Assembly (NCBI GenBank): GCA_963931155.1
Contig: OZ006978.1
Coordinates: 1,300,692-1,364,691, forward strand
Source: an uncultured Clostridia bacterium
Lineage (GTDB): Bacteria; Bacillota; Clostridia; TANB77; CAG-508
DNA length: 64,000 nucleotides
Direction of reading: 5' to 3'
The notes below the pieces were generated by a model. That model did not search any database, had not been told where the DNA came from, and saw only the letters and a list, made by a program, of their open reading frames with translations. The position numbers were made by a program, and so were the translations under genes. Shown here piece by piece: positions 1 to 64,000 of this stretch; positions within the stretch are counted from its first letter, which is position 1; each line of letters begins with the position of its first letter.

Positions 1-180
1 TTATGTAATTTCTAATTTTTGTTTGTAAATATGATTACATTTCTTTAAAACCGATTTGTTGATTTACAAATAAAAATAATGTATAATATAGATATATAGT
101 TTATTTATTCGTTTTTTATTTGATATAAATTTCTTATTAAATAAAAAATAAAACTAAATCTATAAATAGGAGGAAATAAT

Positions 181-717
181 ATGGGAGATAGTTTAATTAC
201 CGTAGTCGCAATATTTTTAGCTGCAATATTAATGTTTATATTTCCTCTAATGTCACTTGCCGAAAGAAATGACGATATATCTCAACTTGCTGTACAAACT
301 GCTACTAGTGAATTTGTAGAAAATGTAAGAACTACTGGAAAAATGACATTAGAAGATTATGATGCATATTTATCAGAAATTTCTGCAACAGGAAACTCTT
401 TTGATGTTGAAGTTTTAATTCAACAACTTGATGAAAATCCTGGAGTAAAAACAACTCAAGCAGAAGTAACAAAAATAGGTGAAAATTTATATTACAATAT
501 TTATACTACACAAGTGGAACAATTATTAGATGATACAGGTAGAATTAGATTAAAAGAAGGGGATATTATAACTGTAACGGCAAAAAATACAAATAAAACT
601 ATATCTCAACTTTTAAGAAACTTTTTCTATGCAATTTCAGGAAATGATTCTTATCAAATAGCTGGACAAAGTACAGGTGTAGTAGCAGTAAATGGTAGTA
701 CAAGTGGAGAAGATTAA
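181..717 (+). CDS. hypothetical membrane-anchored protein (N-terminal TM helix)
   Basis: Complete ORF with a strong SD (AGGAGG) 7 nt upstream of the ATG. Hydrophobic N-terminus. Host-like AT-rich codon usage. Confidence 0.55.
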   Translation: MGDSLITVVAIFLAAILMFIFPLMSLAERNDDISQLAVQTATSEFVENVRTTGKMTLEDYDAYLSEISATGNSFDVEVLIQQLDENPGVKTTQAEVTKIGENLYYNIYTTQVEQLLDDTGRIRLKEGDIITVTAKNTNKTISQLLRNFFYAISGNDSYQIAGQSTGVVAVNGSTSGED

Positions 718-832
718 AATAAAAATATATTGTTGGGCAGATAATGCATCTGTCTCTACAATGATACATATGTAGGGGTAGAGTTTTTATTCTATCTCTA
801 TTTTTTACTAAAGGAAGAAAGGTAAATTACAT

Positions 833-2650
833 ATGAAATTACAATATTTAGCGATAATTTGTGTATTAATAATAGTGCCAATATCAATGGTTATGTCTGT
901 ATATATACAAAATCAAATTGATGCAATATTATTACAAGCCAAATATGATTCAAACTTAATAAATGCAACATATGATTCTGTTAAGGCATTTCAATTAAAT
1001 ACTGTAAATAACAAATATTCAGGAATAAGTAATTCAAAGATAAGGGATATAGAAGCAGCTGTTAATACTTTTTATAATTCTCTGGTCACATCAATGGGAG
1101 GATATGTTCAATCTGCACAAGATTTGCGTGATTATACTCCAGCACTTTTATATACATTATATGATGGATATTATATATATACCTCATATGATAATGTATA
1201 CTCCACAACACAAATACCAGTTAGTGGAGGAGAAGAAGATAGAGTACAAATAAATACAGATGCAAATGAATATGATAATGGCTTAAAACCATATGTGTAT
1301 TATTCAGCAAAATATGCATTAAATAATGGAGATATTGTAATAATAAATTATACATTAGACAATTATATAACTGTTTATGGAAATGCACAGGCAGACGGAA
1401 GTTATGTGGCAAGATCAGGATATTTAATAGATCCATCTAAAGTAACAAATATAAATGAAAACAGTAAAACATTAACATATGATGGTAATGTAAATATAAA
1501 ACCAGAATCATTAGTAGAGCACTTAATTACAGTAAATGATGATTCATCAATTGAGGAAGGAGATTATTATTACATAGTTTATCAAAATAATAAAATCTAT
1601 CAAGATGGACATGGAAGTGGTGCACAGTATTTTTATTATACAAATGAATCAAAAAAATCATATGTAAATGCACCAGAAATAGTTGCATATCTAAATGAGA
1701 ACAGACAAAAATATGGAGGAGGAGACCATATTTGTAGCACAAGTGCATTTGATTATTATAACGAAGCTTATAAATTTAGTAAATGGGTAGTGGAAGAATC
1801 AAAATTATCAGAAATAGATGAAAATGATTTATTATTATTTGAAGATTCTACAAGAAAATTAGGAGATTTAACAGGAGATGAAAGAAACACATATCTATCG
1901 GATAGCGTAGCTGGTACAATGCTTGTTCCGGGAGAAAATAATAATCCTCTACTTTCAGAATCTGCATTTAATAACCATAGATTATCAGTAATAAGAAAAT
2001 CAATTGAAACTACTTTATCAGTTGTAATAGACAACTATGAGGCAAGAAATAATTTATATGATTTTGCAATGCCAGTATTATCTGATGCGGATTGGTACAA
2101 AATTTTAAATAATGTATCATTAACAACATTTTTACAGGGTATGTCAATTGGTTTTAGATTTTATAGTAATTATGCGATAGTTACAAACAATATAAATAAA
2201 GAAGTTATAAAACCAGAGAATATATATATTGTAGCACAAAGCAACGGAAGTAGAGAGTATCATCAACCAGGATGTGAAAAACTATTACAAGGAGTAGAAG
2301 ATAATACTTTATCAATAGTAGGAGCATATCCTACATACGGCTTCCAAAGACAAACTGTAGACATTAATGAAAATAATTCAGTATATTATTACCCGCAAAA
2401 TGTTTCAACACAATATTTAACAGGATGTTATAACTGTATTGTAAATGCTACTGCAGAATATGACCTCCAAGACATAATTGCAGGTGTGGATTTAATTAAA
2501 TATTATGATAAAACCGAAAATGGGGGAAGTGGAACAGCAAGTTTTTCAACCGCAGAATATGAAAAAATTAGACAAGCATATATGACAGCTTTAGCAAGAG
2601 AAAGGCAAGATATATATAAATCTAATATAAATTTACAAACAAATGAGTAA
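833..2650 (+). CDS. hypothetical membrane-anchored protein, 605 aa
   Basis: Long ORF with an SD (AAGGAAGAAAGG) and an N-terminal TM segment. No family recognised. Confidence 0.55.
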   Translation: MKLQYLAIICVLIIVPISMVMSVYIQNQIDAILLQAKYDSNLINATYDSVKAFQLNTVNNKYSGISNSKIRDIEAAVNTFYNSLVTSMGGYVQSAQDLRDYTPALLYTLYDGYYIYTSYDNVYSTTQIPVSGGEEDRVQINTDANEYDNGLKPYVYYSAKYALNNGDIVIINYTLDNYITVYGNAQADGSYVARSGYLIDPSKVTNINENSKTLTYDGNVNIKPESLVEHLITVNDDSSIEEGDYYYIVYQNNKIYQDGHGSGAQYFYYTNESKKSYVNAPEIVAYLNENRQKYGGGDHICSTSAFDYYNEAYKFSKWVVEESKLSEIDENDLLLFEDSTRKLGDLTGDERNTYLSDSVAGTMLVPGENNNPLLSESAFNNHRLSVIRKSIETTLSVVIDNYEARNNLYDFAMPVLSDADWYKILNNVSLTTFLQGMSIGFRFYSNYAIVTNNINKEVIKPENIYIVAQSNGSREYHQPGCEKLLQGVEDNTLSIVGAYPTYGFQRQTVDINENNSVYYYPQNVSTQYLTGCYNCIVNATAEYDLQDIIAGVDLIKYYDKTENGGSGTASFSTAEYEKIRQAYMTALARERQDIYKSNINLQTNE

Positions 2651-2714
2651 AAGTTAGAAAAAAGGTTTAAAAAAATTCATCATGGTTATCCTATTAGTAG
2701 AAAGAAGGATAACC

Positions 2715-3926
2715 ATGAAATTATATAAAAAAATATTGACAGTTCTAATATTAATAACTATATATGCATATATTTGCAATATAACAATGTTTCCAAATAG
2801 TATTATTTTAATGCAAGGGGAAAATATAAAAATAGATACAGTTTTAGGAATAAGCATTAAAAATAAACAAACCATGCAAGCATCAAGTAATTTAAATGAG
2901 AAATTAACAGAACAAGTAGGTAAAAAAGATTTAGAGTTAAATTTATTTAACATTATTCCTGTAAAAGATGTAACAGTTAATGTTATACCTAAAACAACAG
3001 TAATTCCACTCGGAAAAACAATAGGAATGAAATTATATACCGAAGGTGTACTAGTGGTGGGAATGTCTGAAATAGAAGGAAAAAAACCATATGAAAACTC
3101 TGGCATAGAAGCAGGAGACAGAATAATAGAAGTAAATAATAAAAAAATAACAAGCTCAGATGAACTTACAGAATGTGTTAATGCTTGTAATGGAAGAAAC
3201 ATAGAAATAAAATATGTTAACAATGAAGATAAAATAGTATTGACTCAAATAGAACCTGCTAAAACATCAAATGATGAATATAAAATAGGACTTTGGGTCA
3301 GAGATGCAGCTGCCGGAGTAGGAACTATTACATTTTATGAACCTTCAACAGGAAGTTTTGCTTCTCTTGGGCATGGGATTAATGATGTAGATACTTATGA
3401 ATTAATAAATATAGCAAATGGTGAATTAGTAACAGCAAAAATACTAGACATAGTGAAAGGAAAGGACGGTATTCCTGGAGAGATAAAGGGAAGTATAGAC
3501 AATAGTGTAACTATAGGTGATATTTCTAAAAATACGGATTTTGGAGTTTATGGAACTATAACAAATACAAATGCACTTAATATACAAAACCTAGCAGAAA
3601 TGGAAGTGGCAGATAGAAGTGAGATAAATACAGGAAAAGCTTATATTCTATGTGAATTAGAAAATGGTAAAACAGAAAAATACGAAATAGAAATACAAAA
3701 ATTATTTAAAGATAATAATCAAGATAATAAAAGTATGTTAATAAAAATAACAGATGCAAGGCTTATAGAAAAAACAGGAGGAATAATACAAGGAATGAGT
3801 GGAGCACCTATAATACAAAATGGTAAATTTATAGGAGCTGTAACACATGTGTTGGTAAATGATGCAAAAGTTGGCTATGGAGTATTTGCAGATTTAATGA
3901 TAAAACAGTTGAAAGAGGTAGATTAA
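2715..3926 (+). CDS. spoIVB: SpoIVB peptidase (stage IV sporulation protein B, S55)
   Basis: N-terminal TM, PDZ-like region, and motifs GLWVRDAAAGVGTITFY and GMSGAPIIQNGKFIGAVTHV typical of SpoIVB. Start chosen at the internal ATG (MKLYKK) preceded by AGAAGG. The ORF is open from 2682. Confidence 0.75.
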   Translation: MKLYKKILTVLILITIYAYICNITMFPNSIILMQGENIKIDTVLGISIKNKQTMQASSNLNEKLTEQVGKKDLELNLFNIIPVKDVTVNVIPKTTVIPLGKTIGMKLYTEGVLVVGMSEIEGKKPYENSGIEAGDRIIEVNNKKITSSDELTECVNACNGRNIEIKYVNNEDKIVLTQIEPAKTSNDEYKIGLWVRDAAAGVGTITFYEPSTGSFASLGHGINDVDTYELINIANGELVTAKILDIVKGKDGIPGEIKGSIDNSVTIGDISKNTDFGVYGTITNTNALNIQNLAEMEVADRSEINTGKAYILCELENGKTEKYEIEIQKLFKDNNQDNKSMLIKITDARLIEKTGGIIQGMSGAPIIQNGKFIGAVTHVLVNDAKVGYGVFADLMIKQLKEVD

Positions 3927-5062
3927 TGAAAGAAAAGGGAAGAGTTTCAATTTTATTAATTGTATTAACTATATTAATAATGTTAGTATTTGGTTTTCTA
4001 ATATATCAAATGGTATTTTCAGACTTTTTTGGACTTATGCCTAAAGGGGAAGGACAAATTACTATAGGTGGGATAATAAATAGTTTAATTCCGGCAAGTG
4101 CAGAAGCAGATACGCAAATAGAAAATGTATCAGCACATGAGCCAATTATTGTAGATGACAATAAAGCCGGTAATAATACATCATCTACAGCACAAAATAG
4201 TTATTACTATAATCAATTAGATGCATATGGTAAAATAATATATAAAGGTTTTGAAGATAATAAAGAAAATATGAAATCTGGAACATATAAAATTGATTTC
4301 GGAACAAAGTTTAATGATTTATTAAACTCAGAAGGAGGAGAAGAAACTTTAAATATAGCATTTCAATCAGCTTGGAATGCGTATACATATGATCATATGG
4401 ATTTATTTTATATTGATGTTGAAAAACTTACTTTAATTACAAAAACGAGAACAATCGGAAGAAAATCAACACATACAGTAGAATTATCTAATGGAGATAA
4501 TAATTCATACTTAAAGCCAAATTTTAGTAATAAAGAAGAAATTGACCAAACATTAAATTTATTAAATGCTATGAGAAATGAAATTACAAATCAAGTATCT
4601 CAATATGACAATGTGGAAAAAATGAGACAAGTACATAACTGGCTAATTAACACAGTAGAATATGATATAAATTTCGAATCAGAAGAACCATATTCAATAG
4701 TAGGAGCACTTGTAGAAGAAAAAGCAGTATGTGAAGGATATGCAAGAGCATATAAATATATAATGGACGCAATAGGAATTCCTTGTATATTAGTTAGCGG
4801 AATAGGAACAAACTCTAATGGAGAAACAGAATCACACGCATGGAATTATGTTCAAATAAATAATAATTGGTATGCAATAGATACAACATGGGACGATCCC
4901 GTTGCAATAGGAAATGCCTATATAACTGAAGAAGATAGATATGAAAACTTCTTAAGAGGATCTAACAAGTTTTTTATAAATCATAAAGAAGATGGATATT
5001 TATCACCAGGAAGTATAAAGTTTAAATTTCCAACATTAAGTACAGAAGATTATAATTATTAA
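3926..5062 (+). CDS. transglutaminase-like cysteine protease superfamily protein
   Basis: N-terminal TM. C-terminal core has the Cys/His/Asp pattern (AVCEGYARAY ... ESHAWNYV ... DTTWDD) of transglutaminase-like domains. Confidence 0.7.
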   Translation: MKEKGRVSILLIVLTILIMLVFGFLIYQMVFSDFFGLMPKGEGQITIGGIINSLIPASAEADTQIENVSAHEPIIVDDNKAGNNTSSTAQNSYYYNQLDAYGKIIYKGFEDNKENMKSGTYKIDFGTKFNDLLNSEGGEETLNIAFQSAWNAYTYDHMDLFYIDVEKLTLITKTRTIGRKSTHTVELSNGDNNSYLKPNFSNKEEIDQTLNLLNAMRNEITNQVSQYDNVEKMRQVHNWLINTVEYDINFESEEPYSIVGALVEEKAVCEGYARAYKYIMDAIGIPCILVSGIGTNSNGETESHAWNYVQINNNWYAIDTTWDDPVAIGNAYITEEDRYENFLRGSNKFFINHKEDGYLSPGSIKFKFPTLSTEDYNY

Positions 5063-5291
5063 AAAAGTTTGTTAAAGTTTAAGTAAGTATTACGTATTGT
5101 CATATAAACGTTACTGTTCAACATAAAGTGAAATTTTCGTCTTAGCAGTATGTATAAAATAGGGCTTGCAATTATTAAGTTTTTGTGATACAATACTTAA
5201 TGTTAAAAAGTACCTCTACTTAGTTATAGGAAAATAACACCACTATAACTCAGTTGAAGGCAAATAACATAAATTTTAGGAGGTGTATATT

Positions 5292-5555
5292 ATGACAACA
5301 GAAAGAAAACAAGAAATTATAGCAACATATAGAAGAGATGAAAAAGATACTGGTTCTCCAGAGGTTCAAATTGCTCTTTTAACAGAAAGAATTAACGAAT
5401 TAACAGAACACTTAAAAGTTCATAAAAAAGATAATCATTCAAGAAGAGGACTTTTAAAAATGGTAGGTTCAAGAAGAAACTTACTTAACTATTTAAGCAA
5501 AAAAGATATTCAAAGATATAGAGACATAGTTGCAAAATTAGGATTAAGAAAATAA
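5292..5555 (+). CDS. rpsO: 30S ribosomal protein S15
   Basis: Typical S15 sequence ([34 protein letters not shown]...). ATG at 5292 with AGGAGG 8 nt upstream. The ORF track extends 9 nt further to a GTG. Confidence 0.95.
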
Positions 5556-5673
5556 TTTATTGTGGTGGGCGTTTGGCGTTATAGGCTTAAACGTCCATTT
5601 GCGAGAAATTGATTTTTAAAAACGGCTAATTAAATAGCACAAAAATTAGTAAGTAGCTTGTATAATGTGCTTT

Positions 5674-5745
5674 TGTCAGTTTTAGGGACAGGCTCTTTTC
5701 TGCCAAGTTTGTCAGCTTTGGGGACAGGCTTCAATCTACAAAATT
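5674..5745 (+). repeat. two tandem copies of a ~36-bp repeat unit (tgtcaNNtttNgggacaggctc...tgccaaNtt)
   Basis: Direct repeats read in the rpsO-pnp intergenic region. Same family as the array at 15051-15278. Confidence 0.6.
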
Positions 5746-5882
5746 TATAATTTATTGCTATGGACAAAAAATCAAAATATAACAAAAGCATAGTATAGAG
5801 GTTACAGCTAATTAAGGTGCTATTAATTAAATATAAAAAAGAAAGGAGTAGTATGATAATTTTATTATCATACAAATAGAAA

Positions 5883-8003
5883 ATGGTTAAAACTTATAGT
5901 ACAGAATTAGCAGGAAGAAATTTAAGTATTGAAACAGGTAAAATAGCAGGACTAGCAAATGGAAGCGTAGTAGTAAGATATGGAGATACAGTTGTAATGG
6001 TAAATGTTACAGCTTCGAAAGAGCCAAGAGAAGGAATAGACTTTTTTCCACTTTCAGTAGATTATGAAGAAAAATTATATTCAGTGGGAAAAATTCCTGG
6101 GGGATTTAACAAAAGAGAGGGAAAACCATCAGAAAAGGCAATACTTACATCAAGAGCAATAGATAGACCTCTTCGTCCTCTATTTCCAAAAGATTTTAGA
6201 AATGATGTATGTGTTACAGCAACAGTATTATCAGTTGAGCAGGATAATAGTCCAGAAGTTTGTAGTATGATTGGTGCAAGTGCTGCACTTTCAATTTCAG
6301 ATATACCATTTGGAGGACCAACTGCAGCAGTAGCCGTTGGCTGGGTAGATGGAGAAATAGTTATTAATCCAACAGTAGAGCAAAGAAAAAGAAGCAAATT
6401 AACTGCAACAGTTGCAGGAACATTAGATAAAATAACTATGATAGAAGCAGGAGCAGATGAAATACCTAATGAAAAAATGTTAGAAGCAATTGAAAAAGCT
6501 CATATTGAAATTAAAAACATTTGTAATTTTATATCGGATATAAAAGCAGAAATAGGAAAGCCAAAATTTGAATATAAATCATTTGCAGTAGATCCGGAAT
6601 TTTATCAAGATATTGTTGAGCATTTCAAAGATAGAATGTATCAAGATGTACAAGCTACAGATAAAGAAGTAAGAGATGCAAATATAGATAAAATAACAGA
6701 AGATATTACAGCTTATGTTATAGAAAAATATGGCGAAGAGGCAGAAGAGGAGAGAAAATCAGACATAGCAGACAGTATACATGACTTAGAAAAAGCATGT
6801 GTAAGAGAGATGATATTAAAAGAGCACAAACGTCCAGATGGTAGAAAAATTGATGAAATAAGACCTCTTTCATGTGAAGTTGGAGTACTTCCAAGAGTAC
6901 ATGGAAGTGCAATTTTCACAAGAGGACAAACACAAGTAATGTCAATTGTAACACTTGGAATGAAAAGTGAAGAACAAATATTAGATGGAATTGATGAAGA
7001 AACAGAAAAAAGATATATGCATCAATATAATTTCCCTTCATATTCAGTAGGTGAAGCAAGACCATCAAGAGGTCCAGGAAGAAGAGAAATAGGGCATGGA
7101 GCTTTAGCAGAAAAAGCATTAGTTCCAGTATTACCATCAGAAGAAGAATTTCCATATGCAATAAGAGTAGTATCTGAAGTATTATCTTCAAATGGATCAA
7201 CATCACAAGCAAGTATCTGTGGTAGTACATTAGCATTAATGGATGCAGGTGTTCCTATTAGAAAGCCAGTTGCAGGAATTTCAACAGGACTAGTAACAGA
7301 TAAAGAAGATACAAGTAACTATATAATGCTTACAGATATTCAAGGAATAGAAGACTTCTTTGGAGACATGGACTTTAAAGTAGGTGGTACAAAAGATGGA
7401 ATAACAGCAATACAAGTTGATATAAAAATAGATGGTTTAACATATGACATAATAAAAGAAGCATTTGAAAGAACAAAAGTTGCAAGAGATTATATATTAG
7501 ATGAAATAATGCTTCCTGTTATAGATAAACCAAGAGCAGATATTTCTAAATATGCACCAAGAATAAATACAACACAAATAAGTGTAGACAAAATAAAAGA
7601 TGTAATAGGACCTGGCGGAAAAATGATTAATAAAATTATTGAAGAAACAGGAGTAAAAATTGATATTGAAGAGGATGGCAAAGTTTGTGTTTATTCAAAT
7701 GATCCAGAAAGTGGAAAAAAAGCATTAAAAATGATTGAAAATATTGCAAGAGAAATTGAAGTTGGTGGAATATATGATGGTATAGTTACAAGAATAATGT
7801 CATTTGGAGCATTTGTAGATGTAGGAGGAGGAAAAGAAGGATTACTTCATATATCGAAAATTTCAAATAAAAGAGTTGAAAAAGTTGAAGATGTACTTTC
7901 TGTAGGTGATGAAGTTACAGTAAAAGTATATGAAATAGACCATCAAGGAAGAATAAATTTAACAATGAAAGACTTAGAAGCAGGAAATAAAGAAGAAGAA
8001 TAG
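5883..8003 (+). CDS. pnp: polyribonucleotide nucleotidyltransferase (PNPase)
   Basis: 706 aa with two RNase PH domains, KH and S1 domains. Canonical N-terminus and conserved motifs. Confidence 0.95.
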   Translation: MVKTYSTELAGRNLSIETGKIAGLANGSVVVRYGDTVVMVNVTASKEPREGIDFFPLSVDYEEKLYSVGKIPGGFNKREGKPSEKAILTSRAIDRPLRPLFPKDFRNDVCVTATVLSVEQDNSPEVCSMIGASAALSISDIPFGGPTAAVAVGWVDGEIVINPTVEQRKRSKLTATVAGTLDKITMIEAGADEIPNEKMLEAIEKAHIEIKNICNFISDIKAEIGKPKFEYKSFAVDPEFYQDIVEHFKDRMYQDVQATDKEVRDANIDKITEDITAYVIEKYGEEAEEERKSDIADSIHDLEKACVREMILKEHKRPDGRKIDEIRPLSCEVGVLPRVHGSAIFTRGQTQVMSIVTLGMKSEEQILDGIDEETEKRYMHQYNFPSYSVGEARPSRGPGRREIGHGALAEKALVPVLPSEEEFPYAIRVVSEVLSSNGSTSQASICGSTLALMDAGVPIRKPVAGISTGLVTDKEDTSNYIMLTDIQGIEDFFGDMDFKVGGTKDGITAIQVDIKIDGLTYDIIKEAFERTKVARDYILDEIMLPVIDKPRADISKYAPRINTTQISVDKIKDVIGPGGKMINKIIEETGVKIDIEEDGKVCVYSNDPESGKKALKMIENIAREIEVGGIYDGIVTRIMSFGAFVDVGGGKEGLLHISKISNKRVEKVEDVLSVGDEVTVKVYEIDHQGRINLTMKDLEAGNKEEE

Positions 8004-8016
8004 TTTATAAAATAGG

Positions 8017-8140
8017 AATTGTGCCAATGGAGACAGTGAAGTGAACCCAAATTATTAGACAAAAAAGTTTAATAAGGAGGGTTCATTTTCATGTGTACTG
8101 AACCCATTGGCACAATTGTTTTATATAAAATTAAAAAAAC
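8017..8140 (+). terminator. large compound hairpin terminator downstream of pnp
   Basis: Perfect 14-bp outer stem (aattgtgccaatgg / ccattggcacaatt) enclosing competing inner pairings (gtgaaccc, gggttca, ctgaaccc). Followed by a T-rich tract. Confidence 0.55.
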
Positions 8141-8279
8141 GAGCCCGTTTTCTTTTGTAAATTTTAAAAAAATTAATTTTTTATAAAAACTGTTGTAAAA
8201 AGTTGTAATAATTGATATACTAATGGTATTAAAAAAGCGTAACATGCTTTTTCTTAGAATTCTTTAAGGAGGTAAAGTA

Positions 8280-8729
8280 ATGGAAGATAATAAAGAAATA
8301 AATGAAGTTACAAACAATGTAGAAAATGAAGGAGAGGTAACACTTGAAAATAATTCAAACATAAAAATAGCAGATGACGTTATTGCGGTTATTGCCGGAG
8401 CAGCAGCTTCAGAAGTGCCAGGAGTTTCTTCAATGGCAGGAGGTTTCGCAGGAGGAATTTCTGAAGTGTTTAGTGGTAAGAAAAACTTTGCTAAAGGTAT
8501 TAAAGTGGAAGCTGGAGAAAAAGAAACTAGAATAGATGTTAACATAATCGTGGAATATGGAGTAAGAATTCCAGATGTTGCTTTTGAAATTCAAAATAGA
8601 GTTAAAAAAGCTGTTGAAAGTATGACTGGACTAAAAGTTTTAGATGTAAATGTTCATGTTCAAGGTGTTAATACTGATGCAAATAATGTAGAAGAAATGA
8701 AACAAGATGGTTCTAATAAACCAGAATAA
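8280..8729 (+). CDS. Asp23/Gls24 family alkaline shock protein
   Basis: Asp23-type sequence (ADDVIAVIAGAAASEVPGV...). SD AAGGAGG. Confidence 0.85.
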   Translation: MEDNKEINEVTNNVENEGEVTLENNSNIKIADDVIAVIAGAAASEVPGVSSMAGGFAGGISEVFSGKKNFAKGIKVEAGEKETRIDVNIIVEYGVRIPDVAFEIQNRVKKAVESMTGLKVLDVNVHVQGVNTDANNVEEMKQDGSNKPE

Positions 8730-8849
8730 TATTTATAAGGCACTTTAAAAATTACATTATTTCAAAATATTATGAATATAGATTGCAGAAGTTGAAATAA
8801 AATAATTTTAGAGTGCCTTTTCTAAGTAGCGGAAAGGTAGGAAAATAAA

Positions 8850-9425
8850 ATGAGAAAATTAGAAAAATTATCATTAATACTTTTTTCAACAATAATGCTT
8901 ATAATTTCAGTTGTACTATGTTTAACAATATTTGGGTGGTTAGATTATAGATTTGTAGAAGATGCTTTAGAAATTGCGATAAAGAATGAAGTAACATCTA
9001 AAATTCTTTTGACTTTAAGTATAATATTTATATTACTTTCAATAAAATGTATTTTCTTTGATTCAAGTGCAAAAGATGATGAGGAGAACAAAAAAGGAAT
9101 ATTGTTAGAAAATTCAAACGGAAAGCTTTTAATTACTAGAGAGACAATTGAAAACCTTGTAAATGGTGTCGTAAAAGGTTTTGATAGTGCAGAAGATGTT
9201 ACTACAAAAATAGAACTAGATAAAGAAAATAATCTAAATGTTTTTGTTAATTTAACAGTTAAAGAAAATGCTGTTATTAAAGAATTGTCTACAAATCTTC
9301 AAAACAAAATTAAAGATACAATAAAGAAAGCATCAGATTTAGAGGTAAAGGAAGTAAATATAAAAGTGAAGAATATAGAACCAGTAAAAGACATAGAGCA
9401 GACAACGATTGAGGGAGAAAAATAA
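8850..9425 (+). CDS. alkaline shock response membrane anchor protein (AmaP-like)
   Basis: N-terminal TM plus an Asp23-like C-terminal region. Conserved position after asp23. Confidence 0.6.
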   Translation: MRKLEKLSLILFSTIMLIISVVLCLTIFGWLDYRFVEDALEIAIKNEVTSKILLTLSIIFILLSIKCIFFDSSAKDDEENKKGILLENSNGKLLITRETIENLVNGVVKGFDSAEDVTTKIELDKENNLNVFVNLTVKENAVIKELSTNLQNKIKDTIKKASDLEVKEVNIKVKNIEPVKDIEQTTIEGEK

Positions 9426-9475
9426 CAAAAGATAACAATTTTTTAATTGGAATCATATGAAAGGAAGAAGCTGGT

Positions 9476-9679
9476 ATGGACGATTTTAAAAGTTTCATGT
9501 CTCAATATGGTGGCATGATTATAGGAGTAATTATAGCTATTTTATTATTATTAACGAAATTCTATGAATTAATAATTGCAATAGTTTTAATTGTAGTATG
9601 TGGTTATGCAGGTTATTATTTTCAGCGTAACAAAAACAGTGTAAAAGATAAACTTAAAAATTTTATAGACAAATTATAA
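9476..9679 (+). CDS. small membrane protein (DUF2273-like) of the asp23 operon
   Basis: 67 aa with one TM. Conserved position in asp23 operons. SD GAAAGGAAG. Confidence 0.6.
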   Translation: MDDFKSFMSQYGGMIIGVIIAILLLLTKFYELIIAIVLIVVCGYAGYYFQRNKNSVKDKLKNFIDKL

Positions 9680-9698
9680 AAAGGGGAAAGATAGCAAA

Positions 9699-10181
9699 AT
9701 GAGTATGTCAGATAATAGAAAAGTAGCATTTGAAATAGTATATAGTTTAGAATCTCAAAATGTAAAATATGAAGAATATAAAGAAAATGTTGAAATGTTT
9801 TTTGAAGAGAGAAACATACACGGTAGAGCTACATCTAAATATATTAAAGATGTTGTTTATGGAACCAAAAGACATGGCAAACAAATAAGAAAACAAATAG
9901 AAGAGTGTTTATCTGAAAAATGGAGTTACGATAGAGTTTCAAAAGTAAATATAGTAATTTTAGAGATTGCTATATTTGAGATGCTTTATTTAAATACACC
10001 ATATAAAGTTGTAATAAACGAAGCGGTGGAACTTGCAAAAGAATATTCAGATACAAAAGCACCAAGTTTTATAAATGGGGTTTTAGCAAGCATTGTTAAA
10101 AGAAATGAAATAGACAAAAAAGAAGAAAAGGATAACAATTCTGCCAAGAAAAATCAAAATAACGAGGATAACAAGGAGTAG
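9699..10181 (+). CDS. nusB: transcription antitermination factor NusB
   Basis: NusB-like sequence sitting directly upstream of xseA. Confidence 0.8.
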   Translation: MSMSDNRKVAFEIVYSLESQNVKYEEYKENVEMFFEERNIHGRATSKYIKDVVYGTKRHGKQIRKQIEECLSEKWSYDRVSKVNIVILEIAIFEMLYLNTPYKVVINEAVELAKEYSDTKAPSFINGVLASIVKRNEIDKKEEKDNNSAKKNQNNEDNKE

Positions 10182-10191
10182 TAGAAAACTA

Positions 10192-11379
10192 ATGACATAT
10201 AATCCAATAAGTGTAACAGAACTAAATAAATACATAAAAAACAAAATTGATTCAGATGAAGTATTAAATAATGTTTTAGTAAAGGGAGAAATTTCAAATT
10301 ACAAGCATCATTATACAGGGCATTTATATTTTACTTTGAAAGATGAAAATTCTTTAATAAAGTGCATAATGTTTAAAAGCTCAGCTGTTAGATTGAAATT
10401 TGAACCACGTGATGGAATGAAAGTTATGGCATTTGGTACAGTATCTGTATTTGAAAGAGACGGTGTATATCAAATATATGTCAAAGCAATGCAAGAAGAT
10501 GGTATGGGAAGCTTATATAAAGCATATGAAGAATTGAAAGCTAAACTTGAAAAAGAAGGGCTTTTTGATGTAAATCACAAAAAGCAAATCCCAACATTTC
10601 CAAAATGTATAGGTGTTCTCACATCAAATACTGGGGCAGTTATAAAAGATATAATTAATGTGTCTACAAGAAGAAATCCAAATGTATACATTAAATTACT
10701 TCCAGTTCCAGTACAAGGTGAAGGAGCGGCTGAAAAAATAGCAGATGCAATAAAATTAATGAATGACAAACAATTAGCTGATGTAATAATAATAGCCAGA
10801 GGTGGAGGTTCATTAGAAGATTTATGGCCATTTAATGAAGAAATTGTCGCAAGAGCAATATATGATTCGAAATTACCTGTAATATCAGCTGTGGGGCATG
10901 AAACTGATTTTACGATTGCAGATTTTGTTGCAGATTTAAGAGCACCAACACCTTCTTCAGCAGCAGAGTTAGCAGTACCAAACATATCAGATTTAGTTTT
11001 AAAATTAGACTCATATAGTAATAGATTTAAATTGGCACTAAAGAAAAAAGTAGAGCTAATGCGACTAAGATATGAAAAGTGTATGAATAGTAGAGTGTTT
11101 AAAGAGCCAACACAAAAAATAAATGAAAAATATATGATTATAGATTTAAAAATAAAATCTATTCAAAATAGTATGATGAGCATATATAAAGATAAAAAGA
11201 CAAATATGATAAAACAAATATCTAAACTAGATGCTTTAAGTCCATTAAAAACTTTAACAAGAGGTTATTCAATAATTCAAAAAAATGGAAAAGTTATAAA
11301 ATCAGTTAGTGATGTAAAAAAAGATGATGAAGTAGATTTAAGGCTAACAGATGGAATAGCAAAGGCAAAAATTTTATAA
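10192..11379 (+). CDS. xseA: exodeoxyribonuclease VII large subunit
   Basis: OB-fold N-terminus and ExoVII catalytic domain motifs (ARGGGSLEDLWPFNEE). Confidence 0.9.
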   Translation: MTYNPISVTELNKYIKNKIDSDEVLNNVLVKGEISNYKHHYTGHLYFTLKDENSLIKCIMFKSSAVRLKFEPRDGMKVMAFGTVSVFERDGVYQIYVKAMQEDGMGSLYKAYEELKAKLEKEGLFDVNHKKQIPTFPKCIGVLTSNTGAVIKDIINVSTRRNPNVYIKLLPVPVQGEGAAEKIADAIKLMNDKQLADVIIIARGGGSLEDLWPFNEEIVARAIYDSKLPVISAVGHETDFTIADFVADLRAPTPSSAAELAVPNISDLVLKLDSYSNRFKLALKKKVELMRLRYEKCMNSRVFKEPTQKINEKYMIIDLKIKSIQNSMMSIYKDKKTNMIKQISKLDALSPLKTLTRGYSIIQKNGKVIKSVSDVKKDDEVDLRLTDGIAKAKIL

Positions 11380-11391
11380 GGAGGAATACAT

Positions 11392-11895
11392 ATGAGTAAA
11401 GGTACAAAAAAAGTTGTAGGAGTAGTTATAATAATTGTTTTAATATTATTAGTATCGTGGCTTGTATATAGAGGAACAAAATCAGAACAAGCTAACATAA
11501 ACGAGATAAATACAATGCAAAGTGAAGATATGAAAATATCAAATGAAGTAAATGAAATAATTGAAGAAAACAATGTAGTAGAGGAAGAAGTGGCTATACC
11601 TGAAGAAGATAATAATGAAGAAGAAGCTGTGAAAACAACAGAAGAAGAGGAAAAACCAAAACAAAGCTCTACATCTAATTCTGAAGTTGTGGCCGGAACT
11701 AATGCTGATAGAGAAAAAAGAGCAGTAGAACTAGCTAAAAAATATTATGAAAATGAATATGGTAGTACAGAAGGTTTGAATTTTGAAGTTGATGATATAG
11801 ATGGAGCAGGAAGATATATAGTAAAATATGGAACTCCTGATAGATCTATGTATTTATACGTTAACTTAAGTACAGAAACAGTTTCAGAAAAATAA
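11392..11895 (+). CDS. hypothetical membrane-anchored acidic protein
   Basis: Strong SD (TAAGGAGG), N-terminal TM, Glu-rich linker. Inserted between xseA and xseB. Confidence 0.5.
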   Translation: MSKGTKKVVGVVIIIVLILLVSWLVYRGTKSEQANINEINTMQSEDMKISNEVNEIIEENNVVEEEVAIPEEDNNEEEAVKTTEEEEKPKQSSTSNSEVVAGTNADREKRAVELAKKYYENEYGSTEGLNFEVDDIDGAGRYIVKYGTPDRSMYLYVNLSTETVSEK

Positions 11896-11907
11896 AGGAG
11901 AATTATA

Positions 11908-12141
11908 ATGGAAGAGAATACAAGCTTTGAAGATAAAATGAAAAAATTAGAAGAAATTGCATTAGAACTTGAAAAAGGAGAATTAAACTTAGATGATTCA
12001 GTATCTAAATTTGAAGAGGGAATGAAGTTATCTAAAGAATGTAACAAAATGCTTGAAGAAGCAGAAAAGAAAATTACAATGCTTATAAAAGATGAAGACG
12101 GTAATTTATCAGAAGAGAAATTTGTACAAAACGAGGAATAG
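11908..12141 (+). CDS. xseB: exodeoxyribonuclease VII small subunit
   Basis: 77-aa XseB-like coiled-coil sequence (FEDKMKKLEEIALELEKGELNLDDSVSKFEEGMKL). Confidence 0.85.
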   Translation: MEENTSFEDKMKKLEEIALELEKGELNLDDSVSKFEEGMKLSKECNKMLEEAEKKITMLIKDEDGNLSEEKFVQNEE

Positions 12142-12146
12142 GAAAG

Positions 12147-12584
12147 ATGATGGGGTTTATTTACGAATACAGATATTTAATAATACCATTTGCAACATGG
12201 TTTTTTATACAACTTTTTAAGTTAATATATGATTTAGTAACTACAAAAAAATTTAATTTTAAAAGAATATTAGGTGCAGGAGGAATGCCAAGTTCTCACT
12301 CTGCAGTTGTTATTGCATTAGCTACAATGATAGGCAAAAATTATGGGGTAAATTCTGCAATATTTGGATTGTCCGTAGTATTTGCATTTGTAGTAATGTA
12401 TGATGCGGCAGGAGTAAGAAGAGCAGCAGGAAAGCAAGCAAAACTTCTTAACAAAATAGTTCAAACACCAGGACTTACAAATGTAGAAGTTACAGAAAAA
12501 CTACAGGAAGTTCTAGGACATACACCAGTACAAGTTTTTGTTGGTGCTTTAATTGGGGTAATAGTAGGTCTAATATTTGGTTAG
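12147..12584 (+). CDS. divergent PAP2 family membrane protein
   Basis: Motifs GGMPSSHSA and VVMYDAAGVRR typical of the divergent PAP2 (DUF212) family. Start may be 12150. Confidence 0.7.
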   Translation: MMGFIYEYRYLIIPFATWFFIQLFKLIYDLVTTKKFNFKRILGAGGMPSSHSAVVIALATMIGKNYGVNSAIFGLSVVFAFVVMYDAAGVRRAAGKQAKLLNKIVQTPGLTNVEVTEKLQEVLGHTPVQVFVGALIGVIVGLIFG

Positions 12585-12598
12585 AAAGAAGGTAAGTT

Positions 12599-14260
12599 AT
12601 GGGAGATGTAGAGATTGCAAGAAACACAAGACTAGAAAAAATACAAAAAATTGCAGAAAGTATAGGAATTCCAGATGAAAGTTTAGAGCTATATGGAAAA
12701 TATAAAGCTAAAATAAATTTAAATATAATGAAAAATTTAAAAGCTAAAAAAGATGGAAAACTAGTTTTAGTAACTGCAATAAATCCAACACCATTAGGAG
12801 AAGGTAAAACAACAATGGCAATAGGACTTGCAGATGGGCTTAAAAAAATTGGAGAAAAGCCAATTTTAGCTTTAAGAGAACCATCTTTAGGACCAGTATT
12901 TGGAATAAAAGGTGGAGCAACAGGTGGAGGACATTCACAAATAGCCCCAATGGAGGATATTAATTTACATTTTACAGGAGACATTCATGCAATTACATCT
13001 GCTAACAATCTTCTATCTGCCATGATAGATAACCACATTTATTTTGGAAACAGCCTTGGATTTGATAAAGTAACATGGAAAAGGTGTGTTGATTTAAATG
13101 ATAGACAACTAAGAAAAGTAGAAACAGGACTATCTGGTGAAAAGAAAGTTGTGCCAAGAGAAGATGGTTTTGATATATCTGTTGCATCAGAAATAATGGC
13201 AATATTTTGCTTAGCTACTGATATAAACGACTTAAAAAGGAGAATTGGAAATATAATTGTTGGATATACTAAGGATGAAAAGCCGATAACAGCACGAGAT
13301 TTAAAGGCTGATGGAGCATTAACTGTTCTATTAAAAGATGCATTAAATCCAAACTTAGTTCAAACTTTAGAAAAAGTGCCAGCTATTGTACATGGTGGTC
13401 CATTTGCTAATATAGCTCATGGATGTAATAGTATTATTGCAACTCGTCTTGCACTAAAGTTAGGAGATTACGTAATAACAGAAGCAGGATTTGGAGCTGA
13501 TTTAGGTGCAGAAAAATTCTTGGATATAAAATGCAGAAAGGCAGAAATCAAACCAGATGCAGTAGTTTGCGTGGCTACAATTAAAGCATTAAAATATCAT
13601 GGTGGAATGACAAAAGATGAAATTCAAAACGAAAGTATTGAAGCGTTAGAAAGAGGATTTAACAATCTTTTAAGACATGTAGATAACTTAAAAAACAAAT
13701 ATGGTTTAAATGTAATTGTAGCAATAAATAAATATACGCAAGACACAGAAAATGAAATTGAATTTTTGCGTAACAAATTAAAAGAGCAAGGAATAGAATT
13801 AAGTTTAGTAGAAAGTTGGGAAAAAGGTGGAGAAGGTGCTACAGATTTAGCTGAAAAAATTGTTGAATTAACAAAAAAAGATTCTAAATTACATTACATG
13901 TATGATTTAAAAGAAAGCTTAAAAGAGAAATTACAGGATGTGGCAACAAAAGTATATGGAGCAGAGGGAGTAGAATATACCAAAGAAGCAGAAGAACAAA
14001 TAAAAAGAATAGAAGAATTAGGATATGGAAACTTACCTGTATGTATTGCTAAAACACAATATTCTTTTTCTGATGACCAAAAGAATTTGGAGTGCTTAGA
14101 ACCATTTAAAATACATGTAAATGAAGTTATATTAAAATCTGGAGCTGAATTTGTTGTAGCTATAACAGGAAAAATAATGACAATGCCAGGACTTCCAAAG
14201 GTTCCGGCAGCAGAAAATATAGATTTAGATGAAGACGGAAATATAATTGGAATATTTTAA
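12599..14260 (+). CDS. fhs: formate--tetrahydrofolate ligase
   Basis: 553 aa with P-loop PTPLGEGKTT and FTHFS family motifs throughout. Confidence 0.95.
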   Translation: MGDVEIARNTRLEKIQKIAESIGIPDESLELYGKYKAKINLNIMKNLKAKKDGKLVLVTAINPTPLGEGKTTMAIGLADGLKKIGEKPILALREPSLGPVFGIKGGATGGGHSQIAPMEDINLHFTGDIHAITSANNLLSAMIDNHIYFGNSLGFDKVTWKRCVDLNDRQLRKVETGLSGEKKVVPREDGFDISVASEIMAIFCLATDINDLKRRIGNIIVGYTKDEKPITARDLKADGALTVLLKDALNPNLVQTLEKVPAIVHGGPFANIAHGCNSIIATRLALKLGDYVITEAGFGADLGAEKFLDIKCRKAEIKPDAVVCVATIKALKYHGGMTKDEIQNESIEALERGFNNLLRHVDNLKNKYGLNVIVAINKYTQDTENEIEFLRNKLKEQGIELSLVESWEKGGEGATDLAEKIVELTKKDSKLHYMYDLKESLKEKLQDVATKVYGAEGVEYTKEAEEQIKRIEELGYGNLPVCIAKTQYSFSDDQKNLECLEPFKIHVNEVILKSGAEFVVAITGKIMTMPGLPKVPAAENIDLDEDGNIIGIF

Positions 14261-14338
14261 TAAAATGTATAATAACACCAATTTCGGATAAAATAAGATA
14301 AAATTGTTTATTTTGTTTATAGAAAGTGGTGTTTTATA

Positions 14339-15058
14339 TTGGCTTTAAAAGTAAAAAAGAATATAAAAGCAATTATAATAATCTTTTTAGTTAGCTCAAT
14401 ATTTATTTCATACAATGTGTTCTTTAGAAATAACGAGATATATGCATTATCTAAATATGGCTCAAGAGGAGAAGAGGTAAGAACAATACAAACAAAATTA
14501 AAAAGATGGGGATATTATAACGGAAATGTGGATGGAATATATGGAAGTCAAACATTAGAAGCAGTAAAAAGATTTCAAAAAAAGAATGGATTAGTAGTAG
14601 ATGGAATAGCAGGAACTAAAACATTACAAGCAATGGGAATATTTAACTCATCAGGGAACAGTGGAAATTCAGGAAGTTCATCGAATAATTCAAGTTCATC
14701 AACAAATTCAAATGATTTAAACTTATTAAGTAGACTGGTGTATGGAGAAGCAAGAGGAGAACCCTATACAGGGCAAGTGGCAGTAGCAGCAGTGGTTTTA
14801 AATAGGGTAAGAAATAGCTCATTTCCCAATACTGTATCAGGAGTAATTTATCAAAAAGGAGCATTTGATGTAGTAAGTGATGGACAAATAAATTTAACCC
14901 CAAATGATACTGCAAAAAAAGCAGCACAAGATGCATTAAATGGGTGGGATCCATCTAATGGAGCAATATACTATTTTAATCCAGCAACAGCTACTAATAA
15001 ATGGATTTGGTCTAGACCAATGACAGTCACAATAGGAAAACACAGATTTTGCAAATAA
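14339..15058 (+). CDS. cell wall hydrolase (SleB/CwlJ-type) with peptidoglycan-binding domain
   Basis: PG_binding_1 motif (RWGYYNGNVDGIYGSQTLEAVKRFQ), Ser/Asn linker, SleB-like C-terminal domain (GEARGEPYTGQVAVAAVVLNRV). Apparent TTG start. Confidence 0.75.
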   Translation: MALKVKKNIKAIIIIFLVSSIFISYNVFFRNNEIYALSKYGSRGEEVRTIQTKLKRWGYYNGNVDGIYGSQTLEAVKRFQKKNGLVVDGIAGTKTLQAMGIFNSSGNSGNSGSSSNNSSSSTNSNDLNLLSRLVYGEARGEPYTGQVAVAAVVLNRVRNSSFPNTVSGVIYQKGAFDVVSDGQINLTPNDTAKKAAQDALNGWDPSNGAIYYFNPATATNKWIWSRPMTVTIGKHRFCK

Positions 15059-15278
15059 AATGTCAGTTTAGGGGACAGGCTCTTTAGTGCCATTTATGTC
15101 ACTTTTAGGGACAGACTATACCTTAAATTTATCTATATCACTTTTAGGTAACAGGCTACTAAAAGAAAATCTATTATAACTGAGTAGAGCCTGTCCCCAT
15201 TGATGACAAGTCTGGCACAAAAGAGCCTGTCCCCATTGATGACAAGTCTGGCAGAAAAGAGCCTGTCCCTTTTGGTGA
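15051..15278 (+). repeat. array of the ~36-bp repeat: three forward then three inverted units, forming a long imperfect palindrome
   Basis: Units tgtcagtttaggggacaggctc... followed by three reverse-complement units gagcctgtccccattgatgacaagtctggca. Two of the reverse units are identical. Confidence 0.65.
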
Positions 15279-15307
15279 CAAGTTTGGCAAAAGCACTTGA
15301 AAAAAGT
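15279..15307 (+). terminator. rho-independent terminator
   Basis: Hairpin aaagcactt-gaaaaa-agtgcttttttc. Confidence 0.6.
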
Positions 15308-15362
15308 GCTTTTTTCATGTAAAATATAGTAGTTAAATGGGAGCAGAGAGGATAGAATTTTA

Positions 15363-16772
15363 ATGAAAAAATCGGATATAGAAAATGAATTAACATATAT
15401 AGATAAAGTTAAAACAATAAATGATGGGAAGAATTTGAAATATTACATATTAACCATGGGGTGCCAGCTAAATGAGAATGATTCTGAAAAGATTTGTGGT
15501 ATGGCTGAGAAAATGGGTTATACTGAGACTGATGATATAATGGATGCAGATTTGGTTATATATAATACTTGTTGTGTAAGAGAAAATGCTGAAGAAAAGC
15601 TTTTTGGTAAGTTAGGTGAGGTTAAAAAGCAAAAGGAAGCAAAGGGGACAATAATTGCTATTGGTGGTTGCATGATGCAAGAAAAGCATATTGTTGATAA
15701 AATAAAGAAAAGTTATAAATATGATGTTATTTTTGGTACTCATACTTTGTATAAATTTCCAAAGGATTTATATGATGCTATAATTGATAATAGAAAAATA
15801 ACAGATATATTGGATATTGATGGAGAGATTATAGAAGGGCTTCCTATTAAAAGAGATGATAATATAAGAGCATCTGTTACTATAATGAATGGATGCAACA
15901 ATTTTTGTACATATTGTATTGTTCCATATGTGCGTGGTAGAGAAAGAAGTAGAAGTCCAGAAGATATTTTGCAAGAGATAAGCAATTTAGCAAAGGAAGG
16001 CTACAAAGAAATTACGTTGCTTGGACAAAATGTTAACTCATACATGAGAGTTGAAAGGGAGAAAGGCGAAGTTACATCAGAGATAAATTCATTTGCTAAA
16101 TTATTAAGAGCTGTTAATGAAATTGATGGAATAGAAAAAATTAGATTTATTTCACCACATCCTAAGGATTTTACAGATGACGTTATAGAGGCTATAAGAG
16201 ATTGTAAAAATGTTTCTAAGTTTATTCATTTGCCACTTCAATCTGGTAGTACAAATGTGCTTAAAGTGATGAATAGAGTTTATACAAAAGAGCAATATTT
16301 AAATTTAGTTGATAAGATGAAAAAAATGATTCCTAATGTAAAGTTCTCTACAGATATAATCGTAGGCTTTCCAGGAGAAACAGAAGAGGATTTTGAAGAT
16401 ACTTTAGATGTGGTAAGAAAGGTTAAATTCGAGCAAATTTTTATGTTTATATATTCTAGAAGAAAAGGAACACCAGCTGATGAAATGGAAAATCAAATTC
16501 CAGAAGATATTAAACATAAAAGATTTGATAGATTAAAAGAGTTATATGAAAGATTAGTAGAAGAAAACAATAAAGAGTATATAGGCAAAAACTTTGAATT
16601 GCTTGTAGAAGGATATAGCAAAACAAATAATAAATTTTTAACAGGAAGAACAGATACTAATAAAGTAGTTATATTTGAAGCAGCTGAGGATGCAATTGGA
16701 AAAGTTGTAAATGTAAAAATAATATCTGAACATAAATGGTATTTAAAAGGAGAGATATTAGAGCTAAATTAG
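15363..16772 (+). CDS. miaB: tRNA (N6-isopentenyl-A37) methylthiotransferase, radical SAM
   Basis: MTTase N-terminal domain, CNNFCTYC radical-SAM motif, C-terminal TRAM domain. Confidence 0.85.
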   Translation: MKKSDIENELTYIDKVKTINDGKNLKYYILTMGCQLNENDSEKICGMAEKMGYTETDDIMDADLVIYNTCCVRENAEEKLFGKLGEVKKQKEAKGTIIAIGGCMMQEKHIVDKIKKSYKYDVIFGTHTLYKFPKDLYDAIIDNRKITDILDIDGEIIEGLPIKRDDNIRASVTIMNGCNNFCTYCIVPYVRGRERSRSPEDILQEISNLAKEGYKEITLLGQNVNSYMRVEREKGEVTSEINSFAKLLRAVNEIDGIEKIRFISPHPKDFTDDVIEAIRDCKNVSKFIHLPLQSGSTNVLKVMNRVYTKEQYLNLVDKMKKMIPNVKFSTDIIVGFPGETEEDFEDTLDVVRKVKFEQIFMFIYSRRKGTPADEMENQIPEDIKHKRFDRLKELYERLVEENNKEYIGKNFELLVEGYSKTNNKFLTGRTDTNKVVIFEAAEDAIGKVVNVKIISEHKWYLKGEILELN

Positions 16773-16786
16773 CTCGAATGGAGGTT
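16761..16786 (+). promoter_or_regulatory. conserved stem-loop + SD motif (gagcNaaatNgctc-gaatggaggtt) before mutS
   Basis: 5-bp stem gagct/agctc immediately 5' of the GGAGG. A near-identical motif with a compensatory change sits before lysS at 62670. Confidence 0.45.
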
Positions 16787-16792
16787 AAAATA

Positions 16793-19411
16793 ATGGCAGG
16801 ATATTCACCAATGATGCAACATTATTTGGATACTAAAAATCAATACAAAGATTGTATACTATTTTATAGATTAGGCGATTTTTATGAAATGTTTTTTGAT
16901 GATGCAATTAATGTTTCTAGAGAATTAGAGCTAACACTTACAGGAAAAGAGTGTGGAATGGAAGAAAGAGCACCTATGTGTGGTGTTCCATATCATGCGG
17001 CAGAAAATTATATTTCAAAACTTATAGCTAAAGGATATAAAGTTGCTATTTGTGAGCAAATGGAAGATCCCAAAAAAGCCAAAGGAATGGTTAAAAGAGA
17101 TGTTATAAGAGTTATAACACCAGGAACTGTTATAGAGGCTAATTTACTAGACGATAGGAAAAATAATTATATAATGTGTGTTTATAAAAATGGGATATAT
17201 TTTGGGATAACTGTATGTGATGTGACAACAGGTGATTTTAGAACAACTGAAATAAGAGAAACAAATAACTTTACATCTCTTATGGACGAAATTTCAAAAT
17301 ATTCTCCAGCAGAACTTGTTGTGAATCAAATGATGTTCGATTCTAAAGAAGAAATTGACAAGATAAAAGAAAGATTTGAGGTATATGTAACAAGACTTGA
17401 TGAAGACAAATTTGTAAATAATAAAGAAAAACTAATAGAAAAATATAAAATTATAGATGATGAAAATAATGAAATTGAAAATATAGAAGCATATAATTTA
17501 TCAATACCTGCTACAAATGCTCTACTAGCGTATTTATTAGACACTCAAAAAAATAGTTTAGACCATATAAATAAATTGGTAATATATAATACAACTAAAT
17601 ATATGGCATTAGACATAAATGCCAGAAGAAATTTAGAAATAACAGAGAAACTTAGAGATAAAACTAAAAAAGGAACTCTTTTATGGGTGCTAGATAAATC
17701 CTCAACATCTATGGGAGGAAGACTTATTAGAAGATGGCTTAATAATCCTTTAATAAGCACAAAAAAAATAAACCAAAGGTTAGATGCAGTAGCTGAATTA
17801 AAGGATAATATTATATTAAGAGGAGATATAATAGATAGCTTAAAAAAAGTATATGATATAGAAAGATTAGCAGGAAAGATATCATATGGAAGTGCTAATG
17901 GTAGAGATTTAATTTCTCTTAAAACATCAGCAGGTCAACTTCCAGGAGTAAAGAAAGTGCTTGCTAATTGTAAGTCTGAGCTTTTGGTAAATTTGTATAA
18001 TAATTTAGATACATTAGAAGATATATATGAACTAATAGATAAAACAATAGTTGAAGAACCACCAATTAGTGTAAAAGAAGGTGGATTAATAAAACTTGGA
18101 TTTAATGAAGAAGTTGATAAATTAAAAACAGCAACAACAGATGGCAAAAAATGGATTGTGCAATTAGAAGCGGAAGAAAGAGAAAAAACAGGCATAAAAG
18201 CTCTAAAAGTTGGATTTAACAAAGTATTTGGATATTATATAGAAGTTTCAAAATCAAATATTTCATTAGTGCCAACAGATAGATATATTAGAAAGCAAAC
18301 TCTAACAAATGGTGAAAGATATATTACAGAAGAATTAAAAAACTTAGAAAACCAAATACTTGGAGCAGAAGAAAAGGTTGTTAATTTAGAGTATGATATA
18401 TTTGTAAAAGTAAGAGATAAAATAGAAGCACAAATAGAAAGAATACAAAAAACAGCAGAAACTATAGCAACACTAGATGCACTTTCAGCATTTGCAACAG
18501 TTGCAGAAGACCAAAATTATGTAAGACCAAATGTTGATAATAGTGGGATAATAGATATAAAAGATGGACGTCACCCAGTAATAGAAAAAATATTACCAAG
18601 TGGAAGTTTTGTTCAAAATGATACATATTTAGATAAAAATGATAATAGATTAGCAATAATTACAGGACCTAATATGGCAGGAAAATCTACATATATGAGA
18701 CAAGTGGCATTAATAGTACTAATGGCTCAAGTTGGAAGCTTTGTACCTGCATCTAGTGCTAGTATTGGAGTAGTTGATAAAATATTTACAAGAGTAGGGG
18801 CGTCTGATGACTTAAGCATGGGACAAAGTACATTTATGGTAGAAATGATGGAAGTGGCTCAAATATTAAAAGAAGCAACAGCAAATAGTTTAGTAATACT
18901 GGATGAAATAGGAAGAGGTACATCTACATATGATGGATTATCAATAGCATGGGCTGTTGCAGAATATATTTCAGACAAAGAAAAATGTGGAGCAAAAACA
19001 TTATTTGCAACACATTATCATGAATTAACAGATTTGGAAAACAAGTTAGAAGGTGTAAAAAACTACTCTATTGCTGTAAAAGAAAAGGGAGAAGATATAA
19101 TTTTCTTAAGAAAAATAGTAAACGGAGGAACAGATGAAAGTTATGGAGTGCATGTAGCAAAACTTGCCGGAGTTCCTAGATTAGTTACAAAAAGAGCAAA
19201 TGAAATATTAAAATCAATAGAAAGAAAAAATGTACTTAATAATAAGAAAATAGAAAAAGAAAATAAAAATGTTACAGAAGGTCAACTTACAATGTATAAT
19301 TATAAATTGGCAGAACTTGCCCAAGAACTTGATAAAGTTGATGTTAACGAATTAACACCAATTGAAGCATTAAACACTTTAGTGAAAATAAAAGAGAAGA
19401 TGTCGTCTTAA
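16793..19411 (+). CDS. mutS: DNA mismatch repair protein MutS
   Basis: 872 aa with Walker A GPNMAGKST and MutS domains I-V. Start at the ATG 7 nt after GGAGG. The ORF track extends upstream into miaB. Confidence 0.95.
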   Translation: MAGYSPMMQHYLDTKNQYKDCILFYRLGDFYEMFFDDAINVSRELELTLTGKECGMEERAPMCGVPYHAAENYISKLIAKGYKVAICEQMEDPKKAKGMVKRDVIRVITPGTVIEANLLDDRKNNYIMCVYKNGIYFGITVCDVTTGDFRTTEIRETNNFTSLMDEISKYSPAELVVNQMMFDSKEEIDKIKERFEVYVTRLDEDKFVNNKEKLIEKYKIIDDENNEIENIEAYNLSIPATNALLAYLLDTQKNSLDHINKLVIYNTTKYMALDINARRNLEITEKLRDKTKKGTLLWVLDKSSTSMGGRLIRRWLNNPLISTKKINQRLDAVAELKDNIILRGDIIDSLKKVYDIERLAGKISYGSANGRDLISLKTSAGQLPGVKKVLANCKSELLVNLYNNLDTLEDIYELIDKTIVEEPPISVKEGGLIKLGFNEEVDKLKTATTDGKKWIVQLEAEEREKTGIKALKVGFNKVFGYYIEVSKSNISLVPTDRYIRKQTLTNGERYITEELKNLENQILGAEEKVVNLEYDIFVKVRDKIEAQIERIQKTAETIATLDALSAFATVAEDQNYVRPNVDNSGIIDIKDGRHPVIEKILPSGSFVQNDTYLDKNDNRLAIITGPNMAGKSTYMRQVALIVLMAQVGSFVPASSASIGVVDKIFTRVGASDDLSMGQSTFMVEMMEVAQILKEATANSLVILDEIGRGTSTYDGLSIAWAVAEYISDKEKCGAKTLFATHYHELTDLENKLEGVKNYSIAVKEKGEDIIFLRKIVNGGTDESYGVHVAKLAGVPRLVTKRANEILKSIERKNVLNNKKIEKENKNVTEGQLTMYNYKLAELAQELDKVDVNELTPIEALNTLVKIKEKMSS

Positions 19412-19500
19412 GAACAAAGCGACCTTGGTCGCCCTTTGTTCTTGCCAATTTGAGTATCCAACAGCAATGAGGAAATCTCAAAAGCAATGGTGATTATAAC
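19412..19500 (-). repeat. core of the interspersed MITE/PATE-like element (inverted orientation) with terminator-like hairpin
   Basis: Reverse complement matches the core found at 28544-28639 and 32672-32767. Hairpin gaacaaagcgacc/ggtcgccctttgttc immediately after the mutS stop. Confidence 0.55.
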
Positions 19501-19566
19501 AAATAGTATACTATACTGACACATAAGAATAATAGAGAAGAACTTACTATAATAGGAGGAATTAAT

Positions 19567-21156
19567 ATGTTAGCAATAGAAAAATTTAGAGATGACAAGG
19601 AAAAAAACATTCTTGCTTGTAAATATAAAAATGAAATTAAATCATTAAATGAAGAAGTAGATAATTTAGATGATGTAGTTCCAATAGATCTTACTACAAA
19701 AGATGGAAGAAGAGTTTATCAAAGAGGAATTCTATATATAATGGGGATGGCTTTTAATAGAGTATATCCAAAAGCTTATCTTACAGTAAATTGTCAGCTT
19801 TCAAATTCAATATTTTGTAATGTAGATAATATGAAAGTTACAAACGAAATGATTGAAAACATAAAAAATGAGATGACAGAAATAGTAAAAAGTAATTTGA
19901 AAATAAAAAAAATAGAAATGACAAAAGAAGAAGCAGAAAAATTTTATGAAAGAGAAAAAACATTAAGAGGAATATTACAACTAGATAATAAATATAAAGA
20001 TGAAGTTTCATTATATTTCTGCGAGAATTATTACAACTATTTTTATGGAGTTATGCCAATATCTACAGGATACATAAAGATATTTGATATAGTAAAATAT
20101 CATGATGGATTTTTATTAAGATATCCAGATAAAAAAGCACCATATAAATTAGATAAATATAAAGAAACAAAAAAACTACTACAAACATTAGAGGATTATG
20201 ATGATATATATAAAGTATTAAATGTAAATACAATATATAAACTAAATAAAAAGATAGAAGAAGGAAAATCAAAAGAACTAATTTTACTTGCAGAAGCATT
20301 ACATGAGAAAAAAATATCTGATATAGCAGATAAAATTGTAAAAAGAAAAAATATAAAAATAATATTAATAGCAGGACCTTCATCATCAGGAAAAACTACA
20401 TTTGCACAAAGATTAGGAATACAATTAAAGCTAAATGGAATTAAGCCACTTACAATATCTGTAGACAATTATTTTGTTGAAAGAGAAAATACTCCAAAAG
20501 ATGAAAATGGTCAATATGATTTTGAAAGATTGGATTCAATAGATTTGAAATTATTTAATGATCACTTAACAAAATTGCTAAATGGAGAAGAAGTTGATTT
20601 ACCTACATTTAACTTTAAAACAGGACATAAAGAATATAAGGGTAATAAAATGAGAATGAGAAACAATGAGATATTAGTTATAGAAGGAATCCATTGTTTA
20701 AATGATAAATTAACAGAAGCAATACCAAAAGAGCAAAAATATAAAATATATATTAGTGCATTAACAGTTCTAAACATAGATTACTATAATAGAATTTCCA
20801 CAACAGATACAAGATTAATACGTAGAATAGTTAGAGATAATAACTTTAGAGGATATAAAGCGCTTCATACATTAGAAAATTGGGAAATGGTTAATAAAGG
20901 AGAAGAAAGCTATATATATCCATTTCAAGAAGATGCAGATAGTATGTTTAATACATCATTAATATATGAAATATCAGTACTAAAAAAATATGCTCTACCA
21001 CTACTAAAAGAGATCGATAATACTCATCCCGAATATTCAGAAGCACAAAGTTTATGTGAACTATTAAAATATTTTGATGATATAGACGATGAATATATAC
21101 CTAAAAATTCCCTAATAAGAGAGTTTATAGGAGGAAGTATATTTGATGTACAATAA
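19567..21156 (+). CDS. uridine kinase-family P-loop NTPase with N-terminal TGS-like domain
   Basis: Walker A IAGPSSSGKTTF inside a PRK/uridine-kinase-like core. Strong SD AGGAGG. Confidence 0.65.
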   Translation: MLAIEKFRDDKEKNILACKYKNEIKSLNEEVDNLDDVVPIDLTTKDGRRVYQRGILYIMGMAFNRVYPKAYLTVNCQLSNSIFCNVDNMKVTNEMIENIKNEMTEIVKSNLKIKKIEMTKEEAEKFYEREKTLRGILQLDNKYKDEVSLYFCENYYNYFYGVMPISTGYIKIFDIVKYHDGFLLRYPDKKAPYKLDKYKETKKLLQTLEDYDDIYKVLNVNTIYKLNKKIEEGKSKELILLAEALHEKKISDIADKIVKRKNIKIILIAGPSSSGKTTFAQRLGIQLKLNGIKPLTISVDNYFVERENTPKDENGQYDFERLDSIDLKLFNDHLTKLLNGEEVDLPTFNFKTGHKEYKGNKMRMRNNEILVIEGIHCLNDKLTEAIPKEQKYKIYISALTVLNIDYYNRISTTDTRLIRRIVRDNNFRGYKALHTLENWEMVNKGEESYIYPFQEDADSMFNTSLIYEISVLKKYALPLLKEIDNTHPEYSEAQSLCELLKYFDDIDDEYIPKNSLIREFIGGSIFDVQ

Positions 21157-21226
21157 AAATAAATGCTGATTAATGTAAAGATATACACAACAAGAAAAGC
21201 AATATTAAAATAAATAGGAGCAAAAA

Positions 21227-21538
21227 ATGGAAAAAAGATTTACTGAAATAGATGAAGAGTTTATATGTGATAATTGTGGAAAAAAAGTTCCGAAATTAGG
21301 ATATTCTTGCAGAGACCATTGCCCAAAATGTTTACATTCAAAACATGTAGATATAAATCCAGGGGATAGAATGGAAGAATGTCATGGAGATTTAGAGCCA
21401 GTCTCATTAGAAATAGATAGTAAAAAAGGTTATGTGATAATATATAAATGCAAAAAATGTGGAGCTATTAGAAAAAACAAAGCAGCAAAAGATGATAATA
21501 TGGATTTAATAATAGAGCTTAGTAGTAAGCAAATTTAA
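21227..21538 (+). CDS. RNHCP domain zinc-ribbon protein
   Basis: CDNCG ... CRDHCPKC ... CKKCG cysteine pattern. The RNHCP signature is present. Confidence 0.6.
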   Translation: MEKRFTEIDEEFICDNCGKKVPKLGYSCRDHCPKCLHSKHVDINPGDRMEECHGDLEPVSLEIDSKKGYVIIYKCKKCGAIRKNKAAKDDNMDLIIELSSKQI

Positions 21539-21584
21539 GTAATTTAATTATTTAATTTAATTTAGAATAGTAAGAAGCATTTCT

Positions 21585-21875
21585 TAAATTGTAGAATTTA
21601 TCAAAAAAGCAAGAAGAATTTTTAAAAAAGCTCAATTAACTTGTCCTTCAAGCTATTTGTAGCAAGAGCTTATAATGAAATTTTGTTGGCACTCTCACCT
21701 TAGTAGGTGAGACGCCTTAACAAAATTTCAAAATAATCTCTATGCACAAATACTTTCAAAAACCATGTTTAATTTCACTTTTTGAAAAATTTCTTCTTGC
21801 TTTTTTTAATTTTAGTTTTTTAAATGCTATATTTTTAAATGCTATATTATTAAAATTCTACATTCCTTTAAACTC
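21585..21875. repeat. large imperfect palindrome (~290 bp) with central hairpin 21676-21728
   Basis: Arms share tgtagaattt and aaaaagcaagaagaatttttaaaaa. Central stem aaattttgttggcactctcacc/ggtgagacgccttaacaaaattt. Lies between convergent genes. Confidence 0.4.
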
Positions 21876-22189
21876 TAGCTTTTTTAACTAATTAAACATC
21901 TCTGTACAAATTGCCTCTTGTATACTGCCTTCCTTCTAAGCTTTCACCAAAAAATGTAGCTTTTGCAATAGAATTTATCTCATCAATTGATTCATCTATA
22001 CAATCTATTCTAAAAGAATTTATATTAGTTTTTATATCTGTAATACAAGTGATTTTACTATTAAAAATTGTTGTTACTGTCTGAATGTTGTCTGGTAAAA
22101 CTCTAAAATTAAAGCCAAGTCTATCTCTTAGATAATATTTATTAGATAGCGTTTTGCATCTCATTTTACATTCAGGATAGCATTTGTTA

Positions 22190-24400
22190 CTATTTCCGAA
22201 GAACGCAATAGTTCATTTTCATAACAGGTGTGTTTCCGTATACTATTAATTCTAAAGGAATATTAGCCTTTTTTGTTTTTTCAATATAATTTATATCATT
22301 TAAATTCAATTCTGGTGAAAGTGTTATTTTTGATAATCCTAAATCTGATAATGAATTTACACTTATTTGGTTAAAAGCATTTAGTGAAAAATTACCTATA
22401 AATTCGTAGTCGTCTTTATAATTATCTAATAATACAAAATCACCAAGACTAGATATAATAAATCCAGATATATGATATTTGTTTATCATAATGTCTAAAC
22501 TATGTTTTATTATATTTTTATAATTGGTTTTAGCTATAGCAGGCATATATATGTAAGTTTTAAAATTTTCGGTAATTTGTCTTATTTGATTAATATAATT
22601 TTTATTGTTTAAATGCCTCAAAGGTATATATACACTTGAAATATATTCTTTTGAAAGCTTAGTATAATCAAATTCAGGATGGATTTCATTTAAATAAATT
22701 GATATATGTCTTGTAGTATTATTTAAATGAGTATTAGACAAATTGTTATTATATTCACAAGTTAATAATTGTTCTATTTTATCATCTGCTGTACTATTTG
22801 TGTCTCTTTTAATTCTAGAAATAATAATATTTTCTATTTGAGATAGAATAACTCTTCTAATTTCATTTATTTCTTTAATTCCTGGAATAAAAATATCGTT
22901 ATCCATTTCTATTTTTATCTTTTCAAATTCAAAAGGGGAATTAGTGGTTTTAGTTAACTGCGAAATTATTCGTTCTTCATTAGTAGGACTTTTTAAAGCT
23001 TTTTCTGGAACTATTTTGCTTTCATAATTTACAGAAATATTATTAAAAATGCTATTTCTCATATGATTACATACATAAGCATTTGCGGAAATATTAGTTC
23101 CTTTTTTTGCTATAATTTTTATGCCTAGAGGAATTTTCTTGCTTTCAGAATTATATGAAAATTTTGCTTTTTCAATTTGCTTTTTACTAGACAATTTATA
23201 TATTTTATCACCTAAATGAATATGTCCTTTCATTCTTCCAATAATAACCTTTTCTCCGTTTCTTAGCATAGGTAAGGTTAGTATTATTAAGCATAAGTTC
23301 AGAAACAGTATATCTAGTATTTTCGTTTTCAAAATTAATAGTATCTCCAATACCTAATTCTTCATTTAAAAGTATTTTTATATGTCCTTTAATCTTATTA
23401 TATCCAGCAACATTGCCTATATATATTCCCATATTATTGGGTTTTTCCTTGCAAATCAAATTATGATTAGCATGATTATCTAGGTGGCCAGATGAAAATC
23501 CACCTCTATTAAAAATTTGTTTTAATTCATGTACATCATCATTGTCAACAATATATGTAGCTCCGCTTAAAACCATATCAATATATTTTCTATATATTCT
23601 AGTAACGGTTGCAACATATTCTGGTGATTTTAATCTGCCTTCTATTTTAAAACACTTTACACCAGCTTTAATAAGTGATGGAATATATTCTAATAAACAT
23701 AAATCTTTTGGGCTTATAAGATAACCCTTATCAATTTTATGCTCTATTATTTTTTTATTATTAGTTTGCTCTTCTATTAATTCATAAGGCAGTCTACAAG
23801 GCTGAGCACATTTACCTCTGTTGCCAGATCTTCCACCAACCATACTAGAAAACAAACATTGACCAGAATACGATATACAAAGAGCACCATGTACAAAAGT
23901 TTCTATTTCAATATTTGAATTTTTAGTTATAAATTCAATTTCTGGAAGAGAAAGTTCTCTAGATAGTACAGCTCTAGAATATCCAAGCTTTTCTAACTGT
24001 TGCACACCTTCTAGATTGTGAATTGTCATTTGAGTACTAGCATGTATAGGAATATTTGGAAAAAGCTTTTTTATAAATTTAGCAAGACCAATATCTTGAA
24101 TAATTAAAGCATCTATGCCTAGTTCTATAGCTTTTTTTGCAAGTAAAACAGCATCTTTAAATTCACTATCTTTTATAAGTATGTTTAAAGCAAGATGAGT
24201 TTTTACATTCCTTAAAGCACAATAATTTATAACTTTCTCAAGTTCTTCAAAATCAAAATTTGTGGCAGTTGCTCTAGCATTAAACAGGTTTCCACCAAAA
24301 TATACACTATTTGCACCATTTTGAACAGCTGCTTTTATACATTCAAAATCTCCGAGCAGGAGATAAAAGTTCAACATCATATTTCATTTGGAAAACTCCT
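22190..24400 (-). pseudogene. peptidase U32 family (collagenase-like), disrupted by at least two frameshifts
   Basis: U32 motifs across two overlapping ORFs (23208-24380 and 22190-23350) in different frames. A third frame carries the expected N-terminus MKYDVELLSPA before the GDFECIKAAV consensus, with an SD. Confidence 0.7.
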
Positions 24401-24518
24401 ATTCTTAACTCATGATATTATTAAAATAATTATATTATATGGGCTAAAAAAAATCAAATTGTAACCAAAAACAAAAAAACGCATAGTATATATAAATAAA
24501 AAGAAGGGGGTTTTATAT

Positions 24519-24665
24519 ATGCAAGAAGAAGTAAGAAATTGTGGATGTGATAATGGTGGCTTTTTAGGAAACTTCTTTGGAGGTTGTGGTTGCCAAGACA
24601 ATAGTATGTTATTTTTTATACTAATATTCTTAATTTTATTTTGCAATTGTGGTTGTAATAGATAA
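24519..24665 (+). CDS. YjcZ-like small sporulation protein (Gly/Cys-rich, hydrophobic tail), 48 aa
   Basis: Not in the ORF track (<60 aa). Strong SD AAGAAGGGGG 9 nt upstream. Sequence MQEEVRNCGCDNGGFLGNFFGGCGCQDNSMLFFILIFLILFCNCGCNR. Confidence 0.45.
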   Translation: MQEEVRNCGCDNGGFLGNFFGGCGCQDNSMLFFILIFLILFCNCGCNR

Positions 24666-24809
24666 ATAAAACATATATTGCTTAGAATAAACATAGTATA
24701 TAATAAAACAAAAAGAGATAAAGTAGAAAACTTTATCTCTTTGAAGTTTTATAAATAGGAATAGAAAAGTCGAAAAGTCTTGACAAACACTATACATATT
24801 GATAATATT

Positions 24810-25340
24810 ATGGATGTAGAAATGGAGGAAAACGTGTTATATCCAAAAGAGTATTTTAATAGTGTTAAAGATATAAGTATAGAATTACTGAATAAACATA
24901 ATATAAAGGGATTAATACTTGATGTAGATAATACACTAATAAATTTAGATAGAAAAATGCCTGAAGGTATTTCTGATTGGGCAAAAAATCTAAAAGATTA
25001 TGGAATAAAAATATGTATATTATCAAATAGTAATAAAATAGATAAAGTAGGAGCAGTTGCTAAAATATTAAATGTACCATATATCTTTTTTGGAAAAAAA
25101 CCATTGAAGTCAGGATTTTTAAGGGCAAAAGAAATTCTTAAATTAGATAATGAAAACATTGCTGTAGTCGGAGACCAAATTTTTACAGATATAATAGGTG
25201 CAAATAGATGCAACATGTATTCAATATTAGTAAAACCAATAGAGGAAAAAGATTATTTAATAACAAGAATTAAAAGACCAATAGAAAAACTTATAATTAA
25301 AAACTATGAAAAAGATAAAAGGAGAAAAAGTTTAAAATAA
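24810..25340 (+). CDS. YqeG-family HAD phosphatase (HAD-IIIA)
   Basis: DVDNTL motif I and YqeG-like layout. Start uncertain: TTG at 24780, ATG at 24810 or 24822, or GTG at 24834. Confidence 0.7.
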   Translation: MDVEMEENVLYPKEYFNSVKDISIELLNKHNIKGLILDVDNTLINLDRKMPEGISDWAKNLKDYGIKICILSNSNKIDKVGAVAKILNVPYIFFGKKPLKSGFLRAKEILKLDNENIAVVGDQIFTDIIGANRCNMYSILVKPIEEKDYLITRIKRPIEKLIIKNYEKDKRRKSLK

Positions 25341-25374
25341 AACTAAAATGAAACACATAAAACGGAGGAGAAAA

Positions 25375-26115
25375 ATGTATATTAATGAATTACATATATT
25401 AACATATGTTATAGTAGGAGTAATAGGATTAATAGTTGGGCAATTTGTTGATTGGTGTAACCTAAGAATGGCTGAACATAAAAAAATCATATCAAGAGAT
25501 TTTTTTAAGGAATATTTAAAAAATGCTAGACCAAAATATTTATTAATGATTATTAGTTCAATTGCGTATATAGTCTTACTATATTTTAAAGGATTAACTA
25601 TAGATACAATTAAATTTATGTTTTTAATACCAATGCTTCTAAATGCATTTATGATTGATTTTAAATCACAAATTATTCCAAATAGATTAACACTTACAGT
25701 GTTTGAAACAGGATTAATATTTACATTCATAGAAACATTGCAAAATACAAATTTAGGAATTAATATATTTATAGATAATATGCTAGGAATGTTAATAGGA
25801 GGAGGTATTTTCTTATTAATAACATTACTAGGAGGGCTAATGGCAAGAAAAGAAGCCATGGGGTTCGGAGACGTAAAACTTATGGCGGCTTTAGGGTTAT
25901 TCTTTGGTTGGATGAATATAATTCTAATATCAGTAATGTCCTTTTTATTTGCAGCAATTGTAAGTATAGTAATATTAATTAGTAGAAAGAAAAAATCTAG
26001 TGAATATATTCCATTTGGACCATTTATTGTAGTTGCTAGTTTAATACCAATATATATGTCTACATCAGACATTTTAATGGTGCTATTAAAAATATTTTCA
26101 TTAGGTACATATTAA
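25375..26115 (+). CDS. prepilin peptidase (A24 family)
   Basis: Polytopic membrane protein with GFGDVKLMAALGLFFGW. Start at the ATG after ACGGAGGAG. The ORF is open from 25348. Confidence 0.8.
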   Translation: MYINELHILTYVIVGVIGLIVGQFVDWCNLRMAEHKKIISRDFFKEYLKNARPKYLLMIISSIAYIVLLYFKGLTIDTIKFMFLIPMLLNAFMIDFKSQIIPNRLTLTVFETGLIFTFIETLQNTNLGINIFIDNMLGMLIGGGIFLLITLLGGLMARKEAMGFGDVKLMAALGLFFGWMNIILISVMSFLFAAIVSIVILISRKKKSSEYIPFGPFIVVASLIPIYMSTSDILMVLLKIFSLGTY

Positions 26116-26167
26116 AATAAATATAATAAAAATAGAGTGATGTATGTATTAAATAAGGGGGGATTTT

Positions 26168-27235
26168 ATGAATCCAAAGATTAAATGGCTAAGAGATAAA
26201 ATAAATATGGAAAATATGCAAGGAATGATAATATCAAACCCTGTTAATATACGATACCTCACAGGAATAACAGCAGAAGGATTATTAATTATTACAAGAA
26301 AAGAAAATTTTTTCATAACAGATGCAAGATATTTAGAAGAAGTAAAATCTACATTAACTATTAATGATGAAATAATAGTTAGTGATATTTCTACTATTAC
26401 AAGAGATGATTACGAAAATTTCTTTTTGTTTTGCGAAAATGTAGGATTTGAAGAGAATTATATAACTTATGCTACATATAAAAAATATATAGAAAGATAT
26501 AAAATAAATAATTTTGAAGAAACAGAGAACTTAATAGAAAAACAAAGAATGATTAAAGATGACGAAGAGATAGGATTAATAGAAAAAGCTTGTTTTATAA
26601 CTGATCAATGCTTTACACATATATGTGATTTTATAAAAGTAGGAATGACAGAAAAAGAAATTGAATTTGAAATAGAAAAATTCTATAGAGAAAATGGTGC
26701 AGATGGACTAGCATTTGATACAATAGTAGCATCTGGAAAAAATTCTTCAAAACCACATGCAAGACCAACAGACAAAAAAATAGAAGCAGGAGATGCAATA
26801 ACCATTGATATGGGATGTAAATATAAAGGTTATTGCTCAGATATGACAAGAACAATATTTGCAGGTTATGTTCCTGTACAAATTCAAAAAATATATGATT
26901 TAGTTTTGAAAAATGAAATTCAAACTCTAAAAGAATATAAAGATGGAGTAAGTATTAGATTAGTTAGCAAAATGGTAGAAAATGATTTTAAACTAAATGG
27001 ATATGACTTAGTGCATAGTTTAGGACATGGAGTTGGTTTAGAAATCCATGAAATGCCATTTATTAACGGAAAAAATGATAATATATTAAAAGCAAATATG
27101 GTTGTTACAAATGAGCCGGGAATATATATACCAGGAAGTTTTGGCGTTAGAATAGAAGATACAGTATTAATTACAAAATCTGGATGTATAAGTTTAACTA
27201 AATCTGATAAAAATTATATAGTAGTAGATAAATAA
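26168..27235 (+). CDS. Xaa-Pro aminopeptidase (M24 family)
   Basis: M24 pita-bread fold motifs (HGVGLEIHE, NEPGIY). Confidence 0.85.
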   Translation: MNPKIKWLRDKINMENMQGMIISNPVNIRYLTGITAEGLLIITRKENFFITDARYLEEVKSTLTINDEIIVSDISTITRDDYENFFLFCENVGFEENYITYATYKKYIERYKINNFEETENLIEKQRMIKDDEEIGLIEKACFITDQCFTHICDFIKVGMTEKEIEFEIEKFYRENGADGLAFDTIVASGKNSSKPHARPTDKKIEAGDAITIDMGCKYKGYCSDMTRTIFAGYVPVQIQKIYDLVLKNEIQTLKEYKDGVSIRLVSKMVENDFKLNGYDLVHSLGHGVGLEIHEMPFINGKNDNILKANMVVTNEPGIYIPGSFGVRIEDTVLITKSGCISLTKSDKNYIVVDK

Positions 27236-27350
27236 TGGACTAAATATATTTATTTTAGCTAAATACAAGGGCTTTTACTTGATTTACAGAGTAACATATG
27301 GTACAATAATTAAAGTTTAAATTTATGTTAATTTGAAAGGAGAAATAAAT

Positions 27351-27917
27351 ATGGCAGAAGTATATTCAGCAGGAGATTTTAGAAATGGAACAACATTTGA
27401 AATGGACGGAAATGTATTTAAAGTAGTAGAATTTCAACATGTTAAACCAGGGAAAGGGTCAGCATTTGTTAGAACAAAATTAAAAAACGTTATATCAGGA
27501 GCAGTAATAGAAAAAACATTTAATCCATCAGAGAAATTTCCAGCTGCAGAAATAGAAAAAAGAGAAATGCAATACTTATATAATGATGGAGGGTTATATT
27601 ATTTCATGGACAATGAAACATATGAGCAAATGCCTCTAAACGAAGAACAAATTGGTGATGGATTAAAATTCTTAAAAGAGAATATGAATGTGAAAATATT
27701 ATCATACAAAGGAAATGTATTTTCAGTAGAACCTCCAATGTTTGTTGAATTAGAAGTTACATATACAGAACCAGGATTTGCAGGAAACACAACAACTACA
27801 TCAGGAAAACCTGCGACACTTGAAAATGGATACAAACTTACTGTACCTTTATTTATAAATATAGGTGATGTTGTTAGAATAGATACAAGAACTGGCGAAT
27901 ATATGGAAAGAGTTTAA
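27351..27917 (+). CDS. efp: elongation factor P
   Basis: Canonical EF-P sequence including KPGKG. SD GAAAGGAG. Confidence 0.95.
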
Positions 27918-27934
27918 GGAGGAATTTGTTATAT

Positions 27935-28471
27935 ATGTCTGATATAAAGGGTAAATATATGAAAATATTAGATGAATTAGAATCTAATATTAAAAATAAA
28001 GAAGATTTAGCTATAGCAAAAGAAAAATTCATGGAATTAACCGTAGTTTTTATGGATATAGTTGATAGATTGACTTTTTTAACAGATGAAAGAATAAAAA
28101 ACATTGAAGAAAAACAAGTAGAAATTAATAATAGATTAAGTAATGTACAGTCAATTGTAGATGGAATAGAAGAAGATATTTATGATGAGGAAGATGAAGA
28201 AGATGGTTATGAATTTGAAATAGTTTGTCCTTATTGTAATTACGAATTTACCACTGATATAGCAGATGAAGAAAGAAATGAAATAAAATGTCCTAAATGT
28301 AATAATATAATAGAATTAGATTGGAATACAGATGAAGAGTATGCTTGTTCAGGAGATTGCTCACATTGTCATGAACAGGTTGCAGAAGATAATGTAGAAT
28401 ATAACAAAAATTCTAAAAACAAGAAGAAAAAAGATGATAGTTCAGAAGCAAACAATGAAGATGATATGTAA
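27935..28471 (+). CDS. hypothetical protein with C-terminal CxxC zinc-ribbon motifs
   Basis: SD AAGGAGG. Motifs CPYCNYEF, CPKCNN, CSHCHE. Confidence 0.55.
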   Translation: MSDIKGKYMKILDELESNIKNKEDLAIAKEKFMELTVVFMDIVDRLTFLTDERIKNIEEKQVEINNRLSNVQSIVDGIEEDIYDEEDEEDGYEFEIVCPYCNYEFTTDIADEERNEIKCPKCNNIIELDWNTDEEYACSGDCSHCHEQVAEDNVEYNKNSKNKKKKDDSSEANNEDDM

Positions 28472-28474
28472 TAA

Positions 28475-28510
28475 AAAAGCTTAAAGATAAAAAATCTTTA
28501 AGCTTTTTTA
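28475..28510 (+). terminator. rho-independent terminator
   Basis: Stem agcttaaagat/atctttaagct followed by tttttt. Confidence 0.65.
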
Positions 28511-28511
28511 T

Positions 28512-28672
28512 GTAATAGGAAATTTCTCCGAAATTCCTATTACATAAAAAGGCTATAATCGCTATTGCCTTTGAGATTTCCTCCTTGACGTCGGAAACTC
28601 AAATCGGCAAGAACAAAGGGCGACTGCGTCGCTTTGTTCTGTAATAGGAAATTTCTCCGAAGTTCCTATTAC
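28512..28672 (+). repeat. complete MITE/PATE-like element: 32-nt palindromic hairpin + 96-nt core + 32-nt hairpin
   Basis: gtaataggaaatttctccgaaattcctattac at both ends. Core ends with gaacaaagggcgac-tgc-gtcgctttgttc. Confidence 0.6.
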
Positions 28673-28694
28673 ATAAAATGCTAAAAAATTTGAA

Positions 28695-29316
28695 TTAATC
28701 AAACAAAGTTAAAGGATTTATATATTCATCATTAATTCTTACTCCAAAATGAAGATGTGGACCAGTAGTTGCTCCATTAGTTGGATTTCCGTTTTCATCA
28801 TAATATTGATTGCCTTTAACCCCATAGACGTTTTTAGGACCAACATAACCAACAACTTGTCCCTGAAGTACAGAATCACCTTTTTTTACTATATAAACAG
28901 GAGAAACATGACAATATGTAAATTTCATATTATCTTTAGAAAGTGTAATAGTATAACCACCTCCACCTAAGAAACCTGTAAAAGTTATTATACCAGAAGT
29001 AACAGCGATAAGTTTGCTACCTTCAGGTGCACCAATATCTAGTCCAGAATGATATGTAGAAGCACCGAGATGTAGGTGAGGTTCTATAACCAAAATATGA
29101 ATTTATTGTAGTATATCCAGGAGAAGGCCATACATATCCAGAAGAACTAATATCCATTGATATAATAGAATTAGAAGAAGATGGTGAGATATAAGCTAAA
29201 GAAGAGTCAGACATAAAAGGTGTGAAAAACATAGAAATAAAAAGAACTAAACAAATTAAAAAAATCATTAAAAATTTAAAAGGCATAAAAAAACTATTAG
29301 ACATAAAAACCTCCAT
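28695..29316 (-). pseudogene. M23 family metallopeptidase, frameshifted
   Basis: N-terminal ORF (29023-29316) has the signal peptide and WPSPGYTTINSYFGYR. C-terminal ORF (28695-29093) has EPHLHLGASTYHSGLDIGAP and HLHFGV. Frame break at about 29090. Confidence 0.65.
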
Positions 29317-29349
29317 TGTAATCTAATAGCCCCCGATTATAATTGCTTT

Positions 29350-29874
29350 TTAATTATCATTTTTATTAGATTTAAAAGCAAAAAATTTACTAATAAAGAA
29401 ATTCAAAATAATTACTATTATTGTTATTAAACATTTACTAACTATTATAGGAAAAGGCGCATAATTAAATAGCAAAGTTCCACCAAAAGATTCAATAAAC
29501 ATTGTAAACAATCTTCCTAAAATAAATTTTGAAAATTCTATAAATTTTTCTCCAAAGCCTTGAGCTTCAGAATGAAAAACTAAATCTTTATTTGTAACAT
29601 AAGCAACTAATACTGCAAGAACTATTGCAATATTATTAGCTGAAGTAGAATTAATTCCAAAAAAAGTAGATAATACGTAAAAAGAACCTATATTGACTAA
29701 AGTGGTTAAGGCGCCAAAAACCACGTACAATATAACTTCTTTACTAAAAAGCTTTTGGCAAAAACTTTTTTTGAATTTTTTTTGTTCAATTAACTGATTG
29801 TTATCTAATTCGTTTTCGTTAGTTTTTTTTATATTATTAATTTTTGTATTTAAGTTTTTATTTAAATCTTCCAT
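29350..29874 (-). CDS. GtrA family membrane protein
   Basis: GtrA-like four-TM layout. Start trimmed to the internal ATG (MEDLN) because the longer ORF would overlap tRNA-Trp. Confidence 0.65.
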   Translation of the reverse strand: MEDLNKNLNTKINNIKKTNENELDNNQLIEQKKFKKSFCQKLFSKEVILYVVFGALTTLVNIGSFYVLSTFFGINSTSANNIAIVLAVLVAYVTNKDLVFHSEAQGFGEKFIEFSKFILGRLFTMFIESFGGTLLFNYAPFPIIVSKCLITIIVIILNFFISKFFAFKSNKNDN

Positions 29875-29885
29875 AAAAAATCCTT

Positions 29886-29961
29886 TGGCAGGGGTACTAA
29901 GATTCGAACTCAGACTTGTGGTTTTGGAGACCATCGTGCTAACCATTAACACTATACCCCT
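29886..29961 (-). tRNA. tRNA-Trp (anticodon CCA)
   Basis: Cloverleaf folded by hand: acceptor AGGGGUA/UACCCCU, D stem GUGU/GCAC, anticodon loop CUCCAAA, T arm CUGAG-UUCGAAU-CUUAG, discriminator G, CCA encoded. Confidence 0.9.
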
Positions 29962-30010
29962 ATAAAATTACTTTATTATCTTAGCACAAAAAAAAAATTA
30001 ATGCAAGAGA

Positions 30011-30062
30011 AAAAAGAAAAAAACATGAAAAAAGTAGAGGCCCCCGTTTGCACGGAGGCCTC
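30011..30062 (-). terminator. GC-rich rho-independent terminator of the Cys-rich gene
   Basis: gaggcccccg-tttgca-cggaggcctc followed on the - strand by a U-tract. Confidence 0.7.
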
Positions 30063-30099
30063 AGATAGAACCAGCTCTGAATTTAGTCCGTCAGAAGAG

Positions 30100-30543
30100 T
30101 TACTTCTTCCAGAAGTAGAGCTGGAGCTTCTCCTCATCCACCTTGACGATGACCGCCAAGAAGCGATCGTCCTCGAACAAGAACGTGTTTGCCGCCTTGT
30201 CGTTGCAGACTTCCCAGTGGTCGTCCTTGAAGTAGACGCCAGGTATGGCGGTAGGGTTCAGCATGTCGAAGCACGACAGCTTAACCTTGGTGTTGGGATA
30301 ATCGCAGATGGGGGTCAAGACATGAATCGCCGTAGCGATCTCGATGCCCGTGGTGCCGGTCGAGCCGAGGAGTGCATCCACGACATAGGGGTCGCAGTTG
30401 TATGCACATGTGCCCTCGTCATAGACCATGTAGGCGGTCCGGCTGCCCAGAATAGCTAGCACCTTGTCGGTGTTATCACTCTTCCGAGCGTAGTGAGAGA
30501 AGCAGTTGTGAGGACAATAGCCCTCAGATTCGAACTTAGCCAT
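30100..30543 (-). CDS. hypothetical Cys-rich protein (CPHNC ... CAYNC), 147 aa, GC-rich
   Basis: About 53 % GC against a ~28 % background. Perfect SD AAAGGAGG 8 nt upstream. Own promoter and terminator. Confidence 0.6.
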   Translation of the reverse strand: MAKFESEGYCPHNCFSHYARKSDNTDKVLAILGSRTAYMVYDEGTCAYNCDPYVVDALLGSTGTTGIEIATAIHVLTPICDYPNTKVKLSCFDMLNPTAIPGVYFKDDHWEVCNDKAANTFLFEDDRFLAVIVKVDEEKLQLYFWKK

Positions 30544-30619
30544 AGTTGTATACCTCCTTTAGTTGTAATGTGCCGATATGGCTAGTATCGACAATTGTAT
30601 CCCCATTTGGGGCTTACAA

Positions 30620-30652
30620 GTAAATTATACCACAATTAACATAAAAAGGCAA
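30620..30652 (-). promoter_or_regulatory. near-consensus sigma-A promoter with extended -10 (TTGCCT-17-TGGTATAAT)
   Basis: Read on the - strand upstream of the Cys-rich gene. A CCCCAAATGGGG hairpin sits in the 5' UTR. Confidence 0.55.
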
Positions 30653-30806
30653 ACTGACGAAGTATGTAAAAAAATTAAAAGTATAATTTTTAGGACTTTA
30701 TTAATAGAGTGATATAATTAAATATCACTTACATCTATATTCCTTGAAAACATAGGTAAATTATGGTAAAATAAATAATATAAATTGAAAAAATGGAGAT
30801 GAGCAT

Positions 30807-31802
30807 ATGGATAATTTTATTATAGATGAATTTGAAAATTCAAAGCCACCAAGAAAAGAGGAAGGCAAAAAACAACATTCGCTTGAAGGCAAAAGAAGAA
30901 AAAGTATTATAACAATATTTGAACAATCTGGTGGATTAATAGGACCAGAAGAAATTGCAGATGCTTTAGATATTGATTTAGAATTAGTGAAAAGAATATT
31001 AGGAGTAAGGAGAATAGAACAATATGAAATATTAGTAGGTAAAAAGAAACCTACTATACCTAAAAGAGATCGTAGGAAAAAAGCGAATCCATCTGAAGAA
31101 AAAGAAGAAGAAAAGTTAGATAGAATTATTATTGAAAGAAATAAAGAAATATTTGAATTAAGTACTCAAGGAATGAGTTTAGCTGAAATTCATGAAAAAA
31201 CAGGAATAAGCATAGATTTATTAAAAGAAATATATATGTCTTTAGGATTAAATATATATACTGACGAGGAAATAGAAGAGATGAGAAGACAAGCTGAATC
31301 TGTTAGCCAAAATCCAAAAACAGTTATTGCGCCAGAGACTACTGAGAAAAGTGCGAGTGGAGTAAAAGGAGAGATAAAAGCAGATAGCAAAAAAATGGAC
31401 AGAGCTATAGATTTGCAAGAAGGTGGTAAAACTAAAGAATACGGAGAAAGCAGAGTTCAAGAAGAAGTGGATAGTGAAAAGGTAAGTTCAAAAGGAGATG
31501 TAGATGAGCAAGAAAATGGTGAAGAAGGAAATTCTAAAAATAAAGAACAAGAACTTGAAGAATTAAAAGCTAAAATAACAAGTTATGGAGACATTGGAAA
31601 AATGATAAAAGGATTTATAGCAGAGGGGAGAATTGAAGATGCAATAAAATATGGCAAATATTTTATGAACAATTCAGACTTTTTAACAAAAATAGAAAAA
31701 GATAATTTATTTGTTTTAATAGAATATATGAAATCAATAAAAACACAACATTTTCAACCACGTTGTATGGGAGAAATTTCAGATGAAGAAGAAATGAGAT
31801 AA
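30807..31802 (+). CDS. K/R-rich protein with two DeoR-like HTH modules
   Basis: HTH modules (SIITIFEQSGGLIGPEEIADALDIDLELVKRIL; EIFELSTQGMSLAEIHEKTGISIDLLKEI). C-terminal region similar to that of the 33308 protein. Confidence 0.6.
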   Translation: MDNFIIDEFENSKPPRKEEGKKQHSLEGKRRKSIITIFEQSGGLIGPEEIADALDIDLELVKRILGVRRIEQYEILVGKKKPTIPKRDRRKKANPSEEKEEEKLDRIIIERNKEIFELSTQGMSLAEIHEKTGISIDLLKEIYMSLGLNIYTDEEIEEMRRQAESVSQNPKTVIAPETTEKSASGVKGEIKADSKKMDRAIDLQEGGKTKEYGESRVQEEVDSEKVSSKGDVDEQENGEEGNSKNKEQELEELKAKITSYGDIGKMIKGFIAEGRIEDAIKYGKYFMNNSDFLTKIEKDNLFVLIEYMKSIKTQHFQPRCMGEISDEEEMR

Positions 31803-31823
31803 AAAGTTGATTAAAAGCATATA

Positions 31824-31852
31824 ATTGACAATTTACATAAAACATACTATAA
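31824..31852 (+). promoter_or_regulatory. consensus sigma-A promoter TTGACA-17-TATAAT
   Basis: Exact consensus hexamers with 17-nt spacing, about 95 nt upstream of the GC-rich ORF at 31948. Confidence 0.6.
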
Positions 31853-31947
31853 TAAAGAATAAGCCTTAAAAGGCATAGTAGCAAGCATAAAAGTTAGGAG
31901 GACAACCTAGTAAGGTTTGTAGTATTGAACAGTAAAAAAGGAGAAAA

Positions 31948-32475
31948 ATGAGTAGTGTAGTTGTGAGGTTTAAAGAGGAGATGACTTTTCCTCACGTAGA
32001 AGATGCAGGTAAAATCAAATGGCGGGGAGGTTATATCCTAGATGATGTCACAGGAATCCTGGAAGGATACATCGAGGAAGACATCAATGGGGTTCCCGCT
32101 GATGAACAGCGCCGTGCATGGATTTTAGGAATTTGCAAAGGTGCTAGATGGTGCTTCAACTGGTTCGGAAGTAAGAACTTTGACTTCCCTATCACAATCA
32201 GATTCTTTGATGGCAATTTGAACGAGGGAATTCTAGTAGCACTAGGGTCGAAAGACGATAGAAACATTGATATGATTGAAGTCGGCTATTCGACTATTCA
32301 AGCGACAAGACTATCCGGAGAGTGCACAGAAGCAAAAGAAGTAATCAAGAGCATCGTTGAAGATATTAAGGACAGTATCTATCTCCCTGAATTTGACATA
32401 ACAGCTATTGCCCTAAATGATATTGATAATTGGGCTAAATCCTACTACCGACGGAAGACGGGACGTCCTTGGTAA
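31948..32475 (+). CDS. hypothetical protein, 175 aa, GC-rich, no recognised family
   Basis: About 43 % GC. Strong SD AAAAGGAG. Followed by a cctcctttttaggagg hairpin. Confidence 0.6.
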   Translation: MSSVVVRFKEEMTFPHVEDAGKIKWRGGYILDDVTGILEGYIEEDINGVPADEQRRAWILGICKGARWCFNWFGSKNFDFPITIRFFDGNLNEGILVALGSKDDRNIDMIEVGYSTIQATRLSGECTEAKEVIKSIVEDIKDSIYLPEFDITAIALNDIDNWAKSYYRRKTGRPW

Positions 32476-32551
32476 CTAACGGTGCTAACAAAAAAAGAAC
32501 AATGTTCTTTTCCTCCTTTTTAGGAGGTTTTTCTTTTTGTCTTTTTAATGA

Positions 32552-32767
32552 TATAATAGGAATTCCTTCTTATAGTCGGAAACCTAAATTGGCAAGAACA
32601 AAGAACAAGGTTGCCCCCTTGTTCTTTGTTCTTAGTTCTGTAATAGGAAATTTCTCCGAAATTCCTATTACAGAAAAAGGCTATAATCGCTATTGCCTTT
32701 GAGATTTCCTCCTTGACGTCGGAAACTCAAATCGGCAAGAACAAAGGGCGACTGCGTCGCTTTGTTC
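32552..32767 (+). repeat. MITE/PATE-like element: diverged core + 32-nt palindrome + full core, abutting the ssrA 3' end
   Basis: Same hairpin and core as at 28512-28672. The partial core keeps the terminal stem through covarying changes. Confidence 0.6.
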
Positions 32768-32782
32768 AAATCAAAATGTAAT

Positions 32783-33142
32783 TGGTGGAGATGAGGAGAG
32801 TCGAACTCCTGTCCAATAATCCTTCCACATGAACTTCTCCGAGTGCAGTTTGTTAAAAAAATTCCCTAAAAAGAAATTAACAAACAAATTTGTTTTTTAG
32901 GTAGTCAAATAAATACCCTTCATTCCTATGACACGGAAATAAATTCGTTTCCCACATATATGACGTTTTATCTAAAGCTGTGGGGAGCTAAAGAAAAACG
33001 AGCTACTAATCTTAAGCAGCGTAAGCTAATTCTTTATTATCAGCGTTTATATTTAAATTTCGCTTTTTTATAGTGGCCAAAGCGACCATCCACTACTCGC
33101 TATTCATACTTCTGGGTTATTGTCGAAACCAAATACATCCCC
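32783..33142 (-). ncRNA. ssrA: tmRNA (ssrA)
   Basis: On the - strand: 5' GGGGAUGUAUUUGGUUUCGACA, 3' GGAGUUCGACUCUCCUCAUCUCCACCA (T-arm and acceptor). Internal tag ORF reads ...GCU GAU AAU AAA GAA UUA GCU UAC GCU GCU UAA. Confidence 0.9.
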
Positions 33143-33307
33143 ATAAAAAGTACAATAATAATTATACTATAATTATAAAAAAAAAACAAGATATATGATT
33201 ATTACAAACTAAATATTATTTGTAATGTTCATATGATTTATTTACTTGAAAAAAGTATTTGAAAATGTTATTATAATTATGTAAATTAATTATAGGGAGA
33301 AAATCGA

Positions 33308-34768
33308 ATGCCAACTAAATTAGATGAAACAGGAGATAGAAGAAAACAAATATTAGAATTATTAAACGAACAAGGTAGAACTATAGAAGAAGTTTATACT
33401 TTTTTTAGTAATGTACCTCATAATGTAATTGAAAGGGATATAAGATATCTTATTAGAAATAAATTATATCAGCCATATAATATAATATTGAGTAGAAAAA
33501 TAGAAAATGATAATAGTAGAAGTGGAGAAAAAACAGATACAAATAGTGAAACTGAAGGCAACGTTGAGAACACAGAAAAAGAAGATAATTTAACAAGACA
33601 AGGAAGACGACCAACAAGAAGGAAAAAAAAGAAATCACCATTTGATGCTAAAACAAGAAGAGAGAAAGTATTACAAAGATTAAAAAACACTTTAAAAACG
33701 CAAGAACAAATTGCATCAGAATTAGGAGTATCAAAGGGAGTAATTTCTACTGATATACAATTTTTTATAATAAGTGGAATTATAACACCAGAAGAACATA
33801 AAACTAGAAAAAAACAAATAAAACAATTGGCTAAACATAAAAAATCACCCCAAATAGAACAAAGAAGGAAGCAAATATTAGAGTTAATACATAGTACAAA
33901 TATGACACAGAAACAAATAGGAAAAGAAATAGGTTTATCGCAAACAGCGGTTTCGAAAGAAATAAGATATTTAGTAAGTATGGGATTAATATCACAAGAA
34001 ACTTTGGAAAATAGAAAAAAACAATACAAAAGAAATAAAAAAGTAAGAAGTATTACACCAAAAAAGAAAAAAGAGCGAAAAGCATCGAATATGAAAAGAA
34101 AGAGAATAGGGCAAGTGTTGTATTTAATAAAAAATAAATATATGGCTCAAAGTGAGATAGCTGTATTACTAGGAGTATCAAGAAAAACTATATGTAAAGA
34201 TGTAGAATACTTAGTGGAAACAGGTATGCTAAAAAAAGAAGAAGTACAAAGTGCGGCAAAAAAAAGAGTACAAATAAGAAGAACAAGAGTAATTGAATTA
34301 ATAAGAAGAGGAAAATTACCTAAAGTTTTAAGAAAGAGTATTGCAGAAGAATTAGGTGCTGGAACAGCTACTATTTCTGTGGATGTAAAAGTTCTAATAG
34401 AGCAAGGTTTGATTGAAGAAGACGAAAAAGGAGAGTTAAGAGTAGTAGAATCTAAGATTGCAGAGAGTGAATTACTATCAGATGCATTATATTTAGAACA
34501 ACAAGAACAAGAGGAAGATAGTTTAAGTATGACTTCAGAAGAAAAAGAATGTTTATTGATGATGTTTAGACAAATAAGAAAATTGTCATTTGGGGGAAAT
34601 TTAGATAAGGCAATTAGAAATCTAGGATTGGTAAAAGAAATGTTTGGTTTTTCTAAAGAAAAATTAAAACAATTAGAAGATATAGAAAGTTTTTTAAGAG
34701 AAGAAAGCAATAAAAAACAAAAAAATGCTGACAGAAAAGCATCTGGAGAGGAGATAGGAGATAGATAG
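33308..34768 (+). CDS. protein built from five tandem DeoR-like winged-HTH modules separated by K/R-rich linkers
   Basis: Repeated R(R/K)KQILEL(L/I)... followed by HTH (TQEQIASELGVSKGVISTDIQ; TQKQIGKEIGLSQTAVSKEIRYL; AQSEIAVLLGVSRKTICKDVEYL; SIAEELGAGTATISVDVKVL). Confidence 0.65.
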   Translation: MPTKLDETGDRRKQILELLNEQGRTIEEVYTFFSNVPHNVIERDIRYLIRNKLYQPYNIILSRKIENDNSRSGEKTDTNSETEGNVENTEKEDNLTRQGRRPTRRKKKKSPFDAKTRREKVLQRLKNTLKTQEQIASELGVSKGVISTDIQFFIISGIITPEEHKTRKKQIKQLAKHKKSPQIEQRRKQILELIHSTNMTQKQIGKEIGLSQTAVSKEIRYLVSMGLISQETLENRKKQYKRNKKVRSITPKKKKERKASNMKRKRIGQVLYLIKNKYMAQSEIAVLLGVSRKTICKDVEYLVETGMLKKEEVQSAAKKRVQIRRTRVIELIRRGKLPKVLRKSIAEELGAGTATISVDVKVLIEQGLIEEDEKGELRVVESKIAESELLSDALYLEQQEQEEDSLSMTSEEKECLLMMFRQIRKLSFGGNLDKAIRNLGLVKEMFGFSKEKLKQLEDIESFLREESNKKQKNADRKASGEEIGDR

Positions 34769-34832
34769 ATTGTGTTTTATGTGAAATTGTGGTAAAATAT
34801 AATATAGGTACCCAAACATTGGAGGTATTACA

Positions 34833-35300
34833 ATGGAAGATCTGGAACTGGCAAATGTGGTTCTGGAAACAGTCCAACCGTGTGACGATGCAGAAGAGTT
34901 CTTCTACATCGCACAAGAAGGAGGTGTTAGAGAGTACGTCGGATTCATGTATCCAACTAGTCTGGAAAAGGCACGAGAAATCTTGGAGTTCTTGTGCGAT
35001 ATGAGATTCGAGTGCTTCAAGATTGTTGAGGAAGATACAGGTGACATGGTCGGAATCATTTTCGGCGACCCCCTAACCAGTACTATACTGGATGTTTCAT
35101 ACTTCATCGGTGATGAGTATCGATGCATGGGGTACTGCTCATCAGCTGTACGGCAGTTCGAAGAGTATCTGAGGGAGGAGACTTGCTACACAACCATGAG
35201 ATTCTTCGTAAGAGAAGATAACGCGGAGTCTCAGGGCGTGATGAACAAGCTTGGAATCCCTAATGCTTTCGGCAATGTCTACATGCTCGACCTTGACTAA
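34833..35300 (+). CDS. GNAT family N-acetyltransferase, GC-rich
   Basis: About 47 % GC. GNAT motifs (VGIIFGDP, YFIGDEYRCMGYCSSAVRQFEEYL, EDNAESQGVMNKLG). SD GGAGG and a TGG-extended -10. Confidence 0.7.
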   Translation: MEDLELANVVLETVQPCDDAEEFFYIAQEGGVREYVGFMYPTSLEKAREILEFLCDMRFECFKIVEEDTGDMVGIIFGDPLTSTILDVSYFIGDEYRCMGYCSSAVRQFEEYLREETCYTTMRFFVREDNAESQGVMNKLGIPNAFGNVYMLDLD

Positions 35301-35310
35301 CACTTCTCAA

Positions 35311-35352
35311 GCAGGGTGTCATGCTCCCAAAAGAGCATGGCATCCTGTTTTA
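35311..35352 (+). terminator. GC-rich terminator of the GNAT gene
   Basis: cagggtgtcatgctc-ccaaaa-gagcatggcatcctg followed by tttt. Confidence 0.6.
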
Positions 35353-35466
35353 AAATATTCTAAAAAAATTATCAAAAATTGTTTACTTTTGTAACTTTTA
35401 AGTATACAATATACATAGTTAATTTTAAGAGAGAATCAAAAGAAAAAATGAAAGGGGCTATTGCCA

Positions 35467-36759
35467 ATGAAAATATTAATGTTAACCTGGGAGTATCCAC
35501 CAAGAATAGTTGGAGGAATAGCTAGAGTTGTGCATGATTTATCAAAAAGATTAATAAAAGATGGTCATGAAGTAACAGTAGTAACATATAAAGATGGAAA
35601 TGTGCCATATTATGAAAATGATAAGGGTGTTGATGTATATAGAGTAGATAACTATATGATTCATCCTAATAATTTTATAGATTGGATATTACAACTTAAT
35701 TTTAATTTGGCTTCAAAAGCATCAGAAATAATAAATAAAAATGGAAAATTTGATGTAATACATGCACATGATTGGTTAGTGGCAAATGCTGCAAAAACAT
35801 TAAAAAATGCATATGATATTCCACTTGTTTCTACAATTCATGCAACGGAATCGGGAAGAAATGCAGGAATTCATGATGAAACACAAAGATATATAAATGA
35901 TACAGAATGGCTTTTAACATATGAGTCTACAGAAGTTATTGTTAATAGCAATTATATGAAAGGACATGTACAAGGATTATTTGGACTTCCTTTTGATAAA
36001 ATAAATGTAGTACCAAACGGAATTAATTTAAATAACTTTAATGGAATAGATAGAGATTATGATTTTAGAAGACAATATGCAATGGATAATGAAAAAATCA
36101 TACTTTATTTAGGTAGATTAGTATATGAAAAAGGAGTACAACATTTAATTTCAGCTATGCCAAAAATACTTTCAAATTATCATGATGCTAAATTGATAAT
36201 AGCTGGAAAAGGTGGAATGTTAGATGAATTAAAAGCACAAGCAAACAATATGGGGCTTTCAAATAAGGTGTATTTTACAGGTTATTTAAGTGGAAAACAA
36301 GTTCAAAAAATGTATAAATGTGCAGATGTTGCTGTATTTCCAAGTACATATGAACCATTTGGAATAGTTGCCTTAGAAGCAATGCTTGCTGGTGTACCTA
36401 CAGTTGTATCTGATATAGGTGGACTAAATGAAATAGTAGATCATAGAGTTAATGGAATGAAGAGTTATGCAGGAAATCCAAATTCAATTGCTGATTCTGT
36501 TTTAAGCTTATTATTTGATGCAGGACTTGCATCTAATTGTGCTAAGAAAGCAAAACAAAAGGTAAAAGAAGAATATAATTGGAATAAAATTGCACAAGAT
36601 ACTCATTATATATATGAAAAAGCTATATGTAAGACAATGGCACAAAGACAAGCTGAACAAATGGCACAAGAAAAAGCTAAGAAAACAACTAAAGCTAAAA
36701 ATACAGAAAAAGAAATTACAAATTTATTAAGTTTCAAAAAGAAACATGCATATGCATAA
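35467..36759 (+). CDS. glycosyltransferase family 4
   Basis: N-terminal MLTWEYPPRIVGGIARVV (GT4 glycine-rich motif) and a GT-B C-terminal domain. Confidence 0.8.
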   Translation: MKILMLTWEYPPRIVGGIARVVHDLSKRLIKDGHEVTVVTYKDGNVPYYENDKGVDVYRVDNYMIHPNNFIDWILQLNFNLASKASEIINKNGKFDVIHAHDWLVANAAKTLKNAYDIPLVSTIHATESGRNAGIHDETQRYINDTEWLLTYESTEVIVNSNYMKGHVQGLFGLPFDKINVVPNGINLNNFNGIDRDYDFRRQYAMDNEKIILYLGRLVYEKGVQHLISAMPKILSNYHDAKLIIAGKGGMLDELKAQANNMGLSNKVYFTGYLSGKQVQKMYKCADVAVFPSTYEPFGIVALEAMLAGVPTVVSDIGGLNEIVDHRVNGMKSYAGNPNSIADSVLSLLFDAGLASNCAKKAKQKVKEEYNWNKIAQDTHYIYEKAICKTMAQRQAEQMAQEKAKKTTKAKNTEKEITNLLSFKKKHAYA

Positions 36760-36792
36760 AAACGATATAAACATAAGGAAGGTAGAAAATAG

Positions 36793-37134
36793 ATGAATGT
36801 ATATGATACAGCAAATAGATTAGCTTATGAAATTCAAGAGTCAGATGAATATAAGCAATACAAAAAACTAAAAGATAGTGTAATGTCAGATAATGCAAAA
36901 AAGAATAAAATAGAAGAATTTGAAAAATTAAGATATGATGTTCAACTAATGGCTTATACAGGAGAAAATAATGATGAAGAAAAACAAGAAAAAACAAAAA
37001 AATTAGAAGAAATGTATAGAATGTTAGTTGAGGATAAACAAGTAAAAGAATATTTTGATTTAGAAGTGAAATTTAACGTCATGATAGCAGATGTAAACAA
37101 GATAATAGCAGAGGCAATACGAGACGTACTATAA
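36793..37134 (+). CDS. YlbF/YmcA family (UPF0342) protein
   Basis: 113 aa matching the family pattern (ANRLAYEIQESDEYKQYKKLKDSV). Confidence 0.7.
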   Translation: MNVYDTANRLAYEIQESDEYKQYKKLKDSVMSDNAKKNKIEEFEKLRYDVQLMAYTGENNDEEKQEKTKKLEEMYRMLVEDKQVKEYFDLEVKFNVMIADVNKIIAEAIRDVL

Positions 37135-37189
37135 AACTATTTTAATTTGGTCGAATATATAAATTTTATTATATATTGAACATATTGTT

Positions 37190-37235
37190 AGGAGCTTTTG
37201 ATATGTATTTAATGCATATCAAAAGCTTTTAACGT
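37190..37235 (+). terminator. rho-independent terminator
   Basis: Perfect 13-bp stem agcttttgatatg/catatcaaaagct. Confidence 0.6.
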
Positions 37236-37296
37236 TTAAAAATATATAACATAAGAACAAATAAAATATTTTATAAGAAAAAGAGAGGAGAAATAA

Positions 37297-38064
37297 ATGT
37301 TGTACTATATTTTTACAATTGTATTTTGCATAATTGCAATAATTACATTAAAAATTGGATTTAACATAAAATTAAAAGATGTAAAACAAATAAAAGAATT
37401 AGGATATGATAAGAACTTAAACAATATTGCAAACAAATTTCCAGAAAATAAAGAAATATGTGAAAAAATATTAAAAAAATTAGGAAATAAAACAGTAAAG
37501 GTTGAAGAAAACAAAGAGTCAAAGGCAAGCTTGTATATAGCAGTAACAAATAAAATAATTATTGCAAATATAAAAGATACTTTTACAAGGATACAAACAA
37601 TAGCGCATGAATGTTTACATTCTGTGCAAAATAGAAAAATTTTATTATTTAATTTTATTTTTTCAAATATTTATATTATATATTTTGTAGCATCTTTAAT
37701 ATTAATATTTTTTAGAGTTGGGGAAAAATATTTTAATACATATATGTATATACAAATATATTATATATTAACATTGATATATATAGGAATAAGAACATAT
37801 TTAGAAAATGAAGCAATGAGTAAGGCAATGTATGTGGCTAAGGAGTATATGGAAGAATATAAAGTTACAAAAGACCAATGTGAAGCAAATAAAAATATGA
37901 AGGCTAGTGAAAAAAATAAAAGTGAAATTAAAAGTGAAGATATACAAAAGCTTGTAAAAGGTTTTGTAGAAATAAATAGGGTAGGAATACCATTTACAAA
38001 TTTTTATTTAATAACACTTTGCTTATTAAAAATAATATTGTTATGTGTTGTTGGATTGATTTAA
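37297..38064 (+). CDS. polytopic membrane protein with HExxH motif (putative zinc metallopeptidase)
   Basis: IAHECLHSVQ motif followed by hydrophobic helices. SD GAGAGGAG. Confidence 0.5.
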   Translation: MLYYIFTIVFCIIAIITLKIGFNIKLKDVKQIKELGYDKNLNNIANKFPENKEICEKILKKLGNKTVKVEENKESKASLYIAVTNKIIIANIKDTFTRIQTIAHECLHSVQNRKILLFNFIFSNIYIIYFVASLILIFFRVGEKYFNTYMYIQIYYILTLIYIGIRTYLENEAMSKAMYVAKEYMEEYKVTKDQCEANKNMKASEKNKSEIKSEDIQKLVKGFVEINRVGIPFTNFYLITLCLLKIILLCVVGLI

Positions 38065-38199
38065 ATTATAATGATATTAATTGGAAAAACTGACCATGTT
38101 TAGTGGTCAATTTTTTTATATTTTACCCCTTTAAAAAAAACATAATTTGTAGTAAAATATATAGTATATTGTGTTTTAAGGAGTTTTTAATGAATAAAA

Positions 38200-39875
38200 A
38201 GTGGGAATGTTATGAAGTTGATGAAGAAAAAGTTAAAGAATTAGCACAAAAATTAAATATAAATGAATTATTAGCAAAAATTTTAGTGAATAAAAATCTT
38301 ACTGAAAAGAAAGATATTGAATTATTTACTAATCCTACAAGAAAAGATTTTCTAGATCCGTTTTTAATGCCAGATATGGAAATTGCAGTAGAAAGAATTT
38401 TAAAAGCTATAAAAAGTAAAGAAAGTATTATAATTTATGGCGATTATGATGCAGATGGAATAACAAGTATAACTGTTCTTAAAAGCTATTTAGAAGAAAG
38501 AGGGTTAGAAGTAGCATCATATATACCAAACAGGTTAGATGAAGGGTATGGTTTAAATAATAAAGCAATAGAGAAAATATATAATGATGGATATAGACTA
38601 ATGATTACAGTAGACTGTGGGATAACAGGAATTGATGAAATAAATTATGCAAGTTCTTTAGGAATAGAAACTATAATTACAGACCATCATGAACCAGCAG
38701 AAAAAATACCAAACGCAATTGCAGTAGTTGATGCAAAAAGAAAAGATAATCAATATCCATTTAATCAATTAGCGGGAGTAGGTGTTGTATTTAAATTAAT
38801 TCAAGCAATATCTATAAAGCTTGGTTTAGAAGAAAAAGAATACTTAAAATATTTAGATATTGTATGTATTGGAACAATATCTGACATAGTTCCATTAGTA
38901 GATGAAAATAGAATAATTGCTAAATTAGGATTAAAACTAGTAGCTCAAACTAGAAATATTGGGCTAAAGGCGTTGTTAGAGATAATAGGATTTAAAAAAA
39001 TTGATTCTGGAGCGGTATCATTTGGAATTGCCCCAAGGATAAATGCATGTGGTAGAATGGGAAATGAACAATTGGCTTTAGATTTATTTCTTTGCAAAGA
39101 TTACGAATTAGCAAAAAGATTAGCAATGAAATTAAATGAATATAATGTGGAAAGACAAGCTATAGAAAAAAATATTTTCGATGAAGTAGTAGAAAATATA
39201 GAAAAAAGTGAGAAAGAAAATAGCTGTATAATTATAGGAAATGAAGGATGGCACCATGGAATTATAGGTATTGTTGCTTCAAAAGTAACAGAAATGTATT
39301 TTAAACCATCTATTTTGGTTTGCTTTGAAGATGGTATTGGAAAAGGTTCTGGAAGAAGTATACCAGGATTTGATTTACATGAAGCTTTAATGAATTGTTC
39401 AAACAAACTAGAAAAATTTGGTGGACATGCAATGGCTGTGGGTGTCACTTTAAAACAAGAAAATTTTGATGAATTCAAAAAAGAATTAGAAACATACGCA
39501 AAAAAATGTGAAATAGATAAAATAGTACCAATAATAAATATTGATAGTGAGGTATCATTAAAAAATGTTAGTATAGAAAATGTAAAAAGCCTATCTGTAT
39601 TAGAACCATATGGAGAAGCAAATAAAATGCCGATGTTTCTGTTAAAAAATTTAAAAATTAACTCAATAAGATCATTATCAGAAGGAAAACATTTAAAACT
39701 GACCTTAAAAGCTGATGGATTTATGGTAGATGCAATAGGTTTTAATATGGGGTGTTTATCTGAGGAATATTTATTAGATGATAAAGTAGATGTAGTAGGA
39801 AATTTAGATATAAATTCATTTAATGGAAATGAAAATGTACAAATTATAATAAAGGATATAAGAAAATCATACTAA
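38200..39875 (+). CDS. recJ: single-stranded-DNA-specific exonuclease RecJ
   Basis: DHH (GDYDADGITS, DHH) and DHHA1 domains. Start at the ATG after TAAGGAG. The ORF is open from 38103. Confidence 0.9.
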
Positions 39876-39890
39876 AGGAGGGAAAAACGT

Positions 39891-42089
39891 ATGTCAGAAT
39901 ATAAAAATAAAAAAATTGAAGATGTAATAGCAGTGGTGAAAAAGAAGAAAGGAAGACGTGATACAAAATTAATACAACGAGCTTATGATTATGCAAATGC
40001 AAAACATGGAGACCAAAAAAGAAAATCTGGAGAACCATATATAATTCACCCATTGCAAGTATCTTATATTTTAGCTGACTTAGGTATGGACGACAACACT
40101 ATTTGTGCTGCACTTTTACATGATGTTTTAGAAGATACTGATACTACATACGATGATTTAGTAAAAGAATTCAACCAAGAAGTTGCATATATGGTAGATG
40201 GTGTTACAAAGCTTAGTAAGTTGCAATATGCAAGTGTTGAAGAACAACAAGTTGAAAACTACAGAAAAATGTTTTTGGCAATGGGAAAAGACATACGTGT
40301 AATCCTAATTAAACTTGCGGACAGACTTCATAATATGAGAACTTTAAAATATTTATCTAGAGATAGGCAAATAGCAAATGCTAAAGAAACAATGGAACTT
40401 TATGCACCACTAGCAAATAGACTAGGTGTATATTCATTAAAATGGGAACTTGAGGATTTATCATTTAAATATTTATATCCAGAAGAGTATAGAGAACTAG
40501 TAGAAGGTATAAATAAAAAAAGAGAAGAAAGACTTAAATTTATAGAGCAAATAATGGATCAAATAAGAGAAGAACTAAGAAATCAAAAAATAGATGCAGA
40601 AGTAACAGGAAGAGCAAAGCATTTATATAGTATATATAGAAAAATGAAAAGAGATAATAAAACATTGGATCAAATATATGATTTATTTGCATTAAGAATA
40701 TTGGTAAACTCAGTAAAGGACTGTTATGCAGCACTTGGGGTAGTACATGATTTATATAATCCAATGCCAGGAAGATTTAAAGACTATATTGCTGTGCCAA
40801 AACCAAATATGTACCAATCATTACATACAACTCTAATAGGTCCAAAAGGAACACCATTTGAAGTACAAATTCGTACATGGGATATGCATAGAGTTGCAGA
40901 ATATGGTATTGCTGCACATTGGGCATATAAAGAGTCTAGCTTTTTTAGTGGAAGAAAATCAAATGTAAAAGTACAAGATGATAAATTAGCATGGGTAAGA
41001 GAAACCTTGGAATGGCAAAGCGAAATGCAAGATCCAGATGAATTTATGTCTACCTTAAAGAAAGAATTATTTGTAGACGAAGTATATATTTTTACACCAA
41101 AAGGTGCAATAAAAGTACTTCCAAAAGGATCAACACCAATAGACTTTGCATATCAAATACACGAACAAATAGGACATAAAATGGTTGGCTGTAAAATAAA
41201 TAGTAAAATGATGCCAATTACAACAAAACTAAAAAATGGTGATATAGTTGAAATAATAACATCAGACCAATCAAAAGGACCAAGTAGAGATTGGCTAAAA
41301 TTTGTAAAAAGCTCAAGAGCGAGAAATAAAATATTAGGTTGGTTTAAGAAAAATCAAAGAGAAGAAAATATAGAAAAAGGAAAAGACATAATAGAAAGAG
41401 AACTAAAGAAGATTGGTGTAAAACATGATGATTTATTTAAAAATGAATTTGTACAGCCGGCATTAAACAGATATAAATATAATAGCTTAGATGATATGTA
41501 TGCAAGTGTTGGATTTGGCTCAATATCTGCAGGAAAAATTATATCTAGAATGTTAGAAGAGTATAGAAAAGTCCATAAAGAAGATGATATAGAAAAAACA
41601 CTACAAGAATTATCAAAAGAAAAAGTGCATAGAGAAAAACCATCATCAAATGGTGTTATAGTAAAAGGAATAGACAACTGTTTAGTAAAACTATCAAGAT
41701 GCTGTAATCCAGTACCAGGAGACGAGATAATAGGATATATAACAAGAGGAAGAGGGGTATCTGTACATAGAACAGACTGTGTAAATGCAAAAAATCTATT
41801 ATCAGACGGAAACAGAATAATAGATGTATACTGGAGCAACCAAAAAACAACATATAGTGTAGACATAGAAATATATGCAAATGACAGATCAGGACTTTTA
41901 GCAGACATAATAAATGTATTAGGAAATACAAAATGCAAATTACAAGCAGTAAATTCAAAAGCAAACAAAGAAAAAATTGCAATTACTGAAGTTACAGTAG
42001 AAGTAGAAAATATAGAACAACTAAACCAAGTATTAAAAGCATTAAGAAAAGTAGATAGTGTATACGAAGTAAAAAGAAAGAAACAATAA
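39891..42089 (+). CDS. relA: bifunctional (p)ppGpp synthetase/hydrolase Rel
   Basis: HD hydrolase, synthetase (YQSLHTT, EVQIRT), TGS and ACT domains. 732 aa. Confidence 0.95.
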   Translation: MSEYKNKKIEDVIAVVKKKKGRRDTKLIQRAYDYANAKHGDQKRKSGEPYIIHPLQVSYILADLGMDDNTICAALLHDVLEDTDTTYDDLVKEFNQEVAYMVDGVTKLSKLQYASVEEQQVENYRKMFLAMGKDIRVILIKLADRLHNMRTLKYLSRDRQIANAKETMELYAPLANRLGVYSLKWELEDLSFKYLYPEEYRELVEGINKKREERLKFIEQIMDQIREELRNQKIDAEVTGRAKHLYSIYRKMKRDNKTLDQIYDLFALRILVNSVKDCYAALGVVHDLYNPMPGRFKDYIAVPKPNMYQSLHTTLIGPKGTPFEVQIRTWDMHRVAEYGIAAHWAYKESSFFSGRKSNVKVQDDKLAWVRETLEWQSEMQDPDEFMSTLKKELFVDEVYIFTPKGAIKVLPKGSTPIDFAYQIHEQIGHKMVGCKINSKMMPITTKLKNGDIVEIITSDQSKGPSRDWLKFVKSSRARNKILGWFKKNQREENIEKGKDIIERELKKIGVKHDDLFKNEFVQPALNRYKYNSLDDMYASVGFGSISAGKIISRMLEEYRKVHKEDDIEKTLQELSKEKVHREKPSSNGVIVKGIDNCLVKLSRCCNPVPGDEIIGYITRGRGVSVHRTDCVNAKNLLSDGNRIIDVYWSNQKTTYSVDIEIYANDRSGLLADIINVLGNTKCKLQAVNSKANKEKIAITEVTVEVENIEQLNQVLKALRKVDSVYEVKRKKQ

Positions 42090-42104
42090 AAACAGGAGAG
42101 AAAC

Positions 42105-42755
42105 ATGATTTTAAAAGAATTAAGAGTACAATCAGATTTTGAAAATATAATTACAAATTGTTATATAGTTGAAGATGAAAAAACAAAAGAAACAATGGTT
42201 ATAGATCCAGGAGGAGAATCAGAAAAAATTATAGATCTATTACAGATTTTAGGCTCAAAGGTTAAATATATTTATTTAACACATTGTCATGGTGACCATA
42301 TAGGAGCTGTAGAAGAAGTAAAAAATAAAAAAGGCGGAAAAATACTTATCCATGCAGAAGATTATGAAGGATTAAAGAATCCAGAAATTAATCTTACTGG
42401 TGTTGTTTCAGAAAATAGAAAAAGTATAGAAGCGGATTCTAGAGTAAATGATGGAGATACAATTCATATAGGAGACTTAGAGTTTAAAGTAATACATACT
42501 CCTGGGCACACAAAAGGTGGAAGTAGTTTATATTGTGAGAAAGAAAATATGTTATTTTCTGGAGACACAATGTTTAAAACAATGTGGGGAAGAACAGACC
42601 TTCCAACCGGTAGTTTCCCAGCTATAATACAATCAATTAGTAATAGATTACTAGTTTTACCAGACGATACTATTGTATATCCAGGACATGGTGCTTCTAC
42701 AAGAATTAAAGAAGAAGAACCAATCTATTATAACTTAATGCCAGGCGAAGAATAA
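42105..42755 (+). CDS. MBL-fold metallo-hydrolase
   Basis: THCHGDH metallo-beta-lactamase motif. Confidence 0.8.
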   Translation: MILKELRVQSDFENIITNCYIVEDEKTKETMVIDPGGESEKIIDLLQILGSKVKYIYLTHCHGDHIGAVEEVKNKKGGKILIHAEDYEGLKNPEINLTGVVSENRKSIEADSRVNDGDTIHIGDLEFKVIHTPGHTKGGSSLYCEKENMLFSGDTMFKTMWGRTDLPTGSFPAIIQSISNRLLVLPDDTIVYPGHGASTRIKEEEPIYYNLMPGEE

Positions 42756-42860
42756 GATAGTTAATAATAAATAAAATATTGAAAAAGGATAATAAATAAA
42801 TTATTAAAAAAATCACAATTATTAAAGTAGAGTAATCTTAAAATATAGGAGGACAAAGTT

Positions 42861-44168
42861 ATGAGAGTAGAACCACGAACATTACCGGGATTTATGGAAC
42901 TTTTGCCAAACGACCAAATACAATTTAATTCTATGATGGATAAAATAAGAGCATCATATGAAAAATTTGGATTTCTTCCATTAGATACACCTATAGTTGA
43001 AATGGCAGATGTACTTTTAGCGAAAGCTGGTGGAGAAACAGAGAAGCAAATATATCGTTTTAATAAAGGAGATAATGACTTGGCACTACGTTTTGATTTA
43101 ACAGTACCACTTGCTAAATATGTATGCCAGTATTATAACGATATTAGTTTCCCTTTTAAAAGATATCAAATAGGAAAAGTATATAGAGGTGAAAGACCAC
43201 AAAAAGGCAGATATAGAGAGTTTTATCAATGTGATATAGACATAATTGGAGATGGCGAATTAAGTTTAATAAATGATGCAGAAATGCCAAGTGTTATTTA
43301 TACTACAATAAAAGAATTAGGATTTGATGATTTTACAATTAGGATAAATAATAGAAAAATATTAAATGGATTATTTGCAGAACTAGATTTAGAAAAAGAA
43401 TCTGTAGAAATAATGAGAATTATTGATAAATTAGAAAAAATAGGAAAAGAAAATGTAGTTAAATGCTTAGAAGATTTAAAAATAGAAACAAGCAAAATAG
43501 AAAAAGTAATGGAATTTTTGAAAATAGATGGAGACACAGATACTAAACTAGAAAAATTAAGTAAGTTAGATTTTTCTAATAAGCTATTTAATGAAGGAGT
43601 AACTGAGCTTAAAGAGGTAATTAAGAATGTAAGATTATTTGGGGTTCCAGACACACATTTTAATGTAGATCTTACGATTGCAAGGGGGTTAGACTACTAT
43701 ACAGGAACTGTATATGAAACATTTCTAAATGATTATAGAGAGTTAGGAAGTGTTTGTTCTGGCGGTAGATATGATAATTTGGCAGAGTATTACACAGATA
43801 AAAAGATGCCAGGTGTTGGAGTATCTATAGGACTAACTAGATTTTATTCTAAATTGCAAGAGATGGACATAATAAAAAATACTCCAAAATCGATTTCAAA
43901 AGTAATTGTTATATCTATGCTAGATAATAACGATAGAGCATTAGAAATAGGAAGTATACTTAGAGAAAATAATATAAATACAGATGTATACTTAGAAGAT
44001 AAAAAGATAAAGGCAAAATTTAAATATGCGAACAGATTAAATGTTCCATATGTAGCAATAATAGGTGAAGAAGAAGAAAAAAATGGAACAGTTAGTCTTA
44101 AAAATATGGAAACAGGAGAACAAAACGAAATTAGCATAGATGAATTAATAACTATATTAAAAAAATAA
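42861..44168 (+). CDS. hisS: histidine--tRNA ligase
   Basis: Class II motifs (GGRYDNL, GLDYYTG) plus a C-terminal anticodon-binding domain. Confidence 0.75.
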   Translation: MRVEPRTLPGFMELLPNDQIQFNSMMDKIRASYEKFGFLPLDTPIVEMADVLLAKAGGETEKQIYRFNKGDNDLALRFDLTVPLAKYVCQYYNDISFPFKRYQIGKVYRGERPQKGRYREFYQCDIDIIGDGELSLINDAEMPSVIYTTIKELGFDDFTIRINNRKILNGLFAELDLEKESVEIMRIIDKLEKIGKENVVKCLEDLKIETSKIEKVMEFLKIDGDTDTKLEKLSKLDFSNKLFNEGVTELKEVIKNVRLFGVPDTHFNVDLTIARGLDYYTGTVYETFLNDYRELGSVCSGGRYDNLAEYYTDKKMPGVGVSIGLTRFYSKLQEMDIIKNTPKSISKVIVISMLDNNDRALEIGSILRENNINTDVYLEDKKIKAKFKYANRLNVPYVAIIGEEEEKNGTVSLKNMETGEQNEISIDELITILKK

Positions 44169-44298
44169 ATAGAAAAAATATAACCTAGTTTTTAAAAGGA
44201 TTAGGTTATATTTTTTATGCTTTCTGAATATAAATATATATAGGAAACTTGGACAATTAGAAATTCAAAAAGTGTATCATAAGGAAGGAAAGCCAAAG

Positions 44299-45426
44299 AT
44301 GATTAATTTAGCTGTAATAGAATTAAAAGATATTATAAAATATTTAATAAAAATAACAATTATAATATTACTTGCTGTAGGACTTACAAAATTTTTCTCA
44401 AGTTTTAAAACAAAACTAAATATAGAAAAGAATTCATTTCTTTCCTGTTTAGATGTAGTTATACCTAGCATGGGAGATATAAACAAAACTGAGCAAAGTA
44501 CAAAAAAGGTAGATAAAGCAGAAATAAAACCTCTAAAAATGGTACTAGAAACTGAATTAGGACTTATTGATACATTAGAAAAAAATGGAGAAAAAACAGA
44601 AGAAAAGAAAGAGGAAAAAAATGAAAATACAGAAGAATCAAAAGACGAAAAAATTGAAGAGGCAAAAACAGGTTTAAAAACAGAAGTTATAGAAACTAAT
44701 GTGCCTGAAAAATTTACCACTGAATACAATGGAGTAAAAATAAGAAACGAAACAGATAACATAAAATTAACAAAAGAAATGTTAAAACCAGATATTAGTT
44801 TAAATAATAAAAATATTATAATATATCATACACATACATGTGAAAGTTATACAAAAACAAAAAAATATACATATAAATCATCAGGAAATTTTAGAACAAC
44901 AGATATAAATTATTCAGTAGCAAGAGTGGGAACAGAACTTACAAAGTACTTAGAACACTATGGATATAACGTAATACATGATACTACACTATACGATTAT
45001 CCATCATATAGTGAATCTTATGATAGATCATTAAAAGGTGTAGCAGAATTGTTAGAAGAAAATAAAGATACAGATATTTTATTTGATATACATAGAGATG
45101 CAATAGGAGATAGTAAATATGCACCAACAGTAAAAATAGGAGAAGAAGAAGCAGCTCAAATGATGTTTGTAATAGGAAGTAATGGAGGAGGAAGCAAGCA
45201 TGATGATTGGAACAAAAATTTAAAATTTGCAGTAAAAATACAAGAAAAAGCAAATGAAATGTATCCAGGTTTATTTAAACCGATAATCTTAAGAGATAGC
45301 AGATACAATCAACAATTAGCAGAAGGTGCAAGCATTATAGAAGTAGGAGCTACAGGAAACACACTAGAACAATGTTTAAATAGTATGAAATATTTATCAA
45401 AAGTAATACAAGAAGTTTTGAAATAA
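44299..45426 (+). CDS. spoIIP: stage II sporulation protein P (SpoIIP)
   Basis: N-terminal TM and SpoIIP-like amidase domain (IIIYHTHTCESY). Start at the ATG after AAGGAAGG. Confidence 0.7.
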   Translation: MINLAVIELKDIIKYLIKITIIILLAVGLTKFFSSFKTKLNIEKNSFLSCLDVVIPSMGDINKTEQSTKKVDKAEIKPLKMVLETELGLIDTLEKNGEKTEEKKEEKNENTEESKDEKIEEAKTGLKTEVIETNVPEKFTTEYNGVKIRNETDNIKLTKEMLKPDISLNNKNIIIYHTHTCESYTKTKKYTYKSSGNFRTTDINYSVARVGTELTKYLEHYGYNVIHDTTLYDYPSYSESYDRSLKGVAELLEENKDTDILFDIHRDAIGDSKYAPTVKIGEEEAAQMMFVIGSNGGGSKHDDWNKNLKFAVKIQEKANEMYPGLFKPIILRDSRYNQQLAEGASIIEVGATGNTLEQCLNSMKYLSKVIQEVLK

Positions 45427-45427
45427 T

Positions 45428-45459
45428 GTGCCATTGGGTCAGACCCCAATGGCATTTTT
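45428..45459 (+). terminator. rho-independent terminator
   Basis: tgccattggg-tcagac-cccaatggca followed by ttttt. Confidence 0.7.
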
Positions 45460-45571
45460 GCCAATTTAACGAAAAATTATTTTAAATTACTTGACAATTT
45501 GGCTTAAAAAAATTATAATAAAATATTGTTAGATACCTAACAATATTTGGGGGTGATGTAAAATAGAAAGC

Positions 45572-45997
45572 ATGAATATAGGGAGAAGTATTCATATATT
45601 ATCAAGGCAAATTAAGAGAAAAATAGATGAAGCGGTCATTAAATACAATGTTACGTCTGTTCAGTGTGGTTTTATAGAATATATAAGTTATGAAAGTAAA
45701 AAGGGAAATGTTTATGCAAAAGACATCGAAAAAAAATTTAATATGCGAAGAGCTACTGTAGCAGAGATTCTTAGCTTGATGGAAAAAAATGGATTAATAG
45801 AAAGAAAGTCAAATGAGCAAGATGCTAGATTAAAACAAATTATTTTAACAAAAAGGTCATTGGAAATTAAAAATAGTATAAAAAAAGAAGTAAAAAAAGT
45901 AGAAAAATTACTAAGAAAAGATTTTACAGAACAAGAACTAACTAATTTTATGAATATATTGAAGAAAATGTCTGACAATTTAGAATGTAAAGTATAA
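45572..45997 (+). CDS. MarR family transcriptional regulator
   Basis: 141-aa winged helix with a MarR signature. Upstream of the ABC exporter pair. Confidence 0.8.
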   Translation: MNIGRSIHILSRQIKRKIDEAVIKYNVTSVQCGFIEYISYESKKGNVYAKDIEKKFNMRRATVAEILSLMEKNGLIERKSNEQDARLKQIILTKRSLEIKNSIKKEVKKVEKLLRKDFTEQELTNFMNILKKMSDNLECKV

Positions 45998-46093
45998 ATA
46001 AAAGTTCACTAATAAATATGATTTAATGTAATTTAAGTAAAAAAATATTAATAAAATAATGTATATAATTAGTAAAAAATATAGGAGGTAGAA

Positions 46094-47845
46094 ATGATAA
46101 AGAAATTAGCTAAATATATAAAAGACTGTAAAAAAGATACAATTTTAACACCTATATTTGTTATTTTTGAGGTTATTATGGAAGTTGTAATTCCATATTT
46201 AATGGCAAAAATCATAGATGTGGGTATACAAAATAGTGATATTAAATATATATTGGAAATAGGTATATTTTTAATTGTATCTGCAATATTATCACTTACT
46301 TTTGGTATGTTATCTGGTAGATTTGCTGCAAAAGCATCTGCAGGTTATGCTAAAAATTTAAGAAAAGCTATGTTTGATAAAATTCAAACATATGCATTTG
46401 AAAATATTGATAAATTTTCAACATCGAGCTTAATTACAAGACTTACAACAGATGTAACTAATGTACAAAACGCTTTTCAAATGATTATAAGAATACTAGT
46501 AAGAGCTCCAATAATGCTAATATTTGCTCTTATTATGGCTTTTTCAATAAGTGCAAAACTTGCCTGTATATTTTTGGTTGCAATACCTATCCTTGGCTTT
46601 CTTTTAATATTTATAGCAAAAAAAGCACATCCATATTTTGAAAAAGTATTCAAAAAGTATGATAAATTAAATAGAGTAGTACAAGAAGATTTATCAGGAA
46701 TAAGAGTTGTTAAAGCATATGCTAAAGAAGATTTAGAAAAGCAAAAATTTGGTGAAGTAAATAATGAAGTATTTAAAATGTTTAAAACAGCAGAAAAAAT
46801 AGTTGCTTTTAACTCTCCAGTAATGCAATTTACTGTGTATTCATGTATTTTATTAATCTCATGGTTTGGTGCACAATTAATTGTTGGGGGAGAAATGCAA
46901 ACAGGTCAATTGTCTAGTTTAATTACATATGCATATCAAATACTTATGAGTTTAATGATGCTTTCTATGGTTTTTGTTATGGTAATAATTGCTCAATCTT
47001 CTGCAGAGAGAATTGTGGAAGTTTTAGATGAAGAACCAGCAATTAAAAATAAAGAAAAAAATATAAAAGAAGTAAAAGATGGATCAATCGTATTTGATAA
47101 TGTAAGTTTTTGCTATAGTGATGAAAAAGACAAAAGTAAATTTGCTTTAAGAAATATAAACTTAGAGATTAAGCCTGGAGAAACTATTGGAATTATAGGT
47201 GGAACAGGTAGTTCAAAATCTACTCTAGTTCAGTTAATTCCAAGACTATATGATGCAACTAAGGGAAAGGTTAAGGTAGGAGGAGTAGATGTTAAAGACT
47301 ACGATATAGAAACTTTAAGAGATAGTGTTTCCATGGTACTTCAGAAAAATGTATTATTCTCAGGTACAATTAGCGAAAACTTAAGATGGGGAAATAAAGA
47401 AGCAGATGATGATGAATTGGAAAGAGTTTGTAAATTAGCACAAGCAGACGATTTTATAAAACAATTTCCAGCAAAGTATGAAACAGTATTAGATCAAGGT
47501 GGAACTAATGTATCAGGAGGGCAAAAACAAAGAATTTGTATAGCAAGAGCATTACTAAAAAAACCAAAAATATTAATATTAGATGATTCAACGAGTGCTG
47601 TAGATACTAAAACAGATGCATTAATTAGAAAAGCATTTAGGGAGGAAATACCAAATACAACTAAAATAATTATTGCACAAAGAATTAGTTCTATAGAAGA
47701 TGCAGATAAAATTATTGTATTAAATGAAGGAAAAATTGATGGAATTGGAACATCAGAAGAATTATTAAAAACCAATAAAATTTATAAAGAAGTATATGAT
47801 TCTCAAATGAAGGGAGATGATGAAAAAGATGGAAAAGAAAATTAA
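46094..47845 (+). CDS. ABC transporter permease/ATP-binding protein (heterodimeric exporter subunit)
   Basis: Six TM helices plus NBD (Walker A GGTGSSKST, LSGGQKQR). Confidence 0.9.
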   Translation: MIKKLAKYIKDCKKDTILTPIFVIFEVIMEVVIPYLMAKIIDVGIQNSDIKYILEIGIFLIVSAILSLTFGMLSGRFAAKASAGYAKNLRKAMFDKIQTYAFENIDKFSTSSLITRLTTDVTNVQNAFQMIIRILVRAPIMLIFALIMAFSISAKLACIFLVAIPILGFLLIFIAKKAHPYFEKVFKKYDKLNRVVQEDLSGIRVVKAYAKEDLEKQKFGEVNNEVFKMFKTAEKIVAFNSPVMQFTVYSCILLISWFGAQLIVGGEMQTGQLSSLITYAYQILMSLMMLSMVFVMVIIAQSSAERIVEVLDEEPAIKNKEKNIKEVKDGSIVFDNVSFCYSDEKDKSKFALRNINLEIKPGETIGIIGGTGSSKSTLVQLIPRLYDATKGKVKVGGVDVKDYDIETLRDSVSMVLQKNVLFSGTISENLRWGNKEADDDELERVCKLAQADDFIKQFPAKYETVLDQGGTNVSGGQKQRICIARALLKKPKILILDDSTSAVDTKTDALIRKAFREEIPNTTKIIIAQRISSIEDADKIIVLNEGKIDGIGTSEELLKTNKIYKEVYDSQMKGDDEKDGKEN

Positions 47846-49688
47846 AAAATCTAAAACAGCATTTAGACTTTTAAAATACGTATTTACGACTTATAAACTA
47901 CAATTCTTTATAGTACTTGTAGCAATTATATTTAGTGCACTTGCCAATGTGTTAGGAATTCAATTTATACAAACATTAATTGATAATTATATAGTACCAT
48001 TATTAGGAAATCAAAATCCAGATTTTTCATCATTATTGCAAGCAATCTTTTCAATGGGACTAATCTATATATTGGGTGTTATAGCAACATATGTTTATAA
48101 TAGATTGATGATTAATATTTCGCAAGGAATACTAAATAAAATACGTACAGAAATGTTTGAACATATGCAAACATTACCAATAAGATACTTTGATAGCCGT
48201 TCTCATGGTGAAATAATGAGTACATATACAAATGATGTAGATGCCCTAAGACAGTGCTTAAGTCAAAGTATTCCACAAGTATTTTCTGCAATTATAACAA
48301 TGATAACAGTTTTAATATCAATGTTTACTACAAATGTATATTTAACATTAGTAGTTATAGCAATGGTTGTAATAATGACCTTTGTATCTAGGTACTTGGG
48401 CGGAAATAGTTCAAGATATTTTGTTCAACAACAAGAAGATTTAAGTAAAGTAAATGGGTATATAGAAGAAATGATGGAAGGACAAAAAGTAGTAAAAGTT
48501 TTTTGTCATGAAGAAGCAACAAAGGAAAAATTTGATGAATTAAATGAAAATTTATGTGATAGTGGAGCAAGAGCTAATACATATGCAAATATTTTAATGC
48601 CATGTATATTAAATATTGGAAACTTAGGGTATGTTTTAGTTGCGGTTATAGGAGGTATACTTTCTATAAATGGAATATTAACAATCGGAAACATAGCGGC
48701 ATTTTTACAATATGTAAAAGCATTTACAAACCCACTTGGTCAAGTTTCACAACAAATCAACTTTATAGTTATGGCACTAGCAGGAGCTGGAAGAATATTC
48801 AAATTAATTGATGAAAAACCAGAAGAAGATGATGGATATGTAACACTAGTAAATGCAAAAATGGAAAACGGAAAAATTGTAGAAACTAATGAAAGAACGG
48901 GATTATGGGCATGGAAACACCCACATAAAGATGGTAGAATAACATATGCTAGATTGAGAGGAAAAGTTACATTTAGTGATGTTGTATTTGGTTATACAGA
49001 CAAAAAGATTGTATTACATAATATATCTCTAGAAGCGAAAGAAGGACAAAAGGTTGCATTTGTTGGAGCAACTGGTGCAGGAAAAACAACAATTACAAAT
49101 TTAATAAACAGATTTTATGATATACAAAGTGGAAAAATCAGATACGACGGAATAAATATACAAAAAATAAAAAAAGCAGATTTAAGAAGATCACTTGGAA
49201 TGGTTTTGCAAGATACAAATTTATTTACAGGAACAATAAAAGATAATATCAGGTATTCAAGACCAGACGCATCTGATGAAGAAGTATATGCTGCAGCAAA
49301 ATTAGCAAATGCAGATTATTTTATAAAGCATTTACCACAAGGATATGATACAGTTATAACAGGAAATGGAGAAGGACTATCACAAGGGCAAAGACAATTA
49401 CTTTCAATAGCAAGAGCAGCATTAGATAATGCACCAGTATTAATATTAGATGAAGCAACATCAAGTATAGATACACGTACAGAGAAAATCGTTCAAGACG
49501 GTATGGATAAATTAATGAAAGGAAGAACTGTTTTTGTAATAGCACATAGACTATCAACAATAAGAAACTCTGACTTAATTATGGTATTAGATCAAGGAAG
49601 AATAATTGAAAGAGGAAATCATGAAGAGTTAATAGGTAAAAAAGGTATGTACTATGGATTATATACAGGAGCAATAGAAATAGAATAA
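47817..49688 (+). CDS. ABC transporter permease/ATP-binding protein (heterodimeric exporter subunit)
   Basis: Six TM helices plus NBD (GATGAGKTT, LSQGQRQLL). Overlaps the upstream gene. Exact start uncertain. Confidence 0.9.
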   Translation: MMKKMEKKIKKSKTAFRLLKYVFTTYKLQFFIVLVAIIFSALANVLGIQFIQTLIDNYIVPLLGNQNPDFSSLLQAIFSMGLIYILGVIATYVYNRLMINISQGILNKIRTEMFEHMQTLPIRYFDSRSHGEIMSTYTNDVDALRQCLSQSIPQVFSAIITMITVLISMFTTNVYLTLVVIAMVVIMTFVSRYLGGNSSRYFVQQQEDLSKVNGYIEEMMEGQKVVKVFCHEEATKEKFDELNENLCDSGARANTYANILMPCILNIGNLGYVLVAVIGGILSINGILTIGNIAAFLQYVKAFTNPLGQVSQQINFIVMALAGAGRIFKLIDEKPEEDDGYVTLVNAKMENGKIVETNERTGLWAWKHPHKDGRITYARLRGKVTFSDVVFGYTDKKIVLHNISLEAKEGQKVAFVGATGAGKTTITNLINRFYDIQSGKIRYDGINIQKIKKADLRRSLGMVLQDTNLFTGTIKDNIRYSRPDASDEEVYAAAKLANADYFIKHLPQGYDTVITGNGEGLSQGQRQLLSIARAALDNAPVLILDEATSSIDTRTEKIVQDGMDKLMKGRTVFVIAHRLSTIRNSDLIMVLDQGRIIERGNHEELIGKKGMYYGLYTGAIEIE

Positions 49689-49694
49689 TTTTTT

Positions 49695-49740
49695 ACAAAA
49701 GGGACGGGTTTGCAAAACAAACCTGTCTCTTTTTGTAATT
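49695..49740 (+). terminator. rho-independent terminator
   Basis: aagggacgggtttg-caaaa-caaacctgtctct followed by ttttt. Confidence 0.55.
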
Positions 49741-49855
49741 TTGGTAAATTTTATTTTTTTTTGTAAACTACTTGATAAAAAATTATTTGTATAATATGAT
49801 ATAAATGTATAAATAAAAATGAAGTTTGAGTATATTTTTACAAAGGAGGAGTTTT

Positions 49856-51172
49856 ATGGGAAATATAAAGATAAACTTTGATAATGCAAAGGATTTTGAG
49901 AAAAAAATAATGAAGTATTCTAGGCAAGTTAAAGAAACTCATAAAGAATTACATGCAAAAGCTGACTATAAAAATGAATTTTGTGGATGGCTTAATTTAC
50001 CTACAAATTATGATAAAGAAGAGTTTGAAAAAATAAAAAAAGCTGCTAAAAAAATACAAGCAGATTCAGATATATTATTAGTTATTGGAATTGGAGGTTC
50101 TTATTTAGGTGCTAGAGCTGTTATTGAATCTCTTAATAACACATTTTACAATATGCAAGATAATACTCAAAGAAAAACACCTCAAATATTATATGTAGGA
50201 AATTCACTAAGTCCAAACTATATAAGTGATTTAGTAAATTATATTGGTGATAAAGATATTTCTATAAATGTTATTTCTAAATCAGGTACAACTACAGAAC
50301 CTGCTATAGCTTTTAGAATTTTTAGAGAAATAATGGAAAACAAATACAGTCTAAAAGAGGCAAGATCTAGAATTTATGTAACAACAGATAGTGAAAAAGG
50401 TGCATTAAAAACACTTGCAGATAAGGAAAAATATACTACATTTGTTATTCCAGATAATGTGGGAGGAAGGTACTCTGTTTTAACAGCTGTTGGTTTACTT
50501 CCAATAGCTACTGCGGGAGTGAATATCGATGAATTAATGGAGGGAGCAAGAATAGCTCAAGACAGATATTCAGATGAAAATTTAAAATATAATGAGTGTT
50601 ATAAATATGCAGTTTTAAGAAATATTTTATATGAAGATGAAAAAAATATAGAAATTTTGGTTACATATGAACCAAAAATGCATTATTTTATTGAATGGTG
50701 GAAACAATTATTTGGAGAAAGTGAAGGTAAGGAGCAAAAAGGAATTTACCCATCTGGAGCAGAATTTACTACAGATTTACATTCATTAGGTCAATATATT
50801 CAACAAGGAAGAAGAAATTTATTTGAAACAGTTATAAGCATAGAAAATCCAGAAAATGATATAGAATTAAAAAAAGAAGAAGATGACATGGATAATTTGA
50901 ATTATTTAGCTGGAAAAACAATGGACTATGTAAACAAAAAAGCGATGGAAGCAACTATTGCAGCACATGTTGAAGGAGATGTTCCAAATATTGTAGTTAA
51001 TATTAATAAATTGGATGCAAATAACATGGGACAATTAATATATTTCTTTGAATTGGCATGTGCTATGTCTGGTTCAATATTAGGAATTAATCCATTTAAT
51101 CAACCAGGAGTGGAAAAATACAAAACAAACATGTTTAAACTATTAGGAAAACCAGGATATGAAGGAAAATAA
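49856..51172 (+). CDS. pgi: glucose-6-phosphate isomerase
   Basis: Firmicute-type PGI of about 440 aa ([18 protein letters not shown]). Start at the ATG after AAAGGAGGAG. Confidence 0.9.
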
Positions 51173-51202
51173 TTCAAATGAAAAAATAAAGAGGAAAAAA
51201 GA

Positions 51203-54200
51203 ATGAAAAACAAAGTAAAAAATTTAAAAAGCTTATTATTTTTATTAATTATTTTTGTAGTATTAGCATTTTCAAACACAGTATATGCTATTGATGGGCT
51301 AACCATTGCAGAACCAACAGATGAATATAAAGCATATATGGAATTAAGTGATGAAGAAAAGAATAAAGTGTTAGAACCAAAAAGATATAATGTTATAGCA
51401 CCAGAGTCAACTTCATCAAAATTAAATAAGATGAATAATTTATTTAAATTAACAGATATACTAGAAGATTCCTTAAATAAAGAATATGATTTAAGAAATA
51501 TAATTCCTAATAATGTTTTAGTAAGAGACCAAATGCAGACAGATTCATGTTGGGCATTTGCAGGATTAGGTATGCTAGAAAGTAGCTTGGGAATGAGAGA
51601 TTACAAGTTAGGAAATACTAAAAATATATATGATTTCTCAGAGAGACATATGTTTTATGCTTCAAAAAGAAGTTTCTTTAATAATAATCAATTCAATGAG
51701 TATGGATATACTACAGATGTTTCAGGAGGAAACTTTAATGAAGTAAGAAACTATTTTACAAATGGAATGGGAGCAATTGCAGAATCTGATATGCCATTTG
51801 AAAATAATGAGAATTATATTAATCTTTCAGACATACAAAACAAAAACACAATAACTACATTATATGACACAATTGAATTTGAAGATATAGAAGATGTGGG
51901 AAAAACAGAGCTTATGGCAAAAATGAAGCAAACTATATCAAATTATGGAGGAATTTTTGCGGGAGTTCATGGTGCACAATTACTTTCAGATGCATATAAC
52001 AATAAAACAGGAGCTATATATTGTGATCCAAATGACCAAGAAAATAGTTACGCAATGAATCATGCTGTTGTAATAATTGGCTGGGATGATAATTATAGCA
52101 GAGATAATTTTAATGAGGAACATAAACCACAAAATAATGGTGCATGGATAGTAAAAAATTCATGGGGAGATCAATTAACTGCAAATTTAAAAGAGCAAAA
52201 GCAAACTTTATATAATAAATATACAGCAGAATATAATGAAAAAGGTTGGTATTCAGCAGATGATATACCAAATGATTATATTATAGAGTTATTTGTTGAA
52301 AATGGTTATGGAGAAGGAAAAGTTTCAATAGAAGGTGAAAACATAGTTATTGATATTGGAGATAATGGTTATATGTATATCTCGTATGAAGATAAAAACA
52401 TATATAATAATCTATATGCAGTTGAAAAAGCTAGTAGTGAGAAAGATTATGACAATTTATATCAACATGATAAAAGGGCAGCTAATATACCAATAATTTA
52501 TCCAACTCAATCAGTGTATATCGCTAATAAATTTGAAAGAGATGCAGAAAAAACAGAATATTTAGATAAAATAGGATTTTATACATATCAAGAAGTTACA
52601 TGTGAAGCTTATGTGAATTCAGCAGATGGAGATTTAACAAATACAAAATTAAAAAAAGTAAACTTAAAAGAGGGAAGTAGCATTACTGTAGAACCAGGCT
52701 ATCATGTTTTAGAATTGGCAGAGCCAGTACAACTAACAGGAAGTTCATTTGTTGTTTCATTACGTATTTCTACAACTGAAGATGAAATAACATTTACAGA
52801 AGAAACTAAGGAAACAGATGAAAATGCTGAAATCGGACCAGACAAAAGTTTCTTTACAGATGATGATAACTTTAAAGTAAACAATTGGGAAGATTTAGGA
52901 ACGTACGAAACAGAAGAGGTTAGAGGAAATTTATCAATAAAAGCATTTACAGATAATGAAGGACCAGTTAAAAACTTAGAAAAAATTGAAATAACTACAC
53001 CACCAACTAAAACAGAATATATGGAAGGAGAAACCTTTGATAAAACAGGAATGGTTGTAAAGGCAAGTTATAGTAATTCCACATCACAAGAGGTAACAAA
53101 TTATAAAATTACAGATGGAGATAAACTTACATATGGGCAAGACCATGTTACTATACAATATGAAGAAAATGGAATTTCAAAAACTGCAACACAAGCTATT
53201 ACTGTAAACAAGGAAGAAACGCCAGAGCCTGTAGAAATTACAAATGTAACTATTAAGTCACTTCCTAGTAAATTAACATATATACAAAATGAAGAAGAAT
53301 TAGATTTAACTGGAGGTGTTTTAGAAGTAACATATAGTGATGGTAATGTAATTCAGTTAGATATGAAATCTACAGAGATTATTGTTACTGGTTTTGATAA
53401 TACAAAACTTGGAAAACAAACAATAACAATAACATACTCAAATAGACAACTTACTTTTGAAATAGAAATTATAGAAAAGACTGAACCTGTTGATCCTGAG
53501 AATCCAGGTGGTACAGATGAACCAGAAAATCCTGGGCAACCAGAAAACCCTCAAAATCCAGAAGAACAAATAAAACCAGTATTATCTGATTTTACAAATA
53601 TGCGAACAGAATATCTTCAAGCATTAATATATCTTTTTTCAGGAGATGAAGAATCATATATAGATTTTGAAATAAAGGTATCTAATATTGTAAATGGTAG
53701 TGACAAAACAAATTACACTTATTATTATCATTTTTCTGGAATAGGTACAGATGAGAATATTAATAATTGGATAAAAATAGAGAACCCTGAAATAAATGTA
53801 GCAAATGATGGAACAAAAACATTAACATTTAAAGTTAATAGCAAAGATATACCTGATTTTAGTGAAATATCTAAAAGCACAACACTATATTTATATTTAA
53901 AAGAAGATGCAGAAGCATCTGGTGAAACATTAAGTCAGGTAGTGTTAGATGAAGTTGAGAAAACAGAAAATACATTTGTAAAAGTATATAATGATGAAGA
54001 AGAAGTAGGAACAGTAGATGATGTAATTAACATATCAGGAAATAATCATCAAGCTCCAAATACTAACTATTCTGGTACAGAAGATACAGGAGATAATACA
54101 GTAGCAAAAGGAATACTTCCACAAGCAGGAGCTATATCAATAGGAATTGCAATAGCTGTATTAATAGGAATAGGAATATATACATTTATAAAACATAGAA

Positions 54201-54214
54201 ATATAGACAAATAA
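51203..54214 (+). CDS. cell-surface C1 (papain-like) cysteine peptidase with Ig-like repeats and C-terminal sorting-signal-like anchor
   Basis: Signal peptide, QMQTDSCWAF (catalytic Cys), NHAVVIIGWDD (His), bacterial Ig-like repeats, Pro-rich linker. C-terminal LPQAG + TM + KHRNIDK. Confidence 0.8.
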   Translation: MKNKVKNLKSLLFLLIIFVVLAFSNTVYAIDGLTIAEPTDEYKAYMELSDEEKNKVLEPKRYNVIAPESTSSKLNKMNNLFKLTDILEDSLNKEYDLRNIIPNNVLVRDQMQTDSCWAFAGLGMLESSLGMRDYKLGNTKNIYDFSERHMFYASKRSFFNNNQFNEYGYTTDVSGGNFNEVRNYFTNGMGAIAESDMPFENNENYINLSDIQNKNTITTLYDTIEFEDIEDVGKTELMAKMKQTISNYGGIFAGVHGAQLLSDAYNNKTGAIYCDPNDQENSYAMNHAVVIIGWDDNYSRDNFNEEHKPQNNGAWIVKNSWGDQLTANLKEQKQTLYNKYTAEYNEKGWYSADDIPNDYIIELFVENGYGEGKVSIEGENIVIDIGDNGYMYISYEDKNIYNNLYAVEKASSEKDYDNLYQHDKRAANIPIIYPTQSVYIANKFERDAEKTEYLDKIGFYTYQEVTCEAYVNSADGDLTNTKLKKVNLKEGSSITVEPGYHVLELAEPVQLTGSSFVVSLRISTTEDEITFTEETKETDENAEIGPDKSFFTDDDNFKVNNWEDLGTYETEEVRGNLSIKAFTDNEGPVKNLEKIEITTPPTKTEYMEGETFDKTGMVVKASYSNSTSQEVTNYKITDGDKLTYGQDHVTIQYEENGISKTATQAITVNKEETPEPVEITNVTIKSLPSKLTYIQNEEELDLTGGVLEVTYSDGNVIQLDMKSTEIIVTGFDNTKLGKQTITITYSNRQLTFEIEIIEKTEPVDPENPGGTDEPENPGQPENPQNPEEQIKPVLSDFTNMRTEYLQALIYLFSGDEESYIDFEIKVSNIVNGSDKTNYTYYYHFSGIGTDENINNWIKIENPEINVANDGTKTLTFKVNSKDIPDFSEISKSTTLYLYLKEDAEASGETLSQVVLDEVEKTENTFVKVYNDEEEVGTVDDVINISGNNHQAPNTNYSGTEDTGDNTVAKGILPQAGAISIGIAIAVLIGIGIYTFIKHRNIDK

Positions 54215-54245
54215 AAAATTATAAAATTGTGTTATAATAAAACTA

Positions 54246-54515
54246 TTGACATAATGTGCTTATATAAGTTATAATATGAATTGTATTTAAATAAACAAAA
54301 ACATAAATGAGACAAAGTAAAATAAGGGTTGTTTACAGAGAGGAATAGTTATAAGCTGAAAGCTATTCTAAATAAATGTATTTGAAAAACTACCTCATTG
54401 TTTCTAGAAAAACTAGACGTATGCTTGCGTTAAAAGTTAATTAAGTTAAATAAAGGGTGGAACCGTGTATAAAAAAGCACCCCTCTAATAGTTACTATTA
54501 GAGGGGGCTTTTATA
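54246..54515 (+). promoter_or_regulatory. promoter (TTGACA-18-TATAAT) and T-box riboswitch leader (Thr specifier) of thrS
   Basis: AGAGA stem I motif, specifier region aaaaACUAcc, T-box aaaGGGTGGaACCGtg, terminator agcacccctctaatag/ctattagagggggctttt. Confidence 0.7.
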
Positions 54516-54517
54516 TG

Positions 54518-54647
54518 TAATAGGAAATTTCTCTGAAATTCCTATTACATATAAAGGCTATAATCGCCATTGCCTTTAGGATTTCCTCCTTATAGTCGGA
54601 AACCTAAATCGGCACGAACAAATGGTGACTTCGACCTTTTGTTCTCC
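54518..54647 (+). repeat. MITE/PATE-like element (hairpin + diverged core) inserted between the T-box terminator and the thrS start
   Basis: gtaataggaaatttctctgaaattcctattac followed by a core of about 100 nt related to 28544-28639. Confidence 0.55.
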
Positions 54648-54678
54648 AAATAGATAAAATAAAGAAAGGATGATTATT

Positions 54679-56589
54679 ATGAAAATTACTTTAAAAGATG
54701 GATCTATCAAAGAAGTAAAACAAGGTATTACAGTTTTAGAATTAGCAAAAGAAATAAGCGAAGGGTTAGCTAGAATGGCAACTTGTGCCAAAGTTAATGG
54801 AAAAGTAAGAGATTTAAGATATGAAATTAAAGAAGACTCAGAAGTTGAAATATGCACTTTTGAAAATAGTGAAGATGGAAAAAAAGCGTATTGGCATACA
54901 ACAGCACATATAATGGCACAAGCTATTAAAAGAATATATGGAAATGATATAAAATTAACAATAGGACCTGCAATTGATAAAGGTTTTTATTACGATTTTG
55001 ATGTTAAAGAAAATATTTCTTCAGACGACTTTGAAAAGATTGAGGCAGAAATGAAGAAAATAATAAAAGAAGATTTGCCAATTGAAAGATTTACTCTTCA
55101 AAGAAATGAAGCTATAAAATTTATGAAAGAACAAGCAGAAGACTATAAAGTCGAATTAATAGAAGAACTTCCTGAAGGAGAGGAAATATCATTTTATAAG
55201 CAAGGAGAATTTACAGACCTTTGTGCAGGACCACACTTAATGAGTACAGGAAAAGTTAAAGCAGTTAAGATATTATCCTCTTCAGGAGCATATTGGAGAG
55301 GTGACGAGAATAATAAAATGCTTCAAAGATTTTATGGAATATCTTATCCAAAGGCTAGCCAATTGGAAGAGTATTTAAATATGCTAGAAGAAGCTAAAAA
55401 ACGTGACCATAAAAAACTAGGAAAAGAATTAGAATTATTTATGATTGCACCAGAAGGACCAGGATTCCCATTTTTCTTACCAAAGGGAATGGTACTAAGA
55501 AACGTACTAGAGGATTTTTGGAGAGATATTCATAGAAAAAACGGATATGTTGAAATAAAAACTCCAATGATATTAAATGAAGAATTATGGCATCGTTCAG
55601 GACATTGGGATCATTACAAAGAAAATATGTATACCACAAAAATAGATGATGTAGATTATGGTATTAAGCCAATGAACTGCCCAGGAGGAATGCTTGTATA
55701 TAAGAGTAAAATGCATTCATACAAGGATTTACCAATAAGAGCAGGAGAGTTAGGACTAGTTCACAGACATGAAAAATCTGGAGAATTAAATGGATTATTC
55801 AGAGTAAGATGCTTCACACAAGATGATGCACATATATTTTGTTTGCCAGAGCAAATAGAAGCTGAAATAGCAGGAATAATGAAACTTGTAGATGAAGTGT
55901 ATAGCATTTTTGGATTTGAATATACAGTAGAGCTTTCTACAAGACCAGAAGATTCAATGGGGTCTGATGAGCAATGGAAAATGGCAGAAGGAGCCTTAAA
56001 AAAAGTACTTAAAGATATGGATATGCCATATGAAATAAATGAAGGAGATGGAGCTTTCTATGGCCCTAAGATAGATTTCCATATAAAAGACTCCTTAGGA
56101 CGTGAATGGCAATGCGGTACAATACAACTAGATTTCCAAATGCCAGAGAGATTTGACTTAACATATATTGGTGAAGATGGAGAAAAACATAGACCAGTTA
56201 TGCTTCATAGGGTTATATTTGGAAGTATAGAAAGATTTATTGGAGTACTTATTGAAAATTATGCAGGAGCATTCCCAACATGGCTTGCACCAGTACAAGT
56301 AGAACTCTTGTCAATTGCAGATACACATGTAGAATATGCAAATCAAGTAAAAGCAAAATTAGAAGATGTTGGAATTAGAGTAGAGTTAGATGATAGAAAT
56401 GAAAAAATTGGATATAAGATAAGAGAAGCACAACTTCAAAAAATACCTTATATGCTAATACTAGGAGATAAAGAAAAAGAAAAAGGAACAGTAGGTGTTC
56501 GTTCTAGAAAAGATGGAGACATAGGAGCAATGGATTTAGATGATTTTATTGCTAAAATAGTTGAAGAAATAGATACTTTTGCAAAATAA
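54679..56589 (+). CDS. thrS: threonine--tRNA ligase
   Basis: TGS domain, class II core, anticodon-binding domain. Start at MKITLKDG. Confidence 0.95.
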   Translation: MKITLKDGSIKEVKQGITVLELAKEISEGLARMATCAKVNGKVRDLRYEIKEDSEVEICTFENSEDGKKAYWHTTAHIMAQAIKRIYGNDIKLTIGPAIDKGFYYDFDVKENISSDDFEKIEAEMKKIIKEDLPIERFTLQRNEAIKFMKEQAEDYKVELIEELPEGEEISFYKQGEFTDLCAGPHLMSTGKVKAVKILSSSGAYWRGDENNKMLQRFYGISYPKASQLEEYLNMLEEAKKRDHKKLGKELELFMIAPEGPGFPFFLPKGMVLRNVLEDFWRDIHRKNGYVEIKTPMILNEELWHRSGHWDHYKENMYTTKIDDVDYGIKPMNCPGGMLVYKSKMHSYKDLPIRAGELGLVHRHEKSGELNGLFRVRCFTQDDAHIFCLPEQIEAEIAGIMKLVDEVYSIFGFEYTVELSTRPEDSMGSDEQWKMAEGALKKVLKDMDMPYEINEGDGAFYGPKIDFHIKDSLGREWQCGTIQLDFQMPERFDLTYIGEDGEKHRPVMLHRVIFGSIERFIGVLIENYAGAFPTWLAPVQVELLSIADTHVEYANQVKAKLEDVGIRVELDDRNEKIGYKIREAQLQKIPYMLILGDKEKEKGTVGVRSRKDGDIGAMDLDDFIAKIVEEIDTFAK

Positions 56590-56602
56590 AGCAGGTCATA
56601 TT

Positions 56603-56632
56603 GAAAAAAATCAAAAAAATGCTATAATCATT
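56603..56632 (+). promoter_or_regulatory. sigma-A-like promoter TTGAAA-16-TATAAT for the HD gene
   Basis: Read directly upstream of the strong SD GTAAGGAGGAG. Confidence 0.45.
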
Positions 56633-56665
56633 AAATAGTTAAAACTACTATGTAAGGAGGAGCTT

Positions 56666-57097
56666 ATGGTATATACTGAAGCAACTGAAAGAGCGATGAG
56701 AATCGCATATAATGCACATCATGGACAACTTGACAAATCAGGAGTACCTTACATTTTCCACCCTATTCATTTGGCAGAACAGATGGGAACGGAGGCGGAG
56801 TGCATTGTTGCACTTTTGCATGACACGGTGGAGGACACCGATGTGACCCTAGATGAGCTGTCAGAACAGTTTTCGAGCAGTATCATCGAGGCTTTGAAGC
56901 TTCTTACACATGACAAGTCTGTGGACTACTTCGACTATGTTAGGATGGTGAAGGACAATCCGATTGCAAGGAAAGTTAAGCTTGCAGATCTAAGACACAA
57001 TAGTGACATGTCTAGAATCAAAAATCCAACTGAAAAGGATTGGAGGCGTGCAAAGAAGTATCAAAAAGCGATTGAAATGTTGAATAGGGAGGAATAA
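56666..57097 (+). CDS. small HD-domain (p)ppGpp-hydrolase-like protein (small alarmone hydrolase, SAH-type)
   Basis: 143 aa aligning with the HD domain of the window's own Rel (HPIHLAEQ..., ALLHDTVEDT). GC rises to about 45 % after the first 100 nt. Confidence 0.8.
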   Translation: MVYTEATERAMRIAYNAHHGQLDKSGVPYIFHPIHLAEQMGTEAECIVALLHDTVEDTDVTLDELSEQFSSSIIEALKLLTHDKSVDYFDYVRMVKDNPIARKVKLADLRHNSDMSRIKNPTEKDWRRAKKYQKAIEMLNREE

Positions 57098-57102
57098 GTC
57101 TT

Positions 57103-57139
57103 CCACCAAAAAAGAGACCATTGGTCTCTTTTTTGGTGG
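57103..57139. terminator. bidirectional hairpin terminator
   Basis: ccaccaaaaaagagaccattggtctcttttttggtgg. Confidence 0.7.
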
Positions 57140-57157
57140 ATAGAAAAAGTGATAAAT

Positions 57158-57186
57158 TTGAGAAAATAGCTAAAATATGCTATAAT
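57158..57186 (+). promoter_or_regulatory. sigma-A promoter TTGAGA-17-TATAAT for the synthetase-domain gene
   Basis: Near-consensus hexamers, 17-nt spacer. SD AAAGGAG 7 nt before the ATG at 57231. Confidence 0.55.
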
Positions 57187-57230
57187 TAAAGAGTAAACCG
57201 TTTTACAAACAACCGAAAGGAGTATGCAAC

Positions 57231-58142
57231 ATGAGGGTTACAGACACCCTGGAATTTCCTGATATGCAGGAAATTCTGGAAAAAGCGCACAACATCGATG
57301 ATGTTTGGACTGCGCTTATCGCATGGTTCAGTGAGGATCCAAACAACTTGGAGAAGGTCGCATGTGCGAACAAGCTCATCGAGTTTAACAACATGCGGAA
57401 TTCGGATCTGGTCATCAAGCTTGATCAAGATGTTCGTGAAATCAAAGATGTCCTTCGCGGGATATCCAGAAGATACGGACACACGATTACAGTGACCAGG
57501 CGTCAAAAGGCGCTCATTGGTGTCATCGCAAAGATGGTGATACTAATTCAGCGAGGTGAGAAACGAGGCACGAATGTGTTCTCCTCTCTTGAAAGTCTGA
57601 AAGACTTTATCGGCATTCGAATTGTTGCTCAGACTGGAAAGAAGGATACACCAAAAAGCCAGCAGATGGCTTACGACATCATGAACGAGGTGCTTAGGTT
57701 CCTTGTTGTCGACAAGAAGAACACTCTGTCTACGGTCACACAGGATCGCACGGTGCGAGAGCTGGATGGCATCTTGATTCCGAAGGAGTCTGGAGTTTTG
57801 GACGTCTTCAGGGACAACGTGAAGGACTACTTTTACTATGCCAAACCCAATGGCTACCAGTGCCTGCACGCTGTTCCCATGGGACCTGACCAGCAAACGG
57901 TCGAGATTCAGGTAAGGACTCAAGAAGCCGAAGTGCGAGCAGAGTATGCCGAGGCAACTAGCCATGAAGCTCACAGACTGCTTCGCTATGAAGACTTCGA
58001 GATTCCGGTCGACCTGTCTAGGGTCGACATCGAAGGTGTCACCTTGGTTGAATTCGAGGGCGAAACTTCGGTTCCTAGTGGCACCATCTACGATAGAGTC
58101 GGACTCGTTAGCTCGGTTGATCCATTGAACCTTTTGCGTTAG
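57231..58142 (+). CDS. RelA/SpoT-synthetase-domain protein (small alarmone synthetase / toxSAS-like nucleotide pyrophosphokinase), GC-rich
   Basis: About 48 % GC. Aligns to the Rel synthetase core: DFIGIRIVAQT (DLFALRILV), NGYQCLHAV (YQSLHT), EIQVRTQ...AEYAEA (EVQIRT...AEYGIA). Confidence 0.8.
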   Translation: MRVTDTLEFPDMQEILEKAHNIDDVWTALIAWFSEDPNNLEKVACANKLIEFNNMRNSDLVIKLDQDVREIKDVLRGISRRYGHTITVTRRQKALIGVIAKMVILIQRGEKRGTNVFSSLESLKDFIGIRIVAQTGKKDTPKSQQMAYDIMNEVLRFLVVDKKNTLSTVTQDRTVRELDGILIPKESGVLDVFRDNVKDYFYYAKPNGYQCLHAVPMGPDQQTVEIQVRTQEAEVRAEYAEATSHEAHRLLRYEDFEIPVDLSRVDIEGVTLVEFEGETSVPSGTIYDRVGLVSSVDPLNLLR

Positions 58143-58148
58143 AGGTTG

Positions 58149-58186
58149 CAATTGCCCGGGGAGAAATTCCCTGGGCAATTGTTTTG
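58149..58186 (+). terminator. GC-rich rho-independent terminator
   Basis: caattgcccgggg-agaaatt-ccctgggcaattg followed by ttttgg. Confidence 0.65.
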
Positions 58187-58312
58187 GAAAAATAAGAAAG
58201 TTTAGTAACTTTATTATATAAAAACTTTTTCTGAAATTCATATTTTCATATAGAATAATAAAGAAACTTGTGATATAATGCAATACGAAAGAATAATTGA
58301 AGGAGGCAAATT

Positions 58313-60757
58313 ATGGCTAGAACTGCTAAAACAGTAAAAACAACAGAGGCTACAAAAACTACAAAAACACCTAGAACTACCAAAAAAGTCACAAAAAAAG
58401 AGCCAGATAATGAAGTAAATAGCAAATTGAAATATATTGGACTTAATTTAAACAGAATACCAGCATTTTTAAAAGAACATGAAAGCCTAAATTTCAGACC
58501 TTCTAAATCGTATGATGATACAATTTATAAAGTATATAGATATGTTAATATAAAAAATATAGAAATTTTAATAACACCACAAGATAGACTAACTGACATA
58601 AAAGAAAAATATAAATTAGCAAGCCCAATTCGTGATTACTTGGATAAAAAGAATATAGAAAATGCTGAAAAACATGAAACTTTTATAAAGCTAATTGAAA
58701 CTATTAACGAAACAAGAATTGAAGAAATAGCCAAAGAACAAGAAAAATTAAACGAAAAAATACCATATGAAGTAAAATATCCAAACAATTATATATGGCA
58801 AGTATATTATTCAGATTATGCAAAAAAATATTTTATGCTTGCAACTACAAAAGAACAAGATAATAACGCAATGTTTTACTTGTTAAAAGAACAAATAGCA
58901 CATGCAAGAGCTAAAAAAGGAAATTATATATTTATTCCAATAAGTCATTTAGAATATTCTGGATTATACTTAACAAAATCAGAAATTTCAGATATTGAAA
59001 ATTATTTATGGTATTTTACAAAAGAATGGCCAAATGTATATGAGATATTTGATAAAGACAATAATCTATTTATTAAAGTTGTAGGAATTACAAATATATA
59101 TGATAAAATAAAAACCACATATAGTATAACTTTAGATTCTAAAGAAAAATCATTAGAGTTTTACAAATTGCTAAAAGCCATGTTTATACTAGCAACAGGC
59201 GCAAAGGAAGAATTTAAATTTGTAACAAAGATAAATCCAGAAGGCGAGTTAGAGTTTTGGCATAATAATCATTTAATTAAATATGCAAATCTTTCTGAAT
59301 ATATAAAATTAGAGTATTTAGATAAAATTGATAGACTAAAAAAAGAAATAAAAGATGGAGCAGAACTTGAAAGAAAACTAAGTAAATTTAAAATAGTTAT
59401 TGAAGAATTAACACAAGATTACTTACAAAGGCAAAGACAAATTGCGACATTTCTAGAATGTAAAAAAACTTTTTTTGGTAAAGTTAAATATTTCTTTAAA
59501 AAGAAAAAAGACAATAAAGATGTTCGAATACTAAAAGAGCAAAAAACTTTAAATAGAAGAAATGAAAGTAAAGGTGTAAAAGACGAAGCACAAGACGAAA
59601 CATTAAAAGAATTATATATGTTAAAACAACAATATACAATAGAGGATTTAATTAATATATGTGCAAAACTAGAAGAAATAGTTAAGAAAAATACAAATTT
59701 AACATTAGATATCAAAGCAATAGAAACAAAAAAAGATATATTAGCTAAAAAAATTGACAATGCTGATTTATACATAAAAGAAATAGACAAACACAAGAAG
59801 AGCATTTTTGAATTTTGGAAATTTACTAGCAAAGATGAGGTACAAACCCTACATGAAGCAGAAGAACAAGAAAAAGCAGAGCAAATAAAAATGAAAAAGT
59901 ATTTCGATTATCAAGATGATTTAGAAGATTTAGGAAAAATTGTTGATGAAGTTCAAAGAAGAAAATTATCAAAAAATGAAACAGATGCAATATTTGCTTT
60001 AAAACAAGTGCCAGCATCATTTAAAGAATTAAATGATGAAATAGATGCAGAATTACTTGAAATAAAAGAAAATAAAACAGTAAAACCAAAAAGAAAAACT
60101 GGGAAGAAAGAAAGTCAATTAGAAAAGGATTTAAACAAATTAAAAAAAGAATACGAAGATAATATAGAAGTAATAAATAGTAAAGATTTTGACATTTTTG
60201 GTAGCTTAGTCGAAGACAAAACTAAACTAAAAAGCATTAACAATGAAAAACATAGAGAAATAGAAAAAGACAAATTTAAAATATTAAATATAAGTTTAGA
60301 CACAAATATTAAAACATATAAAGAAAACTTAGAAAGCTATTTATCACTTATAAAAGAATCATTAAATAAAATAAAATCACCATATGATATGTCTGTATAT
60401 TGTGTAAATGATAAAAAAACAGTTCAGGGAATACGAATATTTAATATGAATCCAAAAACAGCTTTAAAAAATGAACTTACAGGGAAAAAAGAAAAAATAA
60501 CATTATGTAAAATAAATATAAAAGAAAATACACCAGCAGTATTTTATAGCAATATAATATTTTATGATAATTATAATAAAACATTACCAGTAGGAATGAA
60601 CTTATCATCAGAAATAGTGTTAGATGTAAACAAATTAAAATTAAAATTTGTAAAAGAAGATACATTTTATATGAATTACAAAGTAAATGAATTTGACTTT
60701 GCAACAAAAGAAATAGAAATTTATGAATATAATGCAGATTATGAAACAAAAGAATAA
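58313..60757 (+). CDS. large K/E-rich hypothetical protein (814 aa), Thr/Lys-rich N-terminus, coiled-coil C-terminal half
   Basis: SD GAAGGAGG, host-like codon usage, no recognisable catalytic motif. Confidence 0.6.
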   Translation: MARTAKTVKTTEATKTTKTPRTTKKVTKKEPDNEVNSKLKYIGLNLNRIPAFLKEHESLNFRPSKSYDDTIYKVYRYVNIKNIEILITPQDRLTDIKEKYKLASPIRDYLDKKNIENAEKHETFIKLIETINETRIEEIAKEQEKLNEKIPYEVKYPNNYIWQVYYSDYAKKYFMLATTKEQDNNAMFYLLKEQIAHARAKKGNYIFIPISHLEYSGLYLTKSEISDIENYLWYFTKEWPNVYEIFDKDNNLFIKVVGITNIYDKIKTTYSITLDSKEKSLEFYKLLKAMFILATGAKEEFKFVTKINPEGELEFWHNNHLIKYANLSEYIKLEYLDKIDRLKKEIKDGAELERKLSKFKIVIEELTQDYLQRQRQIATFLECKKTFFGKVKYFFKKKKDNKDVRILKEQKTLNRRNESKGVKDEAQDETLKELYMLKQQYTIEDLINICAKLEEIVKKNTNLTLDIKAIETKKDILAKKIDNADLYIKEIDKHKKSIFEFWKFTSKDEVQTLHEAEEQEKAEQIKMKKYFDYQDDLEDLGKIVDEVQRRKLSKNETDAIFALKQVPASFKELNDEIDAELLEIKENKTVKPKRKTGKKESQLEKDLNKLKKEYEDNIEVINSKDFDIFGSLVEDKTKLKSINNEKHREIEKDKFKILNISLDTNIKTYKENLESYLSLIKESLNKIKSPYDMSVYCVNDKKTVQGIRIFNMNPKTALKNELTGKKEKITLCKINIKENTPAVFYSNIIFYDNYNKTLPVGMNLSSEIVLDVNKLKLKFVKEDTFYMNYKVNEFDFATKEIEIYEYNADYETKE

Positions 60758-60759
60758 AA

Positions 60760-60792
60760 AAGGATATCAATTTGATATCCTTTTTTATTCGG
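60760..60792 (+). terminator. rho-independent terminator
   Basis: aaaaggatatcaa-ttt-gatatcctttttt. Confidence 0.65.
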
Positions 60793-60901
60793 TGTATTTT
60801 TCTATTAATAATATAATAATAAAAAAGTGCAAAAAAGAGATTGACAAAACGAACACTTGGTTGTAAAATATAACAAACAAATTTTCTATAGGAGGATAAA
60901 A

Positions 60902-62524
60902 ATGATATCTACTTTGCATATAAAAAATATAGGAATTATAGAGGATATAATAATTGATTTTAACGAAGGATTTAATGTTTTAACAGGTGAAACTGGTGCA
61001 GGAAAATCTTTAATAATAAATGCATTAAATATAATTTCTGGAGGAAGATTTTCAAAAGAGATGATTCGAAATGGAGAAAAAAATTCTTTTGTTGAAGCAA
61101 GTATATATTGCCCTGAAAATCCACATTCTGTTGATGGAAATATTATAGTTTCTAGAGAAATATATATAAATGGAAGAAACTCATGTAAAATAAACGGAAG
61201 ATTAGTTACAGTAAATGAATTAAAAGAATTTATGCAAGATTTAATAGATATACATGGTCAACAAGATAACTATAATTTATTAGATGAAACCAAACATATA
61301 TCATATTTGGATGACTTTGCAGGAAAAGAATTAATAAAATTAAAATCAGAGTATTATTCATTATTTGAAAGATATTGTAATATAAATAAAGAATTAAGCA
61401 AAAATTATGGGGATGACAAAGAAAAAGAAAGAAGATTAGATTTATTAAACTATGAATTAAAAGAAATCACAAATGCAAAATTAAAAATTAATGAGGATAT
61501 AAAATTACAAGAAGAACATAATATAATGAAAAATTCTGAAAAATTACAAGAAAACCTACATATAGTAGATGATAGCTTATCCAATCAAGCAATAGAAAGT
61601 ATTTCTATATCTATAAGAAGCTTAGAAAAAATATCAAACTTTGGCAATCAGTATGAAGAAAAACTTTCTGAATTAAAGAATATTTATTATGAAGTACAAG
61701 AATTAGCAAGAGATATTTCCATAATGAATGATGAAATCAGTTTTGATGAGGAAGAAAGAGATGTAATAGAAAAAAGATTGGACGAAATCTATTCTTTAAA
61801 AAGGAAATATGGCAATACTATAGAAGAAATACTTTTATATAAAGAAAAATTAGAAAACGAAATAAATGAAATAGAAAATGTTGATGAAATTAATAATAAA
61901 TTAAAACAAGAAAAGCAAGAAATAGAACAAAAAATGCTAAAAATATGTAATAATATAACAGCCATAAGAATAGAAAAAGCAAAAGAATTATCAAATTTAA
62001 TAAATAAAGAACTATCAGATTTAGAAATGTATAATGCAGTATTAAGAGTTGAAGTAGAAAACAAAAATGAATTCGATAGAAATGGTTTGAATAAAGTAAA
62101 ATTTTTAATATCAACAAATAAAGGGGAAGAAGAAAAAGAATTAACTAAAATTGCATCTGGTGGAGAAATGTCAAGAGTAATGCTGGGAATAAAAACAGTT
62201 TTAGCAGATGTAGACAAAGTATATACCCTAATATTTGATGAAATAGATACAGGAATTAGTGGAAAAGCAGCAAAAGCTGTAGGAGAAAAATTGAGAAAGA
62301 TTTCTAATAATCATCAAGTTATAATAGTAACGCACCTAGCTTCAATTGCGGCAAAAGGTGACTATAACTACTTTATAAGCAAAAATATTAAAAATGATAA
62401 AACATATACAAAAGTAAGGTTATTAAATGAAGAAGAAACAATAAAAGAAATTGCAAGAATATCAACTGGGGATATAACAAAAACATCTTTAGAACATGCA
62501 AAAGAATTAAGAAAAGTATCTTAA
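60902..62524 (+). CDS. recN: DNA repair protein RecN
   Basis: SMC-like: Walker A GETGAGKS, long coiled coil, signature/D-loop region near the C-terminus. Start after AGGAGG. The ORF is open from 60857. Promoter TTGACA-17-TAAAAT lies upstream. Confidence 0.9.
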   Translation: MISTLHIKNIGIIEDIIIDFNEGFNVLTGETGAGKSLIINALNIISGGRFSKEMIRNGEKNSFVEASIYCPENPHSVDGNIIVSREIYINGRNSCKINGRLVTVNELKEFMQDLIDIHGQQDNYNLLDETKHISYLDDFAGKELIKLKSEYYSLFERYCNINKELSKNYGDDKEKERRLDLLNYELKEITNAKLKINEDIKLQEEHNIMKNSEKLQENLHIVDDSLSNQAIESISISIRSLEKISNFGNQYEEKLSELKNIYYEVQELARDISIMNDEISFDEEERDVIEKRLDEIYSLKRKYGNTIEEILLYKEKLENEINEIENVDEINNKLKQEKQEIEQKMLKICNNITAIRIEKAKELSNLINKELSDLEMYNAVLRVEVENKNEFDRNGLNKVKFLISTNKGEEEKELTKIASGGEMSRVMLGIKTVLADVDKVYTLIFDEIDTGISGKAAKAVGEKLRKISNNHQVIIVTHLASIAAKGDYNYFISKNIKNDKTYTKVRLLNEEETIKEIARISTGDITKTSLEHAKELRKVS

Positions 62525-62669
62525 AATTTTTTCATACTTTTTATCTAAAAAAGAGCAATTATTAAAATTTATAGTGTTTTAGTAATTTATATTATATAAT
62601 TGGTTTACAAAAACAGTAAAATATTATATAATATTGAACGTATAAGGTATTATAATATTAGAAATAGAA

Positions 62670-62694
62670 GAGCATAAATGCTCGAATGGAGGTT
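62670..62694 (+). promoter_or_regulatory. second copy of the conserved stem-loop + SD motif, before lysS
   Basis: gagcataaatgctc-gaatggaggtt. The stem carries a compensatory swap relative to the copy at 16761. Confidence 0.45.
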
Positions 62695-62697
62695 TTT

Positions 62698-64000
62698 ATG
62701 AGTGAGAATAGCAATAGTAATGTAGAACAAGAATTAGATATGAACCAATTAATGAAGGTAAGAAAAGAAAAATTAGATAAATTAAAAGAAGAAGGTAAAG
62801 ATCCTTATAGAATTACTAAATTTAATAGAACACATTTAAGCCAAGAAATAAAAGAAAATTATGATGAATTAGAAGGAAAAGATGTTACTATAGCAGGAAG
62901 ATTAATGGCAAAAAGGATAATGGGAAAAGCATCATTTTGTCATATTCAAGATAGTACCGGAAAAATTCAGAGTTATGTAAGTATAAATGATTTAGGAGAA
63001 GAAAGTTATAAAGCTTTTAAAGAAGATGATATAGGAGATATTGTAGGAATAACTGGTTTTGTATTTAAAACAAGAACAGGAGAGATTTCAATTCATGCAA
63101 AAGAATTTACACTTCTTTCAAAATCGTTAAGACCACTTCCAGAAAAATTTCACGGATTAAAAGATACAGACTTAAGATATAGACAAAGATATGTAGATTT
63201 AATAGTTAATCCAGAAGTAAAAGATACATTCATAAAAAGAACAGAAATAATAAAAGAAATGAGAAGAATTCTTGATGAGAAAAAATATGTTGAAGTAGAA
63301 ACACCAATATTAAATACAATTCCGGGTGGTGCTAATGCAAGACCATTCATCACACATCACAATTCACTAGACATAGATATGTATTTAAGAATTGCAACAG
63401 AACTATATTTAAAAAGATTAATAGTTGGTGGTTTTGATAGAGTATATGAAATAGGAAGAATATTCAGAAATGAAGGAATGGATATAAAACACAATCCTGA
63501 ATTTACAACTATAGAATTATATCAAGCATATGCAAACTTAAATGATATGATGGATATCACAGAAGAATTAATTACAAAGATTGCAATGAAAGTATTAGGA
63601 ACAACAAAAATTACTTATCAAGGACAAGAAATAGACTTAACACCAGGAACATGGAGAAGAATTACAATGATAGATGCTGTAAAAGAAGTGACTGGAGTTG
63701 ATTTCCATACAATTAATACTGGTGAGGAGGCTGTTGAAGCGGCTAAAAAAGCTGGAGTTCCTGTAGACCCAATAAAAACAACAAGAGGAGATATTATAGC
63801 AGCATTCTTTGATGAGAAAGTTGAAGAAACATTAATACAACCAACATTTATATATGAATATCCAATAGAAAATTCTCCACTAGCTAAGAAAACAGAAAAA
63901 GATGAAAGAATGACACAAAGATTTGAATTATTTATAGGTGGTAGAGAATATGCAAACGCATTCTCAGAATTAAATGACCCAATAGATCAATATGAAAGAT
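62698..64000 (+). CDS. lysS: lysine--tRNA ligase (class II), 3'-truncated by the window end
   Basis: N-terminal OB fold and class II motifs (FRNEGMD...). The ORF runs off the window. Confidence 0.9.

Follow-up and report, generated by a model that had tools for sequence, protein, structure and literature searches.

A GC-rich orphan gene next to ssrA in an AT-rich Clostridia genome may belong to a dispersed set of codon-biased cassettes

Within the 64-kb window analysed here, i.e., the whole stretch of DNA taken from an uncultured Clostridia bacterium, a short gene on the forward strand (31948..32475, hereafter the target) combines an orphan protein product with an atypical choice of codons. 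Our best reading is that the target is part of a dispersed codon-biased gene set, represented in the window by at least five cassettes. The explanation that we favor, and hold with about even confidence, is that of a single-gene cassette, native and long resident, which is expressed autonomously and whose atypical codons are kept by gene-specific selection; its GC-richness is probably not a remnant of recent foreign origin. Atypical base composition is routinely taken to mark recent horizontal transfer. In the present case, it appears to be stable, and probably selected in a few native genes, over saturated synonymous divergence.

Results

Raised GC is confined to the target ORF, one of five GC3 outliers in the window

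The target starts with ATG and encodes a soluble 175-aa protein (20 kDa, pI 4.9). A preliminary description of this DNA had reported an ORF of ~43 % GC, and the ORF is present as described, with a measured GC of 0.424 (GC1/2/3 = 0.48/0.38/0.41) against 0.288 (28.8 %) for the 64-kb window. The median GC3 among the 55 ORF calls of the window is 0.14, and the calls that remain when five outliers and two short calls within repeat arrays are left out all have a GC3 of 0.22 or less. GC amounts to 0.18 in the promoter and intergenic DNA, 0.33 in the 5' UTR, a uniform 0.40-0.49 along the target ORF, and 31 % in the terminator, i.e., the raised GC is limited to the ORF. The shift that had been placed exactly at the ATG is real, albeit slightly less sharp than claimed.

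The three other GC-rich ORFs listed earlier exist, and a fifth GC3 outlier was missing from that list. The first, ORF147 (30100..30543, - strand), is a Cys-rich orphan with a GC3 of 0.77, a TGnTATAAT promoter, a 5' hairpin CCCCAAATGGGG, and a GC-rich terminator; its structure model reached a pLDDT of 50, too low for use in a fold search. The second (34833..35300, + strand, GC3 0.54) encodes a GNAT acetyltransferase, and the third (57231..58142, + strand, GC3 0.57) a RelA_SpoT-domain protein resembling small alarmone synthetases. The newly found outlier (56666..57097, + strand, GC3 0.44) encodes an HD_4 protein resembling small alarmone hydrolases. The set thus has three members of stress/nucleotide-signaling types (RelA_SpoT, HD_4, and GNAT) and two orphans, and each gene conforms to the single-gene layout noticed earlier, being monocistronic with its own promoter and terminator. 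These 5 of 55 genes are unrelated yet share a codon bias that departs from that of the genome, and their interpretation as a dispersed functional set is viable. Kinship between the target and ORF147 was considered and rejected (hhalign probability 0.1 %).

The target lies just 3' of ssrA, the tmRNA gene (36 % GC), and ORF147 adjoins tRNA-Trp, the one tRNA gene of the window. In the interval from tRNA-Trp (29961) to the tmRNA gene (32783), the scanned ORFs are ORF147, ORF331, and the target.

The target carries a consensus promoter, a conserved leader element, and a tandem-hairpin terminator

A sigma-A type promoter (31823..31853, + strand) precedes the target, with a -35 box TTGACA at 31825-31830, a 17-nt spacer, and a -10 box TATAAT at 31848-31853. 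It matches the consensus at 12/12 positions, just as the preliminary description had it. Exact TTGACA-17-TATAAT occurs at two sites in the window versus 0.01 expected from shuffles. The 19-mer AATTGACAATTTACATAAA (31823-31841) is identical across loci L001-L016, including the locus of a homolog with 52 % protein identity (L001), and holds the palindrome AATTG-A-CAATT, which, as read off the sequence, is a candidate operator. There is no second copy of this promoter core in the 64-kb window. The exact 19-mer core has 77 matches in JGI metagenomes; none carries AGTTAGGAG, a leader element of the target, in the 140 nt that follow, and the inspected matches include nothing cassette-like.

Counted from a putative transcription start, the predicted 5' UTR measures ~88 nt (31860..31947, + strand). 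It contains a 5'-proximal 4-bp hairpin at 31863-31874, whose spacing from the -10 box is equal in the window and in L001; 3/4 of its pairs show compensatory changes (GCCU/AGGC versus GUUC/GAAC). The Shine-Dalgarno (SD)-like AGTTAGGAG (31892-31900) is invariant between the species and is not followed by a start codon; the true SD, AAGGAG at 31938-31943, is strong, as stated earlier. The stability of the leader as a whole is unremarkable (z +0.3 to +0.5), and we rejected a globally structured leader on these values. A riboswitch or other known RNA in the leader or the ORF was likewise rejected, given that Rfam returned no match even at E < 5. Downstream, an intrinsic terminator (32496..32538, + strand) consists of hairpins AGAACAATGTTCT (32496-32508) and CCTCCTTTTTAGGAGG (32512-32527) and a T-tract, and its DNA is conserved at the locus of the 52 % homolog.

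The target encodes an orphan protein under purifying selection

The remote-homology searches and structure prediction proposed in the preliminary description yielded no significant match to a known family, PDB sequence, or fold, in line with its remark that the protein belongs to no recognizable family; the target is nonetheless a real gene. A word-indexed search of 5.8 billion clusters found homologs in two other clusters only, with 94 % and 52 % identity. A full HMM search of 1.84 billion representatives added a single match, a spurious 684-aa repeat protein (E 5e-4). In Pfam, the best match was BRX_N at 16 bits, below the cut-off of 24.5 and absent from the 52 % homolog; no match below E 0.08 came from NCBIfam, PADLOC, or PHROGs, and the best match among PDB sequences had an E value of 0.16. 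Scans of IMG/VR found neither the target nor ORF147, a peptide-pattern scan of JGI metagenomes for the target found nothing, and among GTDB species representatives the target occurs only in an already known MAG.

The target is protein coding and under purifying selection. Its differences from the 52 % homolog are distributed over the three codon positions as 60/48/109, with a pN of 0.30 and a saturated pS, and against the 94 % variant dN/dS is 0.43. The W/F-rich peptide quoted earlier is present and is the best-conserved portion of the protein. These observations bear on the reading in which the GC-rich stretch is mainly a structured non-coding or dual-function RNA and the ORF incidental. Structured RNAs do form GC-rich islands in AT-rich genomes, the tmRNA next door being a case in point, and the per-nucleotide folding energy of the target is higher than that of host genes. 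However, the substitutions are codon periodic, the protein has been conserved in the face of saturated synonymous sites, and no Rfam family was found at the permissive threshold above. The minimum free energy against synonymous-codon shuffles gives z = -1.6 for the window and -0.04 for L001, i.e., there is no conserved extra structure, and this inconsistency between orthologs led us to reject selection for mRNA structure within the ORF. The structured-RNA reading is largely refuted, and we regard it as extremely improbable.

The structure model of the target, built from 3 sequences, has moderate confidence (pLDDT 69.5). In the model, eight antiparallel beta-strands form an N-terminal domain (residues 3-122), and three helices (127-171) make up the C-terminal part; the protein has neither a transmembrane segment nor a signal peptide. 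In Foldseek searches of PDB and BFVD, nothing matched at E <=1e-3; the top of the list holds the NHBA C-domain (2lfu), LolA (2w7q), lipocalin-type PGDS (4ors), and AbyU-like cyclases, with a best E of 5e-3 and TM scores of at most 0.40. The predicted meander may be akin to eight-stranded up-and-down beta-barrels or half-barrels. Unlike these proteins, the target has an extra C-terminal three-helix segment and lacks a signal peptide or lipobox, and it has no sequence similarity to them. As a weak guess from the modeled up-and-down beta-domain, the protein might bind a small ligand or serve as a scaffold.

Atypical codon usage persists after synonymous sites have been randomized

To follow the composition of synonymous sites between species, we scored third positions as S (G or C) or W (A or T). 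Between the window and L001, these S/W states are fully randomized, in the neighbors and in the target: the mismatch is 0.203 in eight neighboring genes (0.202 expected at independence) and 0.513 in the target (0.473 expected). The target nevertheless has a GC3 of 0.41 in the window and 0.43 in the 52 % homolog. At conserved residues, its GC3 is 0.40 and 0.37 versus 0.11 in the neighbors (Fisher p = 7e-17). The bias is conserved in the orthologs, which suggests that it is under selection.

The clearest shifts concern individual codons. ATA is used for 1/20 and 2/16 isoleucines in the two target orthologs (host 64 %) and TTA for 1/9 and 1/10 leucines (host 63 %); across the five-gene set, TTA makes up 1/71 Leu codons and ATA 5/66 Ile codons, as compared with 63-64 % in the host. 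In the target, this depletion exceeds what the shift at 4-fold sites predicts (P 1e-4 to 3e-2). A similar shortfall is seen in the HD gene, four Rel-like genes, and the GNAT gene of the window (TTA only), with P < 0.02 in most tests. In 2-fold Y boxes, NNC rises from 15 % in the host to 46-48 % in the target, and the ATC share of ATY from 7 % to 53-57 %. G-ending NNR, CGN Arg, and rare Ser codons are also up in the GC-rich genes, and ORF147 uses AAG at 11/11.

The rise of C-ending codons is what ordinary translational optimisation would bring about, if the target were a very highly expressed gene and these codons the efficient ones of the host, and the consensus promoter, 5' hairpin, strong SD, and strong terminator would suit such a gene. 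However, host-like usage is retained here by genes that Firmicutes usually express well (GC3 0.14 for EF-P, 0.13 for Asp23, and 0.17 for ThrRS), and the five genes have no single preferred codon set. Standard optimisation in low-GC Firmicutes is not known to bring an increase of G-ending, CGN, or rare Ser codons, all of which rise here, as does AAG in ORF147. We therefore consider optimisation of this kind quite unlikely.

A neutral, locus-specific process, either GC-biased gene conversion at hot spots or a mutational bias tied to very high transcription, appears slightly less probable again. The GC rise does coincide with transcribed units, every degenerate class shares in it to some extent, and ORF147 and the GNAT gene show fast protein-level evolution. 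Against this, the rise spares the promoter (18 % GC), UTR (33 %), and terminator (31 %), is concentrated at codon position 3, and depletes ATA and TTA beyond the 4-fold-site shift. Within the species, the cassette is nearly invariant, with very low diversity and no mosaicism, and deamination of the coding strand would be expected to reduce C rather than increase it.

Relatives of the cassettes argue against a recent import

The preliminary description took the shared layout as a hint of either a shared origin of the GC-rich ORFs or a dispersed functional set and suggested a comparison of codon usage to look for a common donor. The common-donor reading gained no support. Relative synonymous codon usage (RSCU) correlates among the GC-rich genes at r -0.22 to 0.41 only (-0.05 for the target and ORF147) versus 0.65-0.89 among size-matched host genes, and these mutually uncorrelated signatures make a common donor unlikely. 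In addition, the proteins are unrelated, and counterparts in sister species are syntenic and GC3-high. Abundant homologs in the same species had been named as evidence that would count against the proposal, and to a large extent they were found: the assembly collection lists the exact target protein in 41 of its blocks, among which are contigs of more than 1 Mb and up to 1.75 Mb.

Counterparts of two other cassettes can be followed across species. ORF147 has a GC3 of 0.77, 0.77, and 0.90 in three syntenic species (the window and two sisters), with a dS like that of its neighbors. In L020, its GC1, GC2, and GC3 are 0.53, 0.33, and 0.90; this combination of nearly host-like amino acids and extreme synonymous GC does not fit a high-GC donor. 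The Rel-like gene follows ThrRS in four species, with a GC3 of 0.57 (window), 0.48, 0.35, and 0.32. Synteny and high GC3 of ORF147 and the Rel-like gene, despite synonymous turnover, point to long residence and a gene-specific equilibrium. Parsimony polarization of ORF147 in the lineage of the window gave 15 GC-to-AT changes versus 3 in the opposite direction, a method that is biased that way in skewed composition; this excess could be slow decay. In L017, the GNAT gene at the same position has a GC3 of 0.31.

Homologs of the target itself are confined to one AT-rich clade. In both the window and L001, the target shares the strand of efp and follows an efp-ZnR-M23 block, 3.6-4.0 kb downstream of efp, and its 52 % identity falls inside the range of neighboring orthologs (32-87 %). 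The flanking genes differ between the two, and tmRNA is not in the vicinity of the L001 homolog. The two closest sisters, L017 and L020, lack the target at the equivalent locus, so vertical descent requires two losses. As the target is known from only two independent lineages, the argument from its stationary composition consists of one species pair plus the analogy with ORF147 and the Rel-like gene.

Could the target and the other GC-rich ORFs instead be recent, unameliorated imports from one or more donors of moderate or high GC, perhaps at the tmRNA and tRNA genes? Their atypical composition and single-gene organization are as expected for imports, and so are the positions of the target 3' of the tmRNA gene and of ORF147 beside tRNA-Trp. 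The patchy occurrence of the target and the unlike flanking genes in L001 would agree as well, and its GC1/2/3 would suit a donor of ~42 % GC. However, searches of the 5.8 billion clusters, the 1.84 billion representatives, IMG/VR, and JGI metagenomes turned up no donor homolog. The window contains a single copy of the 24-nt ssrA 3' end (allowing <=3 mismatches), i.e., there is no att repeat, and no integrase domain is present in the ORFs between tRNA-Trp and tmRNA or in the flanking scanned ORFs (27926-29952 and 33308-35300). The similar distance from efp in both species, the discordant codon signatures of the five genes, the neighbor-like dS of ORF147 and its nearly host-like amino-acid composition at a GC3 of 0.90, and the synteny of ORF147 and Rel-like counterparts in 3-4 species all speak against import. 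High GC3 also persists though S/W states are saturated between species, and we saw no amelioration toward host composition in the target (GC3 0.41/0.43), in ORF147, or in the Rel-like gene, the polarization of ORF147 being ambiguous. Recent import is thus unlikely. A differing downstream context in L012 and L015 was considered as a sign of cassette mobility and rejected, as the switch lies inside a dispersed repeat.

Discussion

The favored explanation, a native cassette with selected codons, suggests the following course of expression. The consensus sigma-A promoter would drive a monocistronic mRNA that carries the small 5'-proximal hairpin, the conserved SD-like element, a strong RBS, and the tandem-hairpin terminator. 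The product would be soluble, 20 kDa in size, and restricted to one clade of uncultured Clostridia with very AT-rich genomes; a beta-rich domain and a helical tail are predicted for it. Its synonymous-site GC would result from selection on codon choice, of which the avoidance of ATA (Ile), TTA (Leu), and AGA (Arg) is the clearest part and a preference for NNC over NNT is a further component. Such codon usage may make translation of the set independent of the tRNAs on which the bulk proteome draws; alternatively or additionally, it may stabilize the mRNAs of the set. In either case, the set would be a codon-biased stress or defense group.

A bolder version of this idea is that the clade (26-29 % GC) keeps a codon-insulated set, comprising the alarmone-synthetase-like, alarmone hydrolase, GNAT, and two orphan genes, with whole ORFs recoded off the bulk tRNAs so that they are translated still, or only, when such tRNAs fail. 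We think of this as a speculative proposal that is more probably wrong than right. The tRNAs avoided would be Ile2 (AUA), Leu (UUA), Arg (AGA), and other NNA decoders, which might become uncharged, undermodified, or enzymatically inactivated, e.g., during starvation, dormancy, or phage attack. The 175-aa protein could then be a new stress or defense effector, made from a very strong, stabilized transcript.

A keyword search of the literature found no description of a persistently GC-rich codon gene set. If the phenomenon is true genome-wide, it would provide a clean natural case in which to study why some genes are held off the bulk codon/tRNA pool by selection. Selection might do so to sustain translation under starvation or tRNA damage, for the sake of mRNA stability, or to control the dosage of toxic enzymes. 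Caution with composition-based island callers in extreme-GC genomes would be a further consequence. The target itself represents a new protein family, apparently a strongly expressed one, from a lineage of uncultured gut Clostridia.

Several known systems resemble parts of this picture. In the bldA/TTA-codon regulon of Streptomyces, dispersed unrelated genes are marked by genome-rare synonymous codons, and their translation can depend on a separate tRNA. The set described here likewise consists of dispersed unrelated genes with genome-rare codons, but as a mirror image: it avoids TTA and ATA in an AT-rich genome, whereas the Streptomyces set contains TTA in a GC-rich one. Moreover, whole ORFs are recoded here rather than one or a few codons.

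Three reports on codon-biased stress translation describe modification-tunable transcripts, selective isoacceptor charging, and non-optimal codons that are favored in starvation (PMC6307160, PMC1183508, and PMC5066624), and thus offer a conceptual precedent. The likeness is that alarmone synthetase-like, hydrolase-like, and GNAT genes depart from the bulk codons, with the strongest shifts at codons that switch isoacceptors (Ile ATA->ATY, Leu TTA->CTN, and Arg AGA->CGN). The bias seen here in the sequence is far stronger (GC3 0.4-0.9, against a median of 0.14 in the window) and conserved across species, and codons read by the same tRNA (NNC versus NNT) shift too.

The target also shares features with genomic islands at tmRNA and tRNA genes, namely atypical composition, a position just 3' of ssrA, and variable presence among relatives. 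Unlike such islands, it is a single 0.7-kb unit with no integrase domain in the scanned ORFs, no att duplication, and no donor; its L001 homolog lies away from tmRNA, and its composition is stationary over saturated synonymous divergence.

Finally, some Bacillus mRNAs are stabilized at the 5' end, that of cry3A by its STAB-SD and those of aprE and ermC by 5' stem-loops. While the target hairpin has only 4 bp and the likeness is one of sequence, the hairpin lies within a few nt of the predicted 5' end and is matched by a strong 3' terminator. As in STAB-SD, a conserved SD-like AGGAG precedes the real RBS by ~50 nt and is not followed by a start codon.

The 175-aa ORF Is a Clade-Restricted Protein-Coding Gene

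The ORF at 31948-32475 (+ strand, ATG start, 175 aa; hereafter, the target) is a genuine protein gene: it is under constraint, restricted to a clade, and part of a self-contained expression unit. It forms an orphan family. Only two other related protein clusters were found, at 94% and 52% identity; searching 1.84 billion representatives with a profile returned no further real relative, and Pfam, NCBIfam, PADLOC, PHROGs, and PDB sequences gave no match. Against the 52% homolog (locus L001 of the uncultured Clostridia MAG BRZ_PP_bin61), differences fall 60/48/109 by codon position, with pN at 0.30 and pS saturated; dN/dS against the 94% variant is 0.43. No Rfam family matches the target, and an excess of RNA structure over synonymous-codon shuffles is not conserved (z = -1.6 and -0.04 in two orthologs). 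The protein (20 kDa, pI 4.9) has no hydrophobic segment. An AlphaFold2 model of moderate confidence, built from three sequences (pLDDT 69.5, pTM 0.65), places eight antiparallel strands in residues 3-122 and three helices after them. Foldseek searches of PDB and BFVD with this model gave no significant match, the best-ranked entries being generic up-and-down beta-barrels (NHBA C-domain, LolA, lipocalins, and AbyU-like cyclases) at a non-significant TM of ≤0.40.

An exact TTGACA-17-TATAAT promoter at 31825-31853 (12/12 consensus positions), one of 2 such sites in 64 kb versus 0.01 expected, would drive the predicted transcript, and AAGGAG precedes the ATG. Promoter, leader, and terminator, the non-coding parts of the cassette, are more conserved between the window and L001 than the ORF itself. 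Conserved in the promoter is a 19-mer, AATTGACAATTTACATAAA, which takes in the -35 box and a palindrome of the 5-1-5 type. About 4 nt into the predicted transcript begins a conserved 4-bp hairpin, three of whose pairs are compensatory; in the leader, AGTTAGGAG, which no start codon follows, is invariant. The SD and the stop region with tandem terminator hairpins are conserved too. Overall, the leader shows no unusual stability. An analogous layout is seen at ORF147, a GC-rich orphan gene: its TGgTATAAT promoter is conserved, a CCCCAAATGGGG hairpin lies at the 5' end, and it also has AAAGGAGG and a GC-rich terminator. Both 5' stem-loops and the STAB-SD of cry3A are known from mRNA decay in Bacillus, and the cassette features suggest strong transcription and a stabilized monocistronic mRNA. 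The second exact promoter (45491-45519) precedes the gene of a MarR-family regulator (45572-45997) and has TTGACAATTT in common with that of the target.

Five Genes Avoid the Dominant Codons of the Host

The window has a GC content of 28.8%. Among 55 non-overlapping ORF calls, the median GC3 is 0.14 (interquartile range 0.13-0.17), and every call lies at ≤0.22 except for five outliers and two short calls inside repeat arrays. The outliers are ORF147 (30100-30543, - strand; GC3 0.77), the target (GC 42.4%; GC1/2/3 = 0.48/0.38/0.41), a GNAT acetyltransferase gene (34833-35300; 0.54), the gene for an HD_4 protein resembling small alarmone hydrolases (56666-57097; 0.44), and a RelA_SpoT-domain gene (57231-58142; 0.57). 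The preliminary description had singled out four of these, all real outliers, but overlooked HD_4. It had also placed a GC step at the coding region of the target, as the segments bear out: GC is 0.18 in the promoter region, 0.33 in the leader, and 0.31 in the terminator, and it stays at 0.40-0.49 across the whole ORF. Each of the five has its own promoter (consensus or TGnTATAAT-type) and its own hairpin terminator. In this genome, GC3 does not rise through high expression alone: the EF-P, Asp23, and ThrRS genes have values of 0.13-0.17.

A common donor had been raised as one possibility for the GC-rich ORFs, and the comparison of codon usage does not support one. RSCU correlations of the five genes range from -0.52 to 0.34 with the host and from -0.22 to 0.41 among themselves, versus 0.83-0.89 and 0.65-0.81, respectively, for size-matched host genes; given this poor mutual correlation, a common-donor signature is absent. 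The target and ORF147 proteins are also unrelated (hhalign probability 0.1%).

The five genes have in common that they avoid the codons dominant in the host. TTA makes up 63% of host Leu codons versus 1/71 in the five genes, and ATA makes up 64% of host Ile codons versus 5/66; NNC, ATC, CTN, and CGN are raised in all five. In the 4-fold boxes of the target, A-ending codons drop only from 0.65 to 0.44, and its ATA (1/20; expected 0.45) and TTA (1/9; expected 0.47) are far below what this shift predicts. The same shortfall occurs in the L001 ortholog, and a similar one in HD, in four Rel-like (RelA_SpoT-domain) genes, and, for TTA, in the window GNAT. This depletion is better explained by selection on codons or isoacceptors than by a uniform push on composition, although low ATA and TTA, taken alone, would also be expected from a mid-GC donor.

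High GC3 Persists past Synonymous Saturation

The L001 homolog is the sole GC-rich gene of its locality (GC3 0.43 versus 0.09-0.24 in 15 neighbors). We compared synonymous third positions at conserved residues, scored as S (G or C) or W (A or T), between the window and L001. In eight neighboring orthologs, the S/W state is fully randomized (mismatch 0.203 versus 0.202 expected for independent sites), and so it is in the target (0.513 versus 0.473). GC3 at these sites is nevertheless 0.40 and 0.37 in the target versus 0.11 in the neighbors (Fisher p = 7e-17). Had an import been in place since the split and ameliorated neutrally, it would have reached host GC3. The target has not; its high GC3 is a stationary, gene-specific state.

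The cassettes of ORF147 and the Rel-like gene show the same GC3 behavior under stricter synteny than the target. In three species, ORF147 (GC3 0.77, 0.77, and 0.90) has the tRNA-Trp/GtrA side on one flank and the next gene on the other; its dS (0.60) is similar to that of its neighbors (0.40-0.96), with dN raised (omega 0.2-0.4). In four species, ThrRS is immediately followed by the Rel-like gene (GC3 0.57, 0.48, 0.35, and 0.32; flanking genes 0.09-0.14). In L017, the locus of a closest sister species, a GNAT gene at the same position as that of the window has a GC3 of 0.31. Under the Muto-Osawa relationships, GC1 and GC2 are expected to track GC3. In L020, the other sister locus, ORF147 combines a GC3 of 0.90 with a GC1 of 0.53 and a GC2 of 0.33; a nearly host-like amino-acid composition beside such extreme synonymous GC is unlike a gene from a high-GC donor. 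Polarizing ORF147 substitutions by parsimony gave an ambiguous outcome. At least five genes have atypical codon usage that persists past synonymous saturation in related species, and the target is part of this set.

Distribution of the Target and Its Possible Import

The exact protein occurs in 41 blocks of the assembly collection, among them contigs of up to 1.75 Mb, and the remaining GC-rich ORFs share the same long contig. Within the species, the 0.72-kb cassette is near-invariant; a second haplotype (~97% nucleotide identity) is present on three short contigs. Neither IMG/VR nor the JGI metagenomes yielded a copy. Judged by neighboring housekeeping proteins, the loci are related as ((window, L020), L017), L001; M24 peptidase, for instance, shows identities to the window copy of 94% (L020), 90% (L017), and 66% (L001).

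For the target itself, the main rival reading is that two lineages imported it independently from a ~42% GC donor that has not been sampled. Two observations favor this rival. The distribution of the target is patchy: only two independent lineages, the window species and L001, carry the target, and at the equivalent locus of L017 and L020 it is absent, with a 203-205-aa membrane protein instead. Its immediate flanks also differ between the window and L001. However, several findings argue against import: in both lineages the target follows the efp/Zn-ribbon/M23 block on the same strand, with 3.6-4.0 kb separating it from efp; no donor was found; its GC3 is stationary; and the sister cassettes behave in the same way.

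We suggest that selection maintains the atypical codon usage of the set, whose likely effect would be to uncouple translation from the bulk tRNA pool or to stabilize the mRNA. Such an effect would be a mirror image of the bldA/TTA system and would resemble codon-biased stress translation (PMC6307160, PMC5066624, and PMC1183508). Three of the five genes are of stress or nucleotide-signaling types, which fits this reading without proving it.

Other Features of the Window

The target and a tmRNA gene (32783-33142, - strand; tag peptide ADNKELAYAA) are flanked by ORF331 (30807-31802), a fast-evolving gene (47% identity to its L020 counterpart) with a weak sigma-70 region-4-like match, and by ORF486 (33308-34768), with several tandem winged-helix/HTH modules (MarR_2, HTH_11, and others). 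The gene content of these two varies among sister species. ORF147, upstream of tRNA-Trp, represents a fast-evolving, Cys-rich orphan family of five clusters, all within the clade; its AlphaFold model is of too low confidence for interpretation.

A modular dispersed intergenic repeat (~70-210 nt), built of a palindrome, GTAATAGGAAATTTCTCCGAAATTCCTATTAC, and a terminator-like hairpin, GAACAAAG...CTTTGTTC, occurs at 28495-28700, 32557-32767, and 54500-54645, with an inverted copy at 19428-19498. One copy separates the target cassette from the tmRNA 3' end facing it. Two metagenome assemblies carrying the cassette (L012 and L015) differ in downstream context, but the switch point falls inside this repeat and so marks an assembly or rearrangement junction; it is no evidence of cassette mobility. 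Three head-to-tail 36-nt repeats (AGAGCCTGTCCCCATTGATGACAAGTCTGGCA...) at 15186-15293, where local GC is raised, lack spacers of the CRISPR-array kind; inverted relatives lie ~9.5 kb and ~100 nt away (5673-5766 and 15061-15117).

At the gathering threshold, Rfam found no T-box leader ahead of the ThrRS gene (54500-54669); a dispersed-repeat copy takes that position. After ThrRS, the GC-rich HD_4 and RelA_SpoT-domain (303 aa) genes adjoin. Synteny holds in four species for the synthetase-like gene. The hydrolase gene is missing from that position in the three related loci examined, and the pair may be a toxSAS/antitoxin-like or alarmone module.

Follow-up and report, generated by a model that had tools for sequence, protein, structure and literature searches.

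A predicted Aph1-type (p)ppApp hydrolase gene newly added next to an old small alarmone synthetase gene in a lineage of uncultured Clostridia

Gene content and organization of the locus

We analyzed a stretch of 64,000 nucleotides (hereafter, the window) from the genome of an uncultured Clostridia bacterium (GenBank assembly GCA_963931155.1, contig OZ006978.1, positions 1,300,692-1,364,691 of the forward strand); all coordinates below are those of the window, and thrS and the hydrolase and synthetase genes described here are encoded on its forward strand. On its upstream side, the locus is anchored by the conserved thrS gene (threonyl-tRNA synthetase, 54670..56589), which is preceded by a T-box leader (54295-54487; RF00230, 71.5 bits, E = 1e-14) and whose homologues in related loci contain the Pfam domains TGS, tRNA_SAD, tRNA-synt_2b and HGTP_anticodon. 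Downstream of thrS lie a gene for a 143-aa small alarmone hydrolase (hereafter HD, 56666..57097), a gene for a 303-aa small alarmone synthetase (SAS, 57231..58142) and a gene for an 814-aa protein that has no match in Pfam, NCBIfam, PADLOC, PHROGs or PDB.

The original prediction made from this sequence treated the hydrolase and synthetase genes as a single horizontally acquired module inserted after thrS, such that thrS might be directly followed by the ~800-aa gene in related genomes. Comparison of the locus across relatives gave a different picture. A clade of uncultured Clostridia shares the syntenic order thrS-SAS-800-aa gene-recN, and the SAS gene sits between thrS and the ~800-aa gene in 23 loci, that is, in every related genome recovered; only HD is lineage-specific. 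Rather than an island, the SAS locus is a syntenic part of the core genome, and what lies after thrS in the window is two transcription units of different age, not a single module. The counter-scenario considered in the same prediction, a core locus of uniform composition, captures the conservation next to thrS across the group but not the GC content, which is not uniform.

An Aph1-type hydrolase

As anticipated from the sequence, the HD protein consists of a single hydrolase domain: it matches the HD_4 profile (PF13328, E = 4.5e-8, 33.4 bits, above the cutoff of 27.2) and aligns with the hydrolase domain of the Rel protein encoded in the same window (39891-42089; 34% identity over 126 aa, E = 2e-13). 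The HD_4 and Rel profiles, however, cover only the N-terminal ~80 residues of the protein, unlike the full-length homology to Aph1 of Bacteroides caccae, represented by the PDB entry 7SMG, "(p)ppApp hydrolase" (E = 1.1e-33, 46% identity), in which residues 7-140 of the HD protein align with residues 8-142 of Aph1. The two proteins are also close in size (143 and 149 aa, respectively).

The Aph family is defined by its C-terminal ~53 residues and is missing two extra helices of the (p)ppGpp hydrolases; its signature consists of D24, R96, D116, R119, K133 and Y134, with D24 and R119 making up the specificity switch (PMC10083569). In the HD protein, the catalytic residues of the HD and ED motifs, H52-D53 and E56-D57, do not vary among 121 homologues, and five of the six signature residues (D23, D114, R117, K131 and Y132), including both specificity-switch residues, are present and nearly invariant among relatives. 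The exception is the position of R96 of Aph1, which is occupied by M94 in the HD protein, with R93 adjacent. The Rel protein of the window has an arginine at the position matching D23. Like Aph1, the HD protein is a compact HD fold of ~145 residues without the extra helices, and its homology to Aph1 extends through the C-terminal region characteristic of the family. The combination of full-length homology, compact size, catalytic residues and specificity signature places it in the Aph family, and, judging by its sequence, it is an Aph1-type predicted (p)ppApp-specific 3'-pyrophosphohydrolase.

Homologues of Aph are abundant, with more than 6,700 clusters, and occur in diverse contexts. Phages often carry members of the HD family (phrog_990, E = 9e-50), and stand-alone Aph homologues are abundant in diverse housekeeping contexts, for example, lonC-ogg (L028) or the dcw cluster (L033); translation and cell-wall genes are among their neighbors. 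Translation genes also figure among the contexts described previously, and a neighboring synthetase is lacking for most Aph genes (PMC10083569). The HD gene is located outside a prophage or MuF context, as are most of its homologues. Its neighbor is a chromosomal stand-alone SAS, in contrast to the MuF- or PAAR-fused Apk toxin near Aph1, and there is no Tis1-like immunity gene in this locus. The nearest homologues of the HD protein outside the lineage of the window are only 73-76% identical to it, and comparison with the copy in the close relative L013 indicates purifying selection (dN/dS of 0.13).

An uncharacterized subfamily of small alarmone synthetases

The SAS protein contains a single domain of the synthetase fold, which matches the RelA_SpoT profile over residues 91-240 (PF04607, E = 2.1e-12, 47.8 bits, above the cutoff of 27); thus, both domains named in the original prediction were recovered above their cutoffs. 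The HD, TGS and ACT domains are absent. A helical N-terminal region (residues 1-85) is followed by the catalytic core (residues 86-242) and a conserved C-terminal region (residues 256-303) that ends in IDPLNLL. The motifs listed in the prediction, including the altered G-loop, can all be read in the translation: TRRQK (89-93), DFIGIRIV (125-132), YQCLH (209-213), EIQVRT (225-230) and RAEY (236-239). The catalytic set that we checked comprises the R-x-K motif, which contacts the phosphates of ATP; the Asp of DxxGxR, which binds Mg; the Tyr and His of YQSLH, which stack on the acceptor; and Glu and Gln of EIQIRT, with the correspondence between SAS and Rel residues taken from an HMM alignment and from RelSeq numbering, which we assume to identify equivalent positions. 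Across 60 diverse members of the SAS family, R91, K93, K101, D125, R130, Y209, H213, E225 and Q227 show no or almost no variation. Given this complete RelA/SpoT catalytic set, the SAS is most likely a pyrophosphokinase with ATP as the donor and the 3'-OH of a purine nucleotide as the acceptor; we found no validated sequence rule for SAS acceptor specificity in the literature.

The family includes ~240 clusters of proteins of 280-320 aa, in which the N-terminal and C-terminal extensions are conserved over their full length. The extensions pointed out in the prediction are accordingly real, but they are a family-wide feature rather than a peculiarity of this protein, and some of the N-terminal helical segment is equivalent to the helix preceding beta-1 that is common to all RSH synthetases. 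In the C-terminal region, D288 is invariant, and G269, G291 and the IDP(L/F)N tail are nearly invariant across the family. The protein is acidic overall (pI of 5.2), with a basic core (pI of 9.0) between acidic N-terminal and C-terminal extensions (pI of 4.9 and 4.5, respectively). The matches obtained in structure and fold searches cover only the ~150-residue core, and the closest of these are (p)ppGpp enzymes.

RelP and RelQ (SAS2 and SAS1, respectively) are the housekeeping small alarmone synthetases of Firmicutes. Compared with these, the SAS is ~90 residues longer, with ~50 extra helical residues at the N-terminus and the conserved C-terminal region of ~50 residues, and the sequence matches are confined to the C-terminal half of the core; fast protein evolution and anomalous nucleotide composition, addressed below, set it further apart. 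By description only, the SAS can also be compared with cloRel and other uncharacterized SAS subgroups of Firmicutes, which are likewise stand-alone, synthetase-only RSH proteins confined to Clostridia-like Firmicutes and for which no functional data were reported (PMC3153485, PMC7229694). The best reading is that the SAS represents an uncharacterized subfamily of very AT-rich uncultured Clostridia.

Insertion of the hydrolase cassette and transcription signals

Alignment of the window and L013 with the orthologous loci L018 and L001 delineates an inserted cassette (56591..57145) that consists of a promoter, a leader, the HD gene and a terminator. The cassette is missing at this site in seven loci, L018 and L001 among them, and HD is absent from loci encoding SAS proteins that are 91%, 88% and 86% identical to that of the window. 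In the relatives lacking HD, the position of the cassette is taken by ~70 bp with the thrS terminator. Such absence from the site in close relatives, as expected of a recent island, was found for the HD cassette only, the SAS being present clade-wide. It is only HD that is new: in the lineage of the window and its nearest relatives, a complete transcription unit replaced the thrS terminator. No mobile-element or phage genes accompany the insertion in the window.

The HD promoter (56601..56628; TTGAAA, a 16-nt spacer, and TATAAT with a TG-extended -10) matches 11 of the 12 positions of the sigma-70 consensus and aligns with the promoter of the stand-alone Aph unit in L028, to which the leader with the ribosome-binding site and the terminator of the cassette are homologous as well. 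A possible origin of the HD promoter by duplication of the SAS promoter, suggested by a 24-nt repeat of 83% identity, was discarded given that the region upstream of HD aligns better with the native unit in L028. The bidirectional intrinsic terminator after HD (57099..57144) has perfect 19-nt arms (57102-57120 and 57122-57140) that are flanked by an A-run and a T-run. In support of the hairpin proposed originally, it folds with -30.9 kcal/mol (z-score of -8.2), and none of 200 shuffled sequences folds equally well. Between the thrS stop codon and the HD start, there is no terminator-like fold (-9.1 kcal/mol, z-score of -0.6), so that read-through from thrS is also possible.

The SAS promoter (57158..57186; TTGAGA, a 17-nt spacer, and TATAAT with a TG-extended -10) is an 11/12 match to the sigma-70 consensus, too, so the claim that each gene has a near-consensus promoter of its own holds. 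In 10 orthologous loci, TGnTATAAT is invariant and TTG is nearly invariant; this promoter is ancestral to the clade. L018 and L001 have a nearly identical promoter and leader, and beyond the promoter and ribosome-binding site, the leader is conserved in close relatives only. A structured RNA or riboswitch in this leader was considered and rejected because the leader folds no better than its shuffles (z-score of -0.05); an Rfam search of the leader and the intergenic regions returned only the thrS T-box. The SAS gene is followed by a terminator hairpin (58148..58182; arms 58149-58162 and 58168-58181; -26.9 kcal/mol, z-score of -5.1) and the sequence GTTTTGG, which makes it monocistronic. Given the strong bidirectional terminator and the separate promoters, HD and SAS need not be co-regulated.

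Age, selection and composition of the synthetase gene

Both genes exceed their flanks in GC content, as noted originally: HD has 42.4% GC (GC3 of 0.44) and the SAS gene 48.8% (GC3 of 0.57), compared with 31.9% (GC3 of 0.17) for thrS and 23.5% (GC3 of 0.125) for the 814-aa gene. The conclusion drawn from this, recent acquisition, does not follow for the SAS, in which the high GC3 is kept in the orthologues. Between the window and L018, GC3 remains at 0.55-0.57 in both SAS genes despite a dS of 0.84 (0.66-0.77 in the flanks), with dN/dS of 0.06, and the polarized synonymous changes are balanced (24 AT->GC and 17 GC->AT), with no decay of a foreign composition toward that of the host. Furthermore, SAS identity tracks recN identity (Spearman correlation of 0.71, comparable to 0.67 for the 814-aa protein). 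A recent transfer of the SAS gene can be dismissed on these grounds, namely, synteny, distances that track those of the host, dS at the level of the flanks and balanced substitutions. The SAS is an old, vertically inherited resident in which the GC3 anomaly is maintained. In one lineage, the gene has decayed.

Constraint from an antisense gene was rejected as the cause of the high GC: a 246-aa open reading frame (57543-58283, reverse strand) runs in the exact reverse register of the SAS, but it is not conserved in orthologues and arises in 338 of 500 synonymous-codon shuffles of the gene. The SAS protein evolves 3-4 times faster than its neighbors, with dN/dS of 0.06-0.16 in close comparisons, which gives no sign of an arms race. 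The fast evolution and the maintained GC3 anomaly are features that a plain housekeeping role does not explain.

Genomic contexts of the synthetase family

The SAS gene is solo in 24 loci, which holds also for distant members of the family, located amid housekeeping genes such as rimP-nusA, divIVA-sepF, or genes for peptidase U32 and a methyltransferase. In the other loci examined, the family has no conserved partner gene, and a bicistronic or tricistronic operon with an antitoxin, as expected of a toxSAS, is not conserved across the subfamily. A toxin-antitoxin architecture is absent at the locus. A phage origin of the SAS was rejected because no full-length relative was detected in viral contigs (IMG/VR) or BFVD, and there was no match in PHROGs. 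FaRel2 targets tRNA-Gly and tRNA-Thr (bioRxiv 10.1101/2024.07.05.602228). A functional link of the SAS to thrS or tRNA-Thr was nevertheless discarded: the adjacency to thrS is limited to the clade, distant members are located elsewhere, and similarity to FaRel is low.

Interpretation of the synthetase-hydrolase pair

The scenario that we favor, at about even confidence, is that an old SAS of the housekeeping type was joined, in the lineage of the window, by an Aph1-family unit, with the two likely forming a pair of enzymes that make and break (p)ppApp. The sequence comparisons show the identities of both proteins, their different ages, the anatomy of the locus and the absence of a toxin-antitoxin architecture; the product of the SAS and a functional coupling of the two genes are inferred. 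The SAS is an old, vertically inherited, monocistronic gene transcribed from a strong, clade-invariant extended -10 promoter, and every lineage tolerates it without an adjacent neutralizer, which argues for a housekeeping or regulatory function similar to those of RelP and RelQ rather than a toxin-like one. In the immediate lineage of the window only, the Aph1-family unit took the place of the thrS terminator immediately before the SAS promoter, and with this terminator lost, T-box-controlled transcription of thrS could read into HD. Most likely, the hydrolase would degrade (p)ppApp that is made, or co-made, by the SAS. Because Aph enzymes are (p)ppApp-specific (PMC10083569), we infer that the products of the SAS may include (p)ppApp; the new pairing hints at such an activity, and the resulting pair would be analogous to the two domains of Rel that act on (p)ppGpp.

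The main rival to this make-and-break scenario is that the two genes are neighbors by coincidence: the SAS would be a (p)ppGpp or pGpp synthetase similar to RelQ or RelP, and the Aph an orphan detoxification or immunity gene, directed against (p)ppApp-synthesizing toxins of phages (MuF-Apk2) or competitors (Tas1-like), that landed in permissive space after thrS. We consider this rather unlikely, although much of the evidence described above is compatible with it: (p)ppGpp enzymes are the top hits of the SAS in sequence and structure comparisons, Aph genes are common in phages and abundant as stand-alone genes in housekeeping contexts, mostly with no synthetase nearby, the terminator and separate promoters insulate HD from the SAS, and an adjacent Aph is missing in all other SAS-bearing lineages. 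What speaks against coincidence is that a single insertion beside one of the very few RSH genes is improbable by chance (by our rough estimate, only a few of the ~2,000 intergenic sites of such a genome adjoin an RSH gene), that the inserted gene is under purifying selection, and that it came with no mobile-element or phage genes. Points against the make-and-break scenario are that Aph homologues are so numerous and occur in so many contexts that some chance adjacencies are to be expected across all genomes, and that a coupling of the two enzymes would draw its support from one insertion event in one lineage.

Another rival, which we regard as improbable, is that the SAS is an auto-inhibited sensor synthetase similar to CapRel(SJ46), which is a fused toxin-antitoxin tRNA pyrophosphokinase. 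The acidic extensions would hold the basic core in the off state, to be released by, for example, a phage protein or a stress signal, with the Aph being a later safety valve. A sensor of this kind would account for the family-wide conservation of the C-terminal region, the charge distribution along the protein, its fast evolution and the tolerance of a solo SAS behind a strong promoter. However, the extensions show no detectable similarity to the pseudo-zinc-finger sensor domain of CapRel, all matches being confined to the core; selection in close comparisons is purifying rather than diversifying; and the SAS gene is core, syntenic and vertically inherited, in contrast to the prophage- or island-borne CapRel(SJ46), with the acidity of the SAS protein being a further difference.

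A tRNA-binding enzyme would not be expected to be acidic, although this is a weak expectation. The toxin-antitoxin reading put forward originally, in which a toxSAS that synthesizes (pp)pApp or pyrophosphorylates tRNA CCA ends is neutralized by a hydrolase, as part of a type IV or anti-phage module, is very unlikely: the side-by-side synthetase and small alarmone hydrolase recall FaRel-ATfaRel (a toxSAS with a PbcSpo SAH antitoxin) and Apk2-Tis1-Aph1, hydrolases of the HD type, Aph1 included, counteract (p)ppApp toxicity (PMC7229694, PMC10083569), the SAS evolves fast and has a weak PADLOC match (PDC-S33, E = 5.7e-5), but there is no viral or full-length defense-system match, HD and SAS differ in age and are separated by a terminator, no antitoxin gene is conserved with a family whose genes stand alone in all other lineages and contexts despite a conserved strong promoter, the gene has decayed in one lineage, the locus is core, dN/dS is low, and the acidic SAS does not look like a tRNA binder. 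The reservation already expressed in the original prediction, that the arrangement is not that of a textbook toxSAS, is correct.

Implications

A gene with GC3 of 0.57 in a genome with GC3 of 0.13 looks like a textbook case of recent transfer; here, such a gene is old, so that calls of genomic islands from composition can mislead. Something holds the composition of the SAS gene, be it codon-level throttling, mRNA stability or biased gene conversion. More generally, (p)ppApp hydrolases are widespread, mostly without an adjacent (p)ppApp-producing toxin, and the physiological source of (p)ppApp has been left open (PMC10083569). A bolder extension of the make-and-break scenario, which we consider unlikely, is that members of the ~290-aa SAS family synthesize (p)ppApp as endogenous enzymes of AT-rich Firmicutes, not as toxins, and are the missing physiological source of the alarmone that thousands of orphan Aph hydrolases serve to remove; the window would then record the moment of SAS-Aph linkage, and the family-wide, actively maintained excess of GC-ending codons behind an invariant strong promoter would throttle the translation of a dangerous enzyme or act on the stability of its mRNA. 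The SAS of this locus, which is chromosomal, inherited vertically and unlike a toxin, and has gained an Aph gene as its neighbor, is a concrete candidate for the source of (p)ppApp. If the adjacency is coincidental, the two genes form an unremarkable pair from known enzyme families.

Synthetase subfamily

The 303-aa synthetase-only RSH protein (SAS; 57231-58142, + strand) matches the Pfam RelA_SpoT profile above the curated threshold (E 2.1e-12), and the motifs quoted for it in the original prediction are present in the translation. The predicted structure (pLDDT 88.6, pTM 0.87; model from a 20-sequence alignment) matches the N-terminal regions of Rel, as well as RelP and RelQ, in Foldseek searches (E 5e-7 to 1e-5). 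A word-index search retrieved only 19 clusters of relatives; an exhaustive profile search (E <= 1e-10) identified ~240 representative clusters, nearly all of 280-320 aa and aligned end to end. Given these end-to-end matches, the helices at the N-terminus and the conserved C-terminal part are hallmarks of a distinct subfamily and no peculiarity of the window protein. Across 60 diverse members, the catalytic set (R91, K93, K101, D125, K198, Y200, Y209, H213, E225 and Q227) is invariant, as is D288 in the C-terminal region, and many members share the C-terminal ending GF..G.I.D.VGL..S(I/V)DP(L/F)N.L. The window protein is acidic as a whole (pI 5.2), with a basic core between acidic extensions. 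The enzyme is very probably active. Its subfamily, which has a conserved architecture of its own, is uncharacterised and may be cloRel or a similar named, unstudied subgroup (PMC3153485).

Conserved position and descent of the synthetase

The two genes had been read as a single module, recently acquired and inserted after thrS; comparison with related genomes retains this only for the hydrolase (HD) gene. At the matching place in relatives without the HD gene, the SAS is 67-69% identical, in the order pgi, C1 peptidase, thrS, SAS, ~800-aa gene, recN. A scan of species-representative genomes found 10 SAS loci, all in uncultured Clostridia MAGs, nine of which keep this order, with identities to the window of 32-91% for the SAS, 65-95% for thrS, 67-82% for the ~800-aa gene and 70-88% for recN; the order recurs in more distant members, such as P0164. 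Pairwise SAS identity tracks recN identity (Spearman 0.71, vs 0.67 for the ~800-aa gene) and, between the window and L018, an HD-less relative, the SAS dS of 0.84 (dN/dS 0.06) resembles that of the flanks (0.66-0.77). Thus, the SAS is an old resident that descended vertically, its protein evolving 3-4 times faster than those of its neighbours. In L026, only the 3' half (7599-8108, equivalent to residues 139-287) is present, fused directly behind thrS, and in the related L025 the gene (8001-8752) is frameshifted near the DFLGxR motif, possibly through an assembly error; hence at least one lineage can dispense with the SAS.

The high GC content taken as the sign of recent arrival is real: 42% (GC3 0.44) in the HD gene and 49% (GC3 0.57) in the SAS, against a GC3 of 0.12-0.17 in the flanking thrS, 814-aa gene and recN. 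For the SAS, however, the anomaly is maintained, without amelioration, and hence is no mark of recent arrival. In every lineage, SAS orthologues have a GC3 of 0.31-0.57 vs 0.10-0.22 in the flanks, and distant family members in other contexts form a local maximum (0.18-0.35 vs 0.06-0.20). SAS GC3 is ~0.56 in both the window and L018 despite the dS of 0.84, and polarising the synonymous changes with L001 gives 24 AT->GC vs 17 GC->AT, a balance in which GC->AT is not in excess. Under a two-rate decay model (assumed equilibrium GC3 0.13, per-lineage flank dS ~0.35), a neutral gene would shed about four-fifths of its excess GC3 over the window-L018 divergence, which would be incompatible with these data. 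Candidate causes are GC-biased gene conversion, mRNA stability and a throttle at the codon level that would act downstream of the strong, invariant promoter; a structured RNA was tested and rejected, and so was an antisense gene. The elevation is family-wide and stable in the window and orthologues compared (L001, L018-L024, L036, L038, L066, L068, L069). The 246-aa antisense ORF (57543-58283, - strand), in exact reverse codon register over the SAS, is not conserved in orthologues and is a by-product of the near absence of TTA, CTA and TCA codons.

A recently inserted hydrolase unit

The 143-aa HD gene (56666-57097, + strand) matches Pfam HD_4 above the curated threshold (E 4.5e-8) and, as originally noted, its product can be aligned with the hydrolase domain of the Rel encoded elsewhere in the window (34% identity, E 2e-13). 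Among solved structures, its best match (E 1.1e-33, 46% identity, residues 7-140 vs 8-142) is PDB 7SMG, entered under the name "(p)ppApp hydrolase". The entry is Aph1 from Bacteroides caccae, founding member of a (p)ppApp-specific hydrolase family with the signature D24, R96, D116, R119, K133 and Y134, of which D24 and R119 form the specificity switch; all 12 homologues assayed hydrolysed ppApp, (p)ppGpp being barely a substrate (PMC10083569). The HD protein carries D23, D114, R117, K131 and Y132 but differs at the R96 position, which is M94 with R93 beside it; the window's Rel, in contrast, has a ppGpp-type Arg at the position of D23. In the 121 nearest homologues of the HD protein, hardly any variation occurs at its signature residues or at the HD and ED catalytic pairs. 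The family comprises >6,700 clusters and is also frequent in phages (phrog_990, E 9e-50). The HD protein is a predicted Aph-type hydrolase, a further member of a known family.

The HD gene was found only alongside SAS copies with 98% identity or more to that of the window (L007-L017), and not where the SAS is 91% (L018), 88% (L071-L074) or 86% (L076) identical. In alignments, a ~555-bp cassette (56591-57145) stands in place of ~70 bp that bear the thrS terminator in HD-less genomes; to its right, the SAS promoter and leader are unchanged. In its promoter, RBS-proximal leader and terminator, the cassette shares homology with a stand-alone Aph unit at locus L028, which lies between lonC and ogg in another genome (27.5% GC) and encodes a protein 73% identical to the HD protein; a complete transcription unit was therefore transplanted. 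The two genes thus differ in age, only the HD gene being new; since insertion, it has been under purifying selection (dN/dS 0.13).

The separate near-consensus promoters originally described are sigma-70 matches of 11/12 with a TG-extended -10 ahead of both genes, and the hairpin terminator between them has perfect 19-bp arms with an A-run on one side and a T-run on the other (-30.9 kcal/mol, z -8.2); a second strong hairpin lies 3' of the SAS (-26.9 kcal/mol, z -5.1). With the thrS terminator lost and no terminator-like fold found between thrS and the HD gene, T-box-controlled thrS transcripts may read through into the HD gene (T-box leader at 54295-54487; RF00230, 71.5 bits, E 1e-14, below the Rfam gathering score of 93).

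Neighbouring genes

Between the window and L013 (49826-62524), which also carries the HD gene, dS is 0.18-0.22 in pgi, C1 peptidase, thrS and HD and 0.06-0.11 in SAS, the 814-aa gene and recN, a drop that implies a homologous-recombination breakpoint between the cassette and the SAS, recent in both strains. thrS (54670-56589) falls into two allele classes (64-69% amino acid identity between, 86-96% within; window, L001, L018, L020-L023, L025 and L026 compared) that disagree with recN, 814-aa gene and SAS relationships; the related L022 and L023 (recN 78%, SAS 61%) differ in the class of their thrS (69%). Such discordance suggests that transfer within the group has replaced thrS. The secreted 1003-aa C1-peptidase/Big_3 protein upstream of thrS (51203-54214) evolves very fast in a constant position (57% identity and dN/dS 0.41 vs L001; 47-48% vs deeper relatives). 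In sister lineages, a small DUF4190 membrane-protein gene lies between it and thrS (L001-L006, 5277-5626; L071, 933-1265), absent from the window and L013. The 814-aa gene (58313-60757) is present in every clade member, always between SAS and recN (67-85% identity); it has promoter-like sites of its own, and its product has an N-terminus rich in Lys and Thr; no matches were found in Pfam, NCBIfam, PADLOC, PHROGs or PDB.

Possible functional coupling

The SAS is an intact predicted pyrophosphokinase expressed from its own unit, and a predicted Aph-type hydrolase has newly been placed beside it. Given the specificity of Aph for (p)ppApp and its fixation next to one of the few RSH genes, we infer that the SAS would yield (p)ppApp, either as sole product or, in the manner of promiscuous SAS enzymes, alongside (p)ppGpp, and that the adjoining Aph would degrade (p)ppApp, a reading to which we give an even chance. 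The main rival is coincidence, in which an orphan Aph would detoxify (p)ppApp toxins of exogenous origin and the SAS would be RelQ-like, a reading that we consider possible but rather doubtful.

The toxSAS toxin-antitoxin module originally proposed fares worst. The defining genomic trait of toxSAS is a bi- or tricistronic arrangement with an antitoxin, conserved across the subfamily (PMC7229694); no such arrangement was found around the SAS family. Outside the window lineage, the SAS is solo in all clade members, and distant relatives are flanked by housekeeping genes (rimP-nusA, divIVA-sepF, U32 peptidase/methyltransferase). Its own strong promoter is always present, and, if constitutively toxic, the enzyme could not have been kept as a solo gene behind it. 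No full-length relatives were found in viral contigs, BFVD or PHROGs, and PADLOC gave only a weak candidate match. For an auto-inhibited CapRel-like design, the conserved extensions are the sole positive point; taken together, toxin-type readings seem unlikely.

If the SAS indeed makes (p)ppApp that the Aph degrades, the window lineage would have gained a dedicated degrading partner for the SAS product. Two features are unusual: an Aph gene paired with a chromosomal SAS that does not resemble a toxin, and the maintained compositional anomaly of the SAS.
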